A DNA stretch of 64,000 nt, taken from positions 2,837-66,836 of the forward strand of contig CAZNAI010000002.1 of assembly GCA_964571235.1 (NCBI GenBank), read 5' to 3'. The position numbers and the translations under genes were made by a program. Below the pieces are notes generated by a model that was given only the letters and a program-made list of their open reading frames with translations, had not been told where the DNA came from and searched no databases. This document shows, piece by piece, positions 1 through 64,000 of the stretch. How positions within the stretch are numbered: the first letter of the stretch is position 1; each line of letters begins with the position of its first letter. The DNA comes from an uncultured Ignavibacteriales bacterium. GTDB lineage: Bacteria; Zixibacteria; MSB-5A5; GN15; FEB-12.

Positions 1-149
1 TTCCCGGAGCGATCGGTGGCACGCTGTATGTTGAATTACCGAGCTACTGGGGTGGCGCAATATCTGCCCGCCAGAAGTTCACGTTCAAGGACAGCACGAA
101 GTACCAGGATGGCTGGATTATCAATTTAAACATCACGAAGCGGTTCTAA
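1..149 (+). CDS. 3' end of an outer-membrane beta-barrel protein (partial, continues left of window)
   Basis: Frame stays open from the window edge to TAA at 147-149. The C-terminus is ...QDGWIINLNITKRF, and a terminal Phe is typical of the OMP beta-signal. A hairpin terminator follows. Confidence 0.45.
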   Translation, partial: PGAIGGTLYVELPSYWGGAISARQKFTFKDSTKYQDGWIINLNITKRF

Positions 150-174
150 AGAATCGCTTTTGTGTTGCTCCCCG

Positions 175-206
175 GCCCACCGGCACCCCCGCCGGTGGGC
201 TTTTTG
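175..206 (+). terminator. Rho-independent terminator
   Basis: Stem gcccaccggc (175-184) pairs with gccggtgggc (191-200) around a 6-nt loop, followed by TTTTT (201-205). Confidence 0.6.
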
Positions 207-351
207 TTGGGCCGGTGGCAAGATGTTTCACGTTAAACCTTTGGGGTTCGGTGGGGTTATCAATACTGAAAATCCGTGTGTCCGCAGTTCAATTCTGCGG
301 GGCGCCATTTTTCTTTGCCCGAAATGAGACGCCGGGGCTTTTTTATTCAAC

Positions 352-1167
352 TTAAAGCCGAACAGAGAATTTGATCGCCGGATGGCCCTCGATGGTGGAA
401 GGAAGAATCGACACCGGAGAGGTTCGTCGATCCGAGCGGCGGGCCAGTTTCAACGAAATATATGTGCCAAGCAGTCCGCCCGCGATAACATCGCTCAGAT
501 AGTGCTTGCCCTCCTGCAGTCTCGATAGCCCGACATATCCGGCAATGGCAAAGGCGCCGATGCCCCAAGTTTTGCCAAAGTGCGTGTACACGGCGCCGGC
601 GGTTGCAAAAGCGGATGATGTGTGACCCGACGGATACGAATAGGGGGTTCCGTCCGGTCGTGTTCGATTGATTCCCCGCTTGAAAACGGTTATGAGAAAG
701 CCATTGGCCGCCTGTACTCGGAATAAATCAGTCCCGAAATTCGCCAATGAGGGCGCTCCAAAGGTCTTGCCCGCCGACCACAACGTTGCCGCAACCCCGA
801 CTGGAAAAGCGCCGTCGCCGACGATCTCTCCCACTTCAAAGAGATTGTCGGCAAAAGTCGAACTACCCCATATCTCGGTGAAGAGGGGGGGCTCCCGCTC
901 GATTGCTCTCGGGAAAAGGCCGGGGATGATCGACAGTCCACCCACCACGGCATGGAAATCGGGCTGACCTGATAGATAACTCAAGTCGTTTATCATCTGC
1001 ACGAAGAAAAAGCGGCGTTTTGGAGACTCGGTTGTCGGCGCTGTGTAGAAAGCACTCGTGGCTTTCCGCAGGTCGCCCGGTGACGCGGTGCGCACAGGGG
1101 CACAATTGCCGGCTTTCCACAACGAGAGGCATAGAACAAGCCCTGCTACGGTTGTAGGAAGGTTCAC
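352..1167 (-). CDS. PAP2-superfamily phosphatase (membrane or periplasmic)
   Basis: The three PAP2 motifs are present: [13 protein letters not shown] and [13 protein letters not shown]. It has an N-terminal signal or TM segment. Its GTG start overlaps the msrB stop as GTGA. Confidence 0.85.
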
Positions 1168-1757
1168 TCAGTTTTGTCGCTTGATGGTGTGGGTGATATT
1201 GAATCGGATTTCTTGAAATCCAACGAGGCAGAATTGACACAGTATCGCAGGCCGGTTGGATTGGGGCCGTCCTCAAATACATGGCCCAAGTGCGCACCGC
1301 ATTTAGTGCAGGAGATTTCCACCCGCCGCATGCCCAGCGTGTTGTCAGAATGCTCAGCAACCGCTGAGGATTCGACCGGTTGATAAAAACTTGGCCAGCC
1401 ACTACCTGACTCGAATTTCGTACTTGATTCAAACAACTCCGCCCCACAGCAGATACAGTAGTATTTCCCGTTTTCGTGGTTGTTCCAGTACTTGCCGGTG
1501 AAGGCGCGTTCGGTACCCTTCTGACGGGTAATGCTATATTGCTCCGGAGTGAGCCGGGCTTTCCATTCCTCTTCGGTTTTAGACACGAATGTCATCCTTT
1601 CGGTTGAACCCGATTGCACCGCAACCTTGTCGGTTTGAGGGGTAGTCGGTCGCGAATTAACCTCCATGGCAAAGTAGACGATGCCAGCGGCAATACACAC
1701 TGTTGCAAGCACAATTGTAATAGTCATTTGGATGTACCTTGTTCTCCCCGTCCGCAC
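1164..1757 (-). CDS. msrB: peptide-methionine (R)-S-oxide reductase MsrB; the long form carries an N-terminal TM helix
   Basis: Matches include [19 protein letters not shown], two CxxC pairs (CICC, CTKC) and GHVFEDGP...RYCVNS. Start is uncertain: 1757, 1727 ([22 protein letters not shown] helix) or 1595 ([12 protein letters not shown], the usual cytosolic N-terminus). Confidence 0.9.
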
Positions 1758-1808
1758 ATTTAACGATTGGTGAGGACGAAAAGTTCCGAATGGTGATAGG
1801 CAGATCTA

Positions 1809-2291
1809 TCAGCCGGAGTGGGTGCCGCAACCAGCACAACGCCCGCAGGCACGAATCTCGTCGGTCACGGCGTCGACTTTAAGCAAAGCCCTCATGGAAA
1901 CTCCATCGGGGCCGTGGTCGATGGTCTCAATAGAAATGGCATCATCGGGGCGTGATGATTCAAGCCCGGTCAAGGCGCGCAGACCTTTCTGGATCGCGAG
2001 CAAATGTTTAAGTCGAACGAATTCAACCACGGGGTCGTTGGCTGGGAAACGCTCAGAGAAAGCGTCGATGGTGGTGGACAGAATCTGGTTTGCCTGAAGC
2101 CCCCCGCACCATTTCAGTAACAGCGACTCTTTGCCGAGCGACCCGCCGCAGGTCAGCTTTGTAAGAGAATATCCGGAAAGCCGATCCTGGGAATCAAGAT
2201 CGAGGCGCAACAACTCGGTGACATCGCTACACGGCATACATGAGCATACCGGATATAGACCTAAACTGTCAAGTATTCTGTCGGCTGTCAA
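1809..2291 (-). CDS. Cys-rich hypothetical protein, weakly IscU/SufU-like, with a C-terminal CGRCAGCG tail
   Basis: 160-aa ORF in the same orientation as msrB. TCGGSLG and WCGGLQANQ loosely resemble the scaffold motifs CGD and GC..S. No confident family call. Confidence 0.45.
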   Translation of the reverse strand: MTADRILDSLGLYPVCSCMPCSDVTELLRLDLDSQDRLSGYSLTKLTCGGSLGKESLLLKWCGGLQANQILSTTIDAFSERFPANDPVVEFVRLKHLLAIQKGLRALTGLESSRPDDAISIETIDHGPDGVSMRALLKVDAVTDEIRACGRCAGCGTHSG

Positions 2292-2373
2292 AAACGTTGC
2301 GCGTTGATAGTGGGGGGGTATATTGATCCGCTTACGGCGCTAAGCGGCCACAAAACAGACGAAAGGACCACCG

Positions 2374-3582
2374 GTGTCACAGAAAATACCCGTCAACGCC
2401 TTCCCGGATGGCTGGCAGATCAATCCTGATGTCCGCCATATCCAACCGTCGGTGATCCGCGAAATCCTGAAAGTGGCCTCGCAACCGGGAGTCATTTCCT
2501 TTGCCGGGGGATTGCCGGCGCCGGAGCTTTTTCCCAAGGCTGAATTGCAGGCAATTTCATCTCAGGTTATCGACAAGTATGTGCCAGACTGTCTTCAATA
2601 CTCTTTATCGCAAGGAATCGTTCCGCTGAGGACACTCCTGGCCGAACGAGCTACCAAACGCGGTACTCCGACTTTACCGGCCAACGTCATTATCACTACG
2701 GGTGCACAACAAGGGCTTGAACTGGTTGGCAGAGCGTTTTTACAGCCGGGGGACTATGTCTTGACAGAGAACCCAACGTATGTCGGGGCGTTGCAGGCCT
2801 TCAATTTCTACGGGGCCAAATACGCCACGGTCGACATGGACGAACAGGGGATGTTGGTGGATCAGCTTGAGAATGCAATCAAAGCCCATCGCCCTAAGTT
2901 CATCTATGTCGTTCCGACCTTTCAGAATCCGACCGGGATCACAATGACCATTGAGAGGCGGCGAGCGTTGTGCCGGATTGCCGCCCAACATGAGATTCCT
3001 CTGATCGACGACTCGCCGTATGGTGATATCCGCTTTGCAGGTGTAGATATTCCGAGCTTGAAATCTTTTGGGGGCGACTCGGTGATTGCATTACGGACTT
3101 TCTCTAAGACAATGACACCGGGGCTTCGCGTCGGCTGGATCAACGCCTCGGCCGCGTTCGTAGTCTTATTGGAGAGAGTCAAGCAGTTCACCGACCTGCA
3201 CTCGAGCTCGTTTACCCAGTATTTGGTTTATGAGTATATGCGTCAGGGACTGCTCGAGCCCCATATCGCGCAGATAAAAGCTGACTATTTGAACAAGCGC
3301 AATGTCATGATGAAAACGTTGGCCGAATCGTTTCCCCGCGAAATCACCTGGACCAATCCTGAGGGAGGGTTGTTTCTCTGGCTGAAGTTGCCCGCTCACA
3401 TGAATGCCGAAGAGCTGTTTCACAAAGCGCTCGCGCTCAAAGTGGCGTATGTGCCGGGAGCGTCTTTCCATCCGAACGGCGGCGGTACTAATACCCTCAG
3501 ACTGAATTTCTCGAACGCGACTCCGGAGTTGATTGTCGAGGGAATACACCGACTGGCACGTCTGTTCAAAGAGAACTTGTGA
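2374..3582 (+). CDS. PLP-dependent aminotransferase, class I/II (2-aminoadipate/aromatic aminotransferase-like)
   Basis: SFAGGLPAPELFP N-terminal motif, NPTY, FQNPTG and FSKTMTPGLRVGW (PLP lysine). GTG start preceded by aaagga. Confidence 0.85.
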   Translation: MSQKIPVNAFPDGWQINPDVRHIQPSVIREILKVASQPGVISFAGGLPAPELFPKAELQAISSQVIDKYVPDCLQYSLSQGIVPLRTLLAERATKRGTPTLPANVIITTGAQQGLELVGRAFLQPGDYVLTENPTYVGALQAFNFYGAKYATVDMDEQGMLVDQLENAIKAHRPKFIYVVPTFQNPTGITMTIERRRALCRIAAQHEIPLIDDSPYGDIRFAGVDIPSLKSFGGDSVIALRTFSKTMTPGLRVGWINASAAFVVLLERVKQFTDLHSSSFTQYLVYEYMRQGLLEPHIAQIKADYLNKRNVMMKTLAESFPREITWTNPEGGLFLWLKLPAHMNAEELFHKALALKVAYVPGASFHPNGGGTNTLRLNFSNATPELIVEGIHRLARLFKENL

Positions 3583-4433
3583 GACGTTCTTCGCCCGTGG
3601 AAATACCCTTTTCAAAATACCACGCTCTCGGCAACGATTTTCTGGTTATTCAGATGGCCAAGAGTCCCGGTCGAAAGCGCTGGCAGGTTGCCTGCGGGAT
3701 GTGCGATCGTCACACGGGAGTGGGGGCCGACGGAATCGTCTGTCTTTCTCCAAGCAAGTCAGCCGATCACCGGATAGATATTTACAACGCCGATGGCGGC
3801 TGGGCCGAAATGTCCGGTAATGGCCTTCGTATCGCGGCGGTGTGGGCGTCGCTGGCCGACAAGCGACAATCGGCCATTCGATTTGAGACTCCGGCCGGGA
3901 TCGTTACCGCGAATCTACTGACACCGCCATCGGACGTGACGACGGTGTCGGCGGTGATCGGACAGCCCAATTTCGAAGTCAAATCACTGCCGATGAAATT
4001 CTCCAGCCGGCAGTGTATCAACGGCAAAGTAAAAATAGGCAAGGTTGGAATTGTCCTGATTTGCCTTTCGGTAGGCAATCCCCACGCCGTGGTGCCCGTG
4101 GATGATTTTGATTTTGACTGGCAGAAACTGGGGAGCGATATAGAATCGTCGCCATTGTTTCCTCGCGGAACAAATGTCGAATTTGTCAGAGTTGTCTCGC
4201 CAAAGAAAATCGAAGTGATGGAGTGGGAACGGGGAGTGGGGCCGACCGGCTCGAGCGGCACCGGAGCGGCGGCGGCTGTCGCGGCAATGGTTGTTGCAGG
4301 ACAAGTTACGAGATCGTGCTCTGTCAAGTTTCCGGCAGGGACATTGCAGGTTGTGTGGCAGAAAGAGGATAACGCAATTCGACTTTCCGGGCCGGTCACC
4401 TACGTTATGCGAGGCCTATTCCACGCGCGGTAA
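3579..4433 (+). CDS. diaminopimelate epimerase family (DapF-like) protein, both catalytic Cys positions are Ser
   Basis: FSKYHALGNDFLV, NADGGWAEMSGNG, SVGNPHAVV and WERGVGPTGSSGTGA align to E. coli DapF motifs. An alternative GTG start lies at 3597. Confidence 0.8.
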   Translation: MRRSSPVEIPFSKYHALGNDFLVIQMAKSPGRKRWQVACGMCDRHTGVGADGIVCLSPSKSADHRIDIYNADGGWAEMSGNGLRIAAVWASLADKRQSAIRFETPAGIVTANLLTPPSDVTTVSAVIGQPNFEVKSLPMKFSSRQCINGKVKIGKVGIVLICLSVGNPHAVVPVDDFDFDWQKLGSDIESSPLFPRGTNVEFVRVVSPKKIEVMEWERGVGPTGSSGTGAAAAVAAMVVAGQVTRSCSVKFPAGTLQVVWQKEDNAIRLSGPVTYVMRGLFHAR

Positions 4434-4454
4434 GTCGCATACTTACTCATCATC

Positions 4455-5768
4455 ATGTCTCAAAGCGTACTTGAACCTCCAAAGTCGTCTATCAAGCGTA
4501 ACCGCATTTCAGCCGGCGTTTCTGACTATCTGGCTCATATCCGGATGTTTTCCCCGAATATCCGGTGGTATCTGCTCGGCTCGTTTCTGATGGGAGTCAA
4601 CTTTGAGATCTTCCAGCTCCTTTTGAATCTCTATTTCAAGGAACTTCGCTTCGGCGAGGGAGAGATTGGGTGGATCAATTCAACCAGAGCACTCGGAATG
4701 ACTCTGATGGCGATTCCGGCGTCGATGCTGTTCAAGCGTTTTCATGTCCGGCCGCTGTTAATGGCGGGAGTGTCCGGATTTGCCGTTTTCAGCATCTTGA
4801 TTGTCTCTACGAGTCACGTCTGGATCTTGTTGGGGCTTTCCCTGATGACAGGAATCTTCTGGTCGCTCTTTCGCGTATTCAGCGGGCCATTTTTCATGCG
4901 CAACTCCACTCCGGTAGAGCGATCGCATCTGTTTTCTTCGTCATTTGCGGTGCTGATCCTTGCCGGGATGGTTGGATCGGCCGGAGCGGGGAAACTCGTC
5001 ACTATAGTTGGGGAACTGTCCGGCGATGTCATCTTTGGCTACAAATTTGGATTGATCACAGGCGTGATCATCGGGACGCTAGCCCTATTCCCATTTGCGA
5101 TGGTAACGGCGAGGGATCCTCTGGCGGCCGAGGAACGAATTTCGCTGAACTTCGGACTGCTCAAATCGCGCGGCGGCTTCTACATCCGCCTGATCTTTGT
5201 CAATTTTCTCATCGGAATTGGCGCCGGGTTGATTATTCCGTTTCTGAATCTCTATTTCAAGGAGCGATTCAAATTGCAGGCGGATATGATCGGGCTGTTT
5301 TTCCTTGCCGTTTCAGCCTCGATGTTTGTCGGGACGCTGGCCGGCCCCCTGTTGGCTCGCAAGTTTGGGCTGGTCAGGTCGGTCGTGATCACTCAGTTGG
5401 CGTCGCTCCCGTTTATGTTCACGCTGGCGTATACATATTCGCTACCTCTGGCGTTTGGGGCATTTGTCCTGCGCGGGGGACTTATGAACCTCAACGCCCC
5501 GATCAGCAGTCATCTGGCGATGGAGTTGTCGACCGAGAAAGAGCGTCCGCTGGTTAACGCCCTTTTAATGATCTCATGGACCGGTTCATGGATGATCGCG
5601 GTCGCAATCGGCGGGGAATTGGTCGAGCGGCACGGATTTACACTGGTTCTCAATATTGCCTGCGGATTGTATCTAATCTCCTCGATCCTGTACTTCTATT
5701 TCTTCAGAAATATTGAAAAGCGGCGCGATGATGATTCGGGATGGTACATACCTGATCGGATCGCGTGA
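4455..5768 (+). CDS. MFS transporter
   Basis: 437 aa with about 12 hydrophobic segments in two halves, separated by a charged central loop (ARDPLAAEERISL). Confidence 0.75.
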   Translation: MSQSVLEPPKSSIKRNRISAGVSDYLAHIRMFSPNIRWYLLGSFLMGVNFEIFQLLLNLYFKELRFGEGEIGWINSTRALGMTLMAIPASMLFKRFHVRPLLMAGVSGFAVFSILIVSTSHVWILLGLSLMTGIFWSLFRVFSGPFFMRNSTPVERSHLFSSSFAVLILAGMVGSAGAGKLVTIVGELSGDVIFGYKFGLITGVIIGTLALFPFAMVTARDPLAAEERISLNFGLLKSRGGFYIRLIFVNFLIGIGAGLIIPFLNLYFKERFKLQADMIGLFFLAVSASMFVGTLAGPLLARKFGLVRSVVITQLASLPFMFTLAYTYSLPLAFGAFVLRGGLMNLNAPISSHLAMELSTEKERPLVNALLMISWTGSWMIAVAIGGELVERHGFTLVLNIACGLYLISSILYFYFFRNIEKRRDDDSGWYIPDRIA

Positions 5769-5857
5769 TCTGGACCGCTGTTTCATTACTTGAGAATGCG
5801 GTTGCCAGCGGGCGAGATTCATTAGATATTAGCCCCGAAAGATGAGCGATACCCCCA

Positions 5858-7672
5858 ATGACCACGACTGATACATACAAGGCCCAATTCGCCGAAAGCA
5901 CAGCCTCTGCGTTTCGGACTTTGTACCCTGATGTTTTCTCGGCCAGTGGGGAGCGGGAGATCTTCAACGCCGACTTCGTTTGCCAGGCTCTGGAAACACC
6001 GAAAGACCCGACCAAGGGAAGATTTGCCTTGCCGGTATTCAAGTACAGCAAACTCTTGGGCGACCCGCCTCCGGCAATAGTGACAAAGGTCTCGGCTGAG
6101 ATCAACCGTCAATTGACCTTCCGCAAGCCGGCCTCACCCGTACGGTGTACCGGGGTTGGAGCATTTCTAAATGCGACAATCGAAGGCACATCTCTTATTC
6201 GCGACGTCCTCGTTCCCGTACTTGAAAAGGGAACTGAATATGGCACTTTATCTTTGGGAAATGGACAAGTTGTCCTCATAGAATACTCTTCGCCAAATAT
6301 CGCGAAGCCCTTTGGGGTTGGCCACCTCCGGTCGACTGTGATCGGAAATTCCCTCCGGCGCATTTTCACAAAGCTCGGTTATGACGTGACCGGTATCAAT
6401 TATCCCGGGGACTGGGGTACGCAGTTTGGCAAGATGATTGTGGCGTATCGCAAGTGGGGAAGTCCAGCGACGATGACGGGAAACGTCGTCGGCAATCTGG
6501 TCGAATTGTACGTGAGATTTCATACCGAAGTGGAAAGCGATCCGTCGCTTGATGAAGACGCCCGCGCGGCCTTTAAGGCGCTTGAGACTGGTGAACAGGA
6601 GGCAGTCAGACTCTGGGAACAGTTCAAGAAGGTATCACACGAAGAATTCGATCGGATTTATGCAATCCTGGGAGTCGAATTTGATCTTGTATACGGCGAG
6701 TCATTTCTCAATGACAAGATGGAGGCGGTCATCGCGCGCCTTGAAAAAGACGGCCTGACTTCGGTCTCGCGAGGTGCTCTGATTGTCGAATTGAACGAAC
6801 CGAACCTTCCGCCGGCCCTTTTGAAAAAACAGGACGGCGCCACTCTATATCTTACACGCGATCTTACCGGTGCCTATTATCGTTGGGACCGGTACAAGTA
6901 CAACCGGTCGCTTTATGTGGTTGGGTCGGGTCAGGCCGATCACTTCCGACAGATGATTAAGGTGATGGCACTTATAGAAGAAAGAGAAGGAATCGCCGAC
7001 AACGACCGTATTTCCAATCGGATTACCCATGTCGAGTTTGGGTGGGTCAAATTTGGCGAAAAGACAATGTCCACCCGGCGCGGGAATATTGTTCTTTTGG
7101 AAGATGTCCTCGATCAGGCGGTCGCGATTGCAGGTGATAAGATTAGGGAAAAGAACCCTGATCTGAACAACTTGGAATCGACGGCTCGCCAAATTGGCGT
7201 TGGCGCGGTCATCTTTTCCCAACTTGCGGCAAGGCGACAGCGCGATATCAACTTCGTCTGGGAAGAGGTGCTCAATTTCGACGGAGAGACCGGGCCGTAT
7301 CTGCAATACACGAACGCCCGGCTTAGCTCGTTGATCCGCAATTACGGCAAACCGATCAGCTCAGAGTTTGATCCGTCGCTCATTGACAGGGAAGAGGAAT
7401 TGCGCGTTGTCGAACTGTTGGCCGATTTCCCTAAAATTCTCGAAGATGCCGCGGCGCAGTGCGAACCATATTATCTTACTTCGTACCTACTGGGATTGTC
7501 GGCCGCCTTTAATAAAGTATATCAGCGCAAAGATGCTGACGGTCGCTCGGATAAGATCATTTCCGATGACGCCGGGCTGTCGGCCGCCCGAATGGCCCTC
7601 GTGTCCGGTGTGCGCACGGTCATTTCGGAAGGCTTGCGACTACTCGGGCTGAGCGCTCCTGAAGAGATGTGA
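5858..7672 (+). CDS. argS: arginine--tRNA ligase
   Basis: SSPNIAKPFGVGHLRSTVIGN (HIGH-type motif), MSTRRG (KMSK-type) and a C-terminal anticodon-binding region ending ...PEEM. Confidence 0.95.
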   Translation: MTTTDTYKAQFAESTASAFRTLYPDVFSASGEREIFNADFVCQALETPKDPTKGRFALPVFKYSKLLGDPPPAIVTKVSAEINRQLTFRKPASPVRCTGVGAFLNATIEGTSLIRDVLVPVLEKGTEYGTLSLGNGQVVLIEYSSPNIAKPFGVGHLRSTVIGNSLRRIFTKLGYDVTGINYPGDWGTQFGKMIVAYRKWGSPATMTGNVVGNLVELYVRFHTEVESDPSLDEDARAAFKALETGEQEAVRLWEQFKKVSHEEFDRIYAILGVEFDLVYGESFLNDKMEAVIARLEKDGLTSVSRGALIVELNEPNLPPALLKKQDGATLYLTRDLTGAYYRWDRYKYNRSLYVVGSGQADHFRQMIKVMALIEEREGIADNDRISNRITHVEFGWVKFGEKTMSTRRGNIVLLEDVLDQAVAIAGDKIREKNPDLNNLESTARQIGVGAVIFSQLAARRQRDINFVWEEVLNFDGETGPYLQYTNARLSSLIRNYGKPISSEFDPSLIDREEELRVVELLADFPKILEDAAAQCEPYYLTSYLLGLSAAFNKVYQRKDADGRSDKIISDDAGLSAARMALVSGVRTVISEGLRLLGLSAPEEM

Positions 7673-7681
7673 TTTGTTGAT

Positions 7682-8758
7682 ATGAAGAAATCAACCGGCC
7701 TTGATAGATCGCTTTCCCCCTCGGATGACCGCGACAGCCAACTGCTGGTGGTCATGGAGCCGAATGCGACTGCCGAGATGATCGCGCACGTCGTATCGCT
7801 TATCCGTCAGATGGGACTCTCGGCTCAATCGCTGGCCGGCTCGCATCAGACCACGATCAGCATTCAGGGACGAAAGGCGCAGGTTGATACTGATCAGCTA
7901 TTGTCGCTGGCCGGTGTTCGCGACATTATTCAGATCACCCAGCCGTACAGACTCGCCAGCCGGGAGTTTCATCCTGAAAATACAATGGTACACGTGGGCG
8001 ACGTACAGTTTGGCGGGAATACGTGTGTGGTTATCGGCGGGCCCTGCTCGGTGGAGAGTCGGGAACAGACTATGGAAATCGCGGCGCAAATGGCCGACGC
8101 CGGCGTGCGGCTTTTTCGGGGAGGGGCGTTCAAACCTCGCACGTCGCCGTACAGCTTTCAGGGTCTCGGCAAGCCGGGGCTTGAGATATTGGCAGAAGTG
8201 CGCGATAGGTTTGGGCTTAAGATTGTCACTGAAGCGATTGACACAGAGACGGTCGATCTGGTGGCCCAGTATGCGGACATGATCCAAATCGGCGCTCGGA
8301 GCATGCAGAATTATTCCCTGCTCAAGAAAGTGGGCAAACTGCGAAAACCGGTCTTGCTCAAGCGCGGCATGGCGGCGACACTTGAAGAGTTTCTGATGGC
8401 CGCGGAATATATTATGGTGGAGGGAAACGATCAGGTTGTGCTGTGCGAGCGGGGCATACGCACGCTGGCCGAACAGTCTCGCACCACGTTGGACCTCTCA
8501 GCAATTCCTACAATTAAGCGGATGAGTCACCTTCCCATAATTGCGGATCCAAGTCATGGTTCCGGTCGGCGCGACAAAGTTTCTGCGATGGCCCGGGCCG
8601 CGGTGGCCGCCGGCGCGGATGGAGTTCTTATAGAGGTTCACGCCAACCCGGAAACGGCGCTGTCGGACGGACAACAGGCTATCACACCGATAGAGTTTGA
8701 GCAGTTGCTCCTTCAACTCAAGAAACTGGCGGTTGCCATAGACAGAACAATCGGATGA
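7682..8758 (+). CDS. aroF: 3-deoxy-7-phosphoheptulonate (DAHP) synthase, type I-beta, with an N-terminal regulatory domain
   Basis: GGPCSVES, IQIGARSMQN, PVLLKRG, ERGIRT and ADPSH. About 80 extra N-terminal residues, as in Thermotoga-type enzymes. Confidence 0.9.
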   Translation: MKKSTGLDRSLSPSDDRDSQLLVVMEPNATAEMIAHVVSLIRQMGLSAQSLAGSHQTTISIQGRKAQVDTDQLLSLAGVRDIIQITQPYRLASREFHPENTMVHVGDVQFGGNTCVVIGGPCSVESREQTMEIAAQMADAGVRLFRGGAFKPRTSPYSFQGLGKPGLEILAEVRDRFGLKIVTEAIDTETVDLVAQYADMIQIGARSMQNYSLLKKVGKLRKPVLLKRGMAATLEEFLMAAEYIMVEGNDQVVLCERGIRTLAEQSRTTLDLSAIPTIKRMSHLPIIADPSHGSGRRDKVSAMARAAVAAGADGVLIEVHANPETALSDGQQAITPIEFEQLLLQLKKLAVAIDRTIG

Positions 8759-10098
8759 AACGCCAACTCAAACCGGCCCGACGTATTGAAGGAACACTGG
8801 CTCTTCCGGGGGATAAATCTATAGCGCATCGCGCCGCCCTGCTTTCCATTCTTTCAAAGGGGCCGATCACTCTTAAGAATTTCCCTGACAGCGAAGATTG
8901 TCGTTCTTCACTGGCCGCGGTAGAACAATTCGGCGTCGTCGTTGTCAAGCAAGGCTCGGAATTGATATTGACTCCGCCAGAGCGACCAACTCTGCCGGAG
9001 AACGCGGTAGTTTATTGCGGGAATTCCGGTACCACCGCTCGTTTGCTGGCTGGAATAATCTCCGGGAGTAGCTTATCGGCAACTCTTACCGGTGACGAAT
9101 CTCTCAGTCGCCGCCCGATGAAGCGTTTGGTCGAACCTTTGGGCAGAATGGGCGCGGAGCTGACCGACCACAATGGTGGACTGCCGCTTGTAATCCACGG
9201 CCACACTCTGCTACCGTTCGAATACAAAATGCCGATTCCGTCGGCGCAAGTGAAGTCGGCAATATTGCTGGCCGGAATGGCATCGGGGTGCTCAATCCGC
9301 ATTACTGAAGAGATTGTATCAAGGGACCACACCGAACTGATGATTGGCACCCTCGGAGGGGGCATCGAAGTTCGGGAGATCAAGCCGGTTGCCACTCCCG
9401 ATCCCAATGATCCTCGCCGTACCAAAATGGTCATGCCCGAACCATTCAAGCGCGAGATCACGCTCTCATCCCGAGCGACCATCAGTGGTGGCGAGATTGA
9501 TCTGCCGGGAGACTTGTCGAATGCGTCGTTCTTATTTGCGGCCGCGGCAATGTGTAAGGGCAAGGTCTCGATCACCAATTGCGGAATCAACCCGACCCGC
9601 ACAGGTATACTGGAACATCTCAAAGCCATTGGCTGTAAAGTCACTGTCGAGGACAAAATGACGGTATCGGGTGAACTTCGCGCCAAAGTGACGGTGGAAG
9701 GCGGCTCACTCAAATCCCGAAAGATCTCCGGCGAGCGAACGGTAGATCTGATAGATGAGATTCCTGTGGTTGCCATTATGGCCGCGATGGCGGAGGGGAC
9801 CACGGTCATTCGTGATGCCTCGGAACTGAAACGAAAAGAATCGGACCGACTCGCCGCCCTGGCTGAAAATCTTGGGCGAATGGGTGTTAAGTGCGGGCTT
9901 CTCGACGACGGCATTGCCGTAGAAGGGCGGCGCGAAATCCATGGCGCTGATATGCTCGCATTTGGCGATCACCGGATCGCAATGGCGATGTCTGTGGCCG
10001 CGCTGGCGGCGTCGGGGCCTTCGTCCATTGACAACGCCGACGTAGTCGCGATCTCGTGCCCCGGTTTCTATGAATTGTTGGGAGCGATTGTGCATTGA
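8755..10098 (+). CDS. aroA: 3-phosphoshikimate 1-carboxyvinyltransferase (EPSP synthase)
   Basis: LPGDKSIAHRAALL, GNSGTTARLL, LSRRPMKRL and DHRIAMA. The start overlaps the upstream stop. Confidence 0.95.
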   Translation: MKRQLKPARRIEGTLALPGDKSIAHRAALLSILSKGPITLKNFPDSEDCRSSLAAVEQFGVVVVKQGSELILTPPERPTLPENAVVYCGNSGTTARLLAGIISGSSLSATLTGDESLSRRPMKRLVEPLGRMGAELTDHNGGLPLVIHGHTLLPFEYKMPIPSAQVKSAILLAGMASGCSIRITEEIVSRDHTELMIGTLGGGIEVREIKPVATPDPNDPRRTKMVMPEPFKREITLSSRATISGGEIDLPGDLSNASFLFAAAAMCKGKVSITNCGINPTRTGILEHLKAIGCKVTVEDKMTVSGELRAKVTVEGGSLKSRKISGERTVDLIDEIPVVAIMAAMAEGTTVIRDASELKRKESDRLAALAENLGRMGVKCGLLDDGIAVEGRREIHGADMLAFGDHRIAMAMSVAALAASGPSSIDNADVVAISCPGFYELLGAIVH

Positions 10099-10964
10099 GA
10101 AACGGTCTCCGTTTTGCGCTTATCGGCGAAGATGTCGGCTATTCAAAGTCCCCGGCCATCTTCGCCGCCATCTTCAAACAGCTTGGAAAAGAGGGCGAGT
10201 TCGACATCGCCCATGTCCAGTCGGCACAACTTCAGAGTTCACTCAAGCAATTGGTGCTCGAAGGGTACCGTGGGTTTTCTGTCACTATTCCGCACAAGCA
10301 GACTATACTGTCATGCCTTGATGATGTCGATCCGGTGGCACAGCGAGCAGAGGCGGTCAATTGTGTGGTGGTAGATGATCACCACCTGTTTGGGTACAAT
10401 ACCGACGCATATGGTTTTTCGTATCAGCTGATTCTCGATAACCGAAGATCGATTGGCGAACATGTGCTGATTGCCGGATGCGGCGGCGCGGCTCGAGCAG
10501 TGGCACACAGTTTGTACACTGACTTCGGTGTTCGCCGCATGACGATCCTCGGACGATCGCCCCAACGAGCCGAGCATTGCCGTCTAGGACTGGAAAGCAA
10601 GTACGAGAAGCTCAATGTCTCATCACGAGTGATGTCTGATTCAGCTCCGGCCGAGTCCCTCGAATATGACGCGGTAGTCAATTGCACGCCGCTGGGAGGA
10701 TTCACATTTCCTGACAGGTCACCATTTGGGCCGTGCATCCCGCTGAACAAAAATGGAATGTACTTCGACTTGAATTATAATGAGGGGAACAAACTTGTTT
10801 GTTCGGCCCGCATCCAAGGCGCCTACGCCCTCGATGGTTCACGTATGTTAGTTGCTCAGGCGATAAGAGCATTCAAGATCTGGACAAGTGTGGATGTCTC
10901 ATTCGACTCGATTTATTCGGCTATTTTTGGCAATTCGATTACTCAACCGATGACGCATGAATGA
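10095..10964 (+). CDS. aroE: shikimate dehydrogenase
   Basis: YSKSPAIF, GFSVTIPHKQ, NTDAYGF and GCGGAARAV. Confidence 0.9.
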   Translation: MRNGLRFALIGEDVGYSKSPAIFAAIFKQLGKEGEFDIAHVQSAQLQSSLKQLVLEGYRGFSVTIPHKQTILSCLDDVDPVAQRAEAVNCVVVDDHHLFGYNTDAYGFSYQLILDNRRSIGEHVLIAGCGGAARAVAHSLYTDFGVRRMTILGRSPQRAEHCRLGLESKYEKLNVSSRVMSDSAPAESLEYDAVVNCTPLGGFTFPDRSPFGPCIPLNKNGMYFDLNYNEGNKLVCSARIQGAYALDGSRMLVAQAIRAFKIWTSVDVSFDSIYSAIFGNSITQPMTHE

Positions 10965-11500
10965 AACGTGACCCGAACACTGTCATTTTTCTGGCTGGAT
11001 TCAGCGGGTCCGGCAAGACCACTGTGGGAAAGATCATAGCCAACCTGCTTGGCCGCCGTTTTTTCGATTTGGATCGCCAGGTGGAATTGAGCGCCGGTTT
11101 GCCGGTAAACGAGTTGTTCAAGTTGCGCGGTGAACGGGCATTTCGCCGCTTGGAATCCCAACGACTTAGATTGCTTTGCCGAACGGTGAAGGTTCCGGCG
11201 GTTGTAGCACTCGGCGGTGGTACTCTCTTGAGCAAATCAAATCAACAGCTTGTAAAATCCCATGGAAGATCGATGTATCTTCGCTGTTCACAGGTTGAAT
11301 TGAAAAGAAGGCTGGGCAAATCTCGGAACCGGCCCTTGCTTGGCGGCACACGCTCAGGAATTTCGAGAACAAGGATAGAAGCGCTTTTTGACCAACGCAA
11401 ATCCGGGTACGACAAGTGCGACTACTGGATTCCAGTCACAAATCTCAGCGCAGTCGCTGTGGCAAGGAAAGTGTGTGAGATCATCGAAACGACCACGTAG
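10961..11500 (+). CDS. aroK: shikimate kinase
   Basis: P-loop GFSGSGKTTVGK, then FFDLD. Typical size of 179 aa. Confidence 0.9.
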   Translation: MKRDPNTVIFLAGFSGSGKTTVGKIIANLLGRRFFDLDRQVELSAGLPVNELFKLRGERAFRRLESQRLRLLCRTVKVPAVVALGGGTLLSKSNQQLVKSHGRSMYLRCSQVELKRRLGKSRNRPLLGGTRSGISRTRIEALFDQRKSGYDKCDYWIPVTNLSAVAVARKVCEIIETTT

Positions 11501-12590
11501 TGTCGTCGTAAAGACCAGGACTCAATCGTACCGGGTGACACTGGGGCGTGGTCTAGATACTACCATCTATCGCGCGGCCCTGACGTCAACATCGGCTTGC
11601 AGGGTGTTTCTTGTGTTCGATGCTAACTTTAAGGCTTTTCATGGACCAACTCTGGAGCGAAAATGGAGGGGCGTCGCCAGAGGGACCAAGTCGCTGGTGA
11701 TCCCAAGTGGCGAGAAGTTCAAGACCAGAGAAGCAGTTGCCCGGATACAAGACTGGGCGATTTCTGAAGGTGCGTCCCCCGACGACATCCTGATCGCTTG
11801 TGGGGGCGGAGTGACCAGCGATATCGTCGGATTTGCCGCGGCGACACTTTTTCGAGGGATCAAGTGGGCCATCTGTTCGACGACTTTGCTCGGCATTGTC
11901 GATGCCTCAATCGGCGGTAAGACCGGGATTAATCTAGACTCTGGCAAGAATCTGGTAGGTGCGTTCTGGCAACCGTCATTCGTGATTGATGATCTGAACT
12001 GGCTGGCGACACTTCCGAACAGAGAACTCAATTCGGGAATTGCAGAAATTGTCAAATGCGCTGGTCTCAACGGTGGGTCGCTTCTGCGGCAGATTTTGAA
12101 GTGGGCACAGACGGGTTTTGACAGCAATCATGGTGAAGCGGGCAAACTCATCGGTGGCGTGATACGATACAAGGGGGAGATTGTCCTCGCCGACGAACGT
12201 GATAGAGGTCGTCGCCTGATTCTAAACTACGGTCACACAGTCGGTCACGCTATTGAACAGTCGCTTGAATTTCAGCGACTGACTCATGGCGAGGCGGTAC
12301 TGCTCGGTATGTTGGTTGCGACTGAAATCGAGAATGCTCTGGGGATCGGTGATCCCGGCTCTTTAGGAGAGTTCCGAACAGTGGTTGCCTCTGCCGCTGT
12401 CACAATTCCGAAAGTGCGCTTGTCTTCGCCGGCTATCATGCAGGCGATGGAAACTGACAAGAAGCGCAGACATGGCAAAATGCGAATGATCCTCTTACGC
12501 CGGCCGGGCACGGCAGTTATTCGTGAGGTTGATCCGAAAATTATTCGTCGTGCTCTCGCCACCGTTATCAGCAAGTATGGAAGACAATAG
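11475..12590 (+). CDS. aroB: 3-dehydroquinate synthase
   Basis: GGGVTSDIVGFAAA, DASIGGKTGINL, KNLVGAFWQP, NYGHTVGHAIE and HGEAV. The ORF is open from ATG 11388. I prefer GTG 11475, which sits 5 nt after aaggaaa, because it shortens the overlap with aroK. Confidence 0.88.
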   Translation: MRSSKRPRSVVVKTRTQSYRVTLGRGLDTTIYRAALTSTSACRVFLVFDANFKAFHGPTLERKWRGVARGTKSLVIPSGEKFKTREAVARIQDWAISEGASPDDILIACGGGVTSDIVGFAAATLFRGIKWAICSTTLLGIVDASIGGKTGINLDSGKNLVGAFWQPSFVIDDLNWLATLPNRELNSGIAEIVKCAGLNGGSLLRQILKWAQTGFDSNHGEAGKLIGGVIRYKGEIVLADERDRGRRLILNYGHTVGHAIEQSLEFQRLTHGEAVLLGMLVATEIENALGIGDPGSLGEFRTVVASAAVTIPKVRLSSPAIMQAMETDKKRRHGKMRMILLRRPGTAVIREVDPKIIRRALATVISKYGRQ

Positions 12591-13022
12591 ATGAAAACGA
12601 TCATAGTACTTCACGGCCCCAATTTGGACCTGCTCGGAAAGCGCCAGCCGGAGATTTATGGCTACAATACGCTTATAGAAGTAAACCAACTGATTGTCGA
12701 AGAGGCGAAAGCACAGTCAATTACTGTTCAGTGCTTTCAGGGGAACGACGAATTGTCATTGTGCGATTTTGTCAATAGACAGAAAGACAGCGCATTGGGC
12801 ATAGTCATCAACCCCGGCATTCTCTCACACTATGCAATTGGGCTTGGTGAAACGATCAAGTCCTCGGGTCTGCCCGCCGTGGAAGTGCATCTTTCAAATA
12901 TTCATGCACGGGAACGGTTTCGCCGTCGGTCGGTGATCGCAGAAGTTTGTGTCGCACAGATAGCCGGTCTTGGGGTCGAAGGGTATTTGGCGGCCATCCG
13001 TTTTCTTGCCAAACGCCTGTAG
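12591..13022 (+). CDS. aroQ: type II 3-dehydroquinate dehydratase
   Basis: VLHGPNLDLLGKRQPEIYG, INPGILSHY and VEVHLSNIHARE. Confidence 0.95.
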   Translation: MKTIIVLHGPNLDLLGKRQPEIYGYNTLIEVNQLIVEEAKAQSITVQCFQGNDELSLCDFVNRQKDSALGIVINPGILSHYAIGLGETIKSSGLPAVEVHLSNIHARERFRRRSVIAEVCVAQIAGLGVEGYLAAIRFLAKRL

Positions 13023-13063
13023 CCAAATTCTTGGTAAGCTGAACAGAGACTACTACTCTTGCC

Positions 13064-14455
13064 ATGACCACCGATGATAACCAATCATCCGCTGTGAAAT
13101 CCCTCTCCGCGCACGCAGAACGGGTCACCAGTGGTCCGCTGGCGAGGACAGTTGTGGCGCTCGCAATTCCGGTTGTGCTTGGGCAGTTGTTTCAGTTTTC
13201 CATGTCGATCATCAATTTGTTTTGGGTTGGGCGGCTTGGACCTGCGGCGCAAGATGCTATCACCACCGCCATGGTCATCATCTGGACAGTCTATGCCTCG
13301 GCTTCAATATTCACAGTTGGTGCGACTGCCCTCATATCGCGGGCGGTCGGGGCGGGGGACCCTGAAAGTGCGGCCAAGGTATTTCGGCAGTCGCTACTCT
13401 TCGGCAATTTTGTCTCGGCATTCTATGCGGCGACCGGGTTCATCCTCACCCCAACCCTCGTCGCCTTTATGGGAACAAGTTCCGAGGCCTCTGCTCATGC
13501 TATACCGTATATCCGGATATTCTTCTTTTCAGTGTTCTTTTTTGCGATTGAAGAGACCTGCTTTGCGGCGCTTCGCGCCTCAGGAAATACCAAAACGCCG
13601 ACGTTTGTCGGGATGCTGGTGGTGGGCATAAATGCTGTTCTCGATCCAATTCTGATTTTCGGGTGGGGGCCAATCCCGGCGCTGGGAGTGGCTGGCGCCG
13701 CAATCGCCTCGGCCTTCGCAATGTTTGTGGGCGCGGTACTGGTTGTCCGGTCACTTAGTCAGGGCAAGTTGGGTTATCAGGTCAAATCACCATTTGTTTT
13801 CTCCCCCAATTGGCCGACTATCGGCAAAGTGGCAAGGATTGGGCTTCCGATGGCTACCCAGCAAATAGCGTTCGTCGGAGTCTACTGGTTTTTGATGTCA
13901 GTTGTGCACCGGTTCGGCGAGGCCGCGGGAGCGGCGATGGGGATCGGCAACCGGATGGAGTCGCTTTCTTACCTGACCTGCTGGGGATTCTCCATAGCCG
14001 CTTCAACTCTGGTGGGGCAAAACCTCGGAGCGGGAAAACCGGACCGGGCACGGAAGGGGGCCTGGGCATCGGTGGGGCTTGCGGTTGTCGCGACGGCGAT
14101 CACCTCAGCGCTGTTCTTTGTCTTTCCGCACTTCATTGCCGGGATTTTTTCAAACGATCAAGAAGTGCGGCGTATCGCTGTGGACTATCTCATTATCCTT
14201 GGCGTATCGCAAACAACCATGGCGATTGAAATTGTTCTTGAGGGAGCTTTTACGGGAGCGGGGGATACCCTTCCGCCAATGCTTGTCTTTCTTCCGGGAT
14301 CGTTGGCCCGGATTCCACTGGCGTACTATTTGGCAATTTCCGCCGGTTGGGGGATCAACGGTGTTTGGTGGACCTTGACAATTACCACGCTTGCGAAGGC
14401 GGCGGTCTTGGCCGTTTGGTTTTCGCGCAATAAGTGGCAAGCCAAAACGCTTTGA
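13064..14455 (+). CDS. MATE family efflux transporter
   Basis: 463 aa with 12 TM segments and an internal two-fold repeat typical of NorM/DinF-type proteins. Confidence 0.8.
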   Translation: MTTDDNQSSAVKSLSAHAERVTSGPLARTVVALAIPVVLGQLFQFSMSIINLFWVGRLGPAAQDAITTAMVIIWTVYASASIFTVGATALISRAVGAGDPESAAKVFRQSLLFGNFVSAFYAATGFILTPTLVAFMGTSSEASAHAIPYIRIFFFSVFFFAIEETCFAALRASGNTKTPTFVGMLVVGINAVLDPILIFGWGPIPALGVAGAAIASAFAMFVGAVLVVRSLSQGKLGYQVKSPFVFSPNWPTIGKVARIGLPMATQQIAFVGVYWFLMSVVHRFGEAAGAAMGIGNRMESLSYLTCWGFSIAASTLVGQNLGAGKPDRARKGAWASVGLAVVATAITSALFFVFPHFIAGIFSNDQEVRRIAVDYLIILGVSQTTMAIEIVLEGAFTGAGDTLPPMLVFLPGSLARIPLAYYLAISAGWGINGVWWTLTITTLAKAAVLAVWFSRNKWQAKTL

Positions 14456-14547
14456 CATCTTGTTGACCCTGAACATCCCAATTGGTTTATTACGGTACAA
14501 TCTGGTGTACAACAAACAGATGAACGCCAAAGTCTAAGGTATATAAT

Positions 14548-15321
14548 ATGTCTGCAACGTATGTGAGATTTTCCCACTCCGGTACGACCGTCACCGCCTA
14601 CGGAAAAGTCGATGGAGATAAGGTCCAACCACTTGACAGAGCGCCGTGGTTGGGTGGCAAGCCGGCTGGAGCGTCGCATGCGCTCACCGAGTGCACACTT
14701 CACGCGCCGGTGGAACCAAGCAAGATTGTCTGTATCGGGCTGAACTACCACGCCCATGTCGCGGCCTCTTTTTCAGCCGACAAGGCCCCGGAGTATCCTC
14801 TCATGTTTCTCAAGCCACCCTCGGCCATAATCAATCCCGGCGACCAAATCATCCATCCCCCGGAGTCGGAACGAGTTGACTACGAAGCGGAGCTTGGCGT
14901 GGTGATCGGGCGAACAGCTCGCAAAGTCACGCAAGAATCGGCGATGTCGCATGTGTTTGGTTTTACCTGCGCAAATGATGTCACCGCCCGAGACCTTCAG
15001 AAAAAAGACGGCCAATGGTCACGCGCGAAGGGTTTCGATACATTCTGTCCGGTCGGGCCGCATATCGTGACCGAACTATCGTGTGAGGATCTGCTTGTTG
15101 AAGCCGTTCACAACGGGAGTGTCACACAGTCGGGCCGAACTTCACAGATGATCTTTAAGATTCCATTCCTGGTAAGCTACATCTCAAACGTCATGACACT
15201 CAATCCCGGCGATCTAATTTGCACCGGGACCCCTGCAGGAATACAGCCGATGAAACCGGGGGATACTATAGAGGTGAGAATTGAAGGCATCGGGTCGCTT
15301 GTCAATTCCATGGCACGGTAG
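14548..15321 (+). CDS. fumarylacetoacetate hydrolase (FAH) family protein
   Basis: KIVCIGLNYHAH, DYEAELGVVIG, NDVTARDLQ, WSRAKGFDTFCPVGP and PGDLICTGTPAG. Confidence 0.85.
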   Translation: MSATYVRFSHSGTTVTAYGKVDGDKVQPLDRAPWLGGKPAGASHALTECTLHAPVEPSKIVCIGLNYHAHVAASFSADKAPEYPLMFLKPPSAIINPGDQIIHPPESERVDYEAELGVVIGRTARKVTQESAMSHVFGFTCANDVTARDLQKKDGQWSRAKGFDTFCPVGPHIVTELSCEDLLVEAVHNGSVTQSGRTSQMIFKIPFLVSYISNVMTLNPGDLICTGTPAGIQPMKPGDTIEVRIEGIGSLVNSMAR

Positions 15322-15345
15322 AAACTCTGATTCTGATATGTACCA

Positions 15346-16536
15346 ATGACTGAGCGACTTTATTACACCGATCCCGCCCTTATCGAATTCGACGCTACTA
15401 TTGTCGATACGCGAGACGAGGGAGACCGCTTTGTCACAAAGCTCGATCGCTCGGCCTTTTATCCTACTTCGGGGGGACAATTGTCGGATCGCGGAACTCT
15501 TGGTGACTCAAGCATATTGGATGTGCAAGAAAGTGACGACGGGGAAGTGCTTCATTATAGCCAGACGTCGCCGGGAGTCGTTGGGCAAACTGTCAAGGGG
15601 CTGGTGGATAATGAGCGACGCTGGCGGAATCGCCAAATGCACACGGCGCAACACATCGTCAGCCAAACTGCCGTACGGCTGTTTGACGCGGAAACGGTTT
15701 CGGTTCATTTAGGGGATGAGTACGGTGCGGTGGAGCTTGACTGTGCCGAATTGCCTCCCGATCAAATTGACAAACTTGAGGCGAGGGTCAATCAGATAAT
15801 TCGCGATAATGCTCGTGTTGATATTTTGTTCGTGACTACAGAAGAGGCCAAGTCGCTCCCAGTGCGAAAATTCCCGTCCAGAGAAGGTAACATTCGCGTT
15901 ATCAGGATCGGCGAGTACGATTGGTCGGCGTGCGGCGGGACCCACTGCCACAATACAGCCGAGGTTGGCCTCGTGAAGTTTGTCGGAGTCGAAAAAATGC
16001 GCGGCCGGACACTCTTGCGATTTCTGTCAGGCGCACAAGCGATAGCGGACTATAGAAACAGATTCGATGTTACGGACAGACTATCAAAACAGCAAAGCTG
16101 TGCGGTCACCGATCTTGCCGGAAAATTTGACAAATTGCAGGAAGAGAACAGACAACTACGCAAGGACGTAACCGCTCTTTTGCGCGAACTAACTCCTCAG
16201 AAAGCGGAGAAGCTTGTCGCCACGGCCGAGCAGTTTGGTACCATACCCACTGTGATTGGTCAAGTGCATCCCTCAGAACAGGAGATCGCCGGGACGCTCG
16301 CGTCTGAGGTCGCCGGCCGAATCGGTGGTGTAGCTATTCTGGCATGTAACGATAAGTGGCTATTGGCCACTGACACAAATTCAGGTCAACACGCCGGAAA
16401 CATTGCCAAGTCTCTCAGCGCGAGATTCGGTCTTCGAGGTGGCGGAAGTGCCACCGCCGCACAGATTGGTGGGACCGCCCAAATCGACATTGACCAACTC
16501 AAGGCCGCGGTCCGGGAGATACTCGCCGGTGCGTAA
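15346..16536 (+). CDS. alaX: alanyl-tRNA editing protein, AlaX-L type
   Basis: FYPTSGGQLSD, HTAQH...H and CGGTHC zinc/editing motifs, plus a C-terminal DHHA1-like GGG region. Confidence 0.85.
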   Translation: MTERLYYTDPALIEFDATIVDTRDEGDRFVTKLDRSAFYPTSGGQLSDRGTLGDSSILDVQESDDGEVLHYSQTSPGVVGQTVKGLVDNERRWRNRQMHTAQHIVSQTAVRLFDAETVSVHLGDEYGAVELDCAELPPDQIDKLEARVNQIIRDNARVDILFVTTEEAKSLPVRKFPSREGNIRVIRIGEYDWSACGGTHCHNTAEVGLVKFVGVEKMRGRTLLRFLSGAQAIADYRNRFDVTDRLSKQQSCAVTDLAGKFDKLQEENRQLRKDVTALLRELTPQKAEKLVATAEQFGTIPTVIGQVHPSEQEIAGTLASEVAGRIGGVAILACNDKWLLATDTNSGQHAGNIAKSLSARFGLRGGGSATAAQIGGTAQIDIDQLKAAVREILAGA

Positions 16537-19500
16537 GATTGCCTTCATAATCGCCATCTTGATCGCATCGTCGGCAATTCAGGCGTATGCTCAGAGCGGC
16601 GGACGCCGCCTGAACCTTCAGCACGCCGACAAACTCGAGGTCATACTCTCAAAATTGCAGGACACCACCTTTGTCATTGGTTCGGTCATTTTCGAAACCG
16701 AAAGCGGGACTATCTACTGCGATTCCGCGTTTTGGATGAAAGAGAAACGGATCAAACTTAAGGGGCGGGTAATCCTCGACGACGCCGAGTATCACCTGGC
16801 GGCGGATTCGGTCGACTACGATTTACTCAACAACTCGGCCACCGCCGCCGGAGACTATGTTGAGCTCTGGTCACGAAAAGACTCTCTCTTTGCGGTAGGC
16901 ACAGTCGCCCACTATAACCGGACTGACAAGACCTTTGAGATGTGGCGAAGGCCGACGGTATACCTCAAATATCCCGACTCAAGTAACATGATCACGGTGA
17001 TTTCCGATTCGGTCAGATACGACGGCGTCATCAAGCGGGCCGAGGCAATCGGTCATGCCGACATTACCAGCGGTGACCTTCACGCCACGGCCGGGATAGC
17101 CACCATGTTCACGGCCGAGAACCGCCTGGAATTGGTCAATTCACCGGTGGCCAGCAAAGAGCAATCGCAGATTCGTGGTCATCGGATTCAGATGTTTACC
17201 GAGGGGAATTTCCTGCGCAGGATTGAAGTGTACGATTCCGCCGGAGGCGAATTTAATGAGCGTTCGGAGACCGATACAAGCCGGATTGATCGTTCGATAC
17301 TCACCGGAAAGAACCTCGTGTTCGACTTCGACTCGGGTCGGCTACAGACGGTCACCTGTTCGGGGCAAGCCTATTCGTGGTACCTGCCGTCGGACAAAGA
17401 TCGCGAGGAAACCAACGAAAATACCGTGTCGGGAGACACGATTACTTTTCGACTAAGAGATAACAAGCTTCAAGTTGTCGATGTACAGGGTGGAGCGGTC
17501 GGGTCGTTTGTTTCTGTCACACACGAGAGAAAAGACACTACAGTGACGGAAAAACGTGACACTATTGACTACCGCGGACAGTCGATCAGTTACGCTTTGC
17601 GCGACTCACTCATTAATCTATTGCGCAATTGCGAGGTAACCTCCGGCGATATGACGCTCGACGCGCACCGGGTCACTTTTGACACTCGCCGCAGATTGAT
17701 CGAGGCGTTTTCGGCAGTGCCCCCACCAGACACGAGTGTGGATACTTCGTCGTTTGCCAAAAGGCTTCAGCCAAACGCTATTCCGGTGGTCCTTAAAGAC
17801 GGCGCCGATGTTCTCTACGGCGACTACCTGACGTATGCCATCGACACCCGTAAAGGGCGAATTCTCAAGTCTAAATCATCGTATGAAACTGGGTATTTCT
17901 ACGGTGAGGATCTCTACCGCCAGCAGGAGAAAGTGTTTTATCTCGACGACGGCCGCTATACCACCTGTGATGCTGACGAGCCGCATTTCCATTTCTACTC
18001 CAAGAATCTGAAACTGGTGGAGAATGACCGGTTGATTGCCAAGCCGGTGGTTCTTTCGATCGGTCGGTTGCCGATACTGGCGATCCCGTACTATGTCTTT
18101 CCGCTTAAAAAGGGGAGACACTCCGGAATCCTTCCATTCACCCTCGGCAACTTTGAGCGCGGGGATAGGTATGTAAAAAACGTTGGGTACTACTGGGCGG
18201 CGTCGGAATATTGGGATTTGCAGGCGGCTTTAGACTATTTTGACCAGAACAGCACGTTGAATTTTTACGGGCGGACCACCTACGCCAAGCGATATGTGTT
18301 CAATGGTACTCTCAGCGGCAACTACACGCGCCTTTCGCGCTATGATGCCACCACCGCAACCGAGGGGGGGCAAATTCGCTGGACCATTGCGGGAAATCAC
18401 TCGCATACGTTTTCTCCGACCTTCCGCGTCAGCGCAAACGGGAGCTACCAATCGGACAATTCATTCTATCAGGACTATTCAACCGACCTGCAAGACCGGC
18501 TCAATCGCGTGGTCAGGTCCCAGGTTTCATTTAGCAAGCGATTCGGATCATACACTATCTCTGGAAACGTCACGCACGACGATGATCTGGATCGCCAGAT
18601 TCGAACCGATCAAATCCCGAGCCTTACTTTTTCGCAAGTGCGCCTCTACCCGCTGGGGAGTGGATCGATTGGGACCGACGGCAGTATGCACCGGAAATTC
18701 TATAACAATCTGGTTGCCACCTACACGCCGGGACTTCTCGGTTATTCCACGCGAACAACCAAAGACACACTCGTGGGAGTCGATACGATCAGCATTAGCC
18801 ACCGAAAGAAATACGTGCGGGTGAATCACTCGCTGGGGGTTTCGATGCCGCTCTCGGTAGCCAACCACTTTACGCTCTCGCCAAATCTTTCGTATTCCGA
18901 GGTTTGGTATAAAGTGTACAAGACCGACTTATCCGAATCTGCGGGTATCGATCCGTCCCGCACTTACCGGGCCCACGCCTACACAGTGGGCGCATCTCTA
19001 AATACAAAGGTATACGGCACGTTTAACCGGCATTTTCTCGGCGCCAGCGCACTGCGGCAAGTGCTCCAACCCTCAATTTCGTATGGGTACACGCCCGCCA
19101 TCAATCACAATCCTGTGGTGCGTAGCTTTGCAGGTGGCGGTCCGGGAAGTACAACCAAGTCTCAGAGTATGACGTTGGGATTCCAGCATTACTACCAGGC
19201 ACGAATCGGTAGCGACCAAAATACCCGTACACTTGAACTGCTGTCGGTAAGCCACTCACTGTCGCACAATTTCGAAGCCACCGGGCGGAAGTGGAGCGAA
19301 CTGGCTACTTCATTTAATTCCGCCCTTCTTCCCAAGATCAGTTTCAACGGGAGTTTGGTGCATAGTTTCTACCGCCCCGGAACCAACGAATTTCATCTGA
19401 CCAAATTGTATCAGCAGTCGTTTTCAATGGAGGCCCGCGTCGCATTGGCGGGCAAAACCTTTCTCCTGGATGACGCCTTCGCCGGTGTCACTAAGGGCGT

Positions 19501-19894
19501 CGACTCCGCCTCCCAGGTCGGCAAGAAAGATAAAGAGCCAACCGGAGGAGAGAGCGGATGGCGGATGAGCGCCTCATATTCCTACTCCGAGGGTGGACGG
19601 GGTAGTGGGTTTAGCAAGAGCAGTTTCTTGAGCTTATCGGTTGACTTCAGTCTGACTCCTCTCACGCGCGTCAGCTATTCGCAGAGCTTCGATGTCGGCA
19701 AGGGAAGAACTGTCTATAATTCGGTACGGATGACACGTCGGCTCCACTGCTGGAGCGGGGAGCTCTATTGGGTGCCGACCGGTTCAACCCGAGGGTACGG
19801 GTTCCGGTTGTATGTTACAGCCTTGCCGGCGATCAAAATTGACAATACTCAGTCGACCGTCTCAAGTTCCTACCTGCAGAATTTCCGGCAGTAG
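16529..19894 (+). CDS. LptD/OstA-like outer-membrane LPS-assembly protein (large)
   Basis: GTG 16529 gives the signal peptide VRKIAFIIAILIASSAIQAYA-Q. The N-terminus has repeated OstA-like beta-jellyroll segments and the C-terminal region is long, Y/S/N-rich and barrel-like. The track ORF start at 16403 lies inside alaX. Confidence 0.6.
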   Translation: MRKIAFIIAILIASSAIQAYAQSGGRRLNLQHADKLEVILSKLQDTTFVIGSVIFETESGTIYCDSAFWMKEKRIKLKGRVILDDAEYHLAADSVDYDLLNNSATAAGDYVELWSRKDSLFAVGTVAHYNRTDKTFEMWRRPTVYLKYPDSSNMITVISDSVRYDGVIKRAEAIGHADITSGDLHATAGIATMFTAENRLELVNSPVASKEQSQIRGHRIQMFTEGNFLRRIEVYDSAGGEFNERSETDTSRIDRSILTGKNLVFDFDSGRLQTVTCSGQAYSWYLPSDKDREETNENTVSGDTITFRLRDNKLQVVDVQGGAVGSFVSVTHERKDTTVTEKRDTIDYRGQSISYALRDSLINLLRNCEVTSGDMTLDAHRVTFDTRRRLIEAFSAVPPPDTSVDTSSFAKRLQPNAIPVVLKDGADVLYGDYLTYAIDTRKGRILKSKSSYETGYFYGEDLYRQQEKVFYLDDGRYTTCDADEPHFHFYSKNLKLVENDRLIAKPVVLSIGRLPILAIPYYVFPLKKGRHSGILPFTLGNFERGDRYVKNVGYYWAASEYWDLQAALDYFDQNSTLNFYGRTTYAKRYVFNGTLSGNYTRLSRYDATTATEGGQIRWTIAGNHSHTFSPTFRVSANGSYQSDNSFYQDYSTDLQDRLNRVVRSQVSFSKRFGSYTISGNVTHDDDLDRQIRTDQIPSLTFSQVRLYPLGSGSIGTDGSMHRKFYNNLVATYTPGLLGYSTRTTKDTLVGVDTISISHRKKYVRVNHSLGVSMPLSVANHFTLSPNLSYSEVWYKVYKTDLSESAGIDPSRTYRAHAYTVGASLNTKVYGTFNRHFLGASALRQVLQPSISYGYTPAINHNPVVRSFAGGGPGSTTKSQSMTLGFQHYYQARIGSDQNTRTLELLSVSHSLSHNFEATGRKWSELATSFNSALLPKISFNGSLVHSFYRPGTNEFHLTKLYQQSFSMEARVALAGKTFLLDDAFAGVTKGVDSASQVGKKDKEPTGGESGWRMSASYSYSEGGRGSGFSKSSFLSLSVDFSLTPLTRVSYSQSFDVGKGRTVYNSVRMTRRLHCWSGELYWVPTGSTRGYGFRLYVTALPAIKIDNTQSTVSSSYLQNFRQ

Positions 19895-19951
19895 CGGCCA
19901 GTCCCATTTATTGTTGACTTTTGAGGTCGCTCTGCGCACTCTGATCCGTCT

Positions 19952-22249
19952 ATGGCTCGCAAACGAAAGAAAGCCGGGAATGACCGGAAAAAGCGGATTT
20001 TAGGCGGGGCGCTTCTCTTTGTGCTGGCGGCGCTGGTACTGGTTGCGCTTGTGGCACACACCGAGGGCGACGATCGCCGGATTACCGGTGAAACCGACCC
20101 GCAACTTAACCCGTTTGAAATTTCGTACCAAAACCAAGCCGGCATGGTCGGGGCATACTTTTCGTTTCTCTTATTCAACTTAATGGGCTGGCTGGCCTGC
20201 TTTGTGCCGCTCGGACTCTTATTCTTATCTCTACGCGTGCTGGCCTCCACAATAGCGTTGAGATTCGAGCCGCATACATTCTTGCTCTTTGTGATCTCTC
20301 TTCTCGGGACCATGATATATGACATACATTTGTTCAGCAGTGACATTACGATAACTCTGCCGCTCGCCGCCGGTGGCCTGCTTGCGGCTTCTTTGACCGG
20401 TCTGGTTGTGAAAGTTGCCGGACAGACCGGTTCCTATCTTGTACTGATCGCCGCAATCGTTGTTCTTGTTCTGACCTATACATCGTTGACACCTTTGCTG
20501 TCTAAGCTGGTCGCAATTCCGGGACTTGAGTATCTGCGAAGGGCGTACCTCGGGGTCTCTGGGATGATAGCGCGGCTCTTTGTCTCCCGCAGTAAGGATT
20601 CTGATTCTGCAGAGGACGAGGACGACGAATCAGTTTCCGATGAGGTACTGCAGTCATCGACCCCGGACACTGAGCCGGCAGTTCTTGAGCAATCCGAACT
20701 TGATCTCCCCGGCGAGGAACGGGTGACCAAGAAACAGGCGAAGTCGCGCACGACCATAAAGCGATTGGCCGAACCGGTGCAAATCAAGTCGTTTGAGTAT
20801 AAGTACCCACCGCTGGATCTGCTCACGACCAATCCAAATCCGGGAACGGCGGTCGCGTCGGACGAACTGGCAATGACCGCACGTATGTTACAGGAGACGC
20901 TTGAGACATTTAATATCAAGATCGAAGGTCAAATCGAGAAATACCCCGGCCCGGTTATTACCCGCTACGAGTTCAAGCCGGCCGCGGGAATAAAAGTGAA
21001 CCAAATTCTCGGCCTATCCGATGATCTGGCCTTAGCGCTCAAAGCCAAGCGCATCCGTATCATTGCGCCTATTCCAGGTAAAGCGGCAGTGGGAGTCGAA
21101 ATCCCCAATCGTAATCCGCAGACTGTCTACGCTCGCGACATCTTTGAGTCTGAGGAGTTCAACAATCCGGCGATCCGACTTCCGTTGGCGATGGGGAAGA
21201 ACACCGCCGGCAAGCCGTTTGTAGCTGACCTTACTAAGATGCCGCATCTTTTGATCGCCGGCGCCACGGGATCGGGCAAGTCAGTCTGCATGAACATGCT
21301 GATCACATCGCTATTGTACCGTCTGCACCCCTATCAAGTACGGTTTGTCTTTATCGATCCCAAGATGCTCGAGTTATCGATTTATTCTGGCATTCCACAT
21401 TTGGGCAGGCCGGTAGTCACCAAGCCCAAAGGGGCTGAGCGCGTACTGTCGGATATTGTCAACGAGATGGAAAACCGGTATCGACGATTTGCGGCCGCAT
21501 CGGTGCGCAATATCGAAGATTACAATCGCAAACAACCGACTGAGGAAACCAAGCAACCGTATATCGTAGTTTTTGTCGATGAACTGGCCGACCTGATGAT
21601 GTCGTCGACCTCGACCAAGACAGAAATGTTGATCACGCGCCTTGCGCAAATGGCGCGCGCAGTTGGAATCCATCTGATTCTTGCCACCCAACGACCGTCG
21701 GTGGATGTTATCACCGGTCTTATCAAAGCCAATTTCCCGGCCCGTGTCGCGTTTCAGGTTGCATCCAAAGTCGACAGCCGTACGATCATCGACGGCAACG
21801 GTGCCGAAAAGCTCCTGGGATCGGGAGACATGCTCTATCTCTCGACCGGTCAGCCCGAGCCCATGCGCGTCCACGGCGCGTATCTTTCAAGCGAAGAGAC
21901 AGAACGCATTGTTGCGTTCATAAATGAGCAGGGGATTCCGATGCTTGCTCTCGAGGGTATTTCACAGTCAAGCGAAGATGCTCCAGAGAGTGAAGTCGAT
22001 GTCGCTGATCCACTCTTCCGCGAGGCCTGCGAGGTTGTGATTCGTCACAAGCAGGGATCGGTTTCGCTCCTACAACGGCGACTCGGAATCGGATATCAGC
22101 GAGCCGCCCGACTGATCGACAAGCTTGAGCAGGCTGGCGTGGTATCGCCGTTCGATGGCTCCAAAGCGCGCGAAGTGATTGTCGACAAGTCGTATCTGGA
22201 CAATCTGGGCGGAAAAGCGGTCCGCCAGCCCGCCGGCGATGCTCAATAG
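19952..22249 (+). CDS. ftsK: DNA translocase FtsK
   Basis: N-terminal TM domain and acidic linker, Walker A LIAGATGSGKS, VVFVDELADLMM, LILATQRPSVDVITG and a C-terminal winged-helix gamma domain. Confidence 0.95.
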   Translation: MARKRKKAGNDRKKRILGGALLFVLAALVLVALVAHTEGDDRRITGETDPQLNPFEISYQNQAGMVGAYFSFLLFNLMGWLACFVPLGLLFLSLRVLASTIALRFEPHTFLLFVISLLGTMIYDIHLFSSDITITLPLAAGGLLAASLTGLVVKVAGQTGSYLVLIAAIVVLVLTYTSLTPLLSKLVAIPGLEYLRRAYLGVSGMIARLFVSRSKDSDSAEDEDDESVSDEVLQSSTPDTEPAVLEQSELDLPGEERVTKKQAKSRTTIKRLAEPVQIKSFEYKYPPLDLLTTNPNPGTAVASDELAMTARMLQETLETFNIKIEGQIEKYPGPVITRYEFKPAAGIKVNQILGLSDDLALALKAKRIRIIAPIPGKAAVGVEIPNRNPQTVYARDIFESEEFNNPAIRLPLAMGKNTAGKPFVADLTKMPHLLIAGATGSGKSVCMNMLITSLLYRLHPYQVRFVFIDPKMLELSIYSGIPHLGRPVVTKPKGAERVLSDIVNEMENRYRRFAAASVRNIEDYNRKQPTEETKQPYIVVFVDELADLMMSSTSTKTEMLITRLAQMARAVGIHLILATQRPSVDVITGLIKANFPARVAFQVASKVDSRTIIDGNGAEKLLGSGDMLYLSTGQPEPMRVHGAYLSSEETERIVAFINEQGIPMLALEGISQSSEDAPESEVDVADPLFREACEVVIRHKQGSVSLLQRRLGIGYQRAARLIDKLEQAGVVSPFDGSKAREVIVDKSYLDNLGGKAVRQPAGDAQ

Positions 22250-22280
22250 TCTGTCACCGTTTTTCTGCGTATAATAGAGT

Positions 22281-22898
22281 ATGCGTTTCTCAATTTCCAA
22301 AGTATTGGGTCTTGGTGTAGTCAGTTTGATTTTGGCAGGGGAGGTTTCAGCCGACACATTTGACGATATTAAGGCCAAGCTTCGCCAATCCGAATGCGTG
22401 CACATCCAGTTTCAGAGCATTGTAGCTTCGAGCATTTTTGAAAGTGTCGATACGGCCGATGGCGACGCGACTTTCGAGCGATCCGGAAAGTACCGGATCA
22501 ATCTGCGAAAAGATTCGTATCTATTCGACGGCGCTGATCTTTACAGTTTCTCTTTTGACAATCAGCAGGTCACTGTCGAGAAAGTAGATTCCGGCCAGCA
22601 GTTTGGCGCCGAAGTGTCGTTTGTGACACGGCTTGACGAAATCTACAAAACCCGTATACTACGCCCGGATTCGCTGTACCGTTTGGTCAAGATCGCCCGC
22701 GGATATGCCGGCGTGCCGGATTCGATGATTGTGACAATCGATAAACAGAATCGAAGAATTGGGAAGATCGAGTATCTCGATGTCAATGACGAGCCAACGA
22801 CCATTGTCTTTCTGGGTGAACAAACCAGCCCGAGGTGTGACCCCACCGTGTTTCGTCCGGACTTTCCTGACAGCGTGCAGGTAGTAAGGCTTCCCTGA
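22281..22898 (+). CDS. LolA-like outer-membrane lipoprotein carrier / sorting protein
   Basis: Signal peptide, and about 200 aa with a LolA-like pattern (F.Q.... G....R.....DG..L...). ftsK-lolA synteny is common. Confidence 0.55.
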   Translation: MRFSISKVLGLGVVSLILAGEVSADTFDDIKAKLRQSECVHIQFQSIVASSIFESVDTADGDATFERSGKYRINLRKDSYLFDGADLYSFSFDNQQVTVEKVDSGQQFGAEVSFVTRLDEIYKTRILRPDSLYRLVKIARGYAGVPDSMIVTIDKQNRRIGKIEYLDVNDEPTTIVFLGEQTSPRCDPTVFRPDFPDSVQVVRLP

Positions 22899-22901
22899 CC
22901 A

Positions 22902-24230
22902 ATGAAATTCTATGTCCACAAGCTGGGGTGTCCCAAGAACGATGTCGACGCCGACTACATATCGGCGCGGTTGATCGACGCCGGCCACACGCCTGCTGAA
23001 AGCGCCGAAGAAGCCGAGTCGGTGGTAGTTAATACCTGCGGATTTATTCAGACGGCCAAGGAAGAGTCGATCAACGAGATACTGCGCATTTCACAATTGA
23101 AGAAATCGGCCGGCCTCAAAACCCTGTATGCGGCGGGATGTTTGACCCAGCGCTACGGCGATGAAATGCTTAAAGAAATGCCGGAGCTTGACGGCGCGTT
23201 TGGTCACGGCGCCCTTGAGTCAATCGCCAAAGCGGTCACCGAGTCTGCCCGAGTCGAAAAAACAGTCCGAATCGAATCTCGAAAACTGGGATACTTAAGC
23301 TGGAAGCATCGGTACATTTCTGATGGATTCCCGTACTCGTATTTAAAAATCTCCGACGGTTGTGATCGTGGCTGTACCTATTGCGCTATTCCTGGTATGC
23401 GCGGCAAATTTCGTTCTCGGCCGCTCGATTCGATCGTCAATGAAGCCCAATTTCTGGCCGACAACGGCAAGCGCGAACTGATACTCGTTTCGCAAGAGGC
23501 GACTTTGTGGGGTCAGGAACTTGAAGGTAGACCGTCACTACTGGATCTGTTGAATGAACTGGACAGGATTGAAGGCATCGCCTGGATTCGGGTGATGTAC
23601 TTGTACCCAGCCCAGATGGACCAGGCCGTGATTGACTATCTCGGTTCCGGGACCAAAACACTTCCGTACTTTGATTTACCGCTCCAACATGTGAATAGCG
23701 CAATTCTGCGCGGCATGCGCCGTCAGGTTGATCGCCCGAGAATCGAGCAAATCCTTGGCATGATCCGCACCACAGTGCCAAACGCCACACTTCGAACGAC
23801 TTTTATTGTCGGCTTCCCCGGTGAAACCGACGACCAGTTTGGTGAGCTGTGCGACTTTGTTAAAGAGCAACAGTTCGACCGAATGGGTGTATTTCCGTAT
23901 TCCCCTGAAGAGGGCACACCGGCGGCGGAGTATCCCGAACAAGTTCCCGATGACGTCAAAGCGGAACGAGTTGAAACACTCATGGCTATACAGCGGGAAA
24001 TTGCGCTGGAAAAGAACGAAGCACAGCTCGGACAAGAATTTGAAGTATTGATCGACGAGGTCACCGAGGGCCTATCGGCCGAAGGTCGGACAGTTGGTGA
24101 TTGCCCCGATATCGACCAGACGGTACGCGTGCGCGGAGCCAAGGTAAACGTGGGCGATATTGTGACTGTCACTATTGATAGTGTCGAAGGGTACGATCTG
24201 ATCGGAACGGTAAGGAGGGTCGACAGATGA
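22902..24230 (+). CDS. rimO: ribosomal protein S12 methylthiotransferase RimO
   Basis: KLGCPKN...NTCGFI (UPF0004 domain), radical-SAM CDRGCTYCAIP and a C-terminal TRAM domain. Confidence 0.9.
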   Translation: MKFYVHKLGCPKNDVDADYISARLIDAGHTPAESAEEAESVVVNTCGFIQTAKEESINEILRISQLKKSAGLKTLYAAGCLTQRYGDEMLKEMPELDGAFGHGALESIAKAVTESARVEKTVRIESRKLGYLSWKHRYISDGFPYSYLKISDGCDRGCTYCAIPGMRGKFRSRPLDSIVNEAQFLADNGKRELILVSQEATLWGQELEGRPSLLDLLNELDRIEGIAWIRVMYLYPAQMDQAVIDYLGSGTKTLPYFDLPLQHVNSAILRGMRRQVDRPRIEQILGMIRTTVPNATLRTTFIVGFPGETDDQFGELCDFVKEQQFDRMGVFPYSPEEGTPAAEYPEQVPDDVKAERVETLMAIQREIALEKNEAQLGQEFEVLIDEVTEGLSAEGRTVGDCPDIDQTVRVRGAKVNVGDIVTVTIDSVEGYDLIGTVRRVDR

Positions 24231-24871
24231 TACACATCGAGAAACTCGGCATATTCTTGTCCAAACCGGTGGCGTACCTCTTGATGATCATCTACTTGCT
24301 CCAATCTACCTTATTGGCATATCTCCTGTACGACCGGTATAATCTGGAAAAGACCGTTAGCCACCAGCAGGAACAAATATCGGAGCTGAAAGAGAAACTG
24401 CAGATTCTTAAGGCGATCGGTGATTTTCAGATTGGTTTTAACGAAGATGAAGTCAAGAATCTGACCAATGTCATATATTCCGAAAGCAAGAAGTACGAAT
24501 ATGACCCGATGTTTATCCTCGCGATCATCTTGACCGAATCGACTTTTAAGCGCGACGAGGTTTCCAGCGCTGGTGCACGAGGACTGATGCAGGTTGCGCC
24601 GATTACCGGAAAAGATGTCGCCACCCGAGCCGGAGTTGATTGGTACGGGCTCAGTACCCTTCACGAGCCGGAAGCCAATGTCAAACTTGGTACTGCCTAC
24701 TTGTTCGAAAAATTGCTTGAGTTCAAAGATGTCAAAAAGGCCCTGCTGGCGTACAATTTAGGTGAAACCCGGCTACGCACCATGATACGAAACAAAGAGA
24801 GCCTTCCCACGACCTACCTGAACAAAGTTTACCAGAACTACAACATGCTCAAGGAGACTTACAAAGCGTGA
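24227..24871 (+). CDS. membrane-anchored lytic transglycosylase (SLT domain)
   Basis: N-terminal TM helix, ESTF (catalytic Glu), ARGLMQV and AYNLG. An ATGA overlap links it to rimO. Confidence 0.8.
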   Translation: MIHIEKLGIFLSKPVAYLLMIIYLLQSTLLAYLLYDRYNLEKTVSHQQEQISELKEKLQILKAIGDFQIGFNEDEVKNLTNVIYSESKKYEYDPMFILAIILTESTFKRDEVSSAGARGLMQVAPITGKDVATRAGVDWYGLSTLHEPEANVKLGTAYLFEKLLEFKDVKKALLAYNLGETRLRTMIRNKESLPTTYLNKVYQNYNMLKETYKA

Positions 24872-25800
24872 CCCGACGAACCGGCCTTTATCTTGTATCT
24901 ATTGCAGTCGCACTCTCAGTCGCCTTGAGCGGTTGCGGCGGACCGCAGAAGCTCGCCAACATGTCCTCAGGTGAACTCTACACAATGGCCAAAGATAAGT
25001 ACGATCACAAGAAGTACTACCGAGCCATCGAGCTGTTTCAAAATCTTGTGTACGCTCACGCAGGTGACCCGATAGTCGATACTGCGCAGTATTATCTGGG
25101 TATGTCATATTTCGGCAATGGCGAATATCAACTCGCGACGGCCGAATTCAATCGCCTGCTCATCAATTATCCGTCGTCGGCCTTTGCCGAGCACGCACAG
25201 TTCATGAGAGCGGCCTCGACTTTTCAGTCAGCCCCTAAACACTTCGGACTTGACCAGACTGAACTCAAACCGGCGATCGAGCAACTTCAGGATTTCATTA
25301 CCGACCGTCCCGAATCACCGTATCTGGCCGACGCCAAGGGGCTCCTGCTTTCGGGCCGAACCCGCATCGCACACAAGTTATATCAGTCGGCGATCGTTTA
25401 TTTCAGAGTCGATTCGTACGTGGCCGCCAACATCTACTTGCAAAAAGTAGTCGACGACTATCTCGACACCGAGTATGCCCCAAAGTCGCTTTATATGATC
25501 GCCGAGGGGGAATTCCGTATGAAGCACTACGATGTCGCGCGCGAGAAATTTGATGGATTCACAAAGGTCTTTCCAAAACATGAGTGGGTCCAGAAAGCCA
25601 GCCGCCGCGCCGCGGACGCCTCCTTTCGGGGAAGCGTGGCCGCGTTCGATGCCGGTGACATGAGTAAGGCCGCCGAACAATTTCAGAGTTTCAAGTCCGG
25701 TTTCCCAAACGATGATCGAGTGAAGGAAGCCGATTCGTATCTGGCCAAAACAAAGGAAAAGAACGCTGAACCAACCAAATCTGGGGACACCAAGTCCTGA
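24868..25800 (+). CDS. bamD: outer membrane protein assembly factor BamD (TPR lipoprotein)
   Basis: Lipobox LSGCG, followed by TPR-like repeats (YYRAIELFQ, AQYYLGMSYF). Confidence 0.7.
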   Translation: MTRRTGLYLVSIAVALSVALSGCGGPQKLANMSSGELYTMAKDKYDHKKYYRAIELFQNLVYAHAGDPIVDTAQYYLGMSYFGNGEYQLATAEFNRLLINYPSSAFAEHAQFMRAASTFQSAPKHFGLDQTELKPAIEQLQDFITDRPESPYLADAKGLLLSGRTRIAHKLYQSAIVYFRVDSYVAANIYLQKVVDDYLDTEYAPKSLYMIAEGEFRMKHYDVAREKFDGFTKVFPKHEWVQKASRRAADASFRGSVAAFDAGDMSKAAEQFQSFKSGFPNDDRVKEADSYLAKTKEKNAEPTKSGDTKS

Positions 25801-26398
25801 GCCAGGCCAGCACTGGGGAGTCCTGGGTGGGGCATTCGATCCAATCCACAACGGGCATCTCAATCTCGCCCGTCAGATTCAGTCGCGCTTTGAGCTTAAC
25901 GGCGTCCTGTTTGTCCCGGCCGCCTGTCCGCCGCACCGTGACATCATCGCCCTTTCTTCATTCACTGATCGTTTGGCCATGACCCGCCTGGGAATTGCCG
26001 CCCAACCGGCATTCGTTCCGGAATCAATCGAGCACGACCTGAACCTTTCCGGATTCACCCTTGATACACTTCGATCGCTTGGGCAGAAATATCCCAATGT
26101 TACCTTCGATTTGATTCTCGGCGCTGACCAAGCTCAAGTGTTGAATACCTGGAATCGTCCCGATGAGATTCTCAAGTTATCAAAAGTATTAGTGGGCGCC
26201 AGACCAGGGTACCCGATATGTATACCAGAGTCACTGGATCGTTCGCGAATTTCGCTGGTTTCAATCGACGTTGTTGACCTCTCATCCTCTGAAATCCGGC
26301 GCCGTGTCGAGATGGGCGCATTAGAAAGTGATCTGGCCCTTCTGGTTCCCCCCGCAGTCGCGGAGTATATTGTAAATCGAAAGTTGTATTTGTCATGA
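25766..26398 (+). CDS. nadD: nicotinate-nucleotide adenylyltransferase NadD (start codon unresolved)
   Basis: GGAFDPIHNGHL (25826-25861) and C-terminal SSSEIRRRV. The frame is open from 25724 but its first ATG is at 25973. I place the start provisionally at CTG 25766, 8 nt after aaaggaaaag. Confidence 0.75.
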   Translation: MNQPNLGTPSPEPGQHWGVLGGAFDPIHNGHLNLARQIQSRFELNGVLFVPAACPPHRDIIALSSFTDRLAMTRLGIAAQPAFVPESIEHDLNLSGFTLDTLRSLGQKYPNVTFDLILGADQAQVLNTWNRPDEILKLSKVLVGARPGYPICIPESLDRSRISLVSIDVVDLSSSEIRRRVEMGALESDLALLVPPAVAEYIVNRKLYLS

Positions 26399-29109
26399 GT
26401 GACCGAAAGACTCTATACCTATTCGACGGCTCCGCCCTGTTTTATCGGGCCTTCTTTGCATTTATCCGAAATCCGCTCATAAATTCAAAAGGGGAGAACA
26501 CTTCAGCGGTGTTCGGATTTACCAACTCGGTGTGGAAAGTAATCAAAGACGAGAACCCCGATTATCTGGCGGTCGTCTATGACACCAAAGAACCAACCTT
26601 TCGCCACGACAAGTATCCCGACTACAAATCGCACCGGGCGAAAATGCCCGATGAATTAGTCGCGCAGTTGCCTCGTATTCGCGAAGTTGTCCAGACGCTG
26701 AAAATTGCGGAAGTCGAAATGCCGGGATTTGAAGCCGACGACCTGATCGCTACGCTCGCGCGCCGGGGAGCCAAAGAAGGGCTTGAGGTCTGGTGTGTGA
26801 CCGGCGACAAGGACTATTTCCAGCTCGTGACCGACCAAATCGGCATCTACCATATATCAGGTGGCTCAAAAGGGGAGAAGATGCGTTCGGACGAAGTCTT
26901 GGCCAAATTCGGGGTTCGTCCAGAACAGGTTGTCGACAAGCTGGCGCTCATGGGCGATAGCTCTGACAATATTCCAGGAGTACCCGGTATCGGCCCCAAA
27001 ACCGCCGATTCATTGCTGGCTCAGTTCGGTTCGCTTGACAAGATCTTGGCCAATAGCGAAAAAATCAGCGCTAAAGGTGTGCGCGAGAAGATCGCCGCAA
27101 ATAATCATCTGGCAACGCTTTCGCGGGAACTCGTGTCGCTTCAGGCCGATGCTCCAGTTGACTTACCAATCAGCGAGTTGGCCCGCCAGCCCCTCGATAC
27201 TCAGGCCGTTGCGAAGCTCTTTTCGCATTTGGAATTCAATACCCTTCTCAAGGAGATTGTGCGGGACGCACCTGCCGCCCCTAATCTATTTCCAGCCTCA
27301 GGGCCGAGCGCGAAGTACTGGACTGTCACGTCGATTGAGCATCTGAAAAAGATCGTCAGAGAATTTTCTGAAAAGAGAGAAATCGCCGTTGACACGGAGA
27401 CTACCTCTACCGATGCCCTCACCGCCAAGTTAGTCGGTATCTCGCTGTGCGACCGGGCGGGGGAGGCATACTATCTTCCGGTGGGTCACTCGGTGGACAC
27501 AGACCGAAATCTCCCGCTGGATCAATCGCTGGCAGTCCTGAAACCACTGCTTGAAAATGAAAAGGTCCAGAAGATCGGGCAGAATATTAAGTACGACTGG
27601 CACTTGTTCAACCAACTTGGCATTGACATCAACCCGATTTCCTTCGACACCATGATCGCGGCATATGCGCTCGATCCGGGTAGCCGACAGCTTGGCCTTG
27701 ATGCGCAGGCGCTCAAATACTTCGACTATCAGATGCAACCAATAACCGACCTAATCGGTTCAGGTAAAAACCAGCGTACGTTTGACTCAGTGCCGATTGA
27801 AAAAGCCACCTTCTACGCCGCCGAAGACGCCGACTACACCTATCGCCTGAGAGGTAAGCTCGCCCCCAAACTCGATGAACTGGAGCTTAACGACCTGTAC
27901 TATAACATCGAACTTCCGCTAATCCGGGTTCTTGCGCAAATGGAAGCGGCTGGCGTTCGGATCGACGCAAAGTTTCTTGGCAAGCTATCAGTCGACATGG
28001 ATAGACGAATGGAAGAACTCCAGCGCCAGGTCTTTTCGGCGGCGGGCATGGAGTTCAATATCAACTCGACCCAGCAACTGTCGCACATCCTATTTGAAAA
28101 ACTCGGGCTACCCACCAAGGGGAAGACTGCCAAGAAGACCGGCTTCTCAACCGATGTAGGCGTGCTGGAAGAACTGTCGAAACTACACCCGTTTCCGAAG
28201 TTGATTTTGGATTACCGACAGTTGACAAAACTGAAATCGACGTACATCGATGCACTTCCCCTGTTAATCAACAAGCAGACCGGGCGAGTGCATACGTCGT
28301 TTAATCAGACGATTGCCGCCACCGGACGGTTGTCCTCAACCGATCCGAATTTGCAGAATATTCCGATCCGGACCGACGAAGGTCGACAGATCAGAAGAGC
28401 ATTTGTGCCGCGTGACGAGGATCACGTCCTGTTGGCCGCCGACTATTCACAAATTGAGCTACGAATATTGGCGCACTACGCTGAAGACGCAGTCCTGATT
28501 AAGGCATTTCAGGAAGGTGAGGATATCCACGTCCGCACAGCCGCCGAAGTTTACGGCGTAGAGCTTGCCGGGGTGACATCGGATATGCGCCGGGTGGCGA
28601 AGACCGCCAATTTTGCGATAATCTACGGCGTTTCCGCCTATGGTTTGTCACAGCAGACCGAAATGGACGTGGCTGAAGCTAAAGAATTCATAGATCGGTA
28701 TTTTTCCCGGTATCCGGGGATCAAGACCTACATCGATAGCACCAAGAAATTCGCCAAGGCCAACGGGTACGTGACCACGTTGTTTAATCGTCGCCGGTAT
28801 CTGCCGGAGATCAACGACCGGAATTTCAATGTCCAGCAGTTCGCCGAGCGGACCGCAATCAACACCCCGATTCAGGGGACCGCCGCGGATATTATCAAAA
28901 AAGCAATGATCCAGATTCAGGCTAAACTTGAGGGGCTTCAAACCAAAATGGTTCTGCAAGTGCACGACGAACTGGTGTTCGACGTCTATGAGAAGGAACT
29001 CGAGCAAGTGAAGACAATCGTCCGTCAAGGGATGGAGAAGGTCATCAAGCTCAAAGTGCCATTAGTCGCCGACATGGGAGTGGGCCAGAACTGGCTCGAG
29101 GCCAAGTAG
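26395..29109 (+). CDS. polA: DNA polymerase I
   Basis: 5' nuclease domain, 3'-5' exonuclease DTET motif (IAVDTETTS), and polymerase motifs DYSQIELR, RRVAKTANFAIIYG and QVHDELVF. Confidence 0.97.
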   Translation: MSDRKTLYLFDGSALFYRAFFAFIRNPLINSKGENTSAVFGFTNSVWKVIKDENPDYLAVVYDTKEPTFRHDKYPDYKSHRAKMPDELVAQLPRIREVVQTLKIAEVEMPGFEADDLIATLARRGAKEGLEVWCVTGDKDYFQLVTDQIGIYHISGGSKGEKMRSDEVLAKFGVRPEQVVDKLALMGDSSDNIPGVPGIGPKTADSLLAQFGSLDKILANSEKISAKGVREKIAANNHLATLSRELVSLQADAPVDLPISELARQPLDTQAVAKLFSHLEFNTLLKEIVRDAPAAPNLFPASGPSAKYWTVTSIEHLKKIVREFSEKREIAVDTETTSTDALTAKLVGISLCDRAGEAYYLPVGHSVDTDRNLPLDQSLAVLKPLLENEKVQKIGQNIKYDWHLFNQLGIDINPISFDTMIAAYALDPGSRQLGLDAQALKYFDYQMQPITDLIGSGKNQRTFDSVPIEKATFYAAEDADYTYRLRGKLAPKLDELELNDLYYNIELPLIRVLAQMEAAGVRIDAKFLGKLSVDMDRRMEELQRQVFSAAGMEFNINSTQQLSHILFEKLGLPTKGKTAKKTGFSTDVGVLEELSKLHPFPKLILDYRQLTKLKSTYIDALPLLINKQTGRVHTSFNQTIAATGRLSSTDPNLQNIPIRTDEGRQIRRAFVPRDEDHVLLAADYSQIELRILAHYAEDAVLIKAFQEGEDIHVRTAAEVYGVELAGVTSDMRRVAKTANFAIIYGVSAYGLSQQTEMDVAEAKEFIDRYFSRYPGIKTYIDSTKKFAKANGYVTTLFNRRRYLPEINDRNFNVQQFAERTAINTPIQGTAADIIKKAMIQIQAKLEGLQTKMVLQVHDELVFDVYEKELEQVKTIVRQGMEKVIKLKVPLVADMGVGQNWLEAK

Positions 29110-29134
29110 CTTTTGCGATGAGGTTTTGTGACCG

Positions 29135-29773
29135 ATGCGAACATCGCTTGCTGTCATATTGCTCTCTTTCTGCTCGGTAGTCGGACAGGCCAATTCGGCC
29201 ACATCCGACTGGAGTGATACGCCCAAATACACAGAGCCAAGAGTTCAAGGAATTGTCGCAATTGGCTGGCGATTTGATCACGAAGAGCTTGGCCATGTTC
29301 CAGTGGTGGACTTTGGTGCGTTAGTCAGAGTAGCGCGACCACTCTTTCTTCAGACGCGTGTATCTGTCCAGCCCGAACAAACTTCGTTCTTTGTTACCAA
29401 CCTCTCGATCGGATCAATTGCCATTGGCCCAAGAGTACAAACGGTCTCTCGACGGTTTGGCGCATTCGGATCGGCCGAGATTGATTATTCCTGGTATTTT
29501 GGAAGCACAGCGCTGTATTCAGCCGATTCAAATAAGATCGTTAGCCGCGTTTCAACGAGGAGCTTTAAAACTGGATTGGCCCTGACTGGCGGCTTTTGTT
29601 TTCGAGTAGCGAGCTGGCTTGCGATTGATTTCGGTGTGCGAAAGGTATTCAATTCTGCGCGTTCATATGTCATCGTTGAATCACCAATTCCTCCCGGGGG
29701 CTTGTTCTTTTGGCCCTTTCCCCACGACACTTACAATCAAGCGACCATATTCTTGCAGGCCCGCATTCTCTGA
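29135..29773 (+). CDS. hypothetical outer-membrane beta-barrel protein
   Basis: Signal peptide (MRTSLAVILLSFCSVVGQANS) and alternating beta-strand-like segments. No family assigned. Confidence 0.45.
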   Translation: MRTSLAVILLSFCSVVGQANSATSDWSDTPKYTEPRVQGIVAIGWRFDHEELGHVPVVDFGALVRVARPLFLQTRVSVQPEQTSFFVTNLSIGSIAIGPRVQTVSRRFGAFGSAEIDYSWYFGSTALYSADSNKIVSRVSTRSFKTGLALTGGFCFRVASWLAIDFGVRKVFNSARSYVIVESPIPPGGLFFWPFPHDTYNQATIFLQARIL

Positions 29774-29818
29774 CAATTGCGCTTGCCCGGAGACTACTGT
29801 TTTCCGAAATTCTCCCAT

Positions 29819-30418
29819 ATGCTGATCGGATTGACTGGCCCCATCGGATCGGGGAAGAGTACTGTGGCGACTATGCTGGCCAAATGGGGAGCTGTCGTAA
29901 TTGATGCCGACCAGATTGGGCGAGAGGTGGTTGCAAACAACCGGAGTGTACAGCAAAAATTGGTGTCGACCTTTGGACCGGGCGTTTTGTCCAATTCTGG
30001 TGAAATTGACAGAGAGTCGCTGGCCGGTGTTGTGTTTCGCACTGAAAACAGCCGTAGCCAACTCAACAGAATTGTTCATCCTCCGCTTCTTCGTGAACTT
30101 GGCCGCCAGGTCAAGAAAGCAAATGGCCGACGAAAGGTAGTCGTTATCGACGCCGCCCTGCTCATTGAATGGGGGCTAAACCGCAAGGTCGATCTCGTTA
30201 TAGTCGTCGGCGCACCCCAGCGCCTTCGCCTAGAACGGTTGACCGCCCGTGGACTTAGGCCGAGCGATGCCAAGAAGCGGATGCAACGGCAACCGAGTCC
30301 GAAAGTTTTTCACGAGGCGGCCGACGTGCTCCTGGGAAATACCGGATCAAAGTCTGACCTGCGAAAGGCCGTCAGGTTTCTTTGGGACCAATTGATCGCG
30401 CCGAATCTTGTTCGGTGA
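29819..30418 (+). CDS. coaE: dephospho-CoA kinase
   Basis: MLIGLTGPIGSGKST P-loop directly at the N-terminus, IDAD and VHP. The track ORF starts earlier at TTG 29777. Confidence 0.9.
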   Translation: MLIGLTGPIGSGKSTVATMLAKWGAVVIDADQIGREVVANNRSVQQKLVSTFGPGVLSNSGEIDRESLAGVVFRTENSRSQLNRIVHPPLLRELGRQVKKANGRRKVVVIDAALLIEWGLNRKVDLVIVVGAPQRLRLERLTARGLRPSDAKKRMQRQPSPKVFHEAADVLLGNTGSKSDLRKAVRFLWDQLIAPNLVR

Positions 30419-30538
30419 TTTTACCACCAGCTTGCCCGGACTTCTCAATCCACATATATTGCGACAAATGCGAACATTGGATTGGTGGTGTACAACCTAT
30501 ATTACCCCACCGACCGAACAAAGAGTATACAGAGGCAC

Positions 30539-31711
30539 ATGCAATACACTGAGCGAGTTTCTCGACTTGAATCCGAGGGGGCTTTTGTTGTTCTGGCCAA
30601 AGCCCGTCAGATGGAAGCCCAGGGGAAGAAGATCATTCACCTTCAGATCGGCGAGCCGGACTTTGATACACCGGCCAATATCACCGAAGCCGCCATTGCC
30701 GCCCTTCAGCGGGGAGAAACGCACTACGCCGCTTCGGGGGGAGTAATGGCCGCGCGCGAGGCAGTCGCCGAATACGCCAACAAAACCCGCGGGCTCAAAG
30801 TGACCGCCGAAAACTGCATCATCATGCCCGGCGCCAAGCCGGTAATCTATTGCGCGATGATCGCCCTGATAAACGAGGGAGACGAGATTATCGTCCCCAA
30901 CCCCGGCTACCCCACCTATCGGTCGCTGACGCGATTCTTTGGCGCCAAGCCGGTGCCGGTGCGCCTTCGTGAAGACTGTGACTTTCGCTTCTCAATCGAC
31001 GAATTTCGCAAGCTGATCACACCCCGCACTCGCATGGTTATTCTCAATTCGCCGCAGAACCCAACCGGCGGCATTCTGACCTGGGAGGACCTCGAAGCAG
31101 TCTATGAACTCGCGCACAAGCATGACCTGTGGATCATGTCCGACGAAATTTACTCACGGGTGGTCTACGACACCGAGTTCAGGTCGATTGCCTCAATCCC
31201 CGGCGCGATGGACCGCACGATCATTGTCGACGGGATGTCCAAAACATACGCCATGACCGGCTGGCGGCTGGGGTACGGAGTCATGCCCCGAAAATTGACT
31301 GACTTTATGTTCACGCTGGCAATCAACAATTTTTCATCCACTGCTACGTTTGCCCAGTACGCCATGATCGAAGCGCTCGCCGGTCCTCAGACCGAGATCG
31401 ACAAGATGGTGGCTGAGTTCCGGCGGCGCCGTGATGTGATTGTCGACGGTCTCAATTCTATTGAGGGGATATCTTGTCTCCGCCCGGAGGGTGCGTTTTA
31501 CGTGTTCCCTAATATCACGGGCACCGGACTGACTTCAAAAGAGTTTGCCGAAATGATGCTCGAACAGGCGGGAGTGGCATGTCTTTCCGGCACTGCCTTT
31601 GGCGAGTTCGGCGAGGGGTATGTCAGATTCTCGTACGCCAACTCGGTGGAGAATATCCGCGAGGCGCTGGCAAAGATGAAGGCCACATTGGCCACTGTTT
31701 CCCGTCCTTAG
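30539..31711 (+). CDS. class I PLP-dependent aminotransferase (aspartate/aromatic type)
   Basis: IHLQIGEPDF, NPGYPTY, NSPQNPTGG and SKTYAMTGWRLGY. ATG 30539 is preceded by cagagg. The track ORF opens at 30482. Confidence 0.88.
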   Translation: MQYTERVSRLESEGAFVVLAKARQMEAQGKKIIHLQIGEPDFDTPANITEAAIAALQRGETHYAASGGVMAAREAVAEYANKTRGLKVTAENCIIMPGAKPVIYCAMIALINEGDEIIVPNPGYPTYRSLTRFFGAKPVPVRLREDCDFRFSIDEFRKLITPRTRMVILNSPQNPTGGILTWEDLEAVYELAHKHDLWIMSDEIYSRVVYDTEFRSIASIPGAMDRTIIVDGMSKTYAMTGWRLGYGVMPRKLTDFMFTLAINNFSSTATFAQYAMIEALAGPQTEIDKMVAEFRRRRDVIVDGLNSIEGISCLRPEGAFYVFPNITGTGLTSKEFAEMMLEQAGVACLSGTAFGEFGEGYVRFSYANSVENIREALAKMKATLATVSRP

Positions 31712-31734
31712 TGCGCCGCAATAAATGCCGATTG

Positions 31735-31761
31735 AAACCGGGGTTTCCACCCCGGTTTTTT
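31735..31761 (+). terminator. Rho-independent terminator
   Basis: ccgggg (31738-43) pairs with ccccgg (31750-55) around a 6-nt loop, followed by TTTTTT (31756-61). Confidence 0.7.
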
Positions 31762-31800
31762 AATTGAAAGACCGGGCTGGCAGGTGTACTATCACTGAGT

Positions 31801-32604
31801 ATGAAGTACGCCTGTGTCATCACTAATCTGCTCGATCTTTGGGCCGAGCCCCGGTACAATTCCGAGCGCAAGAGTCAGCTCTTGTATGGTGACATCGTCG
31901 CTCTTGGAGTCCGGCGGGGCGGATTTGTCCGTGTGACGGAATCCGACGGATACTTCGGCTGGGTCGATGATCGCTTCCTCTATCCCGCCACAGGAGCAAG
32001 AGTGAAACCGGCGAGAGGTTGGCGCCGGGCGATTGTATCTAATTCATCGATCCGTATTGTCTCTTCCGATCCTCGGTCTGAAATTTCCCCGCACTTTCTG
32101 TACTACGGGACTCGACTGCTGGCACGCGCCGGAAGTCTCGGAAAGTGTGAAGTCAGGCTCGCTTCGGAGCAAACCGCCGAAGTGCCGAGTCGCGGACTTC
32201 GATTTGAACAAGAGATTTCCAATATCGGAGAGCCGAGACTGATTTTGGCCGCATCGAAGAAGTTTCTCGGCGTACCCTATCTCTGGGGTGGTACGACACC
32301 GGCCGGCTTTGATTGTTCCGGTCTCGTGCGGGCAGTCTTCGGCCAGTTCGGCATCTATCTTCCCCGCGATACTAAAGATCAGATTAAGGTTGGGGAAAAA
32401 GTAAACCGCGAAGAAGTTCGGGCCGGTGACTTGCTCTTTTTTGATCGTCACGTTGCCTTGGCGATGAGCCGTACTGCGATCATACATGCATCGCGCAGTG
32501 CCGGCGGTGTGCGAGTCCAATCTCTGAAAAAGGGAGATACCGACTATAGGGCCGACCTTGACCGCGATTTCAAACTGGCAAGGAGACTCATTGATACGGA
32601 TTGA
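31801..32604 (+). CDS. C40 (NlpC/P60) peptidoglycan endopeptidase with N-terminal SH3-like domains
   Basis: YLWGGTTPAGFDCSGLVRAVF (catalytic Cys) and GDLLFF..HVAL (His). Resembles YkfC-type gamma-D-Glu-diamino acid endopeptidases. Confidence 0.85.
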   Translation: MKYACVITNLLDLWAEPRYNSERKSQLLYGDIVALGVRRGGFVRVTESDGYFGWVDDRFLYPATGARVKPARGWRRAIVSNSSIRIVSSDPRSEISPHFLYYGTRLLARAGSLGKCEVRLASEQTAEVPSRGLRFEQEISNIGEPRLILAASKKFLGVPYLWGGTTPAGFDCSGLVRAVFGQFGIYLPRDTKDQIKVGEKVNREEVRAGDLLFFDRHVALAMSRTAIIHASRSAGGVRVQSLKKGDTDYRADLDRDFKLARRLIDTD

Positions 32605-33622
32605 AGTTTTCAAACTGAATCTTCCTTTGCGAACCCGCTTTGCGGTAGCCAAAGGATCTGCCGATGTCAAAACGAATCTGCTGGCAGTTCTGAACAACCG
32701 GTATATCGGCGAGGCGGCGACGTCCGTCTACTATGGCCCGACTCTTGAGCAGTTGGAGAAGGACTTGCAAGCCGGGGCTCGCTTCATCGAACAATTGGGT
32801 GCAATTGACAATGCGACCCTTGAGAAAGTATCGCAATTGACGATCAATCCGATCGCTCGGTCGGCGTTGACTGGAATGCTCCTGAACTACTTGTCAGGCG
32901 AATCCGGCCGGTACCCGTGGGAGATTCTATCGTTGTCTACACCGGTTGGAATCAAGAGTTCTTTCACTATCGGTATTGATGATTCTTCAAAGATGGTATC
33001 AGCTATTCAAAACAGCGAATACCCGATTGTTAAAATAAAGCTGGGCGGACCTGATGATGTGAAAGTAATCGAATCTCTCAAAGATGTAGTCGGTAAGGAG
33101 ATTCGTGTCGACGCCAACGGTGGGTGGGATCTGGCCCGTGCGGAAGAGATGATTTACTACCTGGCCCGTGCCGGAGTGACAATTATCGAACAACCAACCG
33201 AAGCAAAGTTAGTTGCCGATTGGCCGCGTCTTAAGGGGAAGAACGCCGAAGTCGAATTGGTTATTGATGAGGGAGTCGGCTCAGTCGACGATTTCGACGC
33301 GGTTTCGGCCAATGTTGACGGCGTGAATATTAAGATGGAAAAAAGCGGCGGCATTTTGGAGGCGCTCAAAGTTGCCGAGTCGGCCAAACAGTCGAAAAAG
33401 AAGATCATGCTCGGGTGTATGGTATCGTCGTCGGTCGGGATTGCTCAGTCGGTGTATATGTCGTCACTGGCCGATTACATCGATCTGGACGGCCCTCAGC
33501 TACTCCAGCACGATATAGCTCGTGGTATAACATTTCACCGTGAACATATAGAAGTCGACCGCGAGATAATCGGCGGCCCGACCTTAATCCGTGATGTTTT
33601 CGAAAAGTACATTGCTTCGTAA
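32591..33622 (+). CDS. dipeptide epimerase (L-Ala-D/L-Glu epimerase, enolase superfamily)
   Basis: IVKIKLG, RVDANGGW, IEQP, VIDEG and IKMEKSGG. TTG 32591 sits 5 nt after aggag. The track ORF starts at ATG 32558. Confidence 0.85.
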   Translation: MIRIEVFKLNLPLRTRFAVAKGSADVKTNLLAVLNNRYIGEAATSVYYGPTLEQLEKDLQAGARFIEQLGAIDNATLEKVSQLTINPIARSALTGMLLNYLSGESGRYPWEILSLSTPVGIKSSFTIGIDDSSKMVSAIQNSEYPIVKIKLGGPDDVKVIESLKDVVGKEIRVDANGGWDLARAEEMIYYLARAGVTIIEQPTEAKLVADWPRLKGKNAEVELVIDEGVGSVDDFDAVSANVDGVNIKMEKSGGILEALKVAESAKQSKKKIMLGCMVSSSVGIAQSVYMSSLADYIDLDGPQLLQHDIARGITFHREHIEVDREIIGGPTLIRDVFEKYIAS

Positions 33623-35489
33623 CGCAATCCTGATTGCCGTGGCCGCGCTCTCGGTAGTGAGAGCGGCAGACTCCAGCGATACTTCAGGTATTGTGGTGGT
33701 CTATCCAAGACCCGGACAGACAATTACCGCAACCGATTCCACGTTTATATTGGGGCACCTGTCGCGATCACTGATGAAGATGGTCCCGGCGGCCGCCTCA
33801 GTGAAGTCCGCTCTCACTTTGAAAATCAACGGCCAGACAGTTTCGGTTCATGCGAAGGGCGGATTCCTGGCGTTCCTGCCTATCAAAAAGGGTGACTTCA
33901 CCTTTGAGCTGAAAGTCACAGGTGGTAGCTCCCATACCGCCATGACGACTTTAGCGGAAGTGAGTCTTCCAGTCAAAGTGGGAAGTGACTTGCGCATTGC
34001 GGGGGGCGATTCGCTGGTTATCGCCGGAGACTACCGCCCTCCTTCAGGTGATCTGGCGTTGACATCAGGTGACCGCCTCGAAGTCAGCTTTCGTGGCACC
34101 TCTGGCGCGACCGCATGGTTTGGAATAAAAGGTGTGGTCGACTCGGTTCCAATGTCAGAAGTGGTACTCAGCGGATCGCCATACTGGGGTGAAGCGGTAT
34201 TTGGTGAGGGAACGGTTCCCGAAGAAGTGCCGTCGGAGGGTGTCTACTCCGGCTTTTGGACAATATCTCCCAATGCGAAGATCTCCGCGACCGAGATCAG
34301 CTACAATTTGTGTCGCACGAAAACCGGTACTAAAACAGGTGAATGTGTAACTACCAAGTCCGGTTACAAAGTCTCTCTTAATAGCGATCTGTTTCCGTTC
34401 ACAGTTCGACTGACCGATTCCGTGCAGACAATGCGGGTAGGGCCGCGCCTGGGATATTTCAGCATATACCAGCCGAAAGGGATTGATGTGCTGGCAGTCG
34501 GGGCGGAAGCTGATTGGTATCGAGTCCAACTTTCCACCACACAATTTGCGTGGGTAGCTAAAGCTTCGGTTGAGCGTTTAGCTCCCGGCATACTTCCGCC
34601 GACCTCGCGTCTAACTTCGATCAGGTCGTACGACACCGGCAGGGCCACAACGCTGACATTTCCTCTTTCCGGTAAACACACCTATCGGGTCATCGAAGAA
34701 TCCTCCCGCCGTCTTGTACTACAGCTCTTTGGTGTGACCAGCAATACCGATTGGATTAGGGCACAATACGGCTCACCTATCATCGATTTTTGCACCTGGG
34801 TTCAGCGAGAAAACGGCCTGTATGAGTTTGCGATAAACCTTCGCGAGGCGCTCTGGGGGTATGACTGTTACTACCAGGGAAATACATTTTGTCTCAAGAT
34901 CATCCGTCACCCGAAATCACCGAAACTGCTTGCCGGCAAAACAATTGTAGTCGATCCGGGACATTCCGCCGATCCGGGATCAATCGGCCCGACAGGATTT
35001 ACCGAAGCCGAAGCAAATCTCGGAATTGCGTTGGCGCTTCGTGATGTCCTCAAAGCGAGAGGCGCAAAGGTCGTCATGACCCGGTCGGATATGTCCAATG
35101 TACCGCTGGCGGATCGTTCGGTGATCGCCAAGGCCGCCAACCCGGATCTGTTTGTTTCAGTACACAACAATTCGCTCCCGGACGGGGTAAATCCGTTCAC
35201 CAACAACGGGACATCGACTTTCTACTACCATCCGTGGTCGAAGGACCTCGCCAAGTTCATCTTAAGCGAATTGCTCAAGGCAACCACGCTCCCCGATCAC
35301 GGTCTCTATTGGGGGAATCTGGCAGTGAGTCGTCAGACTTGGTGCCCCGCTGTTTTGGTTGAGTGCGACTTCATGATATTGCCTGAGCGCGAGGCATTGC
35401 TGGCGACCAAAAAATATCAGACGACACTGGCAACAGCTATTGCAACCGGCATCGAAAACTTCCTGCGGAGTTATCCCAATGGGCGGTGA
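33591..35489 (+). CDS. N-acetylmuramoyl-L-alanine amidase (Amidase_3) with a large N-terminal domain
   Basis: Signal peptide. The C-terminal region has IVVDPGHSADPGS, TEAEANLGIALAL and FVSVHNNS. Confidence 0.85.
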   Translation: MMFSKSTLLRNAILIAVAALSVVRAADSSDTSGIVVVYPRPGQTITATDSTFILGHLSRSLMKMVPAAASVKSALTLKINGQTVSVHAKGGFLAFLPIKKGDFTFELKVTGGSSHTAMTTLAEVSLPVKVGSDLRIAGGDSLVIAGDYRPPSGDLALTSGDRLEVSFRGTSGATAWFGIKGVVDSVPMSEVVLSGSPYWGEAVFGEGTVPEEVPSEGVYSGFWTISPNAKISATEISYNLCRTKTGTKTGECVTTKSGYKVSLNSDLFPFTVRLTDSVQTMRVGPRLGYFSIYQPKGIDVLAVGAEADWYRVQLSTTQFAWVAKASVERLAPGILPPTSRLTSIRSYDTGRATTLTFPLSGKHTYRVIEESSRRLVLQLFGVTSNTDWIRAQYGSPIIDFCTWVQRENGLYEFAINLREALWGYDCYYQGNTFCLKIIRHPKSPKLLAGKTIVVDPGHSADPGSIGPTGFTEAEANLGIALALRDVLKARGAKVVMTRSDMSNVPLADRSVIAKAANPDLFVSVHNNSLPDGVNPFTNNGTSTFYYHPWSKDLAKFILSELLKATTLPDHGLYWGNLAVSRQTWCPAVLVECDFMILPEREALLATKKYQTTLATAIATGIENFLRSYPNGR

Positions 35490-35733
35490 ATCGGCATCTT
35501 CGGGCAAGCCCAAGCAACCGTATTGGCTTATCTATGTCGGTCTGTTGATCGGCGGCATTTTGCTCCTGGCCGACGCCAATCACTATCTGCCGCTCCAGAA
35601 GATCAGCGCCAAACTGGGGATCGGTATGGTCTATTCGGCGTTTGCGCTTTTTGTGGGAAACGGCAAATCCGCTGGAATTATCGCGACGGGAATCATCTGG
35701 GTTGCAGTGTTGACCACTTTTCTCATTCATTGA
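35479..35733 (+). CDS. small hypothetical membrane protein
   Basis: The ATG overlaps the amidase stop (ATGGGCGGTGA). Two or three hydrophobic helices. Confidence 0.4.
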   Translation: MGGESASSGKPKQPYWLIYVGLLIGGILLLADANHYLPLQKISAKLGIGMVYSAFALFVGNGKSAGIIATGIIWVAVLTTFLIH

Positions 35734-35790
35734 CCAATACAACTTCGATCTGCCCTTGCGATTGAACCCCGCGATTGATAAATTGTCGCG

Positions 35791-36786
35791 ATGTATAATC
35801 GACTTCTCGGCTCGACTGCAATCTCGATATTTCTTCTCTGTTGTATACTTGTCACTCCCTGCAACGCTCAGGACGGACAGCGTTGGAGAGTATCGCTCGC
35901 GCCGGACCTGAACTACTTGTTTGGCCAGACCCAGTATGACATGAAGTACATGGGTGCGCCGGACCAAAATGGCAAGACTGGCATCCGCAGTCTGCTTGAG
36001 TTTCCCATAAACATGTTTACAGTCGGTGGGACAATCCGTGTCGAACCAGTAAGACAAACCAGGCATCCAGTGAAATTCGCGCTGTCGATTTCCACTAAAG
36101 TCAACGATCCCGCCGGCAAGATGATTGATCACGATTGGGACTTGTATAGCTCCGGCGGAGATTTCAAGTGGAGCTATACCGAGTCCAAAGTTGAGGCGGC
36201 GTATTTCTACCTGAAGTTTGAGTCGAGCATCGGTTTTCCAAGCGCACGTCGCGGCGGCTTTGATATGATCGGTGGCATACGCTACGAGCGGATCGCGCAG
36301 GAGATTTTGGATTTCGCCGGTTGGCAATATGACTCACTTGGAAATATTCACAATTTCTATGTGCAGGAGCGGGCATTGTATTACAAGGTCAGCTATTTGT
36401 CGCCGTATGTCGGATTCAGGTTCAAGTCGTCGCAGGCCGGGCACACTGCGTTTCATCTGCAGGCGGCGGTGGCGCCGACACGGATGAGCGACTTCGATGA
36501 TCACCGCCTGCGCTACAAAACGGCAGTCGCGACCGGGTGGGGGGAAGGGGTGCTCACGGAAACGGGCATAAGTATTCCATTGGGAGCGCAAGGACCGCAT
36601 GCTTCGTTTGTGCAAATCCGGGCGCAGTTTGACTATTTGCACGGTTCTCTCCGGCAGACACAGACCTGGTACGGCGACGACCCGTTCACATCGGAGAATG
36701 ACACCGGTAGTTCGTTTCCCAATATTCCCCATGAGATCACGCTCACTCGTTTATCAGTCGGCGTGAGACTCGGCGTTGCGCTTTAG
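35791..36786 (+). CDS. omptin-like outer-membrane protease (A26-like) / beta-barrel protein
   Basis: Signal peptide. DHDWD (36127-36141), QERALYYKVSYLSPYVGF and SDFDDH (36490-36504) resemble OmpT D-x-D, GERAIGYKQRFKMPYIGL and SDNDEH as I recall them. Confidence 0.55.
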   Translation: MYNRLLGSTAISIFLLCCILVTPCNAQDGQRWRVSLAPDLNYLFGQTQYDMKYMGAPDQNGKTGIRSLLEFPINMFTVGGTIRVEPVRQTRHPVKFALSISTKVNDPAGKMIDHDWDLYSSGGDFKWSYTESKVEAAYFYLKFESSIGFPSARRGGFDMIGGIRYERIAQEILDFAGWQYDSLGNIHNFYVQERALYYKVSYLSPYVGFRFKSSQAGHTAFHLQAAVAPTRMSDFDDHRLRYKTAVATGWGEGVLTETGISIPLGAQGPHASFVQIRAQFDYLHGSLRQTQTWYGDDPFTSENDTGSSFPNIPHEITLTRLSVGVRLGVAL

Positions 36787-37283
36787 ACCAGCTTGGTCAC
36801 CAGCAGGATCGCATAGGCAGTCGCCAGTGATCCGTAATTGGCCCACATAAACCAGCGGACACCCCAACTGATACCGTCGAATTTGTAGTCAAATAGCGGC
36901 CAGAGAAACGGCGTGGGGAAGAATTTCTTGGAGTGGGTCGGGATGTCGACCAAGATATGCCCGAGCCACCCGAGATAGATCAGTGGGAAGGCGCCGGACA
37001 ACCACCACCAAAGCGCACAAACGACAATCCAGATGGGGATAGAGTGGGTGATGTCGTAGATACGGAAGACCCAGCGCGGGATGGATTTGTTGAGGTCGTC
37101 GAAAGTTGACTCGTCGACTTTACGCCACTTGCGGGATTGCCTCGCGACCAGAGAACGAAGGAGTTCCGGCCCGAAGGCGAGTGCGTCGGGGGCGACGCTG
37201 AGAGTCGACGCCCAGAGCCGGGTAGAGTCGTCGGCTTTGAGAAAGGCGAGGTTGGTCCAGAGGAAGTGCGCGAAGATGTCCAT
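36783..37283 (-). CDS. membrane protein, YdjM/DUF457-like metal-dependent hydrolase fold (tentative)
   Basis: Hydrophobic helices with HSIP and GHILVDIPTH motifs, reminiscent of SHILADMLTP in YdjM. Confidence 0.45.
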   Translation of the reverse strand: MDIFAHFLWTNLAFLKADDSTRLWASTLSVAPDALAFGPELLRSLVARQSRKWRKVDESTFDDLNKSIPRWVFRIYDITHSIPIWIVVCALWWWLSGAFPLIYLGWLGHILVDIPTHSKKFFPTPFLWPLFDYKFDGISWGVRWFMWANYGSLATAYAILLVTKLV

Positions 37284-37313
37284 GTCAAAAGATAGATCGG
37301 TTGCGTCGACTAA

Positions 37314-37508
37314 TCAACGTCGGCCACCGAGAATCCTTGAGGGTAATAGGAAGATCGCCTTGACCAGTTCCATCACGCCCATCACCGCTATACCAAGCAA
37401 GCGGAAAGGGAGTAAGACAAGCCAGATCAGTGGAAACAAAATGAGTGCCAGCAGAGCCAGCGGCCAGCAGATGACCAACAGAATGCACCAGAGGAGGAAA
37501 GTCAGCAT
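37314..37508 (-). CDS. small hypothetical two-helix membrane protein
   Basis: MLTFLLWCILLVICWPLALLALILFPLIWLVLLPFRLLGIAVMGV.... ATG 37508 has GGAG 12 nt upstream. The track ORF begins at TTG 37526. Confidence 0.4.
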   Translation of the reverse strand: MLTFLLWCILLVICWPLALLALILFPLIWLVLLPFRLLGIAVMGVMELVKAIFLLPSRILGGRR

Positions 37509-37582
37509 ATCTATTTTACACTCCAACCGCGATCATGTTATCAAATATACTCTCGGTCGTCCAGTTTTATTCAACATAAGAG

Positions 37583-37649
37583 ATGTCGAATTCTCTCGCT
37601 GACGCCCGACCCCGTTTGCGGCGGGGCATGGGGTTTCGACCTACAAGAC
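37583..37649 (+). repeat. hairpin module copy 1 (ATGTCGAA ... TTCGAC-CTACAAGAC)
   Basis: Outer stem gtcgaa (37585-90) pairs with ttcgac (37635-40). The inner hairpin is ccccgtt-tgc-ggcgggg. About 58 of 67 positions match copy 2 in a hand alignment. Confidence 0.7.
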
Positions 37650-37782
37650 CGGGGAGAGCAAAAGACTTGTGTGTGACCCGACGGGTACATATCTTTTCCC
37701 TGCATTGCTTTTCAAGTCACTGGGGGGTCGCCAGGCCCTCTGTAAAGAGTAACTGCTTTGACATTCGAGGAGGTGAATCAGT

Positions 37783-37986
37783 ATGCGCAAATTGATTGTT
37801 GTCGCCCTCATCGTCTTCGCCATGGCGTTTGCCATCGGTGCGACCGCTCCGACACCGGTCAGCGCCGCCAACTGCTACTACACCTGTAGCTGTACCGGCA
37901 CTCCGCTGTATTGTTGTAAAGTGGGCAGTGTAACCACCTGCAAGTTCGCTAAAGGTTTTCAGTGTCCGCAGATTATCACCTGCTAA
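37783..37986 (+). CDS. Sec-exported cysteine-rich cationic mini-protein precursor (28-aa signal peptide plus 39-aa, 8-Cys mature part)
   Basis: GAGGAGG (37767-73) lies 9 nt before the ATG. The signal peptide is MRKLIVVALIVFAMAFAIGATAPTPVSA. The mature part is ANCYYTCSCTGTPLYCCKVGSVTTCKFAKGFQCPQIITC, and a terminator hairpin follows the stop. Confidence 0.65.
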   Translation: MRKLIVVALIVFAMAFAIGATAPTPVSAANCYYTCSCTGTPLYCCKVGSVTTCKFAKGFQCPQIITC

Positions 37987-38007
37987 TAAGGGTGACGGTC
38001 TCGATTT

Positions 38008-38040
38008 TGGGGTGCGGCTTTGCAGTCGCACCCGTTTCTT
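38008..38040 (+). terminator. Rho-independent terminator or attenuator between the peptide gene and the TlpA-like gene
   Basis: gggtgcg (38008-14) pairs with cgcaccc (38025-31) around a 10-nt loop, followed by gtttctttt. Confidence 0.55.
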
Positions 38041-38068
38041 TTGGAGCATGTAAGAGGGAACATATATC

Positions 38069-38647
38069 ATGTCCAGTTCTGGAAATTCCACTTTGAAATC
38101 TGTTTTGATGGTTGTCGTTGTGTTTGTCGTGGCCGTTGGGGGAGTGCTTCTCGGGATGAGACTCCGGGACAACGCAGGCGCTGAGCCGCAAATGACTTCT
38201 GAAGATTCAAATGCTCCCACGAGTCTTCTGAAAGTCGGCGAGGTGTTTCCCAATGCACAGGTGATCGATGAAGGGGGCTTAGGTACAACAACCGATGATA
38301 TACTTGGCGGCAAAGGGGCAGTGGTTCTTCTCATGGAACTGGGATGCCCGCCGTGCAAAGAGATGTCGGAAAAGTGGCAGACGGCGATCAATTCCGGAGA
38401 AGCGAAGGAGATTCCGCTTTACGGTGTGACGATCAATCTGCCGGTGAATATCAGGCCGTATCGGCTCAAGCACAATTTGACGTTTCCTATTTACTCCGAC
38501 TCGGCAAATTTCTTCATGGATTCGATGCTGGTCGAGAATTATCCGTTGCAGGTGGTGGTTGGGAAATCGGGAACGGTGCAGTCGTATACCTTTGACTCCA
38601 ATGAGAAGCTGGATTTTGAGAGGTTGAGGGAAGAGCTGGCGAGGTAG
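38069..38647 (+). CDS. membrane-anchored thioredoxin-fold thiol:disulfide oxidoreductase (TlpA/ResA/redoxin-like, CPPC)
   Basis: N-terminal TM helix LKSVLMVVVVFVVAVGGVLLGM, then VGEVFPNAQVIDEGG...GKGAVVLLMELGCPPCKEM, the typical TlpA/AhpC-TSA layout. Confidence 0.8.
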   Translation: MSSSGNSTLKSVLMVVVVFVVAVGGVLLGMRLRDNAGAEPQMTSEDSNAPTSLLKVGEVFPNAQVIDEGGLGTTTDDILGGKGAVVLLMELGCPPCKEMSEKWQTAINSGEAKEIPLYGVTINLPVNIRPYRLKHNLTFPIYSDSANFFMDSMLVENYPLQVVVGKSGTVQSYTFDSNEKLDFERLREELAR

Positions 38648-38690
38648 TGGCAGGGCCACGGCCGTTGTCGCAGTACGTGGCTTTGCTTCC

Positions 38691-38797
38691 GTTTAGATGT
38701 CGAAACCTCTCGCTACGCTCGACCTCGCCTGCGGCGGGGCAAGGGATTTCGACCTACAAGACTGGGGGCAGGCAGGAAGCCTGCCGCCCACGACGAA
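38691..38797 (+). repeat. hairpin module copy 2 plus a GGCAGGC-aggaa-GCCTGCC hairpin
   Basis: ATGTCGAAA (38697-705) ... TTTCGAC (38747-53) CTACAAGAC (38754-62). The 22-nt gggcaggcaggaagcctgccgc at 38766-38787 is identical to 40796-40817. The block is flanked by tggctttgcttcc at 38678-90 and 38798-810. Confidence 0.7.
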
Positions 38798-38822
38798 TGG
38801 CTTTGCTTCCACGCAACCCAAA

Positions 38823-39374
38823 TCAATCGTGATCCAAGTGTGATGGTTGGTAGTTTAGAATTGTATCGCTTAACGGGGCGGCGAGGGAGTCGTCGTTGAA
38901 ACAGGTGAAGTCCCCCCACTGGGCAAGTTTTATTCGTTTGGCTTTGTTCCTACCGGTTGATATGTAGACCGAGGTCAACCAGGTCCCCATGTCGCTACCA
39001 GAGTTCATGCACCCCTGCCAATTTCCCTTGGCTACCCGATTTGATGATTGTAGCATCCAGATAAAAGTAGATGAATCGACGGAATACCCGAGTGGGTCGG
39101 TGTCGGCGAGAAGTTTTGCGAAGATGTCGGGAGTGTAAACGGTGACGGTGTCAAGCAACTCCCAGATCGCGTCACTCTCGGAGTAGGTGACATCGTAGAC
39201 GCGGCCGTGTTTGTCGATGTAGGTGGCGAAGTGGTGATATTCAAAGGCAAAGTTGATGTACTCGGCCGAGGCGACGATTTGTGGCAGGTCGGCCGATGAC
39301 GAGACGATGGTGTCGGAACAGGTGGGGAAGACCACCAGGGTGACCAGCGCGAGTATCAGCCGTTTCATACTCAT
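38823..39374 (-). CDS. hypothetical secreted protein or lipoprotein (orphan)
   Basis: GGAGG SD lies just upstream of ATGAGTATG. The signal peptide is MSMKRLILALVTLVVFPTC. No recognisable domain. Confidence 0.6.
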   Translation of the reverse strand: MSMKRLILALVTLVVFPTCSDTIVSSSADLPQIVASAEYINFAFEYHHFATYIDKHGRVYDVTYSESDAIWELLDTVTVYTPDIFAKLLADTDPLGYSVDSSTFIWMLQSSNRVAKGNWQGCMNSGSDMGTWLTSVYISTGRNKAKRIKLAQWGDFTCFNDDSLAAPLSDTILNYQPSHLDHD

Positions 39375-39464
39375 ATGACCTCCAGAGTTTGATTGCCGTA
39401 ATATAGACGAATTAATCCGTTACATATGGCAAAAAAATAACGGCGAGGCGAATTGGGTTCGTGT

Positions 39465-39497
39465 GCAGTGGCAGGGCCACCGCCTGGGGCCTTCGGC
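39465..39497 (+). repeat. 33-nt dispersed repeat GCAGTGGCAGGGCCACSGCCTGGGGCCTTCGGC (copy a)
   Basis: Differs from copy b (39669-39701) at one position. A partial copy AGTGGCAGGGCCACGGCC lies at 38646-38663. It contains a ggcc-ttcg-gcc tetraloop hairpin. Confidence 0.75.
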
Positions 39498-39668
39498 CTG
39501 TTGGATGGCAAATTGGGTTCGTTCGTGCACTTTTGTGTGACGAACAATAACGAAGACTCGGATATGCGGCGGAGAGATAAGGCATTAGCACACAGAATGG
39601 GTTTGGTCGAAGGGGACGGCATGGTAGTGCTCTCGTAGTAATATTGCAGGAGGAACTGGCTTTGTTTC

Positions 39669-39701
39669 GCAGTGGCAGGGCCACGGCCTGGGGCCTTCGG
39701 C
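39669..39701 (+). repeat. 33-nt dispersed repeat (copy b)
   Basis: Starts 204 nt after copy a, in the same orientation. Confidence 0.75.
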
Positions 39702-39929
39702 GCTTTGTATTGAGAGTTTTCCATAGTCCCATTTCCATTTGATCGCACCCATTTCTTGTAAAGCACGTCATTAGGCGCGCGTTCAATTAAGGTGTGCGGG
39801 GGCAAGAATTGGGGAGAAAGTGTAGGGAATTTGTGGGATGTGGATTGCTCGCGTCTCGACTACGCTCGACGCGTCGATGCCGCGCAATGCAATCAGTAAT
39901 AGCCAAAATTACTATTCATAACATTTTCA

Positions 39930-40523
39930 CTAGTTTACCTGCTGCAATTCATCAAACATCTGGTAGCCAAGTGAGTCGCCTATATTCTGAGGCATAAGGC
40001 CAGCCACAAAGTAAGATCTATACGCGTTGCCAACTAAGTCTCGATACCTGAGGCAAAAATGAGTGTAGATTGGCTTACTTGTATCTGCTGGAGGATTGCC
40101 AACCATGTCGGCTCTCGACGACTTGTGTAAAGTGTCCCCAACTTGCAAGCTGGTGAACGGCGGGGAGAAATCGTCTGGTGGCAGACATATTTCAAGACGC
40201 TTAGATGAGGAAATTCGGGGAAATTCGACCTGCAAGTCTAGGGCCATATTGCCGCCACGATTTATGATATCGTAATTGACTTTGAGAGAATCCGGAACTG
40301 AATCGATATTAGCTGCGAAGACGTCAATTCCTTTCAACTTCACGAATAGAATAGGCCTAAAAGAAGCTTCTTGTATCCGCGCTGTTCGCTTATTGAGCGA
40401 ATACAGATAAAGTGAAAGTGACAGCGTAAGAATAAGTCCACACGCGGCCGTGTAAAACTGCCAGTCGCGGTAGAATTTCGGCTTGGGACAGCACTTAGGT
40501 CCCTTTTGTCTAATTGCCTTCAT
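39930..40523 (-). CDS. hypothetical membrane-anchored protein (orphan, lower GC)
   Basis: 197-aa ORF with one TM helix (YTAACGLILTLSLSLYLYSL). Three hand-counted 100-nt samples gave 42-45 percent GC. Its ATG is 7 nt downstream of the tRNA-Arg 3' end. Confidence 0.5.
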   Translation of the reverse strand: MKAIRQKGPKCCPKPKFYRDWQFYTAACGLILTLSLSLYLYSLNKRTARIQEASFRPILFVKLKGIDVFAANIDSVPDSLKVNYDIINRGGNMALDLQVEFPRISSSKRLEICLPPDDFSPPFTSLQVGDTLHKSSRADMVGNPPADTSKPIYTHFCLRYRDLVGNAYRSYFVAGLMPQNIGDSLGYQMFDELQQVN

Positions 40524-40530
40524 ATCAAAA

Positions 40531-40602
40531 TACCCCCGTTAGGAATCGAACCTAAATTTCCGGCTTCGGAGGCCGACGCGCTATCCGTTGCACCACGGGG
40601 GC
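40531..40602 (-). tRNA. tRNA-Arg (anticodon CCG)
   Basis: The reverse complement GCCCCCGTGGTGCAACGGATAGCGCGTCGGCCTCCGAAGCCGGAAATTTAGGTTCGATTCCTAACGGGGGTA folds as a cloverleaf. It has a 7-bp acceptor stem, D arm GTGC/GCGC, anticodon stem TCGGC/GCCGG with loop CTCCGAA, and T arm TTAGG-TTCGATT-CCTAA. CCA is not encoded. Confidence 0.93.
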
Positions 40603-41302
40603 AATTCTGTGCGTTGCCCACAAGGGCCCTTCGACTGGCTCAGGGTGACTTTTGCGGGCGGGGTATCAGATAACATAAAACGCGCGTGAAGGCAAGGAGG
40701 GATTTAAAGAGCGTCAGGTCACGCTCGGCGAGCGCCGAGACTAAGACCTGACACAACGATCAAGGCAAGCGGCAAAGAGGAGCGCGGAGCGAGACGGGCA
40801 GGCAGGAAGCCTGCCGCACACGGGAACATAACCCGAAATGGGCTACCAAGCAGTGCAGGCTCGGGGACGAGCCTGCCCTACGAAGAGTAAGAGAATCTTT
40901 GAGTTTGATTTGGAAGGCGGGGGGTGTATCTTAATGAGCTAAGAGAGAAAGGCGGGTTCGAAGACGGACCCGCCCTACAAGAAGAAAGAAAAGAGCCCAC
41001 CATGAATGGTGGGTTACCAGGGCGAAGAGAATAAGATGTCGGGTTTCTTGTCCCGCTTTCGCGGGACTGCGGAACACCGACCTACAAGAAAAGATGGATT
41101 CCCGCCTGCGCGGGAATGACATCGGTTAGAGGTTAAGAGAAAATGTCAGGATCACAAGGATCCTGACCTGCAAAAGACATGAAACAAGATGGCGGGTTCC
41201 TGTTTTCGCGGAAATGACAGGAATAAGAGACCCTTCGACAGGCTCAGGGTGAAGTCATAAGAAATGTCAGAGTGAATTCATTGAAAAAGACTGAGAACTA
41301 AT
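40603..41302. repeat. 700-nt BIME-like array of GC-rich hairpin modules with conserved single-stranded flanks
   Basis: At least 8 distinct stem-loops with recurring AAGAGA..ATGTC, CTACAAGAA and AAGATGG...AATGAC flanks. The array is bounded by the 22-nt direct repeat cccttcgacNggctcagggtga (40627-48 and 41221-42). No credible ORF. Confidence 0.7.
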
Positions 41303-43021
41303 ATGAAATGGTCGCAGACGTACATTCCGACACTGAGAGAGAAACAGACCGACGCTGAGCTGATCTCGCATCAGCTCCTGTTGCGCGGGGGATACATTCG
41401 AAAATTAGCGGCGGGGGTTTACTTGTACCTTCCGCTCATGCAAAGAGTGATCGAAAAGTTCTCGCAGATTGTGCGCGAGGAAATGAATCGGGCTGACGGG
41501 CTTGAAATCACCATGTCGGTGCTTTGTCCGGCCGAGGTCTGGCAACAATCGGGTCGGTATGACACGATCGGCAAAGAGCAGATGCGACTCAAGGACCGTC
41601 ACGCGCACGATATGGTTTTGTGCGGCACGCATGAAGAGTCGGTGACGTATCTGGTGGCCGGCGAGGTGAAAAGTTACAAGCAGTTGCCGCTTCACTTATA
41701 TCAGATTCAGGTGAAGTTTCGTGATGAGATTCGTCCGAGGTTTGGCCTCATGCGCGGACGCGAGTTTATCATGAAGGATGCGTATACGTTCGACGCCGAC
41801 CAGGCGTCGTTTGATAAGACCTACAAGAAATTGGTGGATGCCTACTTTGCGGTTTTTAAACGGGCGGGGCTTGAAGTCTTAAAAGTTGAATCGGACACCG
41901 GCGCGATGGGGGGAAAAGCGGCGCACGAGTTTATGCTCTTGGTCGATACCGCGGCGGGGGAAGAGATTATTATCTCGTGTCCGTCGTGCGGGTACGCGGC
42001 CAATGTCGAGAAAGCGACATTCAAAGATAATTCGAAAGTCGCAATGGATTCGGAAATGAAGCCGATGCAGGTGGTCGATACACCGGGAGCGGCAACGATT
42101 GAGCAAGTGACGGCATTTTTGAAAGTAGACTCGAGCCGGTTGGTCAAGACGCTGATCTACATGGCCGACGGCAAACCGGTGGCGGCATTGGTGCGCGGGG
42201 ATCGCGATCTGAATGAGACGAAACTCAAAAATGCGGTGAAGGCGGTTGATCTGGAGATGGCGAACGCCGGGCAGGTTGAGCAAGTGACCAAGGCGCCGGT
42301 TGGATTTGCCGGACCAGTCGGATTGTCGGGAGTGACATTGGTGGTCGATCCACTGGTGGCACAGCTTAAGAATTTCGTTGTCGGCGCTAATCAGAATGAA
42401 AAGCACATTGTGAATGTGAATATCGATCGGGATTTCAAAGCGACCATCGTGACCGATTTGAGCAAAGCGCAGGGGGGAGACCTTTGCCCGAATTGCTCTG
42501 GTACTTTGACCGCCAAAGATGGAATCGAGGTCGGCAACACATTCCAGCTTGGGACCAAATATTCCGTGCCGCTTGGCGCGACATTTTTGGACGCGGAAGG
42601 GAAAGAACATCCGATGCTGATGGGGTCGTACGGGATCGGGATTACCCGAACGCCGCAGGCGGCGCTTGAGAAATATCACGACGACAAGGGGATCATTTGG
42701 CCGAAAAATATCGCGCCGTATCTGGTTGAGCTGATTCCGGTCAATCAGGAGAAAGAAAACTTGGTCTCGGCGGCTGAGCAAATCTACGCCGAACTAACCA
42801 AAGCCGGGATTGAAGTGCTTTACGACGACCGGCCGGAGCGTGCGGGGGTGAAATTCAACGACGCCGACCTGATCGGTTTGCCTATCCGTGTGACGGTTGG
42901 CGATAAGTCGTTGAAGGACGGCAAGGTAGAACTGAAATCGCGGGCGTCGGATCAGGTCGCGCTTGTGGATTTAGGGGAAATTGTAGAGGCGGTCAAAAAA
43001 CTGGCCGAGGGGCTTCGTTAG
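41303..43021 (+). CDS. proS: proline--tRNA ligase (bacterial type with INS editing domain)
   Basis: MKWSQTYIPTLRE, class II motifs (FRDEIRPRFGLMRGREF, GSYGIG) and the inserted editing domain. 572 aa. Confidence 0.97.
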   Translation: MKWSQTYIPTLREKQTDAELISHQLLLRGGYIRKLAAGVYLYLPLMQRVIEKFSQIVREEMNRADGLEITMSVLCPAEVWQQSGRYDTIGKEQMRLKDRHAHDMVLCGTHEESVTYLVAGEVKSYKQLPLHLYQIQVKFRDEIRPRFGLMRGREFIMKDAYTFDADQASFDKTYKKLVDAYFAVFKRAGLEVLKVESDTGAMGGKAAHEFMLLVDTAAGEEIIISCPSCGYAANVEKATFKDNSKVAMDSEMKPMQVVDTPGAATIEQVTAFLKVDSSRLVKTLIYMADGKPVAALVRGDRDLNETKLKNAVKAVDLEMANAGQVEQVTKAPVGFAGPVGLSGVTLVVDPLVAQLKNFVVGANQNEKHIVNVNIDRDFKATIVTDLSKAQGGDLCPNCSGTLTAKDGIEVGNTFQLGTKYSVPLGATFLDAEGKEHPMLMGSYGIGITRTPQAALEKYHDDKGIIWPKNIAPYLVELIPVNQEKENLVSAAEQIYAELTKAGIEVLYDDRPERAGVKFNDADLIGLPIRVTVGDKSLKDGKVELKSRASDQVALVDLGEIVEAVKKLAEGLR

Positions 43022-43073
43022 CATACAAATTAGTTGCTTGCCAAAGAGTTAATCCGTATACTGACCAGTTCGG

Positions 43074-43102
43074 GAGTGGGTCGAACGCCCACTCTTTTGT
43101 TT
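43074..43102 (+). terminator. Rho-independent terminator after proS
   Basis: gagtggg (43074-80) pairs with cccactc (43088-94) around a 7-nt loop, followed by ttttgttt. Confidence 0.65.
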
Positions 43103-43114
43103 AGCTGGAAGGGT

Positions 43115-43561
43115 ATGGGACAGAACGACAAAGAGCAACTGGCCGAACTGCTTGACTCGCCGTTGGCGGGTGAAGGTTTTGAGTTGGTTGATGTCGTCGT
43201 CTCGCGGTACCGCGCGAATGTGTCGGTCCGTGTCTTTGTGTACAGCCCGCAAGGGGTGAGCATTGGTGACTGTGCCCGACTTTCCAGGGTGATTGGTGAG
43301 GTGATCGAGGGAACGGAGTTGTTCCCTGATGGTTATGCTCTTGAAGTCTCCTCGCCGGGACTCGACCGTCCGCTGACCACTGCACGGGATTTTGCCCGTC
43401 GGGTGGGAGAGACGGTCCGGGTCAGTTTCGTCGATTCCGGACGCAAGCAGATCACCGCAGAGATTAAGAGCGTGACCGACGGGGTTGTACAATTCGACCT
43501 CGACACGGGTCCGGTAGGGATCCCGGTCGGTGAGATAGCGCAGGCAAAAATCGTTTTGTGA
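43115..43561 (+). CDS. rimP: ribosome maturation factor RimP
   Basis: GFELVDVV....VRVFV and LEVSSPGLDRPL. ATG 43115 follows ggaaggg. The longer track ORF (43034) would read through the proS terminator. Confidence 0.9.
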   Translation: MGQNDKEQLAELLDSPLAGEGFELVDVVVSRYRANVSVRVFVYSPQGVSIGDCARLSRVIGEVIEGTELFPDGYALEVSSPGLDRPLTTARDFARRVGETVRVSFVDSGRKQITAEIKSVTDGVVQFDLDTGPVGIPVGEIAQAKIVL

Positions 43562-43574
43562 GGGAGTAAGTTAG

Positions 43575-45041
43575 ATGGCTTTCGACATGCTTGAGGCGAT
43601 GACGATGATCTCGCGGGAGAAGAATATCGATCTTGAGACCGTGATATCAACGCTCGAAGCCGCCCTGGCGACCGCCGCCAAGAAGAAATATCCGACTGCC
43701 GAAAATCTGTCGTTTAAGTTCGACAAGAAGTCGAACGAACTGATGATGATCGCCACCAAGCGGGTGGTGTCGGAAGTGAACGATCAGAATACCGAGATCC
43801 TTTTGGCCGACGCCAAGGCGATCGACAAGACGGCGGCGATGGGGGACGAGATCGATATTTACATGGATTACGAGGCGGAATTCGGCCGTAATGCGATTGC
43901 CTCGGCCAAACAGATTTTGATTCAGAAAGTGCGCGACGCCGAGCATCAGCGGATATACGAGGAATTTATCGGCAAAGTCGGCACGCTGGTATCGGGTGTG
44001 GTCCAGCATTTCGATAAAGGGAATGTGCTGGTCAATCTGGGACGGGGTGAAGGTAGACTGCCGGTTAAAGAGCAGATTCCACGCGAGAAGTTTCGCCAGG
44101 GGGACCGTATCCGGGCGTATATCCAGGATGTACAGATGGACTCACGCGGTCCGCTGATCACGCTTTCGAGAGTAAGCAATGACTTCCTGAAGGCGCTCTT
44201 CGCTATGGAAGTGCCGGAGATTTACGAGAAGATTATCGAAATTCGCGCGATCGCCCGTGAACCCGGCGAACGGGCAAAGATTGCGGTCTATTCCAGCGAT
44301 GACCGTATCGATCCGGTGGGCGCGTGTGTCGGAATTAAAGGCGTGCGAGTGCAGTCGATTGTCCGCGAACTTAATAACGAGCGGATCGATATTGTGCCGT
44401 ACTCGGGGAATCCCGAAGTGTTTGTGACCCGCGCATTAGCGCCGGCCAAAGTTGTGCATATCGACACCTACAATTCCGACCAGAAGATGACAGTGGTCGT
44501 AGATGACGAGAAGCTGTCGCTTGCGATCGGACGGGCCGGACAGAATGCGCGGCTGGCGTCGAAGTTGACCGGTTGGAAGGTCAATATCATGTCGGAGACC
44601 GAGTACAACGATGCGCGTCGCCGCGACGCTGAATTGTTAGTGCCGGTTGGTCAGCTCGAAGGAGTTGGCGAGAAATTGCGCGACCGGTTGATCGAGGCGG
44701 ATATTCCGAGCATTCAGACATTGGCGCAGACAACGGTCGAAGCGCTGTTGAGAATAGAAGGAATAGGCCAAAAGACGGCTGAGACACTGATCGAGCGGGC
44801 CAAGGAGAAAGCGGTCGAACTCGAAAAGGAATATGACAAACGAGTCAAAGCTGAAGCGGCCGCCAAGCCCAAAGATGTCGATCCGGACAAGCTTTCCGCC
44901 GCCGATGTGTTTGTCAGCGAAGATGACAAGGACTATGTCACGGAAGAAGACGACATCCCCGAAGTATCCGCGCCGCGATTGGATGACGTGCTGGATGATG
45001 GGAGTGTCGCGCCCCGTAAGAAATCAAAGGGTGTGCAGTAG
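43575..45041 (+). CDS. nusA: transcription termination/antitermination factor NusA
   Basis: N-terminal domain, S1 domain and two KH domains (GACVGIKGVRVQ, AIGRAGQNARLASKLTGWK), then C-terminal HhH repeats and an acidic tail. Confidence 0.97.
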   Translation: MAFDMLEAMTMISREKNIDLETVISTLEAALATAAKKKYPTAENLSFKFDKKSNELMMIATKRVVSEVNDQNTEILLADAKAIDKTAAMGDEIDIYMDYEAEFGRNAIASAKQILIQKVRDAEHQRIYEEFIGKVGTLVSGVVQHFDKGNVLVNLGRGEGRLPVKEQIPREKFRQGDRIRAYIQDVQMDSRGPLITLSRVSNDFLKALFAMEVPEIYEKIIEIRAIAREPGERAKIAVYSSDDRIDPVGACVGIKGVRVQSIVRELNNERIDIVPYSGNPEVFVTRALAPAKVVHIDTYNSDQKMTVVVDDEKLSLAIGRAGQNARLASKLTGWKVNIMSETEYNDARRRDAELLVPVGQLEGVGEKLRDRLIEADIPSIQTLAQTTVEALLRIEGIGQKTAETLIERAKEKAVELEKEYDKRVKAEAAAKPKDVDPDKLSAADVFVSEDDKDYVTEEDDIPEVSAPRLDDVLDDGSVAPRKKSKGVQ

Positions 45042-45078
45042 GGAAAGGTAACCCCCTGTCGCATCCGGGAGGTCAGAT

Positions 45079-47370
45079 ATGTTAGCGCCTAAACCAAAGC
45101 GGATTTATGATCTTGCGAAGGACTTCAAAGTCTCGTCGCAGGCGCTTGTCAATATGCTGGTTGATCTTGGGTACAATCCCAAATCACATATGTCGCTGGC
45201 CACGGCCGAAATGGTCGCGGCGATCAACATGAAGCTGGCGCAGGAAAAGCAGGTCGCACGCAAGGAGATGGAGCAAAAACAGCAGGCGACGCAACAGCGG
45301 CGTCCGCAGTTCACACCGTCGAGTTCACCCCGCCCGGCGACCTCTGCACCGGCCGCGTCCCCCTCGGGTGGACGGAATACCGTTCTGGATGCCAGCCGTT
45401 TTGCCACCGGAAATACCTCACCGCTCAGCACCCTTGCCAAGCGGCTTGAGAAAAAGAAAAAGAAACGGGATCGCAAGAAACGCAAAGATCACACCGATTT
45501 CGATCAGAGTGAGATTCAGCGCAGTATCAAAACGACGATGGCCAATCTTGCCGGAGGCGCCAAGCCCAAAAAGAGAATCCGAGAGAGAGGCGCGGCGTCG
45601 GACTCGCCCACTACAGCGACGAAGTCAATTGAAGTAAACGAGTTTATGTCGGTTGCCGAGTTGAGCAAGCTCGTGGGCAAAAAGCCGGTAGAGCTGGTTG
45701 CGAAGCTTCTTGAGTTTGGTGTACTGGCGACGATCAACCAGCGCCTTGACATGGATACGATTCAGACCGTGGCCGCTGAGTTTGGCTTTGATGCGCAGGA
45801 AACAGCGGAAATCGGTGAGGCGTCGAAGGAAGAAGAATCGGCCGAAGCGCTGACGAAGCGGGCTCCGGTGGTTACGGTGATGGGGCATGTTGACCACGGA
45901 AAAACATCGCTGTTGGACTATGTCCGCAAGACGAACGTAGTGGCCGGCGAAGCGGGCGCAATCACCCAGCACATCGGCGCTTATCTGGTCATGCACAACA
46001 AAGAGCGAATTGTGTTTCTTGATACACCCGGTCACGAGGCTTTCACGGCAATGCGTGCGCGTGGCGCCCAGATTACCGACATCGTTATCTTAGTGGTGGC
46101 GGCCGATGAAGGGGTCATGCCGCAGACGGTCGAGGCAATCGACCACGCTCGAGCCGCAAATGTTCCGATAGTTGTCGCCATGTCGAAAATCGACAAGCCG
46201 AGTGCGCGTCCTGATGAAATTCGGGCCCAACTGAGCAAATATAATTTGCTGGGTGAAGATTGGGGCGGGAAGACAATCATAGTCGAAATTTCCGCCAAGT
46301 CTGGTCTTGGTGTGGACAAACTCATGGACATGGTTTTGTTGCAGGCCGAGATGCTTGACTTGAAAGCCGACCCTGATATACGCGCTCAAGGTATAGTGGT
46401 TGACGCGCGACTGGAGAAGGGTCGCGGCCCGGTGGCTACTGTTCTTATTCAGAGGGGTACCTGCAAGAAAGGCGACACGATTGTCGCCGGAATGCACATG
46501 GGACGGATTCGAACCATACACAATGACCGGGACGTTCTCATGGAAGTCATAGGCCCGTCGACTCCGGCGCAGATCACGGGACTTGACGGCGTTCCCAGCG
46601 CCGGTGATTCGTTCATGGTGGTCCGCGACGAACAGGAAGCGCGCGAGATTACGGTTAAGAGGAGCGCGGTCAAACGTGAGCATGAATACCGCCGTCCGAT
46701 GACCGCTGTGACCCTCGACAAAGTGTACGATCAGATTCAGGAAGGACAAATCAAGGAAGTCCGCCTGGTCATCAAGGGAGATGTCGACGGTTCAGTTGAA
46801 GTGCTTTCTGACACGCTGGGTAAGATTTCGACCTCGGAAGTCAAGACGAACATCATACGAAGTGGTGTCGGGCCGATTACCGAGTCTGACGTTTTGCTCG
46901 CGGCGGCATCCAACGCGATTATCATCGGATTCCAGGTGACACCGGACAGCCGCGCCCGCGAGGTAGCGAGGCGAGAGAAAGTTGATGTCCGCCAATACAG
47001 CATTATTTATGAAGCCGAGAATGACGTACGCAAAGCGCTTGAGGGACTTTTGGCCCCGACTGTTGAAGAGAAGTTTGTTGGGACGGCCGAAGTTCGTGAG
47101 TTATTCCGAGTGCCGAAAGCCGGTGTGATTGCCGGTTGTCATGTCAAGGAAGGGCGAATCAACCGCAAGGACAAAGTACGGCTTGTGCGCGACGGAAAAG
47201 TTATCTATTCCGGCACAATCGGTTCGCTTCGCCGCTTTAAGGACGATGCCCGCGAGGTCAAAGAGGGGTTTGAGTGCGGCATCGGAATCGAAAACTATAA
47301 CGACCTGAAGGTTGGCGATCTGATCGAGGCGATTGAAGTGGTCGAGATTGCCCGGACATTAACCACCTGA
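45079..47370 (+). CDS. infB: translation initiation factor IF-2
   Basis: G domain GHVDHGKTSLLD, DTPGHEAF and SKID. The N-terminal linker is K/R-rich. SD gggagg lies upstream. Confidence 0.97.
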   Translation: MLAPKPKRIYDLAKDFKVSSQALVNMLVDLGYNPKSHMSLATAEMVAAINMKLAQEKQVARKEMEQKQQATQQRRPQFTPSSSPRPATSAPAASPSGGRNTVLDASRFATGNTSPLSTLAKRLEKKKKKRDRKKRKDHTDFDQSEIQRSIKTTMANLAGGAKPKKRIRERGAASDSPTTATKSIEVNEFMSVAELSKLVGKKPVELVAKLLEFGVLATINQRLDMDTIQTVAAEFGFDAQETAEIGEASKEEESAEALTKRAPVVTVMGHVDHGKTSLLDYVRKTNVVAGEAGAITQHIGAYLVMHNKERIVFLDTPGHEAFTAMRARGAQITDIVILVVAADEGVMPQTVEAIDHARAANVPIVVAMSKIDKPSARPDEIRAQLSKYNLLGEDWGGKTIIVEISAKSGLGVDKLMDMVLLQAEMLDLKADPDIRAQGIVVDARLEKGRGPVATVLIQRGTCKKGDTIVAGMHMGRIRTIHNDRDVLMEVIGPSTPAQITGLDGVPSAGDSFMVVRDEQEAREITVKRSAVKREHEYRRPMTAVTLDKVYDQIQEGQIKEVRLVIKGDVDGSVEVLSDTLGKISTSEVKTNIIRSGVGPITESDVLLAAASNAIIIGFQVTPDSRAREVARREKVDVRQYSIIYEAENDVRKALEGLLAPTVEEKFVGTAEVRELFRVPKAGVIAGCHVKEGRINRKDKVRLVRDGKVIYSGTIGSLRRFKDDAREVKEGFECGIGIENYNDLKVGDLIEAIEVVEIARTLTT

Positions 47371-47426
47371 GAGCGGAGATGCCTGACATTGTCACAGGGG
47401 TAATGTACGATTGTCAGATTAGCCAG

Positions 47427-47783
47427 ATGAAGCAATACAAACGATCCGACCGACTGAGCGAACAAATCCTGCGCGATATCTCCGTACTGCTGGAGCAGCA
47501 GATCGGCGAGTTGCACGCCGGTTTGGTAACGTTTACACGCGTCAAGCTCAGTGATGATCTCAAATACGCGACAGTGTACTATTCATCGCTGGGAAATGAC
47601 AATCAAAGAGAGATAGTGGCGAGATACCTTGAGACGGAGAAAAAGCGAATCCGCAAGGAGGTCGGCCACGGACTTTCGATGAGATACATTCCGGAATTTG
47701 CGTTCAAATTCGATCCGTCGATTGAGAATTCGGTGCGTATCGAGCAATTGTTGAATGAAATCAAAGATACCACAAGCGAGTGA
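47427..47783 (+). CDS. rbfA: ribosome-binding factor A
   Basis: RSDRLSEQILRDIS...VTFTRVKLSDDLKYATVYYS is the typical RbfA N-terminus. The track ORF starts at 47379. Confidence 0.9.
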   Translation: MKQYKRSDRLSEQILRDISVLLEQQIGELHAGLVTFTRVKLSDDLKYATVYYSSLGNDNQREIVARYLETEKKRIRKEVGHGLSMRYIPEFAFKFDPSIENSVRIEQLLNEIKDTTSE

Positions 47784-47811
47784 ATCACATACCGAGTATC
47801 GGCGCCGCTCG

Positions 47812-48780
47812 ATGGCCGAGATTCGCTCGGCGGTAGAGTCGGCAAAGTCGATTCTGGTGGTTTCGCATCTTGATCCCGATGGCGACGCTCTGGGGACGCA
47901 ACTGGCGTTCGGCCAGTATCTGCGTGACCTTGGCAAGAAAGTCCACTTGTTGCGCGACTCAGCTATTCCGGACAAGTATCAATTTCTGCCTGATATAGAC
48001 CAGATTGTAACCGCCGACTCAGTGTCGGGGAAACTGCATATCGATACGGCTGTCGTGTTGGAGTGTCCGTCACCGGAGCGCATGGGAACGGCCAGGAATT
48101 TTCTGACTGATAGTGTGACGGTAGTCAATATCGATCATCATCGCGACGCTGACGAATTCGGCGCGGTAAATTGGATAGACGTGACAGCATCGTCGGTCGG
48201 TGAAATGGTTGCTGATTACTTTTCCGAAGTCGGGTATCGCCCGGGCCGGGAAGTTGCGACACAACTCTATACTGCGATACTGACCGATACGGGCCGTTTC
48301 CGCTATCAATCGACATCGGCTCACACACTTCGAGTTGCGGCCGATTTGATCGAGTTCGGCGCGGATCCGCGGTCGATTTGCGATCAAGTCTACTTCAGTT
48401 TACGCCCGACAACGATTAAGTTGATCGGTAAAGTGCTTAATCATGTCGAGTTTCATGAGTTCGGGCGAATCTGTCTGCTTAGCCTGACCAGAGATATGTT
48501 TAGTGCGGCCGGCGCCGAGGAGTACGAATCAGACGGCATTGTCGATTACACGATGTTTAACAAAGGCGTCATTGTAGGTGTGCTCGTAAAAGAGACCGCC
48601 AATGGTTCGGTAAAGCTCTCGCTTAGGTCATCTGATGGCGTCAATGTAGCCGCAATTGCGGCTGAATTTGGCGGCGGAGGGCACTTTAATGCCGCCGGAT
48701 GCACTATCGCCGGCACTATTTCACAGGCGCGAGTGACCATTCTCGGCCGTTTATCGGAGGCACTCAATGAGCGCCGTTGA
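47812..48780 (+). CDS. DHH-family phosphoesterase (NrnA-like oligoribonuclease/pAp phosphatase)
   Basis: VVSHLDPDGDALGT, NIDHH, DTGRFRY and the DHHA1 motif GGGGH. An alternative start lies at 47755. Confidence 0.8.
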   Translation: MAEIRSAVESAKSILVVSHLDPDGDALGTQLAFGQYLRDLGKKVHLLRDSAIPDKYQFLPDIDQIVTADSVSGKLHIDTAVVLECPSPERMGTARNFLTDSVTVVNIDHHRDADEFGAVNWIDVTASSVGEMVADYFSEVGYRPGREVATQLYTAILTDTGRFRYQSTSAHTLRVAADLIEFGADPRSICDQVYFSLRPTTIKLIGKVLNHVEFHEFGRICLLSLTRDMFSAAGAEEYESDGIVDYTMFNKGVIVGVLVKETANGSVKLSLRSSDGVNVAAIAAEFGGGGHFNAAGCTIAGTISQARVTILGRLSEALNERR

Positions 48781-49714
48781 TAGATGGCACGGGCTGTTGC
48801 CGATTGATAAGCCGGCTGGGATGACCAGCCATGATGTTGTTTCAGAGGTTCGTCGAATTATTGGGCAACGGGGAGTGGGACACACCGGGACACTTGATCC
48901 TCGCGCGACTGGACTATTGATCCTCTGCCTGGGACGAGCCACCAAGGTGGCGCAATTTGTCAGCGCCTGTTCCAAGTCGTATACCGCTGACATTTTTCTG
49001 GGGCGTTCGACCTCAACGTATGATGCTGAAGGACTCGATGAATCACTGCCGCTGGCACATCCGCCGGATATGACCAGTGAAGAGATGGCTGAGTTATTGC
49101 AGGAGTATGTCGGCCATATTCGCCAACAGGTCCCGGCCTATTCGGCGATTAAGGTGCAGGGGAGGCCGCTCTACGAGGCGGCACGGCGCGGAGAGGATAT
49201 CGAGACTCCTGAGCGCGATGTGGTCGTCAACTCTTTGAACATGATTTCTTTTGAACCGCCGAACTTGAAGATTGAATTGAATTGCTCCAAGGGAACGTAT
49301 GTGAGGTCGCTGGCCCACGATATAGGCCGCAAATTGGGGTGTGGTGGGTATCTGGCGGAACTTCGCAGAACCGAAGTCGGTGGCGTAACAATAGACCGGG
49401 CGATCAAACTGGACGATCTGCAGAAAACAGCACGCGAGAGTAAATTGGATACGGTGATTCTTTCGGTTGAGCAGATGCTCAACTTCGCGTCGCTGAAAGT
49501 CACCGATACTTTCAGCCGGAAAGTCATCAATGGCCGGCCTTTGCGACCGGTTGATCTCGTGGAAGTTGTGGGAGATTTTTCGGCGGGCGATCATGTGGTG
49601 TTGAAAAATACCGCCGGACAAATTCTGGCGATTGGTACCGCAGGAGTGGATGCCGACGCGATTGGGCAGACTCAGGGAAAAGCGCTATTTAACTATGTGA
49701 GGGTGCTCAATTGA
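48767..49714 (+). CDS. truB: tRNA pseudouridine(55) synthase
   Basis: KPAGMTSHDVV, GHTGTLDPRATGLL and a C-terminal PUA-like region. Confidence 0.95.
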   Translation: MSAVDRWHGLLPIDKPAGMTSHDVVSEVRRIIGQRGVGHTGTLDPRATGLLILCLGRATKVAQFVSACSKSYTADIFLGRSTSTYDAEGLDESLPLAHPPDMTSEEMAELLQEYVGHIRQQVPAYSAIKVQGRPLYEAARRGEDIETPERDVVVNSLNMISFEPPNLKIELNCSKGTYVRSLAHDIGRKLGCGGYLAELRRTEVGGVTIDRAIKLDDLQKTARESKLDTVILSVEQMLNFASLKVTDTFSRKVINGRPLRPVDLVEVVGDFSAGDHVVLKNTAGQILAIGTAGVDADAIGQTQGKALFNYVRVLN

Positions 49715-50664
49715 GTTTCGCCTTCTATCGCTCAATCGAGGCATTCGGTTCTGCTGGTGAAAGCGGCACAGTAGTGACAGTGGGAACATTTGATGGAATC
49801 CACCTGGGCCATCAGGCGATTTTGAAGAGTGCAGGAGATTTGGCCAAAGAAAGCGGCCTGCTACCCGTTATTGTGACATTTGATCCGCATCCTCGAGTTG
49901 TCGTAACCCCCGACAACTATCCTCTGATGTTGACGACACTCGATGAAAAAGAGCATTTCCTACCTCACTTTCATAAGGGGGCGGTAGTGGTGTTGAGATT
50001 CGATACAAAGCTGAAGAATCTCACCGCCGAAGAGTTTGTACGAACAATTTTGGTTGAGAAGCTGAATGTGAAGAAGCTGATAGTCGGCTACGACCATGCT
50101 TTTGGCCGTGACCGGAAAGGTGGAACCACGGAACTTCGGGCGTTGGGGAAGGAACTTCGCTTTTCTGTGACGGTAGCCGGGCCGGTACTACGAGAGGGGG
50201 AGCCGGTGTCATCGACCCGGATCCGTACGGCATTGCTTGAAAGCAGGCTCTCCGAGGCGACCGAGATGCTCGGGCATGATTATGCTATATTCGGAACGGT
50301 TGAGCGGGGAATAGGGCTTGGGAGAAAGCTCGGGTACCCGACCGCCAATGTTTGCTACGGCAAAGATAAGCTGTTGCCGTATCCGGGAGTCTATTCGTGC
50401 CGGGTGATGGTGGAAGACGAAGAATTCATGGGAATGATGTTTATCGGACACAATCATTTCAATGCCGCCAAAGCGGTGGCAGTGGAAGCCAACCTGTTTG
50501 ATTTTGATCGCGACATATATGATGCCGAGATACGGGTGGTCCCCACACACTTTGTGCGTGAAGGTCGGAAGTTTGCCTCGACCGGCGAATTGACCGCCCA
50601 GATGGCCTTAGACAAGCAACAAGTATTGAGAATAATATCCAAAGGAGAAAACGCATGGCAGTAA
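49711..50664 (+). CDS. ribF: bifunctional riboflavin kinase / FMN adenylyltransferase
   Basis: [19 protein letters not shown], and GYPTANV plus E..L.DF in the kinase half. Confidence 0.95.
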
Positions 50665-50924
50665 CGAAAGAGAAGAAGGCGGGGCTTGTGCAGTCCTTCC
50701 GACTTCATGACAGCGACACCGGTTCGCCGGAAGTTCAGATCGCGCTGTTGACGGAACGAATCACCGATCTGACTAATCATTTGCACGACCACCCGAAAGA
50801 CTTCCACAGCCGCTACGGCTTGTTGAAGCTGGTGGGACAGCGTCGACGACTGCTGGACTATCTGAAAGATCGCGACATTGAAGCCTATCGCGATATCGTC
50901 GAAAAACTTGGCTTGCGTCGGTAA
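50655..50924 (+). CDS. rpsO: 30S ribosomal protein S15
   Basis: 89 aa: [48 protein letters not shown]. Confidence 0.97.
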
Positions 50925-50943
50925 CTTGTAACAGGAAAAGAAT

Positions 50944-53064
50944 ATGGTTCACAAAGTAGAATTTGAAATCGGTGGCAGAACAATGACCATCGAAACCGGT
51001 AAAATGGCCAAACAGGCCAACGGTGCGGTGACAGTTCGGTATGCCGATTCTATGGTCATATCAACCGTATGCGCCATGACAGAGCCCAAGATCGGGCAGG
51101 ACTTTTTCCCACTCACGGTCGAGTACCGTGAAAAGTCGTACGCGGCGGGAAAGATCCCGGGCGGATTTTTCAAGCGCGAAGGGCGTCCTTCCGAGAAAGA
51201 AATTCTCTCGGCTCGTATTATTGACCGTCCGATTCGGCCGCTCTTTCCGGAGGATTTCCGGGGCGAGACGCAGTGCATCACCTATGTCATATCGCACGAT
51301 CAGAAAAACGATACTGACATTATGGGACTGATCGGGACTTCGGCGTCGATTGCCGTTTCCGATATTCCAATCTCCAAGACAATCGCCGGCGTGCGTGTCG
51401 GACGAATTGACGGCCGTTTAGTTATCAATCCGGAGATTCCTTCGATGGAAGAGTGCGATCTTGCTATCACCATGGCCGGGTCAGCCGATTCGATCACGAT
51501 GGTCGAGGGTGGTGCTCAGGAAGTTTCCGAAGAAGAGCTGATTAAGGCGCTCCAGTTCGGGCACGATCACATCAAGCAGATTGTCGCCAAGATTGAAGAG
51601 TTGAAGGCGAAAGTTGGCAAGCCGAAATTCAAGTATACCCCGGTTGCGACCAACGCCGAACTGACCGCCAAAGTGAAGGAGATGGTTGGCGCGAAGTACT
51701 CCGAGTTTAATCGGATCGCCGACAAAGACACGCGCCGCGAGAAGAAGAAAGAATTCGAGAAGTCGATCAAAGAATCACTGGCCACCGAGTTCCCGGATCA
51801 GGGGAGCACGATCGGCAATGTGCTACATGACCTGGATTCCGACGCAATGCGCTCGATGATTCTCAATGAAGGGAAGCGCATAGACGGTCGGTCGGTCAAC
51901 GACGTTCGCGAAATCAGTTCCGAAGTCGGCGTTCTTCCGCGCGCTCATGGTTCGTCGCTCTTTACGCGCGGCCAGACCCAGGCGCTGGTGGCAGTGACGC
52001 TCGGGACCAAGATGGACGAGCAGAGACTAGATGAACTGGAAGGGGAATCGACCAAGAGCTATATGCTCCACTACAATTTCCCGCCGTTCTCGACCGGTGA
52101 AACCAAGATGATCCGCGGAACAAGCCGTCGCGAAATCGGACATGGCGCACTGGCTGAGCGGGCGCTGATTCCGGTGATTCCGAGCGAGGGTAGTTTCCCG
52201 TACACGGTGCGAGTTGTATCGGATGTTCTGGAGTCAAACGGGTCGTCGTCGATGGCTTCCGTCTGCGGCGCCTCGCTGGCGATGATGGACTGCGGCGTGC
52301 CGATCAAGACCGCCGTGGCTGGAATCGCGATGGGACTTATCAAGACCGACGATAAGGTCGCGATCCTGACTGATATCCTGGGTGATGAAGATCACTTCGG
52401 CGATATGGATTTCAAAGTGGCCGGTTCAACCACCGGAATCACGGCGATTCAGATGGATATCAAGATCACGGGACTCGATCTGGAGACGATGCGCCAGGCG
52501 CTGGACCGTGCGCGGGTCGCCCGTCTGCATATCCTTGAAAAGATGAACCAGACGATTTCGCGTCACCGCGATCAATTGTCTGAGTATGCGCCGCGCATTA
52601 TCACCATCAAGATCAACCCGGCCAAGATTGGCGAGTTGATCGGCCCCGGTGGCAAGATTATTCGCGCTATCTGCGAAGAGACCGGCGCGAAGATCGATAT
52701 CGACGATGACGGCACCGTGCTTATCGCGACGGTCGACGGCGATGCCGGTCGGGCCGCGCTTGCCAGAGTCGAAGCAATTGTCGCAGAACCGGAAATGGGC
52801 AAGGTGTACAACGGAATTGTCCGTAGAACCACCGACTTCGGCGCGTTTGTCGAAATCATGCCCGGCACCGATGGCCTGATTCATATCTCAGAGCTTGACT
52901 TAAACCGGGTCAAGCGGGTTGAAGACATCGTTCGGGTCGGTGACCGTGTTGACGTGAAAGTCATCAATATCGATCAGGATGGAAAAGTCCGGCTGTCGCG
53001 AAAAGCGCTCTTGACCGCGTCGGCCGCTGTTCCCGCCCACAACGGCGAGGAATCAAACAACTGA
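50944..53064 (+). CDS. pnp: polyribonucleotide nucleotidyltransferase (PNPase)
   Basis: Two RNase PH domains (FFKREGRPSE, SSSMASVCGASLA), then KH and S1 domains. 706 aa. Confidence 0.97.
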   Translation: MVHKVEFEIGGRTMTIETGKMAKQANGAVTVRYADSMVISTVCAMTEPKIGQDFFPLTVEYREKSYAAGKIPGGFFKREGRPSEKEILSARIIDRPIRPLFPEDFRGETQCITYVISHDQKNDTDIMGLIGTSASIAVSDIPISKTIAGVRVGRIDGRLVINPEIPSMEECDLAITMAGSADSITMVEGGAQEVSEEELIKALQFGHDHIKQIVAKIEELKAKVGKPKFKYTPVATNAELTAKVKEMVGAKYSEFNRIADKDTRREKKKEFEKSIKESLATEFPDQGSTIGNVLHDLDSDAMRSMILNEGKRIDGRSVNDVREISSEVGVLPRAHGSSLFTRGQTQALVAVTLGTKMDEQRLDELEGESTKSYMLHYNFPPFSTGETKMIRGTSRREIGHGALAERALIPVIPSEGSFPYTVRVVSDVLESNGSSSMASVCGASLAMMDCGVPIKTAVAGIAMGLIKTDDKVAILTDILGDEDHFGDMDFKVAGSTTGITAIQMDIKITGLDLETMRQALDRARVARLHILEKMNQTISRHRDQLSEYAPRIITIKINPAKIGELIGPGGKIIRAICEETGAKIDIDDDGTVLIATVDGDAGRAALARVEAIVAEPEMGKVYNGIVRRTTDFGAFVEIMPGTDGLIHISELDLNRVKRVEDIVRVGDRVDVKVINIDQDGKVRLSRKALLTASAAVPAHNGEESNN

Positions 53065-54344
53065 TGGAACGTCATCGGGTCGAATCCCCCTCCGGGGTAT
53101 TCGAAAAGACGACGCTCCCCAATGGCATCCGCGTAATCAGCGAACGGTTTCCCGCCGTTCGCTCGGTTTCGCTGGGTGTCTGGTTGGATGTTGGCTCCCG
53201 GTCGGAACCTGACAAACTGGCCGGGGTTTGCCACTTCATCGAGCATATGATCTTCAAGGGGACCAAGCGTCGCTCGGCACGCGAGTTGGCGTCGGCGCTT
53301 GAGTCGGTGGGGGGATCACTCAACGGATTTACAACGCGCGAACAAACCTGCTACACCGCACGAGTGACCGATGAATATCTGGCAGAGGCGATCGACGTTC
53401 TGGCGGATATGACCGGTCACGCCACGATGAAGCAATCGGATATGACCAAAGAAAAGCAGGTTATCAGCGAAGAGATCAAAGAATCGATTGATAATCCGTC
53501 GGATTTTATTCACGATCTTTTCCAGATGACCTATTGGGGGGACCATCCGCTGGGCCGCCCGATCATGGGGACGCAGAAGACTATTGGGGCTCTCAAGCGC
53601 TCTGACATGCTGAAGTTTGTCGCGGAACATTACCGGACTGGCAATGTGGTGGTGGCGGCGGCGGGAGCGGTATCGCACAGAGAATTGGTCAAGTTGGTCG
53701 AAAAGAAGTTCAAGTTCGCAGGCGGCAAAGCCCCTCAGCCGGACAAATTGATCACGCCTGCTAAGACGCGCTCGATTATTCAGACTAACGACAGCCGTCA
53801 GACGCATTTTTGCATGGGATATCCGGGAATCTGTTATGACACAGCCGACCGGATGACCGCGTTGGTGCTGTCGACTTATTTGGGCGGCGGGATGTCGTCG
53901 GTGCTTTTCCACCGAATCCGCGAAACGAGCGGGCTTGCATATACAGTCTTTACGTTTACCGACTTCTATCGGGATGGTGGTTTGTTTGGAGTGTATCTGG
54001 GGACCGACAGGAAACATCTTCGCCGTGCCTTTGACATAATCAGGTCCGAATGCGGTAAACTGAAGAAATCGAAAATATCCAACGCCGAAATCGACAAGAT
54101 CAAAGCTCAAATCCGCGGGCAAATTATCATGAGTATGGAATCCAGTTCCAATCGGATGAATCGAATCGCGCGCTTTGAGCTGATGATGGGGCGGTACCAG
54201 ACGTACAAAGAGTCATTGCGCGAAGTTGAGCGGGTAACGCCGGCGAAAGTGTGCGAGCTGGCCAACCGGCTGTTTGACAATTCGCAATTGGCTATTACAG
54301 TCTTGGGGCCATCAGAGCCCGGTGTATTTTCAGACGTAGTGTAG
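53064..54344 (+). CDS. M16-family (pitrilysin/insulinase-like) zinc peptidase
   Basis: HFIEH (the inverted HxxEH zinc motif) followed by FKGT. About 420 aa, in the typical position after pnp. Confidence 0.85.
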   Translation: MERHRVESPSGVFEKTTLPNGIRVISERFPAVRSVSLGVWLDVGSRSEPDKLAGVCHFIEHMIFKGTKRRSARELASALESVGGSLNGFTTREQTCYTARVTDEYLAEAIDVLADMTGHATMKQSDMTKEKQVISEEIKESIDNPSDFIHDLFQMTYWGDHPLGRPIMGTQKTIGALKRSDMLKFVAEHYRTGNVVVAAAGAVSHRELVKLVEKKFKFAGGKAPQPDKLITPAKTRSIIQTNDSRQTHFCMGYPGICYDTADRMTALVLSTYLGGGMSSVLFHRIRETSGLAYTVFTFTDFYRDGGLFGVYLGTDRKHLRRAFDIIRSECGKLKKSKISNAEIDKIKAQIRGQIIMSMESSSNRMNRIARFELMMGRYQTYKESLREVERVTPAKVCELANRLFDNSQLAITVLGPSEPGVFSDVV

Positions 54345-54358
54345 CAGTTCGTATCCAA

Positions 54359-55141
54359 ATGGTTGCGCATGCGCCGATCATTTTGGCCTTTCACAAAGTC
54401 CGGCGAGGGAGAGGCTGGGATCACACCAATATCCAGCCAAGTCGGCTAACGAGTATTTTGTCAGCATTAGATGGGCGTGGGTATAAATTCACGAGCCTGC
54501 AATCGATAGTTGCCACTCCCAATCCCAGGCAAATTGCACTAACATTCGACGACGGGTACGCGCATCTGGCCGAGACTCTCCTGCCAATCTGTGAGCAATT
54601 TCGCGCCAATCCGACACTATTCGTACCGGCTGGCCATATCGGGAAATCGAATCTTTGGGATTACACAAGTGGGGTCGCACCCGAAGAACATCTATCTGAA
54701 TCTCAAATTCGATCGCTCGCTGAAGCAGGATTTGAGATCGGCTCACACGGCTGGTCGCACAGGCCTTTGACGCAACTTACCACTGCTCGACTGGCTGAAG
54801 AATTAGGCAATTCAAAACAACTTCTTGAAGATATTACCGGTCGTCCGGTGCGGTCGATCAGTTATCCGTTTGGCAGACTCGATCAGCGGATGGTCCGACT
54901 GGCACGATCGGCAGGTTACACCACTGGAGTGACAACCAACTGGATTTCTGCCGGCGCGGACTGTCTTGCCCTCGGCAGAATCATCATCTATGGTTTTGAT
55001 ACGCCGTTTTCGGTACCACAGAAAATAGAGGGGAGACTGGCCTGGCTGGAAAAGCTCAAACAATCGATTGCGACCTCGCTTTCGGCCGGCACCGGTCTGT
55101 ACCAGAGGATCAGCGGACACGCTCGTGGCGACCGAATTTGA
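54359..55141 (+). CDS. polysaccharide deacetylase (NodB homology domain) family protein
   Basis: LTFDDGY, GSHGWSH and SYPFGR motifs. Confidence 0.8.
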   Translation: MVAHAPIILAFHKVRRGRGWDHTNIQPSRLTSILSALDGRGYKFTSLQSIVATPNPRQIALTFDDGYAHLAETLLPICEQFRANPTLFVPAGHIGKSNLWDYTSGVAPEEHLSESQIRSLAEAGFEIGSHGWSHRPLTQLTTARLAEELGNSKQLLEDITGRPVRSISYPFGRLDQRMVRLARSAGYTTGVTTNWISAGADCLALGRIIIYGFDTPFSVPQKIEGRLAWLEKLKQSIATSLSAGTGLYQRISGHARGDRI

Positions 55142-55193
55142 TTGCCGAGCCTTGAGAAAGTCGATAGATTTTCCGAATTGAACTTAAGGAAAG

Positions 55194-57686
55194 ATGAGTT
55201 TCATGGAAACGCCCGATAAAGCCCCCCGAAAGTACGATTTCGCTCATATCGACCAGAAGTGGCAGGAACGCTGGGACCGTGACCAGCTCTACAAAGCTCC
55301 CGCTCATCCCGATCCGGCCAACAAGTTCTATATGCTGGTGATGTTCGCCTATCCCTCCGGCGATATTCATATGGGACATTTCAGAAATTATATCATCGGG
55401 GACGCGGTCGCGCGGCGCCAGATGATGCTCGGCAAACAGGTATTGCATCCGTTTGGCTGGGACGCTTTCGGGTTACCCGCCGAACGGGCGGCGATTCAGC
55501 GAGGGATACATCCGGAAGACTGGACACTGACCAATGTCGAAGTTTCGCGCAACACGCTGAAAAAAGTCGGGATCTCGTTTGACTGGACGCGCGAGGTCAA
55601 TTCAAGTGCGCCGGATTATTACAAGTGGACCCAGTGGATGTTTATCCAGCTCTTCAACAAAGGGCTGGCGTACCGTCAGAGGGGATTTGTCAATTGGTGC
55701 CCCGAGGACAAGACGGTGCTGGCCAACGAACAGGTCAAAGACGGCCGGTGTGAGCGGTGCGGGACGCTGGTTGAAAAGAAAGACCAGGTACAGTGGTATT
55801 TCAAGATCACGGCGTATGCCGATCGCCTGATCGATGATCTGGACACCCTGCCGGGGTGGCCGGACAATGTGAAGACAATGCAGAAAGAGTGGATCGGGCG
55901 CTCGCACGGACTTGAGATCGATTTTACGATTGAGTCTACGGGGGAGAAGATCCCGGTTTTTACGACCCGCGCTGACACGGTCTATGGCGTGACATTTATG
56001 GCGATTGCGCCGGAGGCGGAAATTTTGTCACGGATGAATCTTGCGCCCGAGTATGCGAAAAAAGTCGCTGAATACAAAGCGATTGCCGGGCGACGGAGCG
56101 ATATTGAGCGAGCCGCGACAGGCGAGAAGGATGGTGTCTTTACCGGCCAGTATGCGATCAATCCGTATAGCGGTGAGAAAGTACAGCTTTGGGTGGCCGA
56201 CTATGTGCTTGCCGGTTACGGCACCGGTGTGGTCATGGGAGTGCCGGCGCACGATACGAGGGATATGGCGTTTGCTCATAAGTACGGCATTCCTATCAGA
56301 GTGGTCATTCAAGGCGGATCAGATGAAGCGTTGGGGCCTAAAGAGGCGTTTGTCGAATATGGCCCGATGATTAATTCCGGAAAGTTTGACGGGAAGGCTG
56401 GCGAGACCGCACTCACGGCGGTATCGGAGTATGCTGAACAGAAAGGACTTGGGCGGCGCAAGGTAAACTATAAGTTGAAGGACTGGTCGATCTCGCGCCA
56501 GCGGTACTGGGGGTGCCCAATCCCGATTGTACATTGCTCAAAGTGCGGGCCGGTGGCAGTGCCCGATGACCAACTGCCGGTAATATTGCCGCATGTCGAC
56601 AATTTCCTACCCAAAGGGCGTTCGCCGCTGGCCGATGTGCCGGAGTTTGTTAATACGACCTGCCCGAAATGTAGCGGGCCGGCAGAGCGCGATCCGGATA
56701 CGATGGATACGTTTGTCTGCTCAAGCTGGTATTACCTCCGATACTGCGATGCCAATAACACCAACTCTCCGTTTGACACATCGATGGCTAACGACTGGAT
56801 GCCGGTCGATTTGTATGTCGGCGGTGTGACTCACGCGACTGGACATCTGATCTATTTCCGGTTTTTCCAGAAGTTTCTCAAGGATATGGGGTGGCTTGAC
56901 GACAGCGAGCCGTCGCTGAAGCTCTTCAATCACGGGATGGTGATGGATTCGCACGGCGAGGTGATGTCCAAGTCCAAGGGGAATGTGGTGTCGCCAATCG
57001 CGGTAATGGCTGAGCGGGGGACGGATATTGCACGTTTGGCAATGTTTTTCACGGCGCCATCGGAGAAAGAAGTTCTGTGGAGCAATGAAGGCATCACCGG
57101 TGTCGAGAAGTTTGTGTTAAACCGGGTATTGCCGCTTGCCAAGTCGTATCGAGGGTCAAAGCCGGACTTAAAGCAATGGTTTAAGGTCGAGCAGTTGACT
57201 GCCGATGAACGGGCGATCTATATCAAACTCAACCAGACGATTAAACGGGTCGACGAGTCGTTCGAGCGGCTCGGGTTCAATACGGCGATTTCGGCGCTGA
57301 TGGAGCTACTGCGTGACTATGATCCTGCCAAGATTGGCAACGACAAGCTAAACGACCAGATCGTGCTCAAGTCGATTCAGATGATCGCGCCACTGGGGCC
57401 ACATGTGGCCGAGGAACTTTGGGAGCAGTTGGGCTTTACGCAGTCGATTTTCAAATCAAGCTGGCCGGAATATGATCATACGGCGGTGACAGGCGAATCG
57501 GTCGATATCGCGGTTCAGGTCAATGGTAAGCTACGCGATACGGTTACGGTCGGAGTTGATGCGGACCAGGCCGAGGTAGAATCGGCGGCATTTGCTAGCC
57601 CAAAGGTGACCGGGCATACCGAGGGTAAGCAGATCATCAAGAAGGTGTACGTGCCGGGGCGGCTACTTAGTATTGTCGTGAAATAG
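55194..57686 (+). CDS. leuS: leucine--tRNA ligase
   Basis: FAYPSGDIHMGH (HIGH), the CP1 editing domain, and VMSKSKGN (KMSKS). 830 aa. Confidence 0.97.
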   Translation: MSFMETPDKAPRKYDFAHIDQKWQERWDRDQLYKAPAHPDPANKFYMLVMFAYPSGDIHMGHFRNYIIGDAVARRQMMLGKQVLHPFGWDAFGLPAERAAIQRGIHPEDWTLTNVEVSRNTLKKVGISFDWTREVNSSAPDYYKWTQWMFIQLFNKGLAYRQRGFVNWCPEDKTVLANEQVKDGRCERCGTLVEKKDQVQWYFKITAYADRLIDDLDTLPGWPDNVKTMQKEWIGRSHGLEIDFTIESTGEKIPVFTTRADTVYGVTFMAIAPEAEILSRMNLAPEYAKKVAEYKAIAGRRSDIERAATGEKDGVFTGQYAINPYSGEKVQLWVADYVLAGYGTGVVMGVPAHDTRDMAFAHKYGIPIRVVIQGGSDEALGPKEAFVEYGPMINSGKFDGKAGETALTAVSEYAEQKGLGRRKVNYKLKDWSISRQRYWGCPIPIVHCSKCGPVAVPDDQLPVILPHVDNFLPKGRSPLADVPEFVNTTCPKCSGPAERDPDTMDTFVCSSWYYLRYCDANNTNSPFDTSMANDWMPVDLYVGGVTHATGHLIYFRFFQKFLKDMGWLDDSEPSLKLFNHGMVMDSHGEVMSKSKGNVVSPIAVMAERGTDIARLAMFFTAPSEKEVLWSNEGITGVEKFVLNRVLPLAKSYRGSKPDLKQWFKVEQLTADERAIYIKLNQTIKRVDESFERLGFNTAISALMELLRDYDPAKIGNDKLNDQIVLKSIQMIAPLGPHVAEELWEQLGFTQSIFKSSWPEYDHTAVTGESVDIAVQVNGKLRDTVTVGVDADQAEVESAAFASPKVTGHTEGKQIIKKVYVPGRLLSIVVK

Positions 57687-57967
57687 GTGACGGGGCTGGG
57701 ATTGAGTCGTATCAACGGGCTGTGGGCTATTCTGTAGTTAACATAATATATATTATGGGACACCACTACCTTCATAAAGTGGCCGTTGCATTTCTGATTC
57801 CCGAACTGGTAGCGCACCGCTTCGCGGTACAAATCTTGCCGGGATGATTGCGACCGCGTAGCGGTCGCCTACCAAACTGCCGGAGTGCCCGGTACATGGG
57901 ACACGGTGATGTTGAACTGCATGACGAGTTACCAATAACTGTGGAACGCGAAACGCGAGCGGCGGAG

Positions 57968-58876
57968 CTATATCTGCTTAAAGCCCCAGTCGACGAGTTT
58001 GCGGGCCTCGCGGAAACGGGTCATGGCGCCGGGAGCGCCCAGCGCTACGACTGTCAGCCTCTCCCCTTGCCGGTTCTGGACCAGCGAGGCGACACAGTAC
58101 TGAGCGGCGGAAATATAGCCGGTCTTGCCGGTCAGGACATCGTAGGGCGAATGAGTAAGTAGATTGGTATTGGTGATAGGCTTTTTGAGCAGACGTTTGC
58201 CGCGTTGAATGCGAGTGACATAATTTTGTGTCGAGGTGATTTTCCCGATTTGCGAATAGTTTCGGGTATAGTAAATGATCTTGGCGACCTCGGTGGCAGT
58301 TGAGACGTTCTCGGCGCTGAGGCCGGTCGGCTCGACAAAGTGAGAATTGGTCAGACCCAGTTCGGCGGCTTTGGCGTTCATGGCGGCGGCACATTTTTCG
58401 TAACTGCCAAAGACTGCCCTGGCCAGTGCACGAGTCGCCCGATTGTCGGAGACCATCAGAGAGGTGTACAGCAGGTCGTTCAAGCTGAGTTTGTATCCCA
58501 CGACCATGCGCGAGCGCGATGATCGGCTGGCGTCTTCTTTGGTGATGGTCTCGATCTGAGTCAAGTCGGGCTTTTGGTCGAGGACCACCATCGCGGTCAT
58601 CAGCTTTGAAATTGAAGCAATCGACCGGACCTCGTCGGGGTTTTTGGCGTACAGCACGGCGCCGTCAGCAAAATTCACCAGCAACGCCGATTTGAGCCGG
58701 ACATTGAGGCCTTTGGTCTTGGCGTTGTGAAAGTCGAGTTCGTACTGATCTTCCTTGGGAATCGGGCTGGCCTGGGCAACGGAGGATTCAAGGACCGGCC
58801 CGCCGGTGTTGGCGACCCACATGCCGCCTGCGACTATCGCCCCGCCGATGAGTATGGAATACAGGTAACGCCGCAT
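57968..58876 (-). CDS. D-alanyl-D-alanine carboxypeptidase/endopeptidase (S11, PBP5/PbpG-like)
   Basis: Signal or TM N-terminus, SISKLMT (SxxK), SDN and KTGY motifs. Confidence 0.85.
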   Translation of the reverse strand: MRRYLYSILIGGAIVAGGMWVANTGGPVLESSVAQASPIPKEDQYELDFHNAKTKGLNVRLKSALLVNFADGAVLYAKNPDEVRSIASISKLMTAMVVLDQKPDLTQIETITKEDASRSSRSRMVVGYKLSLNDLLYTSLMVSDNRATRALARAVFGSYEKCAAAMNAKAAELGLTNSHFVEPTGLSAENVSTATEVAKIIYYTRNYSQIGKITSTQNYVTRIQRGKRLLKKPITNTNLLTHSPYDVLTGKTGYISAAQYCVASLVQNRQGERLTVVALGAPGAMTRFREARKLVDWGFKQI

Positions 58877-58883
58877 CGTGCTC

Positions 58884-60200
58884 CTATTGGTACCTGATCC
58901 ATTTGATGATTTCGGGGAGAGTTGGCCGCTTACCGTACATGAGAATGCCTATGCGGAATATCTTGGCGCAGATCCAGGTCATAATCACAATCATCACGAC
59001 TACTAATAAGAACGACAGTATGGCCTGGCCGAGAACGCCGGAAAAGAGCGAATACTGCGTTGTGGTTGGGGCCATGAAGACTATCCGCATCATCATCATG
59101 GTGGGCGCAAAAAACGGGATCATCGAGAGCGTGAGCGCCAACACTGAATTGGGATCCTGTACGACCGAGATGCCGACCATCATCGGAAGGACCAGACACA
59201 TGACCACCGGGAACATGAAGTTTTGGGCTTCCTTTTCGCTGTTCACAATAGAACCGAGGAGCGCGAATATTGTGGAATACAAGAGATAGCCGGAAATCAG
59301 AAAGAGAGCAAAGAAGACGACAATAACCGGGTTCGCAACGACGCGCATAATGGACGGGTCGATTTGAAACGCCATCGCGCCGCTGAACATGATCATGACC
59401 AGACCAAGCACGATCCAGACTGCGACCTGAGTAAGAGCGGCCGCTCCAAGCCCGAGTAGCTTGCCAGCCATCAGTTGGAACGGCGAGACTGATGACACCA
59501 TGACTTCCATGATGCGTGAATTTTTCTCGTCGATGACCGAGCGCATGACAGTCTGGCCGTAGCCTAAGATCATCATATAGATGAGCATCACAAAGATCAG
59601 GGCACCGAAATATTTCACGCGGAAATCGACCGCTGATCCGGTTGTATCGCGCCGACTCAAGTCTATGCGTGAAGTGAGAGTGAGAATGGAATCAACCGGT
59701 AAATTAATGCTGGAAACTTGCAGGCGCATAGATGAGACGATATTGGAAAGGACCGTTTCAAAGCGCGAGAGCGAATGGAAATCTTCGTTGTTGGCGACAA
59801 GGTAGATCGAATCATCGGGGAAACGGGAAGCCATCGGCCGGACAACCAGAAAATACCTGATGTCCCGCTCAGAAATGGCGACACTCAGTGAGTCATACAA
59901 TCGTTTAAACTCGGTCTCATCTTTGACCGAATTGAAATTGTTTACAACATTGTAATAGGGTCCGCCGTTTTCGAGCGTGTCTTTTTCGATAGTTGCGGCG
60001 AACTGTGCGCCCATCCCCTCTCCACCCATGTCGACCACCGCCAGCTTTTCGGCCTCGGTGGATTTTTTGTCAGCCAGCCAGGCGGGCAGGAGCATGAACA
60101 GCGCCATGATGGCCGGAGTGAGCAGAATGCCGAAGATGAATGATTTTTTTTGGACAACCTGCGCGTACTCGCGTGTGATGATGATCCAGATTTTACCCAC
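58884..60200 (-). CDS. ABC-2 type transporter permease (NatB-like)
   Basis: N-terminal TM helix, a large extracytoplasmic loop, then a C-terminal bundle of 5 TM helices. It overlaps the upstream ATPase gene. Confidence 0.75.
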   Translation of the reverse strand: MGKIWIIITREYAQVVQKKSFIFGILLTPAIMALFMLLPAWLADKKSTEAEKLAVVDMGGEGMGAQFAATIEKDTLENGGPYYNVVNNFNSVKDETEFKRLYDSLSVAISERDIRYFLVVRPMASRFPDDSIYLVANNEDFHSLSRFETVLSNIVSSMRLQVSSINLPVDSILTLTSRIDLSRRDTTGSAVDFRVKYFGALIFVMLIYMMILGYGQTVMRSVIDEKNSRIMEVMVSSVSPFQLMAGKLLGLGAAALTQVAVWIVLGLVMIMFSGAMAFQIDPSIMRVVANPVIVVFFALFLISGYLLYSTIFALLGSIVNSEKEAQNFMFPVVMCLVLPMMVGISVVQDPNSVLALTLSMIPFFAPTMMMMRIVFMAPTTTQYSLFSGVLGQAILSFLLVVVMIVIMTWICAKIFRIGILMYGKRPTLPEIIKWIRYQ

Positions 60201-61125
60201 GCTGTACCCCCGCGGATTGCGAGAATTCAGCCCGGTCGACTTTGGCGACCTCTATGAAGATCTCATACAACGACGGTTCGACAATTTCAAACCGCCGGAC
60301 TGATACCTTATCGACGATTGATTTCAAAAGTGCCGGCGCTGAAGCACCCTCGCCAAGCCTGAGTTCGAGGTAGTTGTTGTATTCGGTCACGCCGGCGACT
60401 CCGGGTAACGAGCGAATGAACGACCCGTCGCCGTCGAAACTGACCTGAATTGCGTTGCGACCGAACTGGGCCTTGATATCTGCCAGGCGACCGTCGAGGA
60501 CTTTCTGTCCTTGCGAAATCATACAAAGATGATCGCACAGCTTTTCGGCCTGCTCCATGACGTGGGTGGAAAAGAGAATCGTCTTCCCCTGACGTTTCAA
60601 GTCGAGTAGAATTCCCTTCATCAGTTCGACATTGAGCGGGTCAAGTCCGGAGAAGAGTTCGTCGAGAATGATAATCTCCGGTTCGTGGGCGATGGTTGTA
60701 ATGAATTGGAGCTTCTGTTGCATTCCCTTGGAGAGCTCTTCAACTTTGCGATCGCGATAGGCTGAAAGTTCGAGCCGTTCGAGCCAGGGTCCGATAGCGG
60801 CTTTCGCACGCGAGGCGGACATCCCTTTGAGTTCGGCCATGTAGACGATCACTTCGGCCAGGGTCATCTTCTTATAAAGACCGCGCTCTTCGGGGAGATA
60901 CCCGACCCGGTCTTTGAAATCGGCGCCGACCGGTTGGCCGTCGAGTCGGATGGTCCCGGAATCGGGGGGCACGATATTCATGATCATGCGGATGGTGGTG
61001 GTCTTTCCTGCGCCGTTAGGACCGATAATGCCAAACATCGAGCCTTTGGGGACTGAGAGCGACAGATCGGCGACCGCCACCTTGCCGTCGTACTGTTTGC
61101 GAATGTGTTCTAATTGTAAATACAT
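60193..61125 (-). CDS. ABC transporter ATP-binding protein (NatA-like)
   Basis: Walker A GPNGAGKTT, signature LSKGMQQK, Walker B IIILDE and the H-loop STHVM. Confidence 0.9.
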   Translation of the reverse strand: MYLQLEHIRKQYDGKVAVADLSLSVPKGSMFGIIGPNGAGKTTTIRMIMNIVPPDSGTIRLDGQPVGADFKDRVGYLPEERGLYKKMTLAEVIVYMAELKGMSASRAKAAIGPWLERLELSAYRDRKVEELSKGMQQKLQFITTIAHEPEIIILDELFSGLDPLNVELMKGILLDLKRQGKTILFSTHVMEQAEKLCDHLCMISQGQKVLDGRLADIKAQFGRNAIQVSFDGDGSFIRSLPGVAGVTEYNNYLELRLGEGASAPALLKSIVDKVSVRRFEIVEPSLYEIFIEVAKVDRAEFSQSAGVQRG

Positions 61126-61202
61126 AGTACTGCCTATACTCTCCGCATTCTTTGAATATTCAGGCCCCCGGCGGTTTGAATCAACAAAAAAAGCCGAGTG
61201 TG

Positions 61203-61976
61203 TTAGCTTTTGATGAGTTCGGCAAAGCGAGTGGCGTTGGTCACTGCCTGACCCAAATGACAGTTATTGAAAAAGACGTAGGTGGTTTTGACTTTCGCCA
61301 TGATTTTGCGGACTTTGTCGCGCCACACACTCAGTTCCTCGTCGCTATAGAGATAATCATAGCGGAGAGAGCCTCCCTCCCACCATTTGTCAGCATTGCG
61401 GCCGTGAAGACGGATGTAGGCGGTGTCAGTCGTGGCAAACAGGTCGGGTTTGAGTAGTCCGGGGAGCGGAGGTTCATCGACACAGACATAGCCGATACCT
61501 TCGGATTTAAGACGATCATACATCGGACGGTTGACCCAGCTATGATGACGGAATTCGACAAAGAGGCGTTGGGGGGCGACCGCCTCGCGGCATATGGATA
61601 CGTAGTCCAGTTCATATTGGCCAAAGCGAAACGAATAGGGGAATTGAGCAAGTAATCCCGAGAGGCGGCCGGACTCGACAAGTGGGCGGATGGCTTCGGT
61701 GAATTGCCGCTGGTCTTGTTCCAAGTTTGTCCGCTGGTGAGTGTACGATTGCGGAACCTTGACCATGAAATCAAATCCGGGCGGGACTTTCTTGAGCATG
61801 TTGACCATCACGACCGGATGAGGAATCCGATAGTATGTGGAATTGATTTCGACCGTCTCGAAAAAACGGGAATAATGATCGAGCATTTTTCCTTTGTCGA
61901 TATTGGCCGGATAGAACGGGCCGCGCCAGTCCTCAAATGAATATCCCGAAGTGCCAATGCGAACGGTCGATTGCAT
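61203..61976 (-). CDS. DUF72 (YecE/UPF0759) family protein
   Basis: IGTSGYSFEDWRGPFYP, FETVEINSTYY and YIRLHGRN are typical DUF72 motifs. Confidence 0.85.
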   Translation of the reverse strand: MQSTVRIGTSGYSFEDWRGPFYPANIDKGKMLDHYSRFFETVEINSTYYRIPHPVVMVNMLKKVPPGFDFMVKVPQSYTHQRTNLEQDQRQFTEAIRPLVESGRLSGLLAQFPYSFRFGQYELDYVSICREAVAPQRLFVEFRHHSWVNRPMYDRLKSEGIGYVCVDEPPLPGLLKPDLFATTDTAYIRLHGRNADKWWEGGSLRYDYLYSDEELSVWRDKVRKIMAKVKTTYVFFNNCHLGQAVTNATRFAELIKS

Positions 61977-61985
61977 ACAGAGACT

Positions 61986-62123
61986 TCACTCTTCGGTCTT
62001 TCGGTGTGGCTTGCGTTTCTGCTGAAAGCGGACACGGCCGCAGGTGGGGCAGATCCATTTACGTTGTTTATGAAAGACGCGCTTTTCTTCGCGCATAGTG
62101 ACTTTGCACTTGGGGCAGGTCAT
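61986..62123 (-). CDS. 45-aa zinc-ribbon mini-protein (not in the ORF track)
   Basis: The reverse-complement translation is MTCPKCKVTMREEKRVFHKQRKWICPTCGRVRFQQKRKPHRKTEE. It has two CPxC pairs. Its ATG overlaps the upstream stop as ATGA (62120-62123), and its stop is 9 nt before the DUF72 ATG. Confidence 0.5.
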   Translation of the reverse strand: MTCPKCKVTMREEKRVFHKQRKWICPTCGRVRFQQKRKPHRKTEE

Positions 62124-62731
62124 CTGGTAATGCGAAGGAAGTCGGTAAGCAAAAACTCGACCCGGCCGATCAGGGTCGACAGACGCGACATAACGGTGTA
62201 TCCGAAGGTTGTGCCGAAAAAGAGCATGAGGAACATGGTCCCGGCTTTGGCGGTCCGACCCAACAGGCCGGTCTGTTCGTGGCTGAAATAAAAATAGGCG
62301 ATGGTACAGATGACTCCGACCAATACCAAAATAGCTGAGAAATTCGGCTCAAAGCCTGAGGAAAATAACGGTGTGACGGTATCGGACAGTTGCGTCAGTG
62401 TGCGGGCCTGGAGCATGGCGGGGATTGCCGCACCGGCGCCGGAACCAATCAAAACAGCGAGGGGTAGACGTGACCAGGTGGCAAGGCGCGGGAAGAACCG
62501 TGAGAACATCAGTATGCCGAATATCAGAGGTAACAGAAGATGCCACTGGCCGCTTGAGAGCGGATCGACCAATTTGGACATGATGTTGTTCGACCAGGTT
62601 ATCACAAGAGTGTATCCGATGCTGACACCCACCAATAGAAATTCTGCCGCTTTGTACAGCGGGTTATCGCGATAAAGAAAACTGAGTATCGCGAGGGTCA
62701 GAAGTCCGGCGACTACAATCCCTATATCCAT
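62120..62731 (-). CDS. hypothetical polytopic membrane protein
   Basis: 203 aa with about 6 hydrophobic helices. Sits in an operon with the two upstream membrane genes. Confidence 0.55.
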   Translation of the reverse strand: MDIGIVVAGLLTLAILSFLYRDNPLYKAAEFLLVGVSIGYTLVITWSNNIMSKLVDPLSSGQWHLLLPLIFGILMFSRFFPRLATWSRLPLAVLIGSGAGAAIPAMLQARTLTQLSDTVTPLFSSGFEPNFSAILVLVGVICTIAYFYFSHEQTGLLGRTAKAGTMFLMLFFGTTFGYTVMSRLSTLIGRVEFLLTDFLRITR

Positions 62732-62732
62732 G

Positions 62733-63545
62733 CTATTCCTTGCCTCTCCCCCGACGCCGGTTTATCAGGTATATGATATTCCCGGCCAGGATCATGGCAA
62801 TCACATATAGATGGCCACTGGTCTGGGCTAGCATGCCGCGTGCACCGCTTCCACGGTGCCCGATCAGTTGTTCGTATTCTGCGGCCCCGCGTAGGCCACC
62901 CACCATTGCGCTTAGTTGGCCAGAAGCCAGATAAGGATCGTAGGAGGTCATCATCGCCCCTGTGACCGCGCCAACCACCGGCACACCAAAGCGGGCGTGG
63001 CCGTATTCGATCCAGTGTGTGGTCAGGTTGCCGTCGGCGATTGAGACTACTGCGCCAATCTGTCGGAAGTCGGTAACGCCTGAGAGAAGCGGGATTGAAT
63101 CATACGGGTGTCCGAAATAGTCGGCTGGGAAAGTCTTCTTGATGGATTCTCCCATTGAGAGAATCGCGGCAATCGGCTGTGGTTGAAACCCCAGATAGGC
63201 GTAATCGGAGCCGTAGGACTTGTGATATTCATGTGCGACTTGATCCAATAGTTGACTACCTATTCCGGTCCCCTCCGCCATCAACGCCACCCCCACTATT
63301 CGGTTGCCGTGGGAGAACAGGTGGCGAAGAACGGCTACTGCCAGCGGGCGGATTTCGGGGAGAGCGGAAGCCTCGTGATCGAACGACACAATCACAATGG
63401 CGCTGGCTGGAAGGGAATCAATGAACGAATGGAATTTCACGGATTCCGGGGATGCGGTGGAATCTATCTGGATGTTGATCAGCATCGACGCGACAATTGC
63501 AATTAGTAATCCCAAGAAAACCCAGTGGCGCGAAGTGAGCGACAT
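62733..63545 (-). CDS. hypothetical bitopic protein (N- and C-terminal TM helices, ~200-aa extracytoplasmic domain)
   Basis: ATG 63545 (MSLTSRHWVFLGLLIAIVASML) overlaps the upstream stop as TGATG. The track ORF extends to 63674 inside the upstream gene. Confidence 0.5.
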   Translation of the reverse strand: MSLTSRHWVFLGLLIAIVASMLINIQIDSTASPESVKFHSFIDSLPASAIVIVSFDHEASALPEIRPLAVAVLRHLFSHGNRIVGVALMAEGTGIGSQLLDQVAHEYHKSYGSDYAYLGFQPQPIAAILSMGESIKKTFPADYFGHPYDSIPLLSGVTDFRQIGAVVSIADGNLTTHWIEYGHARFGVPVVGAVTGAMMTSYDPYLASGQLSAMVGGLRGAAEYEQLIGHRGSGARGMLAQTSGHLYVIAMILAGNIIYLINRRRGRGKE

Positions 63546-64000
63546 CAGCGGTTGCCCCCGAGCCAGGTGCGTTCTATGCCGAGAATGACGCGAAGCGATG
63601 TAGTGAGTGAACCAAGACCGATACCGATGAGAATTGCTCGACGGGCGGCCATCGACGGAGTGTTGCGAACCCAATCAGTAAACACGGGAAACTGGCTCCA
63701 AAGATGGTCGCCGAGGGCTGATCGGCTGATAAGCACCAAGAGAGCGGCAACGAGCAATACGGTCGCCGCTACCGAGCGGGCGCGAAAGCCCCGGTAAGAG
63801 GCCGATGCGACAAAGAAAGCAAGTAGCGCAAAGACGGTTGATTGAAGGGGAATCTGGATATTGTCAAAGACCCACATGAAGGGCGAGTCGACCCCTCTCC
63901 CCCAGATGATTGCCAAAAGCGGCATGGCAAGCATCGCACCGATTGACAACCCACGATAGAAGATTTGGTTTCTGTTTGATATGGCCTTGAGATTTACTTT
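63545..64000 (-). CDS. hypothetical polytopic membrane protein (partial, frame open to the window edge)
   Basis: No in-frame stop between 63949 and 64000 on the minus strand. Hydrophobic helices throughout. Confidence 0.5.
   Translation of the reverse strand, partial: KVNLKAISNRNQIFYRGLSIGAMLAMPLLAIIWGRGVDSPFMWVFDNIQIPLQSTVFALLAFFVASASYRGFRARSVAATVLLVAALLVLISRSALGDHLWSQFPVFTDWVRNTPSMAARRAILIGIGLGSLTTSLRVILGIERTWLGGNR

Follow-up and report, generated by a model that had tools for sequence, protein, structure and literature searches.

A conserved two-gene unit encoding an eight-cysteine peptide precursor and a membrane-anchored thioredoxin-fold oxidoreductase

Organization of the locus

The window analysed here is a 64-kb stretch of DNA from an uncultured bacterium placed by GTDB in the Zixibacteria. 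On its + strand lies a gene of 67 codons plus stop (37783..37986) for the precursor of an eight-cysteine peptide, as indicated by the ORF call, homologs, alignments and dN/dS. A Shine-Dalgarno sequence, GAGGAGG (37767..37773, + strand), was read directly 9 nt ahead of the ATG at 37783; it is part of GGAGGTGA, a core that is unchanged in all 10 upstream regions of alignment A5. The precursor reads MRKLIVVALIVFAMAFAIGATAPTPVSA up to the predicted cut and ANCYYTCSCTGTPLYCCKVGSVTTCKFAKGFQCPQIITC after it. Residues 1-28 (37783-37866, + strand) form a predicted Sec signal peptide, with the n-region MRK, a hydrophobic core and V-S-A before the cut, and the predicted mature peptide of 39 amino acids (37867-37983, + strand) has Cys as its last residue. 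The mature peptide contains eight cysteines with the spacing 3, 1, 6, 0, 7, 7, 5, three Lys and neither Asp nor Glu. Among the family members, position -1 relative to the predicted cut is Ala in 96%, the residues at -1 and -3 are small in 149/149, and a canonical lipobox was found in only one of the 149; the signal peptide is probably cleaved after Ala28.

The peptide gene displays a dN/dS of 0.07 at a dS of 0.92 relative to its closest relative. This value, the invariant Shine-Dalgarno sequence and the 219 homologous clusters with invariant cysteines show that the 67-codon ORF is a genuine gene. A preliminary description of this DNA, made from the sequence alone, had reported the same ribosome-binding site, ORF, signal peptide, 39-residue product and cysteine spacing, and each of these statements holds; the dN/dS below 1 that it proposed as a check was also observed. 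Scanning of the + strand upstream of the peptide gene revealed no sigma-70-like promoter. A Bacteroidetes-like motif, TTG...TAAATTTG, is present in three of the homologous loci (L003, L010 and L008) and is not obvious in the window.

Between the peptide gene and the next gene on the same strand there is, as described before, a GC-rich hairpin with a T-rich tail (38010..38043, + strand). Its stem (38010-38033) has 10 pairs, seven of them G-C, and is followed by GTTTCTTTTG. All of the 16 loci with both genes that were examined for this feature have a strong hairpin in the spacer, with differing sequences and, in several cases, a T-rich stretch after it. The hairpin may act as a terminator or attenuator-like element, or it may stabilise the mRNA. 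A Shine-Dalgarno-like sequence, AAGAGGGA (38052..38059, + strand), was read directly 9 nt before the ATG of the second gene.

This second gene (38069..38647, + strand) encodes a membrane-anchored thioredoxin-fold oxidoreductase of 192 amino acids, hereafter the redoxin, as indicated by Pfam, the ortholog alignment and profile matches to the PDB. It matches Pfam AhpC-TSA PF00578 at 1.7e-9 (38.1 bits, cut-off 26). A transmembrane helix with an invariant GxxxG spans residues 12-30 (38102-38158, + strand), and a single CPPC is located at residues 93-96 (38345-38356, + strand). A profile search of 8000 candidates recovered at least 16 proteins. In the ortholog alignment (A4, 16 orthologs), C93, C96, G25, G29 and P159, the candidate cis-Pro, are invariant, and the active-site motif is CPPC in 14/16, CEAC in 1/16 and CEPC in 1/16. 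The window redoxin has two cysteines only, and in most orthologs those of the CxxC are likewise the sole ones. All 16 orthologs have one hydrophobic helix, and its flank charges, a weak indicator, give N-in in about 10/16, a tie in 3/16 and the opposite in 3/16; the catalytic domain may be periplasmic.

The ortholog profile matches the PDB entries 2m72, 5um7, StoA 3erw, ResA 1st9 and Etrx 2yp6 at 1e-11 to 3e-8, and a search of the PDB with the single redoxin sequence found nothing. Judged by sequence, the protein is a divergent TlpA/ResA/StoA-like thioredoxin-fold protein whose nearest solved relatives are extracytoplasmic thiol-disulfide oxidoreductases (TDORs), and the single transmembrane helix, the TlpA/ResA-type domain and the CPPC site described earlier were all confirmed. 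Assignment to the ResA or StoA equivalogs was rejected, since the NCBIfam scores are 21.8 against a cut-off of 170 and 13.4 against 210, respectively. The redoxin homologs bear the label "peroxiredoxin" at JGI. Peroxiredoxin identity was rejected, as the peroxidatic motif PxxxT/SxxC is absent in 16/16 orthologs.

The two genes are bracketed by direct repeats of roughly 75 nt, one upstream (37581..37654, + strand), whose membership of the module is uncertain, and one downstream (38695..38767, + strand; 87% identical over 53 nt) that starts 48 nt past the redoxin stop codon. These are the only two copies in the window. The closest relative has a related copy at the corresponding position (L007 1003-1059), and none of the other loci contains the exact motif. 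The folding of the repeats is no better than that of shuffles; whether they are a cassette boundary or a REP-like element is uncertain. Rfam searches of the whole window, and of 37300-41400 at permissive E-values, detected tRNA-Arg only, with no riboswitch or leader near the module. The neighbouring genes encode a CoaE kinase, an aminotransferase, an NlpC/P60 protein, an MR_MLE epimerase, an amidase and hypothetical proteins, and further neighbours are the tRNA-Arg gene and those for ProS, RimP and NusA.

The peptide family and its predicted fold

Searches with the peptide recovered clusters of homologs, 10 of them close and about 219 more distant (counted at 90% identity), all of the latter unannotated. 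The records that contain them are named Zixibacteria, Acidobacteriota/Thermoanaerobaculia and Krumholzibacteria. Family members are 39-47 residues long. The conservation of the cysteines that the preliminary description had proposed to check is evident: in an alignment of 118 sequences seven are invariant and the terminal one occurs in 99%, and 145/147 members have a C-terminal Cys. Besides this scaffold, K54 and Q63 are nearly invariant, and the broad alignment (A2) contains no conserved stretch of 7-10 columns. The cysteine domain has a median of four aromatic residues (five in the window peptide) and essentially no His or Met. The peptide had also been called cationic, which does not extend to the family: across members the mature region carries a net charge between -5 and +3, with the window peptide at the positive extreme.

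The peptide profile matched no described family and no solved structure, no relatives were found in a viral contig scan, and PADLOC gave no match. In the literature we found no report of cysteine-rich peptides in Zixibacteria or of a TlpA protein combined with a disulfide-rich peptide. The family is large and undescribed.

AlphaFold2 predicted for the precursor a β domain preceded by a helix (residues 2-20), and for the mature peptide a three-stranded β-sheet with no helix (pLDDT 84.5; 84-85 across models). Foldseek comparisons of both models with the PDB reached E-values of about 2 at best, and the matches listed included no entry for a knottin, defensin or toxin; the weak resemblances to PCNA fragments and to a factor XII heavy-chain structure were dismissed as evidence. 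A search of the PDB with the peptide profile likewise gave nothing significant, and its best matches, one to a signal peptide and one to the N-terminal CxCxG..CC stretch of DUF3992 (E 0.58), were judged to be due to chance. A Pfam scan at E<=1 detected no toxin, knottin or defensin family. The published regular expression for CSαβ-defensins, CX(2,18)CX3CX(2,12)CX(4,17)CXC, fits 0/149 members, and this result together with the absence of a helix from the predicted mature domain led us to reject a cis-defensin identity.

A C..C..CC..C..C sub-pattern shared with defensins and knottins can be picked out of the peptide and had been taken as a knottin- or defensin-type framework, an assignment that the Pfam, regular-expression, AlphaFold2 and Foldseek results do not support. 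Structure prediction, which had been proposed as a check, yielded a β-sheet domain, with neither of these folds among the Foldseek matches listed. A knottin is defined by three disulfides joined I-IV, II-V and III-VI into a knot on a small β-sheet. The peptide resembles cis-defensins (PMC11561630), actifensins (PMC6989792) and eukaryotic knottins in being small, disulfide-rich and provided with a signal peptide for secretion, and differs from defensins and knottins in its four predicted disulfides instead of three, its unconserved charge and the lack of a helix in the AlphaFold2 model. A connectivity of I-V, IV-VI, II-VII and III-VIII may be guessed from the strand register and from variant P0051, which lacks both Cys III and Cys VIII, and is too weak to claim.

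Linkage of the peptide and redoxin genes

In the window, as in loci L001-L013, L020-L027 and L041-L043, the redoxin gene follows the peptide gene directly and in the same orientation. These paired loci represent 12 different, unrelated flanking contexts, and they share no other conserved neighbours, with the exception of the syntenic relative L007. In L008, L009 and L027, two to three tandem peptide paralogs precede one redoxin gene, and L041 additionally carries a decayed peptide paralog. When the redoxin was used as the starting point, the peptide was found upstream in 3/3 look-ups. Pairwise identities of the peptides and of the redoxins are correlated (r=0.72), and none of 5000 Mantel permutations reached this value. 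The conserved two-gene unit of peptide and adjacent redoxin is real. That the redoxin is a dedicated partner, as the preliminary description had suggested, is supported by the recurrence of the pair in unrelated contexts, by its co-divergence and by the redoxin-first look-ups.

The pairing depends on the peptide subfamily. Among distinct peptides, 21/22 of those with a 6-residue loop (pattern CxCxGxPxxCC) are paired, versus 0/12 of the other types, so that the proposed association of homologs with TlpA-like genes holds for this subfamily and not for the rest. No redoxin occurs anywhere in the loci of the subfamilies with a 5-residue loop or nine cysteines, and the ORF of 163 amino acids downstream of stand-alone soil peptides was rejected as a redoxin (hhalign probability 0.6%). 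Since these related subfamilies lack a nearby redoxin, the enzyme may be dispensable for the fold in some hosts.

Radical-SAM, lanthipeptide and ABC-maturation genes are absent within about 7 kb of the window module, in agreement with the earlier statement that it fits no known RiPP class. No ABC/C39 exporter gene was found near it or among the genes called in the other paired loci, and no radical-SAM, LanB/C/M or other maturase Pfam family in the window neighbours or the paired loci. The SCIFF/ranthipeptide, sactipeptide and lanthipeptide classes were rejected, as there is no maturase and the N-terminus is a signal peptide.

Interpretation of the pairing

We favour, with a probability of roughly 0.6, the reading that the module consists of a Sec-exported mini-protein with four disulfides and a co-transcribed, membrane-tethered redoxin that sets its native disulfide isomer. 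The signal peptide would take the 67-aa precursor over the inner membrane and be removed after Ala28, and the released 39-aa peptide would fold into a compact three-stranded β-sheet with four disulfides. The redoxin gene would be co-transcribed by read-through of the hairpin, which we propose would keep the enzyme far below the peptide in level. Anchored in the membrane and exposing its CPPC site to the periplasm, the redoxin would act specifically on the eight cysteines of the peptide and bring it to the native disulfide isomer.

TlpA-fold proteins are known both as oxidants and as reductants. The role of a reductase or isomerase with a proofreading function is, on the sequence, only slightly favoured over that of a primary oxidase, because the CPPC and CEPC dipeptides are those of low-potential reductants, namely StoA (CPPC, -248 mV) and ResA (CEPC, -256 mV) (PMC2665060). 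Isomerase activity has been described for one TlpA-fold protein, HP0377 (PMC5909903). The redoxin shares with TlpA, ResA, StoA, CcmG and Etrx (1st9, 3erw, 2yp6) the fold family, the N-terminal anchor, the cis-Pro and a Pro-containing CxxC dipeptide (CPPC as in StoA, CEPC as in ResA). It differs from them in having E/D-L-x-C instead of the W-x-x-W-C context, Y or F instead of L, V, T or M before the cis-Pro, and a Cys-rich peptide instead of ccm/res, sco or msr genes as genomic partner. Since the single-sequence search of the PDB was empty and the profile matches are about 1e-11, it is only a distant relative of TlpA and ResA.

The arrangement of a peptide with a private oxidoreductase is already known from bacteriocins. 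PedC, BlpG and BdbA/B are private TDORs encoded beside disulfide-bonded peptides, and the Firmicutes bacteriocin TDORs ensure correct disulfide pairing (PMC4919988). Pediocin PA-1/PedC, thermophilin/BlpG(St) and sublancin/BdbA/BdbB resemble the module in that a thioredoxin-fold CxxC protein is encoded beside a secreted disulfide peptide; their monoderm hosts, GG leaders, ABC transporters, one or two disulfides and immunity genes have no counterpart in it, and the redoxin lacks the "bacteriocin transport accessory" domain of the PedC-type proteins. In Bacteroides, the bacteroidetocin thiol oxidoreductase is needed for toxin activity, and it was proposed to form the disulfides because Bacteroides has no general Dsb machinery (PMC6671954). 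These bacteroidetocins (class IIf) are similar to the module in their diderm hosts of the wider FCB group and in the location of a small Cys peptide gene beside a thiol oxidoreductase gene. They have a 15-aa double-glycine leader, a C39-peptidase ABC exporter, a 5-TM protein and only four cysteines, whereas the module has a Sec signal peptide, eight cysteines and no gene for an exporter or TM protein; the likeness is one of gene arrangement. Of the features of a class II bacteriocin cluster, the module has the adjacent TDOR and lacks the double-glycine leader, the C39 ABC exporter and an immunity or TM accessory gene. Our guess, from the conserved scaffold, the variable loops and the tandem paralogs, is that the mini-protein serves in binding or is toxin-like; a bacteriocin-type role is weakened because Sec export in diderm cells reaches only the periplasm and the module comes with neither an exporter nor an immunity gene.

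The peptide could instead act in its reduced form, with the TlpA-like protein keeping the eight thiols free, as a periplasmic metallothionein-like chaperone for Cu, Zn or Cd, as a thiol buffer sacrificed to oxidants, or as a toxin that is inactive in its producer through "immunity by reduction". We consider this unlikely, although several observations agree with it. The dipeptides within the CxxC are also found in the low-potential reductants StoA and ResA; TlpA-type proteins classically reduce metal-site cysteines, the paradigm being TlpA-ScoI; and CxC and CC motifs such as those of the peptide are typical of thiolate clusters. The module has no exporter or immunity gene, the charge of the peptide is not conserved, and a membrane-anchored MsrB encoded in the same genome implies that a reducing pathway operates outside the cytoplasm. 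In L041 a gene with a weak YHS metal-binding domain is located just upstream, but this neighbour occurs in a single context. The confident β-sheet (pLDDT 84-85), the even number and rigid spacing of the cysteines and the C-terminal Cys of 145/147 members fit structural disulfides better, and the bacteroidetocin TDOR conferred no immunity (PMC6671954). The β-sheet and the aromatic residues in the window peptide and the family speak against membership of the metallothionein-like class, and the aromatic residues together with the near absence of His and Met set the domain apart from metallothioneins.

The linkage evidence itself proves a functional association and nothing further, and the peptide might regulate or inhibit the redoxin or its membrane partner, or be sensed by either as a redox-responsive ligand, or both proteins might act in parallel in an envelope-stress response. 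The invariant GxxxG of the redoxin helix, which hints at another membrane partner, and the near invariance of K54 and Q63 outside the Cys scaffold are in line with such relations. We regard them as improbable, since thiol-disulfide chemistry is the simplest link between eight invariant cysteines and a CxxC enzyme, tandem paralogs with one redoxin resemble multiple substrates rather than multiple regulators, and enzyme-substrate pairs of this kind have precedents. A merely incidental adjacency, in which the redoxin would be a general reductase of the ResA/CcmG, Sco/Cu-site or MsrB type and the small ORF an unrelated gene or no gene, is largely refuted and very improbable. The best NCBIfam and PDB relatives of the redoxin are indeed ResA, StoA and Etrx, and JGI labels its homologs "peroxiredoxin". 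However, the ResA and StoA scores are far below their cut-offs, the peroxiredoxin motif is missing, ccm, res, sco and msr genes are absent from all 12 contexts, the membrane-anchored MsrB of the window sits 36 kb off, and the ORF is under strong purifying selection with 219 homologous clusters. The absence of ccm/resBC/ccsBA/sco genes from these contexts led us to reject a cytochrome-c maturation or Sco ortholog, and the housekeeping ccm/sco reductase envisaged in the preliminary description finds no support in these data.

Knottins, defensins and conotoxins are prized as disulfide-rich mini-protein scaffolds. Such mini-proteins are regarded as uncommon in bacteria, above all in those diderm and anaerobic lineages that often have no general Dsb machinery. 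We tentatively propose, at slightly less than even odds, that the window peptide is the founding example of an undescribed and widespread class of bacterial Sec-exported mini-proteins with four disulfides, 39-47 residues, a Cys at the end and a predicted fold without a significant match in the PDB, one subfamily of which would form a minimal cassette of substrate plus private foldase, the foldase being a TlpA-fold enzyme dedicated to one peptide. Our analysis uncovered a large and unannotated bacterial family in which the eight-Cys framework is invariant and the loops vary, flagged small ORFs that the sources leave unnamed or call "hypothetical protein", and corrected the "peroxiredoxin" label of the partner gene. 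One peptide plus one dedicated enzyme would be a minimal folding solution that could be moved into expression hosts, and the module offers a clean system for the specificity of a TlpA fold towards one substrate and for its redox direction. Should the peptides turn out to be toxins, inhibitors or signals, they would represent a new diderm route to disulfide-rich bioactive peptides that uses neither RiPP enzymes nor ABC exporters.

The peptide gene and its family

Sequence conservation shows the small ORF to be a genuine gene, the first of a large family. A Shine-Dalgarno sequence, GAGGAGG (37767-37773, + strand), lies 9 nt 5' of the ATG at 37783 that opens the 67-aa precursor ORF (37783-37986, +). 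The precursor starts with the n-region MRK, followed by a hydrophobic core of 17 residues and V-S-A ahead of the predicted cut, and its 39 mature residues include eight Cys (spacing 3, 1, 6, 0, 7, 7, 5) and three Lys but neither Asp nor Glu. Downstream are a hairpin of 10 pairs (38010-38033, +), then GTTTCTTTTG, and the redoxin ORF; the sequence features listed in the preliminary description (Shine-Dalgarno sequence, ORF, Cys spacing, hairpin and CPPC-containing ORF) were all found in place. The window's own peptide sequence is carried, without a name, by 17 public contigs. Comparison with the closest relative, L007, gave dN of 0.06 and dS of 0.92, hence a dN/dS of 0.07, and other peptide-gene pairs showed values of 0.04-0.28. 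The Shine-Dalgarno core GGAGGTGA is unchanged in ten loci that show no alignable upstream sequence outside it.

An initial homolog search returned ten clusters of 66-68 aa (54-90% identity) with 8/8 Cys invariant, 44 clusters reached E<=1e-3 when 1.8 billion representatives were searched exhaustively with a profile, and a profile search of 90%-identity clusters revealed 219 family clusters. All 219 lack a Pfam domain and are either unnamed or annotated as 'hypothetical protein'. Searches of Pfam, NCBIfam, PADLOC and PDB sequences found nothing meaningful for the peptide, and no relatives were found in the viral contigs searched. Named records belong to Candidatus Zixiibacteriota, Thermoanaerobaculia, Polarisedimenticolaceae and Krumholzibacteria, and several MAGs with family members are titled 'uncultured Ignavibacteriales'.

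An alignment of 118 sequences shows seven Cys in every member and the C-terminal eighth Cys in 99%. The full eight-Cys pattern occurs in 147 of 152 short members, with the last Cys at the exact end in 145 of these 147. The positions other than Cys that are strongly conserved in the 118 members are the Ala just before the cleavage site (-1, 96%), Pro41 (93%), Lys54 (codon 37942-37944, +; 92%) and Gln63 (codon 37969-37971, +; 98%). Lys54 and Gln63 were noted as near-invariant, above other non-Cys residues of the mature peptide; they could form a candidate binding site or, conceivably, a candidate Lys-Gln cross-link.

The AlphaFold2 model of the precursor, based on the 118-sequence alignment (mean pLDDT 83.7), places a signal helix (residues 2-20) ahead of three strands, and the mature peptide alone (pLDDT 84.5) is modelled with strands at 2-7, 13-19 and 22-27, its C terminus forming a loop. 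A Foldseek search against 350,542 PDB chains, limited in power by the small peptide size, gave a best E of about 2, with no knottin, defensin or toxin entry among the matches listed. The published CSαβ-defensin pattern fits 0 of 149 family members. The knottin- or defensin-type assignment first proposed is not supported. The mature-region net charge runs from -5 to +3 within the family; the +3 of the window peptide is therefore no family property, and 'cationic' is not supported as a trait.

Linkage of the peptide and redoxin genes

The linkage of the two genes is the strongest result of our analysis. When every six-frame ORF of the fetched loci was searched by HMM, the redoxin gene lay directly 3' of the peptide gene, on the same strand, in the window and in loci L001-L013 and L020-L027. 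Starting from three further redoxin homologs, a 67-70-aa peptide-family member was found directly upstream in 3/3. The paired modules sit in 12 unrelated flanking contexts: that shared by the window and L007, acyl-CoA dehydrogenase/HypF, Mfd/HNH or PD40, glyoxalases, FAD-oxidase/GFO-IDH-MocA, glutamate dehydrogenase, CarboxypepD_reg/T2SSE, MatE, amino-acid permease, BON/APP1, ProS-YHS/reprolysin and sigma-54 activator. Genes of the ccm, res, sco and msr types occur in none of the 12, which argues against the redoxin being the ccm/sco reductase that the preliminary description had allowed for. None of the other neighbouring genes in the window moves with the pair. Over 16 loci, the pairwise identities of the peptides correlate with those of the redoxins (r=0.72), a value reached in 0 of 5000 Mantel permutations. 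Adjacency, co-divergence and the redoxin-first look-ups thus support the proposed module. Additionally, a strong GC hairpin is present in 16/16 peptide-redoxin spacers of unrelated sequence, followed in several by a T-rich stretch.

The distribution among loci indicates that redoxin pairing is a trait of one peptide subfamily. In the subfamily with a 6-residue third Cys loop containing Gly (CxCxGxPxxCC), 21 of 22 distinct peptides are paired, the lone exception being a TARA ocean sequence. No redoxin was found anywhere in the locus for the 12 distinct peptides of the 5-residue-loop subfamily (CICS[VT]PxKCC, from soil and rhizosphere) and the 9-Cys subfamily, 12 stand-alone loci having at least 800 bp of downstream sequence; these peptides share no common neighbour. 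The 9-Cys members (CxCxCxC...CC...C...C...C; L014-L016, 4001-4231), from Acidobacteriota MAGs, have an odd Cys count that would leave one free thiol or permit an intermolecular bond.

Two or three diverged tandem peptide paralogs precede one redoxin gene in L008 (4001-4554), L009 (4001-4728) and L027 (3001-3615), and the L009 paralog at 4263-4466 has its third Cys shifted (C-x3-C-x2-C). L041 has an extra, truncated copy (2449-2580), a 43-aa remnant. These paralogs and the remnant indicate that the peptide genes evolve by birth-and-death. About 700 bp upstream of its peptide gene, L041 also has a gene (1973-2341) with a weak YHS (metal-binding) domain, the sole hint of a metal connection among all loci.

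Genomic surroundings of the module

A direct repeat of about 75 nt (37581-37654 and 38695-38767), with only two copies in the 64-kb window, brackets the module exactly. The copies lie 1114 bp apart, and their identity is 87% over 53 nt and 90% over a 20-nt extension; they fold no better than shuffles, and a related copy is located just 3' of the L007 redoxin gene (1003-1059). They may be cassette boundaries or REP-like elements. The region 38640-41300 has few genes and many short hairpins that are rich in GC, lead into CCTACAAGA-like tails and all lie on the + strand; exact CCTACAAGA occurs 5 times in the window against 0.17 expected. This region also has short repeats at 39465 and 39669 (42 nt, 88% identical) and at 38766 and 40796 (27 nt, 96% identical), and it resembles a family of interspersed palindromic elements. 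A tRNA-Arg gene (anticodon CCG; 40530-40603, -) lies 2 kb downstream of the module, and between them are two minus-strand genes for hypothetical proteins of 183 aa and 197 aa, without family matches. GC content is normal except for a dip to 0.46 at 39800-40400.

A peptidoglycan-recycling-like cluster upstream (31801-35489) seems to have no connection with the module; it encodes an NlpC/P60 peptidase with SH3, an MR_MLE-family (dipeptide epimerase-like) enzyme and a 632-aa protein whose C-terminal domain is Amidase_3. An MsrB gene (SelR, 2e-53; 1164-1757, -) lies 36 kb away. The encoded protein carries an N-terminal transmembrane anchor and probably reduces methionine sulfoxide outside the cytoplasm, for which it would require a thioredoxin-like reductant in that compartment.

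The redoxin protein and a model for the module

The 192-aa product of the redoxin ORF (38069-38647, +) has a single hydrophobic helix, at residues 12-30, and one CPPC, and it scores above the Pfam AhpC-TSA threshold. Among 16 aligned orthologs, CxxC is invariant (CPPC in 14; the two most distant orthologs have CEAC and CEPC), as is Pro159 at the thioredoxin cis-Pro loop position. Where a Trp-rich context is usual, an acidic residue stands at -3 of CxxC; most orthologs have Tyr/Phe ahead of the cis-Pro, whereas characterised relatives have L/V/T/M. The N-terminal transmembrane helix carries an invariant GxxxG (G25, G29), which suggests helix-helix packing, either between copies of the redoxin or against an integral-membrane redox partner. 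The ortholog profile matched the extracytoplasmic thioredoxin-fold PDB entries 2m72, 5um7, StoA, ResA and Etrx (1e-11 to 3e-8), with peroxiredoxins scoring far lower; the single sequence had no PDB match. The protein was rejected as a peroxiredoxin because the PxxxT/SxxC motif is missing and the window protein has only two Cys. It was also rejected as an NCBIfam equivalog of ResA (21.8 versus 170 bits required) or StoA (13.4 versus 210).

In the best-supported model, Sec export and signal-peptidase I cleavage would bring the 39-aa peptide to the periplasm, where the co-transcribed, membrane-tethered, TlpA-fold redoxin would act on its eight Cys and guide folding to the native four-disulfide isomer, the spacer hairpin setting a high peptide-to-enzyme ratio. 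Its vicinal CC and CxC motifs, with 105 possible pairings, make it plausible that the peptide depends on an enzyme that resolves mispairing. CPPC (StoA, -248 mV) and CEPC (ResA, -256 mV) are reductant motifs (PMC2665060), and the TlpA-fold HP0377 has isomerase activity (PMC5909903); by analogy with these precedents we lean towards a reductase/isomerase resolving mispaired disulfides, a primary oxidase being slightly less likely. The main rival to disulfide folding is that the peptide works reduced, whether by binding metal, by serving as a thiol buffer or as a toxin that its producer keeps inactive. Aromatic residues in the Cys domain number 4 (median) and His/Met are essentially absent, which disfavours a metallothionein-like cluster and favours a folded core stabilised by disulfides. 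No exporter or immunity gene was found with the module and Sec would deliver the peptide to the periplasm only, so that a classical bacteriocin role is a guess.

A disulfide peptide with a private oxidoreductase is an already known architecture. The private thiol:disulfide oxidoreductases PedC, BlpG and BdbA/B stand beside disulfide-bonded peptides in Firmicutes (PMC4919988), and bacteroidetocin clusters include a thiol oxidoreductase that is required for activity and was proposed to offset the missing general Dsb machinery in Bacteroides (PMC6671954). These known systems use GG-leader/ABC export, in contrast to the predicted Sec export here. Besides this mode of export, what is new is an unrelated, undescribed peptide family that ends in Cys and has four predicted disulfides, a minimal cassette of two genes found in uncultured diderm phyla, and a divergent TlpA-fold enzyme that appears to be dedicated to one peptide subfamily.

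Follow-up and report, generated by a model that had tools for sequence, protein, structure and literature searches.

A mosaic of REP-type and other hairpin repeats in the tRNA-Arg/proS spacer of a Zixibacteria genome

Results

The divergent tRNA-Arg/proS spacer carries eleven hairpin elements

Within a window of 64,000 nt from a 3.17-Mb Zixibacteria genome, the genes for tRNA-Arg and prolyl-tRNA synthetase (proS) diverge from a gap of 699 nt. The gap contains no ORF longer than 63 aa. Instead, it holds 11 small hairpin elements (E1 to E11), each a member of a dispersed multi-copy family, including four canonical REPs that carry the GTAG/CTAC tag (E4, E5, E7 and E9). The features are as follows.

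40530..40603, minus strand: tRNA-Arg(CCG), left border (ARAGORN; Rfam tRNA, 60.5 bits)
40627..40649, plus strand: E1, loop-conserved hairpin CCCT-TCGACNGGCTC-AGGG ("PFDxLRV" element; family motif matches)
40667..40695, minus strand: putative tRNA-Arg promoter, TTGCCT-17 nt-TATCTG, in a repeat-free stretch of backbone that congeners conserve (aligned with G004 and G002)
40711..40757, plus strand: E2, composite hairpin CGTCAGGTC...inner hairpin...GACCTGAC-ACAAC (nhmmer family, about 11 copies)
40794..40822, plus strand: E3, hairpin GGCAGGC-AGGAA-GCCTGCC with a GCACAC tail (about 33 copies by BLAST)
40842..40886, plus strand: E4, GTAG-tagged REP, hairpin-CTAC on the plus strand (stem 40855-40876, CTAC 40878-40881; about 22 copies)
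40905..40932, plus strand: putative proS promoter, TTGATT-16 nt-TATCTT, in a backbone island common to congeners
40945..40985, plus strand: E5, GTAG-tagged REP GGCGGGTTC-GAAGAC-GGACCCGCC-CTAC (about 62 copies)
40991..41023, plus strand: E6, hairpin CCCACCA-TGAA-TGGTGGG with tail TTACCAGGGC (about 64 copies)
41035..41088, plus strand: E7, composite GTAG REP with outer foot GTCGGGTTTC/GGAACaCCGAC and inner hairpin GTCCCGC-TTTC-GCGGGAC (CTAC 41082-41085; about 68 copies)
41094..41121, minus strand: E8, NTS/CGTC-1-type hairpin TGTC-ATTCCCGC-GCAG-GCGGGAAT-CCA (exact match to the published SRM pattern; about 27 copies)
41140..41174, plus strand: E9, short GTAG REP GTCAGGATC-ACAAG-GATCCTGAC whose tag has decayed to CTGC (subfamily group of about 44 copies)
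41190..41220, minus strand: E10, degenerate E8-type copy TGTC-ATTTCCGC-GAAAA-CAGGAAC-CCGCCA (sequence comparison)
41229..41256, plus strand: E11, the loop-conserved hairpin again, GACCCTTCGACAGGCTCAGGGTGAAGTC (nhmmer, at least 77 copies)
41303..43021, plus strand: proS, 572 aa, right border (ORF list)

A sequence-only reading of this DNA had listed eight stem-loops in the spacer, and all eight are present. Its coordinates are right up to about 40880, but beyond about 40880-40900 they run 10 nt too low: ggcgggt/acccgcc lies at 40951-40974, cccacca/tggtggg at 40996-41013, and the second copy of a 22-mer at 41231-41252. That 22-mer had been taken to bound the array. We found no structural border at either copy; they are two members of another dispersed family, represented by E1 and E11, which differ by one mismatch. 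Similarly, Tandem Repeats Finder (TRF) detected no tandem repeat over the spacer, so the tandem units of 90-105 nt that had been proposed do not stand. All tagged elements point the same way, head to tail, at irregular spacing.

Folded as single-stranded DNA, the spacer reaches -125.6 kcal/mol, compared with -89.4 +/- 4.9 in shuffles (z = -7.4). E4, E5 and E9 have 9-bp stems with loops of 4-6 nt, while E7 combines its outer foot with an inner hairpin; CTAC follows the stem directly in E4, E5 and E7, and E9 has CTGC. Several copies have decayed: besides the altered tag of E9 and the degenerate E10, both E3 and E7 carry indels. The E3 copy is 2 nt short and has the tail GCACAC where its family consensus reads GCGCAC, and E7 has a 1-nt insertion in its 3' foot.

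We infer the two promoters from conservation of their islands; the TATCTT of the proS candidate recurs in a further relative (G018). A consensus promoter scan of the spacer detected neither, and the proS candidate matches 8 of 12 positions. If the promoters are correctly placed, E5-E11 would be transcribed in the proS leader and E1 in the pre-tRNA leader. E1 sits between the tRNA and its putative promoter, a place where the congener G004 has no copy.

The elements belong to dispersed families with constant flanks and compensated stems

Across the genome, the element families comprise 11 to 77 copies by nhmmer; E1, E3 and E10 were traced with BLAST and regular expressions instead. For 10 of the 11 families, 17-53% of the bases lie within crude ORFs, against 91% genome-wide. 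The overlap is 17-31% for the GTAG-tagged families of the array (22-68 copies each) and 63% for E2, a value drawn from 11 copies. Other genera carry stretches of 28-32 nt identical to E5, and the matches to its 28-mer come almost exclusively from Zixibacteria-type MAGs.

We examined the tetranucleotides that follow perfect 9-bp stems, since 7-bp arms were too noisy. CTAC was the most enriched, at 7.7 per 1000 compared with a median of 0.48, and exceeded even the terminator signal TTTT. In total, the genome contains 255 CTAC hairpins; their stems fall into at least 16 subfamilies, and the flanks are common to them. The consensus around 248 CTAC-tailed hairpins has aAaGAT upstream and CTAC(a/g)A(a/g)ga downstream; the recurring flanks noticed earlier in the spacer are thus real genome-wide. 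Copies of the module that had been pointed out at 37583, 38697 and 57850 of the window were likewise confirmed.

The stems had been described as different but compensated. In a non-circular assessment, we chose sites solely by the tag G[TG]C-N17-G[AC]C-CTAC and found that all six inner positions were paired in 65 of 100 sites, compared with 0-2 for control tails. Among the 96 distinct tag-chosen sequences, pairing reaches 88% of cells (70.8% in shuffles). Their covariation score was 0.469 compared with 0.178 in shuffled sequences, none of 500 shuffles scoring as high. These data bear out the compensation. The stems of the E6 family also covary (CCCACCA, CCCAACC, CCCACCC and CCCAGCA).

CTAC REPs number 23 in divergent, 75 in convergent and 89 in unidirectional spacers. 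They avoid divergent spacers in this genome, yet it is in a promoter region of this kind that the array lies. Elsewhere in the genome, pairs of CTAC REPs form 42 tag-outside dimers with spacers of 19-24 nt, compared with 22 tandem pairs. The genome contains more than 1,000 repeat intervals. In the clustering of repeats, 12-mers were swamped by chance and 15-mers chained many families together, so that the latter served for density alone. The array ranks fourth to eighth among about 394 repeat clusters. Stacking of this kind had been called unusual, which is fair in part, given the divergent position and the rank, but dozens of comparable mosaics occur in the genome.

The same spacer is repeat-free in distant relatives

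The tRNA-Arg gene is kept next to proS across the order, and the proS orthologs of relatives are 66-96% identical. Comparison of array length among related genomes, as the sequence-only reading had suggested, showed that it does differ. In five distant relatives, the orthologous spacer is 161-196 nt long and repeat-free. In congeners, it measures 352 nt (G004) and more than 600 nt (G002) and holds different sets of elements, with species-specific presence or absence at the orthologous site. E9 is probably orthologous, judging from the alignment, to the first REP past the promoter in both congeners. No target duplications were visible at the species-specific insertions in this comparison. The repeat-free relatives, together with the differing congener sets, indicate that independent insertions built up the array and that it is no conserved RNA.

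RAYT genes are bracketed by inverted copies of the same hairpins

A search for a RAYT/IS200-type transposase had also been proposed, and it yielded six PF01797 genes: five intact RAYTs and one with an internal stop codon. The PF01797 scores lie above the cut-off of that model. Five proteins match NF047646 ("REP-associated tyrosine transposase") at 96-145 bits, where the curated cut-off is 80. One RAYT can be aligned along its entire length with TnpA-REP (PDB 4ER8; E = 3.8e-23), and both the HUH motif and the tyrosine are conserved (HLH/HMH and DYIHYNPVKHG/DYIYINPVKHG aligned).

Each RAYT gene is surrounded by inverted repeats. The gene at C3:200867-201346 is bracketed by inverted copies of the E7 family, and its product is the predicted cognate enzyme of that family. 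Eight homologs of this RAYT (50-62% identity, in eight relatives) retain its GTAGGTCGGGTTCC.../...GGAACCCGACCTAC flanks; another three homologs, at greater distance, have other REP feet. Three other GTAG-type RAYT genes, one of them the stop-interrupted gene, are bracketed by REPs of their own, and the repeats around the RAYT at C3:672482 have the format of E3. No RAYT in this genome is bracketed by the stem type of E4, E5 or E9; a RAYT of another relative (G005, locus L025) is bracketed by a short E9-like type. These three elements would therefore need mobilization in trans, or else they are relics. No partner enzyme for E2 or E6 was identified in the genome. An inverted-pair search for partners of E4, E5 and E6 returned a RidA-like gene and a membrane protein, both of which we judged to be coincidental neighbors.

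Hairpin repeats surround four of five small GIY-YIG genes

Of the small GIY-YIG genes in the genome, five in number, four are surrounded by hairpin repeats, with the E8 type and the E1/E11 class both represented; the gene at C6:74138 is without them. The Ssn-like gene at C4:22879 is bracketed by the E8 family. This gene and those at C10:121906 and C3:833904 have TGTC-hairpin repeats on their flanks, and none matched an NCBIfam model. The protein of C10:121906 gave only a weak match to a UPF0213 structure.

The published SRM pattern, HGTCWYN(0-2)YYVSBRHN(0-5)WNVSBRGN(0-2)RNCYNB (PMC11893778), matches 69 sites in the genome, compared with about 16 (14-19) in shuffles. E8 is one of these sites; E10, E1 and E11 do not match.

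E1 and E11 belong to a hairpin class with the consensus GTCACCCTGAGCTTGTCGAAGGGTGA, whose family motif is GAGC-N2-4-GTCGA (338 occurrences genome-wide). We did not file them as SRM because the conserved loop of 11-12 nt (GAGCNNGTCGA) falls outside the pattern, neither copy matches it, and the nuclease gene that the class surrounds is of the UPF0213 type. They may nevertheless work in a way similar to SRM. A 22-mer related to E1 and E11 was found in more than 12 bacterial phyla. A GIY-YIG gene accompanies 2 of 119 such cross-phylum loci, which is no enrichment by count; at both loci four copies surround the gene, on both sides. Searches of the literature with the peptide strings and the DNA core returned no paper on this element.

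Discussion

We consider it highly likely that the hairpin repeats of the spacer, which are non-autonomous single-strand-DNA elements of REP and Ssn type, were gathered by separate insertions and form a BIME-like mosaic. Here, "BIME-like mosaic" is a description: the array lacks the regular spacing and alternating orientation that strictly define a BIME in E. coli. Some features speak against our view: E2 and E6 have no partner enzyme, no RAYT of the genome is bracketed by the stem types of E4, E5 and E9, the tagged elements run head to tail, and the divergent setting is one that REPs avoid here. The hairpins had been described as unexplained in function, a view that is out of date: published work links GTAG REPs with RAYTs (PMC2817692, PMC3733652) and hairpins of the GCGGGAATGAC type with Ssn nucleases (PMC11893778).

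We propose that the ancestral promoter spacer was about 160-190 nt long and that elements inserted into it one by one. For E4, E5, E7 and E9, a RAYT, a Y1 HUH enzyme related to the E. coli TnpA-REP, would most likely bind the folded hairpin and the GTAG tag on transiently single-stranded DNA, then cut and rejoin it, such that copies spread in trans. Because such an enzyme would read the hairpin together with a fixed foot and tag, the flanks would stay constant, the stems would change only with compensation, and many stem subfamilies could arise. E3 belongs to a second RAYT-linked class, with the tail GCGCAC, and E8 and E10 are NTS/SRM-type hairpins, which would serve small Ssn-type GIY-YIG nucleases as single-stranded targets. 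That RAYT and GIY-YIG enzymes move or cut these copies is suggested by homology and gene architecture and, for the RAYTs, indirectly by the presence of elements in one species and their absence in another at the orthologous site. Any effect of the repeats on expression would be secondary.

The sequence-only reading had left the choice between a structured RNA and REP/BIME-like mobile palindromes, and it is the second that our data favor. An array that functions as a structured RNA, either as a long proS 5' leader or as small RNAs with possible roles in attenuation, mRNA stabilization or protein sponging, seems to us highly improbable. Stem covariation is significant, as it would be in such an RNA; some CTAC subfamilies contain G-T pairs and, at one position of the stem, a recurring C-A mismatch; the conserved TTGATT-16-TATCTT island, if it is the promoter, would place E5-E11 in the leader; and E. 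coli REPs are known to act in mRNA 3' ends (PMC3733652; bioRxiv 10.64898/2026.03.23.713779). However, family copies are split about evenly between the strands (E5, 28 plus and 34 minus; E6, 31 and 33; E7, 31 and 37), and CTAC REPs lie mostly between convergent genes. In an Rfam search of the spacer with E up to 10, the tRNA was the only family to pass, other matches lying far below their gathering scores. Moreover, leaders of congeners contain other elements and those of distant relatives none, several copies in the array have decayed, and the repeats bracket dedicated DNA enzymes.

We give even less credence to the hairpins being ordinary intrinsic terminators or insulators, alike by convergence, that shield the tRNA gene and proS from read-through. 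Three of them do resemble terminators on the minus strand, as their purine-rich 5' flank reads there as a T-run, and the genome-wide preference of CTAC REPs for convergent spacers would suit this role. Yet both flanking genes point away from the array, so that transcription enters it from neither side, and tags, loops and feet of 20-60 nt, shared at 85-100% identity by hundreds of sites in several genera, do not result from convergence; termination would at best be a secondary use. Finally, although the elements are short, non-coding, dispersed and intergenic, it is barely conceivable that they are MITEs of the conventional sort, derived by deletion from an insertion sequence of DDE type and marked by terminal inverted repeats and duplicated target sites: at 23-55 nt they fall far under MITE size, each is a single hairpin with an asymmetric tag rather than inverted repeats about a core, species-specific insertions show no target duplication, and the bracketed genes encode Y1 HUH and GIY-YIG enzymes.

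We tentatively raise a further idea, which we hold to be doubtful: E1 and E11 could represent an undescribed, cosmopolitan class of ssDNA-nuclease target, with a nearly invariant loop of 11 nt (GAGCTTGTCGA) and a freely covarying stem in more than 12 phyla, partnered with a UPF0213-type GIY-YIG protein rather than with the known Ssn clade, and mosaics could arise from RAYT-type and GIY-YIG-type hairpins sharing insertion sites. The common aAGAT flank may be such a shared insertion target.

The growth of this spacer from 161 to 699 nt within one order indicates that REP-type elements colonize even the promoter region between divergent genes and the leader that precedes an essential one. In annotation, such arrays should be masked as repeats and not called as tiny ORFs (peptides such as MDSRLRGND and PFDRLRVT) or candidate riboswitches. 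With six RAYT genes, five small GIY-YIG genes and more than 1,000 repeat intervals, this one genome also offers a test bed for the number of hairpin types that a single enzyme can serve.

Comparison with known systems

The array is a known kind of selfish DNA, in a phylum for which we found no report in the literature searched, and it extends REP/RAYT and Ssn-like repeat systems to Zixibacteria. It shares many features with REPtrons (E. coli REP/BIME with TnpA-REP, PDB 4ER8; Pseudomonas REPINs; Thioalkalivibrio GTAG-5, GTAGGTCGGCCTTCAGGCCGAC; PMC2817692, PMC3733652, PMC3116915): GTAG-tagged imperfect palindromes that are short and GC-rich and occur by the hundreds with a bias to extragenic sites, complementary changes in the stems of subfamilies, RAYT genes within inverted REPs, several REP families and RAYTs per genome, and mosaics. 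It differs from them in its host, in the extended conserved 5' flank aAaGAT, and in having at least 16 stem subfamilies against only four GTAG-type RAYT genes, one of them stop-interrupted. In addition, the array is wholly head to tail, whereas classical BIMEs alternate in orientation and head-to-tail dimers are reported to be rare (PMC3733652), and it occupies a divergent promoter region, probably a 5' leader, rather than 3' ends.

E8 resembles the dRS3/NTS repeats of Neisseria and the Ssn-related motifs (SRM), with their SsnA GIY-YIG ssDNA nucleases (Chenal et al. 2025, PMC11893778), and the CGTC-1 REPs (Di Nocera et al. 2013), in its (C/T)GTC tag, its 8-bp stem starting with AT, its 4-nt loop and its CCA tail; the core ATTCCCGC...GCGGGAAT is that of Neisseria. 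Small GIY-YIG genes, here for putative nucleases, likewise have such repeats on both sides. In contrast to those systems, the copies here are modest in number (27 of the E8 type, 69 SRM matches), each of several GIY-YIG paralogs has a hairpin family of its own, and the repeats are interleaved with RAYT-type REPs. Finally, the mosaic intergenic regions of Neisseria and Stenotrophomonas (cited in PMC3733652) show the same pile-up of unrelated repeat families at permissive intergenic sites. The families and the host are different here, and one orthologous spacer can be traced across relatives from about 160 to 699 nt.

The tRNA-Arg/proS spacer contains eleven hairpin elements

The genome carrying the window (C2:2837-66836; contigs are numbered C1, C2 and so on) comprises 3.17 Mb in 10 contigs, with 53.5% GC. 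The 699-nt spacer examined here lies between two genes:

40530-40603, minus strand: tRNA-Arg(CCG)
start at 41303: proS

We found no ORF longer than 63 aa in the spacer and no tandem repeat, and a comparison with Rfam returned tRNA as its sole match. The plus strand is purine-rich. Folded as ssDNA, the spacer reached -125.6 kcal/mol, compared with -89.4 +/- 4.9 kcal/mol for dinucleotide shuffles (z = -7.4). All eight hairpins listed in the sequence-only reading are present; the positions assigned to them were right before about 40900 and 10 nt too low from there on. A whole-genome BLAST search using the spacer as query, with borders set by per-base coverage, resolved 11 elements that together occupy about 56% of the spacer:

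40627-40649: E1
40711-40757: E2
40794-40822: E3
40842-40886: E4
40945-40985: E5
40991-41023: E6
41035-41088: E7
41094-41121: E8
41140-41174: E9
41190-41220: E10
41229-41256: E11

On the minus strand, a T-rich run comes after each of the hairpins at 41145-41167, 41098-41117 and 40996-41013, and all three score as intrinsic terminators.

CTAC-tailed hairpins have fixed flanks and covarying stems

Genome-wide, the tetranucleotide most enriched after perfect 9-bp hairpins is CTAC (7.7 per 1000; median 0.48), which exceeds TTTT. The 255 CTAC-tailed hairpins fall into at least 16 stem subfamilies, including GTCGAAAC, GTCGGGTT, GTCGGGTA, GGCGGGTT, GTCACCCG, GTCGGGAC, GTCAACCC, GGCAGAAC, GTCAGCCT and GGCAGGAG, and share the flanks aAaGAT upstream and CTAC(a/g)A(a/g)ga downstream.

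To avoid circularity in assessing covariation, the tag G[TG]C-N17-G[AC]C-CTAC served as the sole criterion for choosing sites. All six inner positions were Watson-Crick paired in 65 of 100 such sites, compared with 0-2 for five control tails, and the sites combined 12 different 5' arms with a conserved RCARG loop. Pairing reached 88% of cells in the 96 distinct sequences (70.8% in shuffles), changes on both sides occurred in 163 cells (53 in shuffles), and the covariation score was 0.469 versus 0.178, a value reached by none of 500 shuffles; sliding the register lowered pairing to 19-52%. The earlier description of conserved flanks around different, compensated stems is thus real and statistically supported. 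Some stems retain mismatches. In subfamilies with a GAAGAC loop, stem position 6 remains a C-A mismatch (for example GTCACCCGC/GCGAGTGAC and GTCAACCCC/GGGATTGAC; C3:89988-90015 and C1:324787-324814), which is a G-T pair on the GTAG strand and may be a feature recognized by the enzyme, and the GGCGGGTTC/GGACCCGCC repeat keeps a T-G mismatch at position 8.

GTAG REPs accompany RAYT genes in the same genome

Read on the opposite strand, a CTAC-tailed hairpin becomes GTAG followed by a hairpin, and thus has the format that defines the GTAG superfamily of REPs (PMC3733652); GTAGGTCGGCCTTCAGGCCGAC is listed in the REP table of PMC2817692. The sequence-only reading had proposed REP/BIME-like mobile palindromes and a search for a RAYT (REP-associated tyrosine transposase). 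That search was positive, yielding six PF01797 genes, and both the format and the repeats around these genes bear out the proposal. The five intact proteins scored 96-145 bits on NCBIfam NF047646, 'REP-associated tyrosine transposase' (cut-off 80), and one aligned end to end with Escherichia coli TnpA-REP (4ER8, E = 3.8e-23), with the HUH and tyrosine motifs conserved. The sixth (C1:268171-268680), probably a pseudogene, has an in-frame TAA and otherwise aligns over 148 residues.

Inverted hairpin repeats flank every one of the six genes, an arrangement that is the REPtron architecture. The flanks of C3:200867-201346 belong to the E7 family (GTAGGTCGGGTTCC... upstream, ...GATGTCGGGTTTC...GGAACCCGACCTAC downstream). 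The GTCGAAACC family flanks C3:175734, and the related GTCGAAACCTCTCGC family, of which the window copies at 37583 and 38697 are members, still flanks the broken gene (GTCGAAACCTCTCGC...GGGATTTCGACCTAC). E3, whose tail is GCGCAC, shares its format with the repeats around a more divergent RAYT (C3:672482). Its family has a second copy in the window (GGCAGGCAGGAAGCCTGCC-GCCCAC, 38766-38793) immediately after the REP at 38697-38762, forming another two-family junction. In eight homologs of the E7-associated RAYT (50-62% identical, each from a different relative, spanning several genera and families) the REP foot is the same and the inner hairpin varies; GTCGGGTA, GTCAGGAGC and GTCGAAAC are the feet seen with three more distant homologs. 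About 150-210 nt upstream of a RAYT open frame on C7 (28756-29202, minus strand), a GTCATCCTGAGCTTGTCGAAGGAC hairpin lies within the loop of a GTCGTTGCGAGGAGC...GCGACGAAGCAATCTC hairpin, which suggests insertion into hairpin loops.

Other elements resemble the repeats of GIY-YIG nucleases

On the minus strand E8 reads TGTC-ATTCCCGC-GCAG-GCGGGAAT-CCA. This is the format of CGTC-1 of Di Nocera et al., and its core is that of the Neisseria dRS3/NTS repeat. Small GIY-YIG nucleases (Ssn) bind and cut such repeats as ssDNA, and the repeats flank ssn genes (Chenal et al. 2025, PMC11893778). E8 fits the published Ssn-related motif pattern exactly; the genome holds 69 matches, compared with 14-19 in shuffles. 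E10 is of the E8 type and has decayed. The genome encodes five small GIY-YIG proteins, and four of the genes have their own flanking hairpin repeat family:

C4:22879-23097: GIY-YIG gene, followed by an E8-type repeat
C10:121906-122130: GIY-YIG gene flanked by TGTCACCCCGAC-type hairpins
C3:833904-834122: GIY-YIG gene flanked by TGTCGTTGCGAGG...GCAATCTC-type hairpins
C3:714246-714545 (also given as 714252-714467): GIY-YIG gene with CGTCGCCTC-GAGCGGAGTCGA-GAGGTGACG on both sides

The flanks of the fifth gene (C6:74138-74353) and of its orthologs carry no repeats. The C3:714246-714545 protein is of the UPF0213 type (1zg2, 3e-13), and the hairpins around it share the GAGCGGAGTCGA-loop class with E1 and E11 (CCCT-TCGACNGGCTC-AGGG). 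Among 13 loci carrying this gene or a homolog (from this genome, its four congeners, G007, G008 and G012; L061, L104 and L173-L182 included), 10 had GTCACCCT-GAGCNNGTCGA-AGGGTGA hairpins within 260 nt. The genome has 338 occurrences of the loop motif GAGC-N2-4-GTCGA, which is nearly invariant and sits on free stems (about 72 expected by arithmetic). More than 119 contigs, spanning more than 12 phyla, carry the exact 22-mer CCCTTCGACAAGCTCAGGGTGA; its hosts include Nitrospirota, Chloroflexota, Bacteroidota, Eremiobacterota, Patescibacteria, Clostridia and Proteobacteria, among others, and its outer stems covary. What had been taken for a direct repeat bounding the array is therefore merely two copies, E1 and E11, of a third, cosmopolitan hairpin class dispersed in the genome and across phyla. 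We found no paper on this loop-conserved element. E2 and E6 belong to two more families in which stems covary and tails are fixed; no partner enzyme was found for either.

Genomic distribution and history of the array

Iterated nhmmer gave 11 copies of the E2 family, 22 of E4, 62 of E5, 64 of E6, 68 of E7, 27 of E8, 44 of E9 and 77 of E11; the E3 family has about 33. Of the family bases, 17-53% lie in crudely called ORFs (63% for E2, n = 11 copies), against 91% of the genome. Almost all occurrences of the E5 28-mer are in MAGs that are either unclassified or labelled Zixibacteria/GN15. Non-coding repeats form about 1,126 intervals in about 394 clusters. Nine of the intervals make up the array, which places it fourth to eighth among the clusters; it is large and not unique.

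The adjacency of tRNA-Arg(CCG) and proS is conserved across the order. G020, G014 and G017 have orthologous spacers of 161-169 nt, G008 and G010 ones of 191-196 nt, and all five are repeat-free. Three other genomes of the family have unrelated spacers of 264-401 nt, with two small hairpins of other kinds in G005. Within the genus, G004 has 352 nt, G002 more than 600 nt and this genome 699 nt, and the G003 contig stops within a REP, 56 nt before proS. In one family of the order (L039 in G019, L040 in G013) the tRNA gene is inverted, on the same strand as proS and 56-85 nt upstream. Common to three congeners are only two backbone islands and one REP/NTS-like pair (E9+E10); all other families and their order differ. 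These islands, the only non-repeat ones that the congeners share, carry two promoter-like pairs with hexamers conserved in the genus:

40667-40695, minus strand: putative tRNA-Arg promoter, TTGCCT-17-TATCTG
40905-40932, plus strand: putative proS promoter, TTGATT-16-TATCTT

More distant relatives have a TTGACA box at the corresponding place. With these promoters, proS would have a leader of about 360 nt that carries E5-E11; E2-E4 would separate the two promoters, and E1 would fall within the leader of the pre-tRNA. Decay is visible in several copies: the tag of E9 reads CTGC, the foot of E7 has gained 1 nt, the tail of E3 has lost 2 nt, and E10 is degenerate. This fits neutral accumulation.

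A probable mosaic of ssDNA hairpin elements

On the best-supported reading, the array is a mosaic whose parts are non-autonomous ssDNA hairpin elements, probable substrates of RAYT and Ssn-like enzymes encoded in the same genome. Stems would be compensated because these enzymes read the folded hairpin together with a fixed tag and foot, a mode of recognition that is established for TnpA-REP and SsnA (PMC3733652; PMC2817692; PMC11893778) and that we infer for the enzymes of this genome. Covarying stems had also led the sequence-only reading to offer a structured RNA. This alternative is disfavoured because family copies are split roughly evenly between strands, the orthologous site is not conserved and Rfam gave no match; secondary effects at the RNA level are possible. 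Readings of the hairpins as terminators or as classical MITEs fail on anatomy.

REPs, RAYTs, CGTC/NTS repeats and Ssn nucleases have all been described already, and a literature search for any of them in Zixibacteria found no paper. The sequence-only observation was correct and concerns an ordinary kind of element for which an explanation already exists; the locus adds modest value through its comparative series of orthologous spacers. The array departs from textbook cases in several respects. Textbook BIMEs alternate in orientation, whereas this array is entirely head to tail; head-to-tail REP dimers are said to be rare (PMC3733652), and elsewhere in the genome dimers with tags outside and 19-24-nt spacers predominate (42, versus 22 tandem and 11 tail-to-tail). 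The array also occupies a divergent spacer, the least favoured REP context here: divergent spacers hold 23 CTAC REPs, convergent ones, about equally numerous in the genome, 75, and unidirectional ones 89, of which 55 are oriented to give the GTAG-hairpin-U-rich form in mRNA. Finally, the stem types far outnumber the RAYT genes in the genome.
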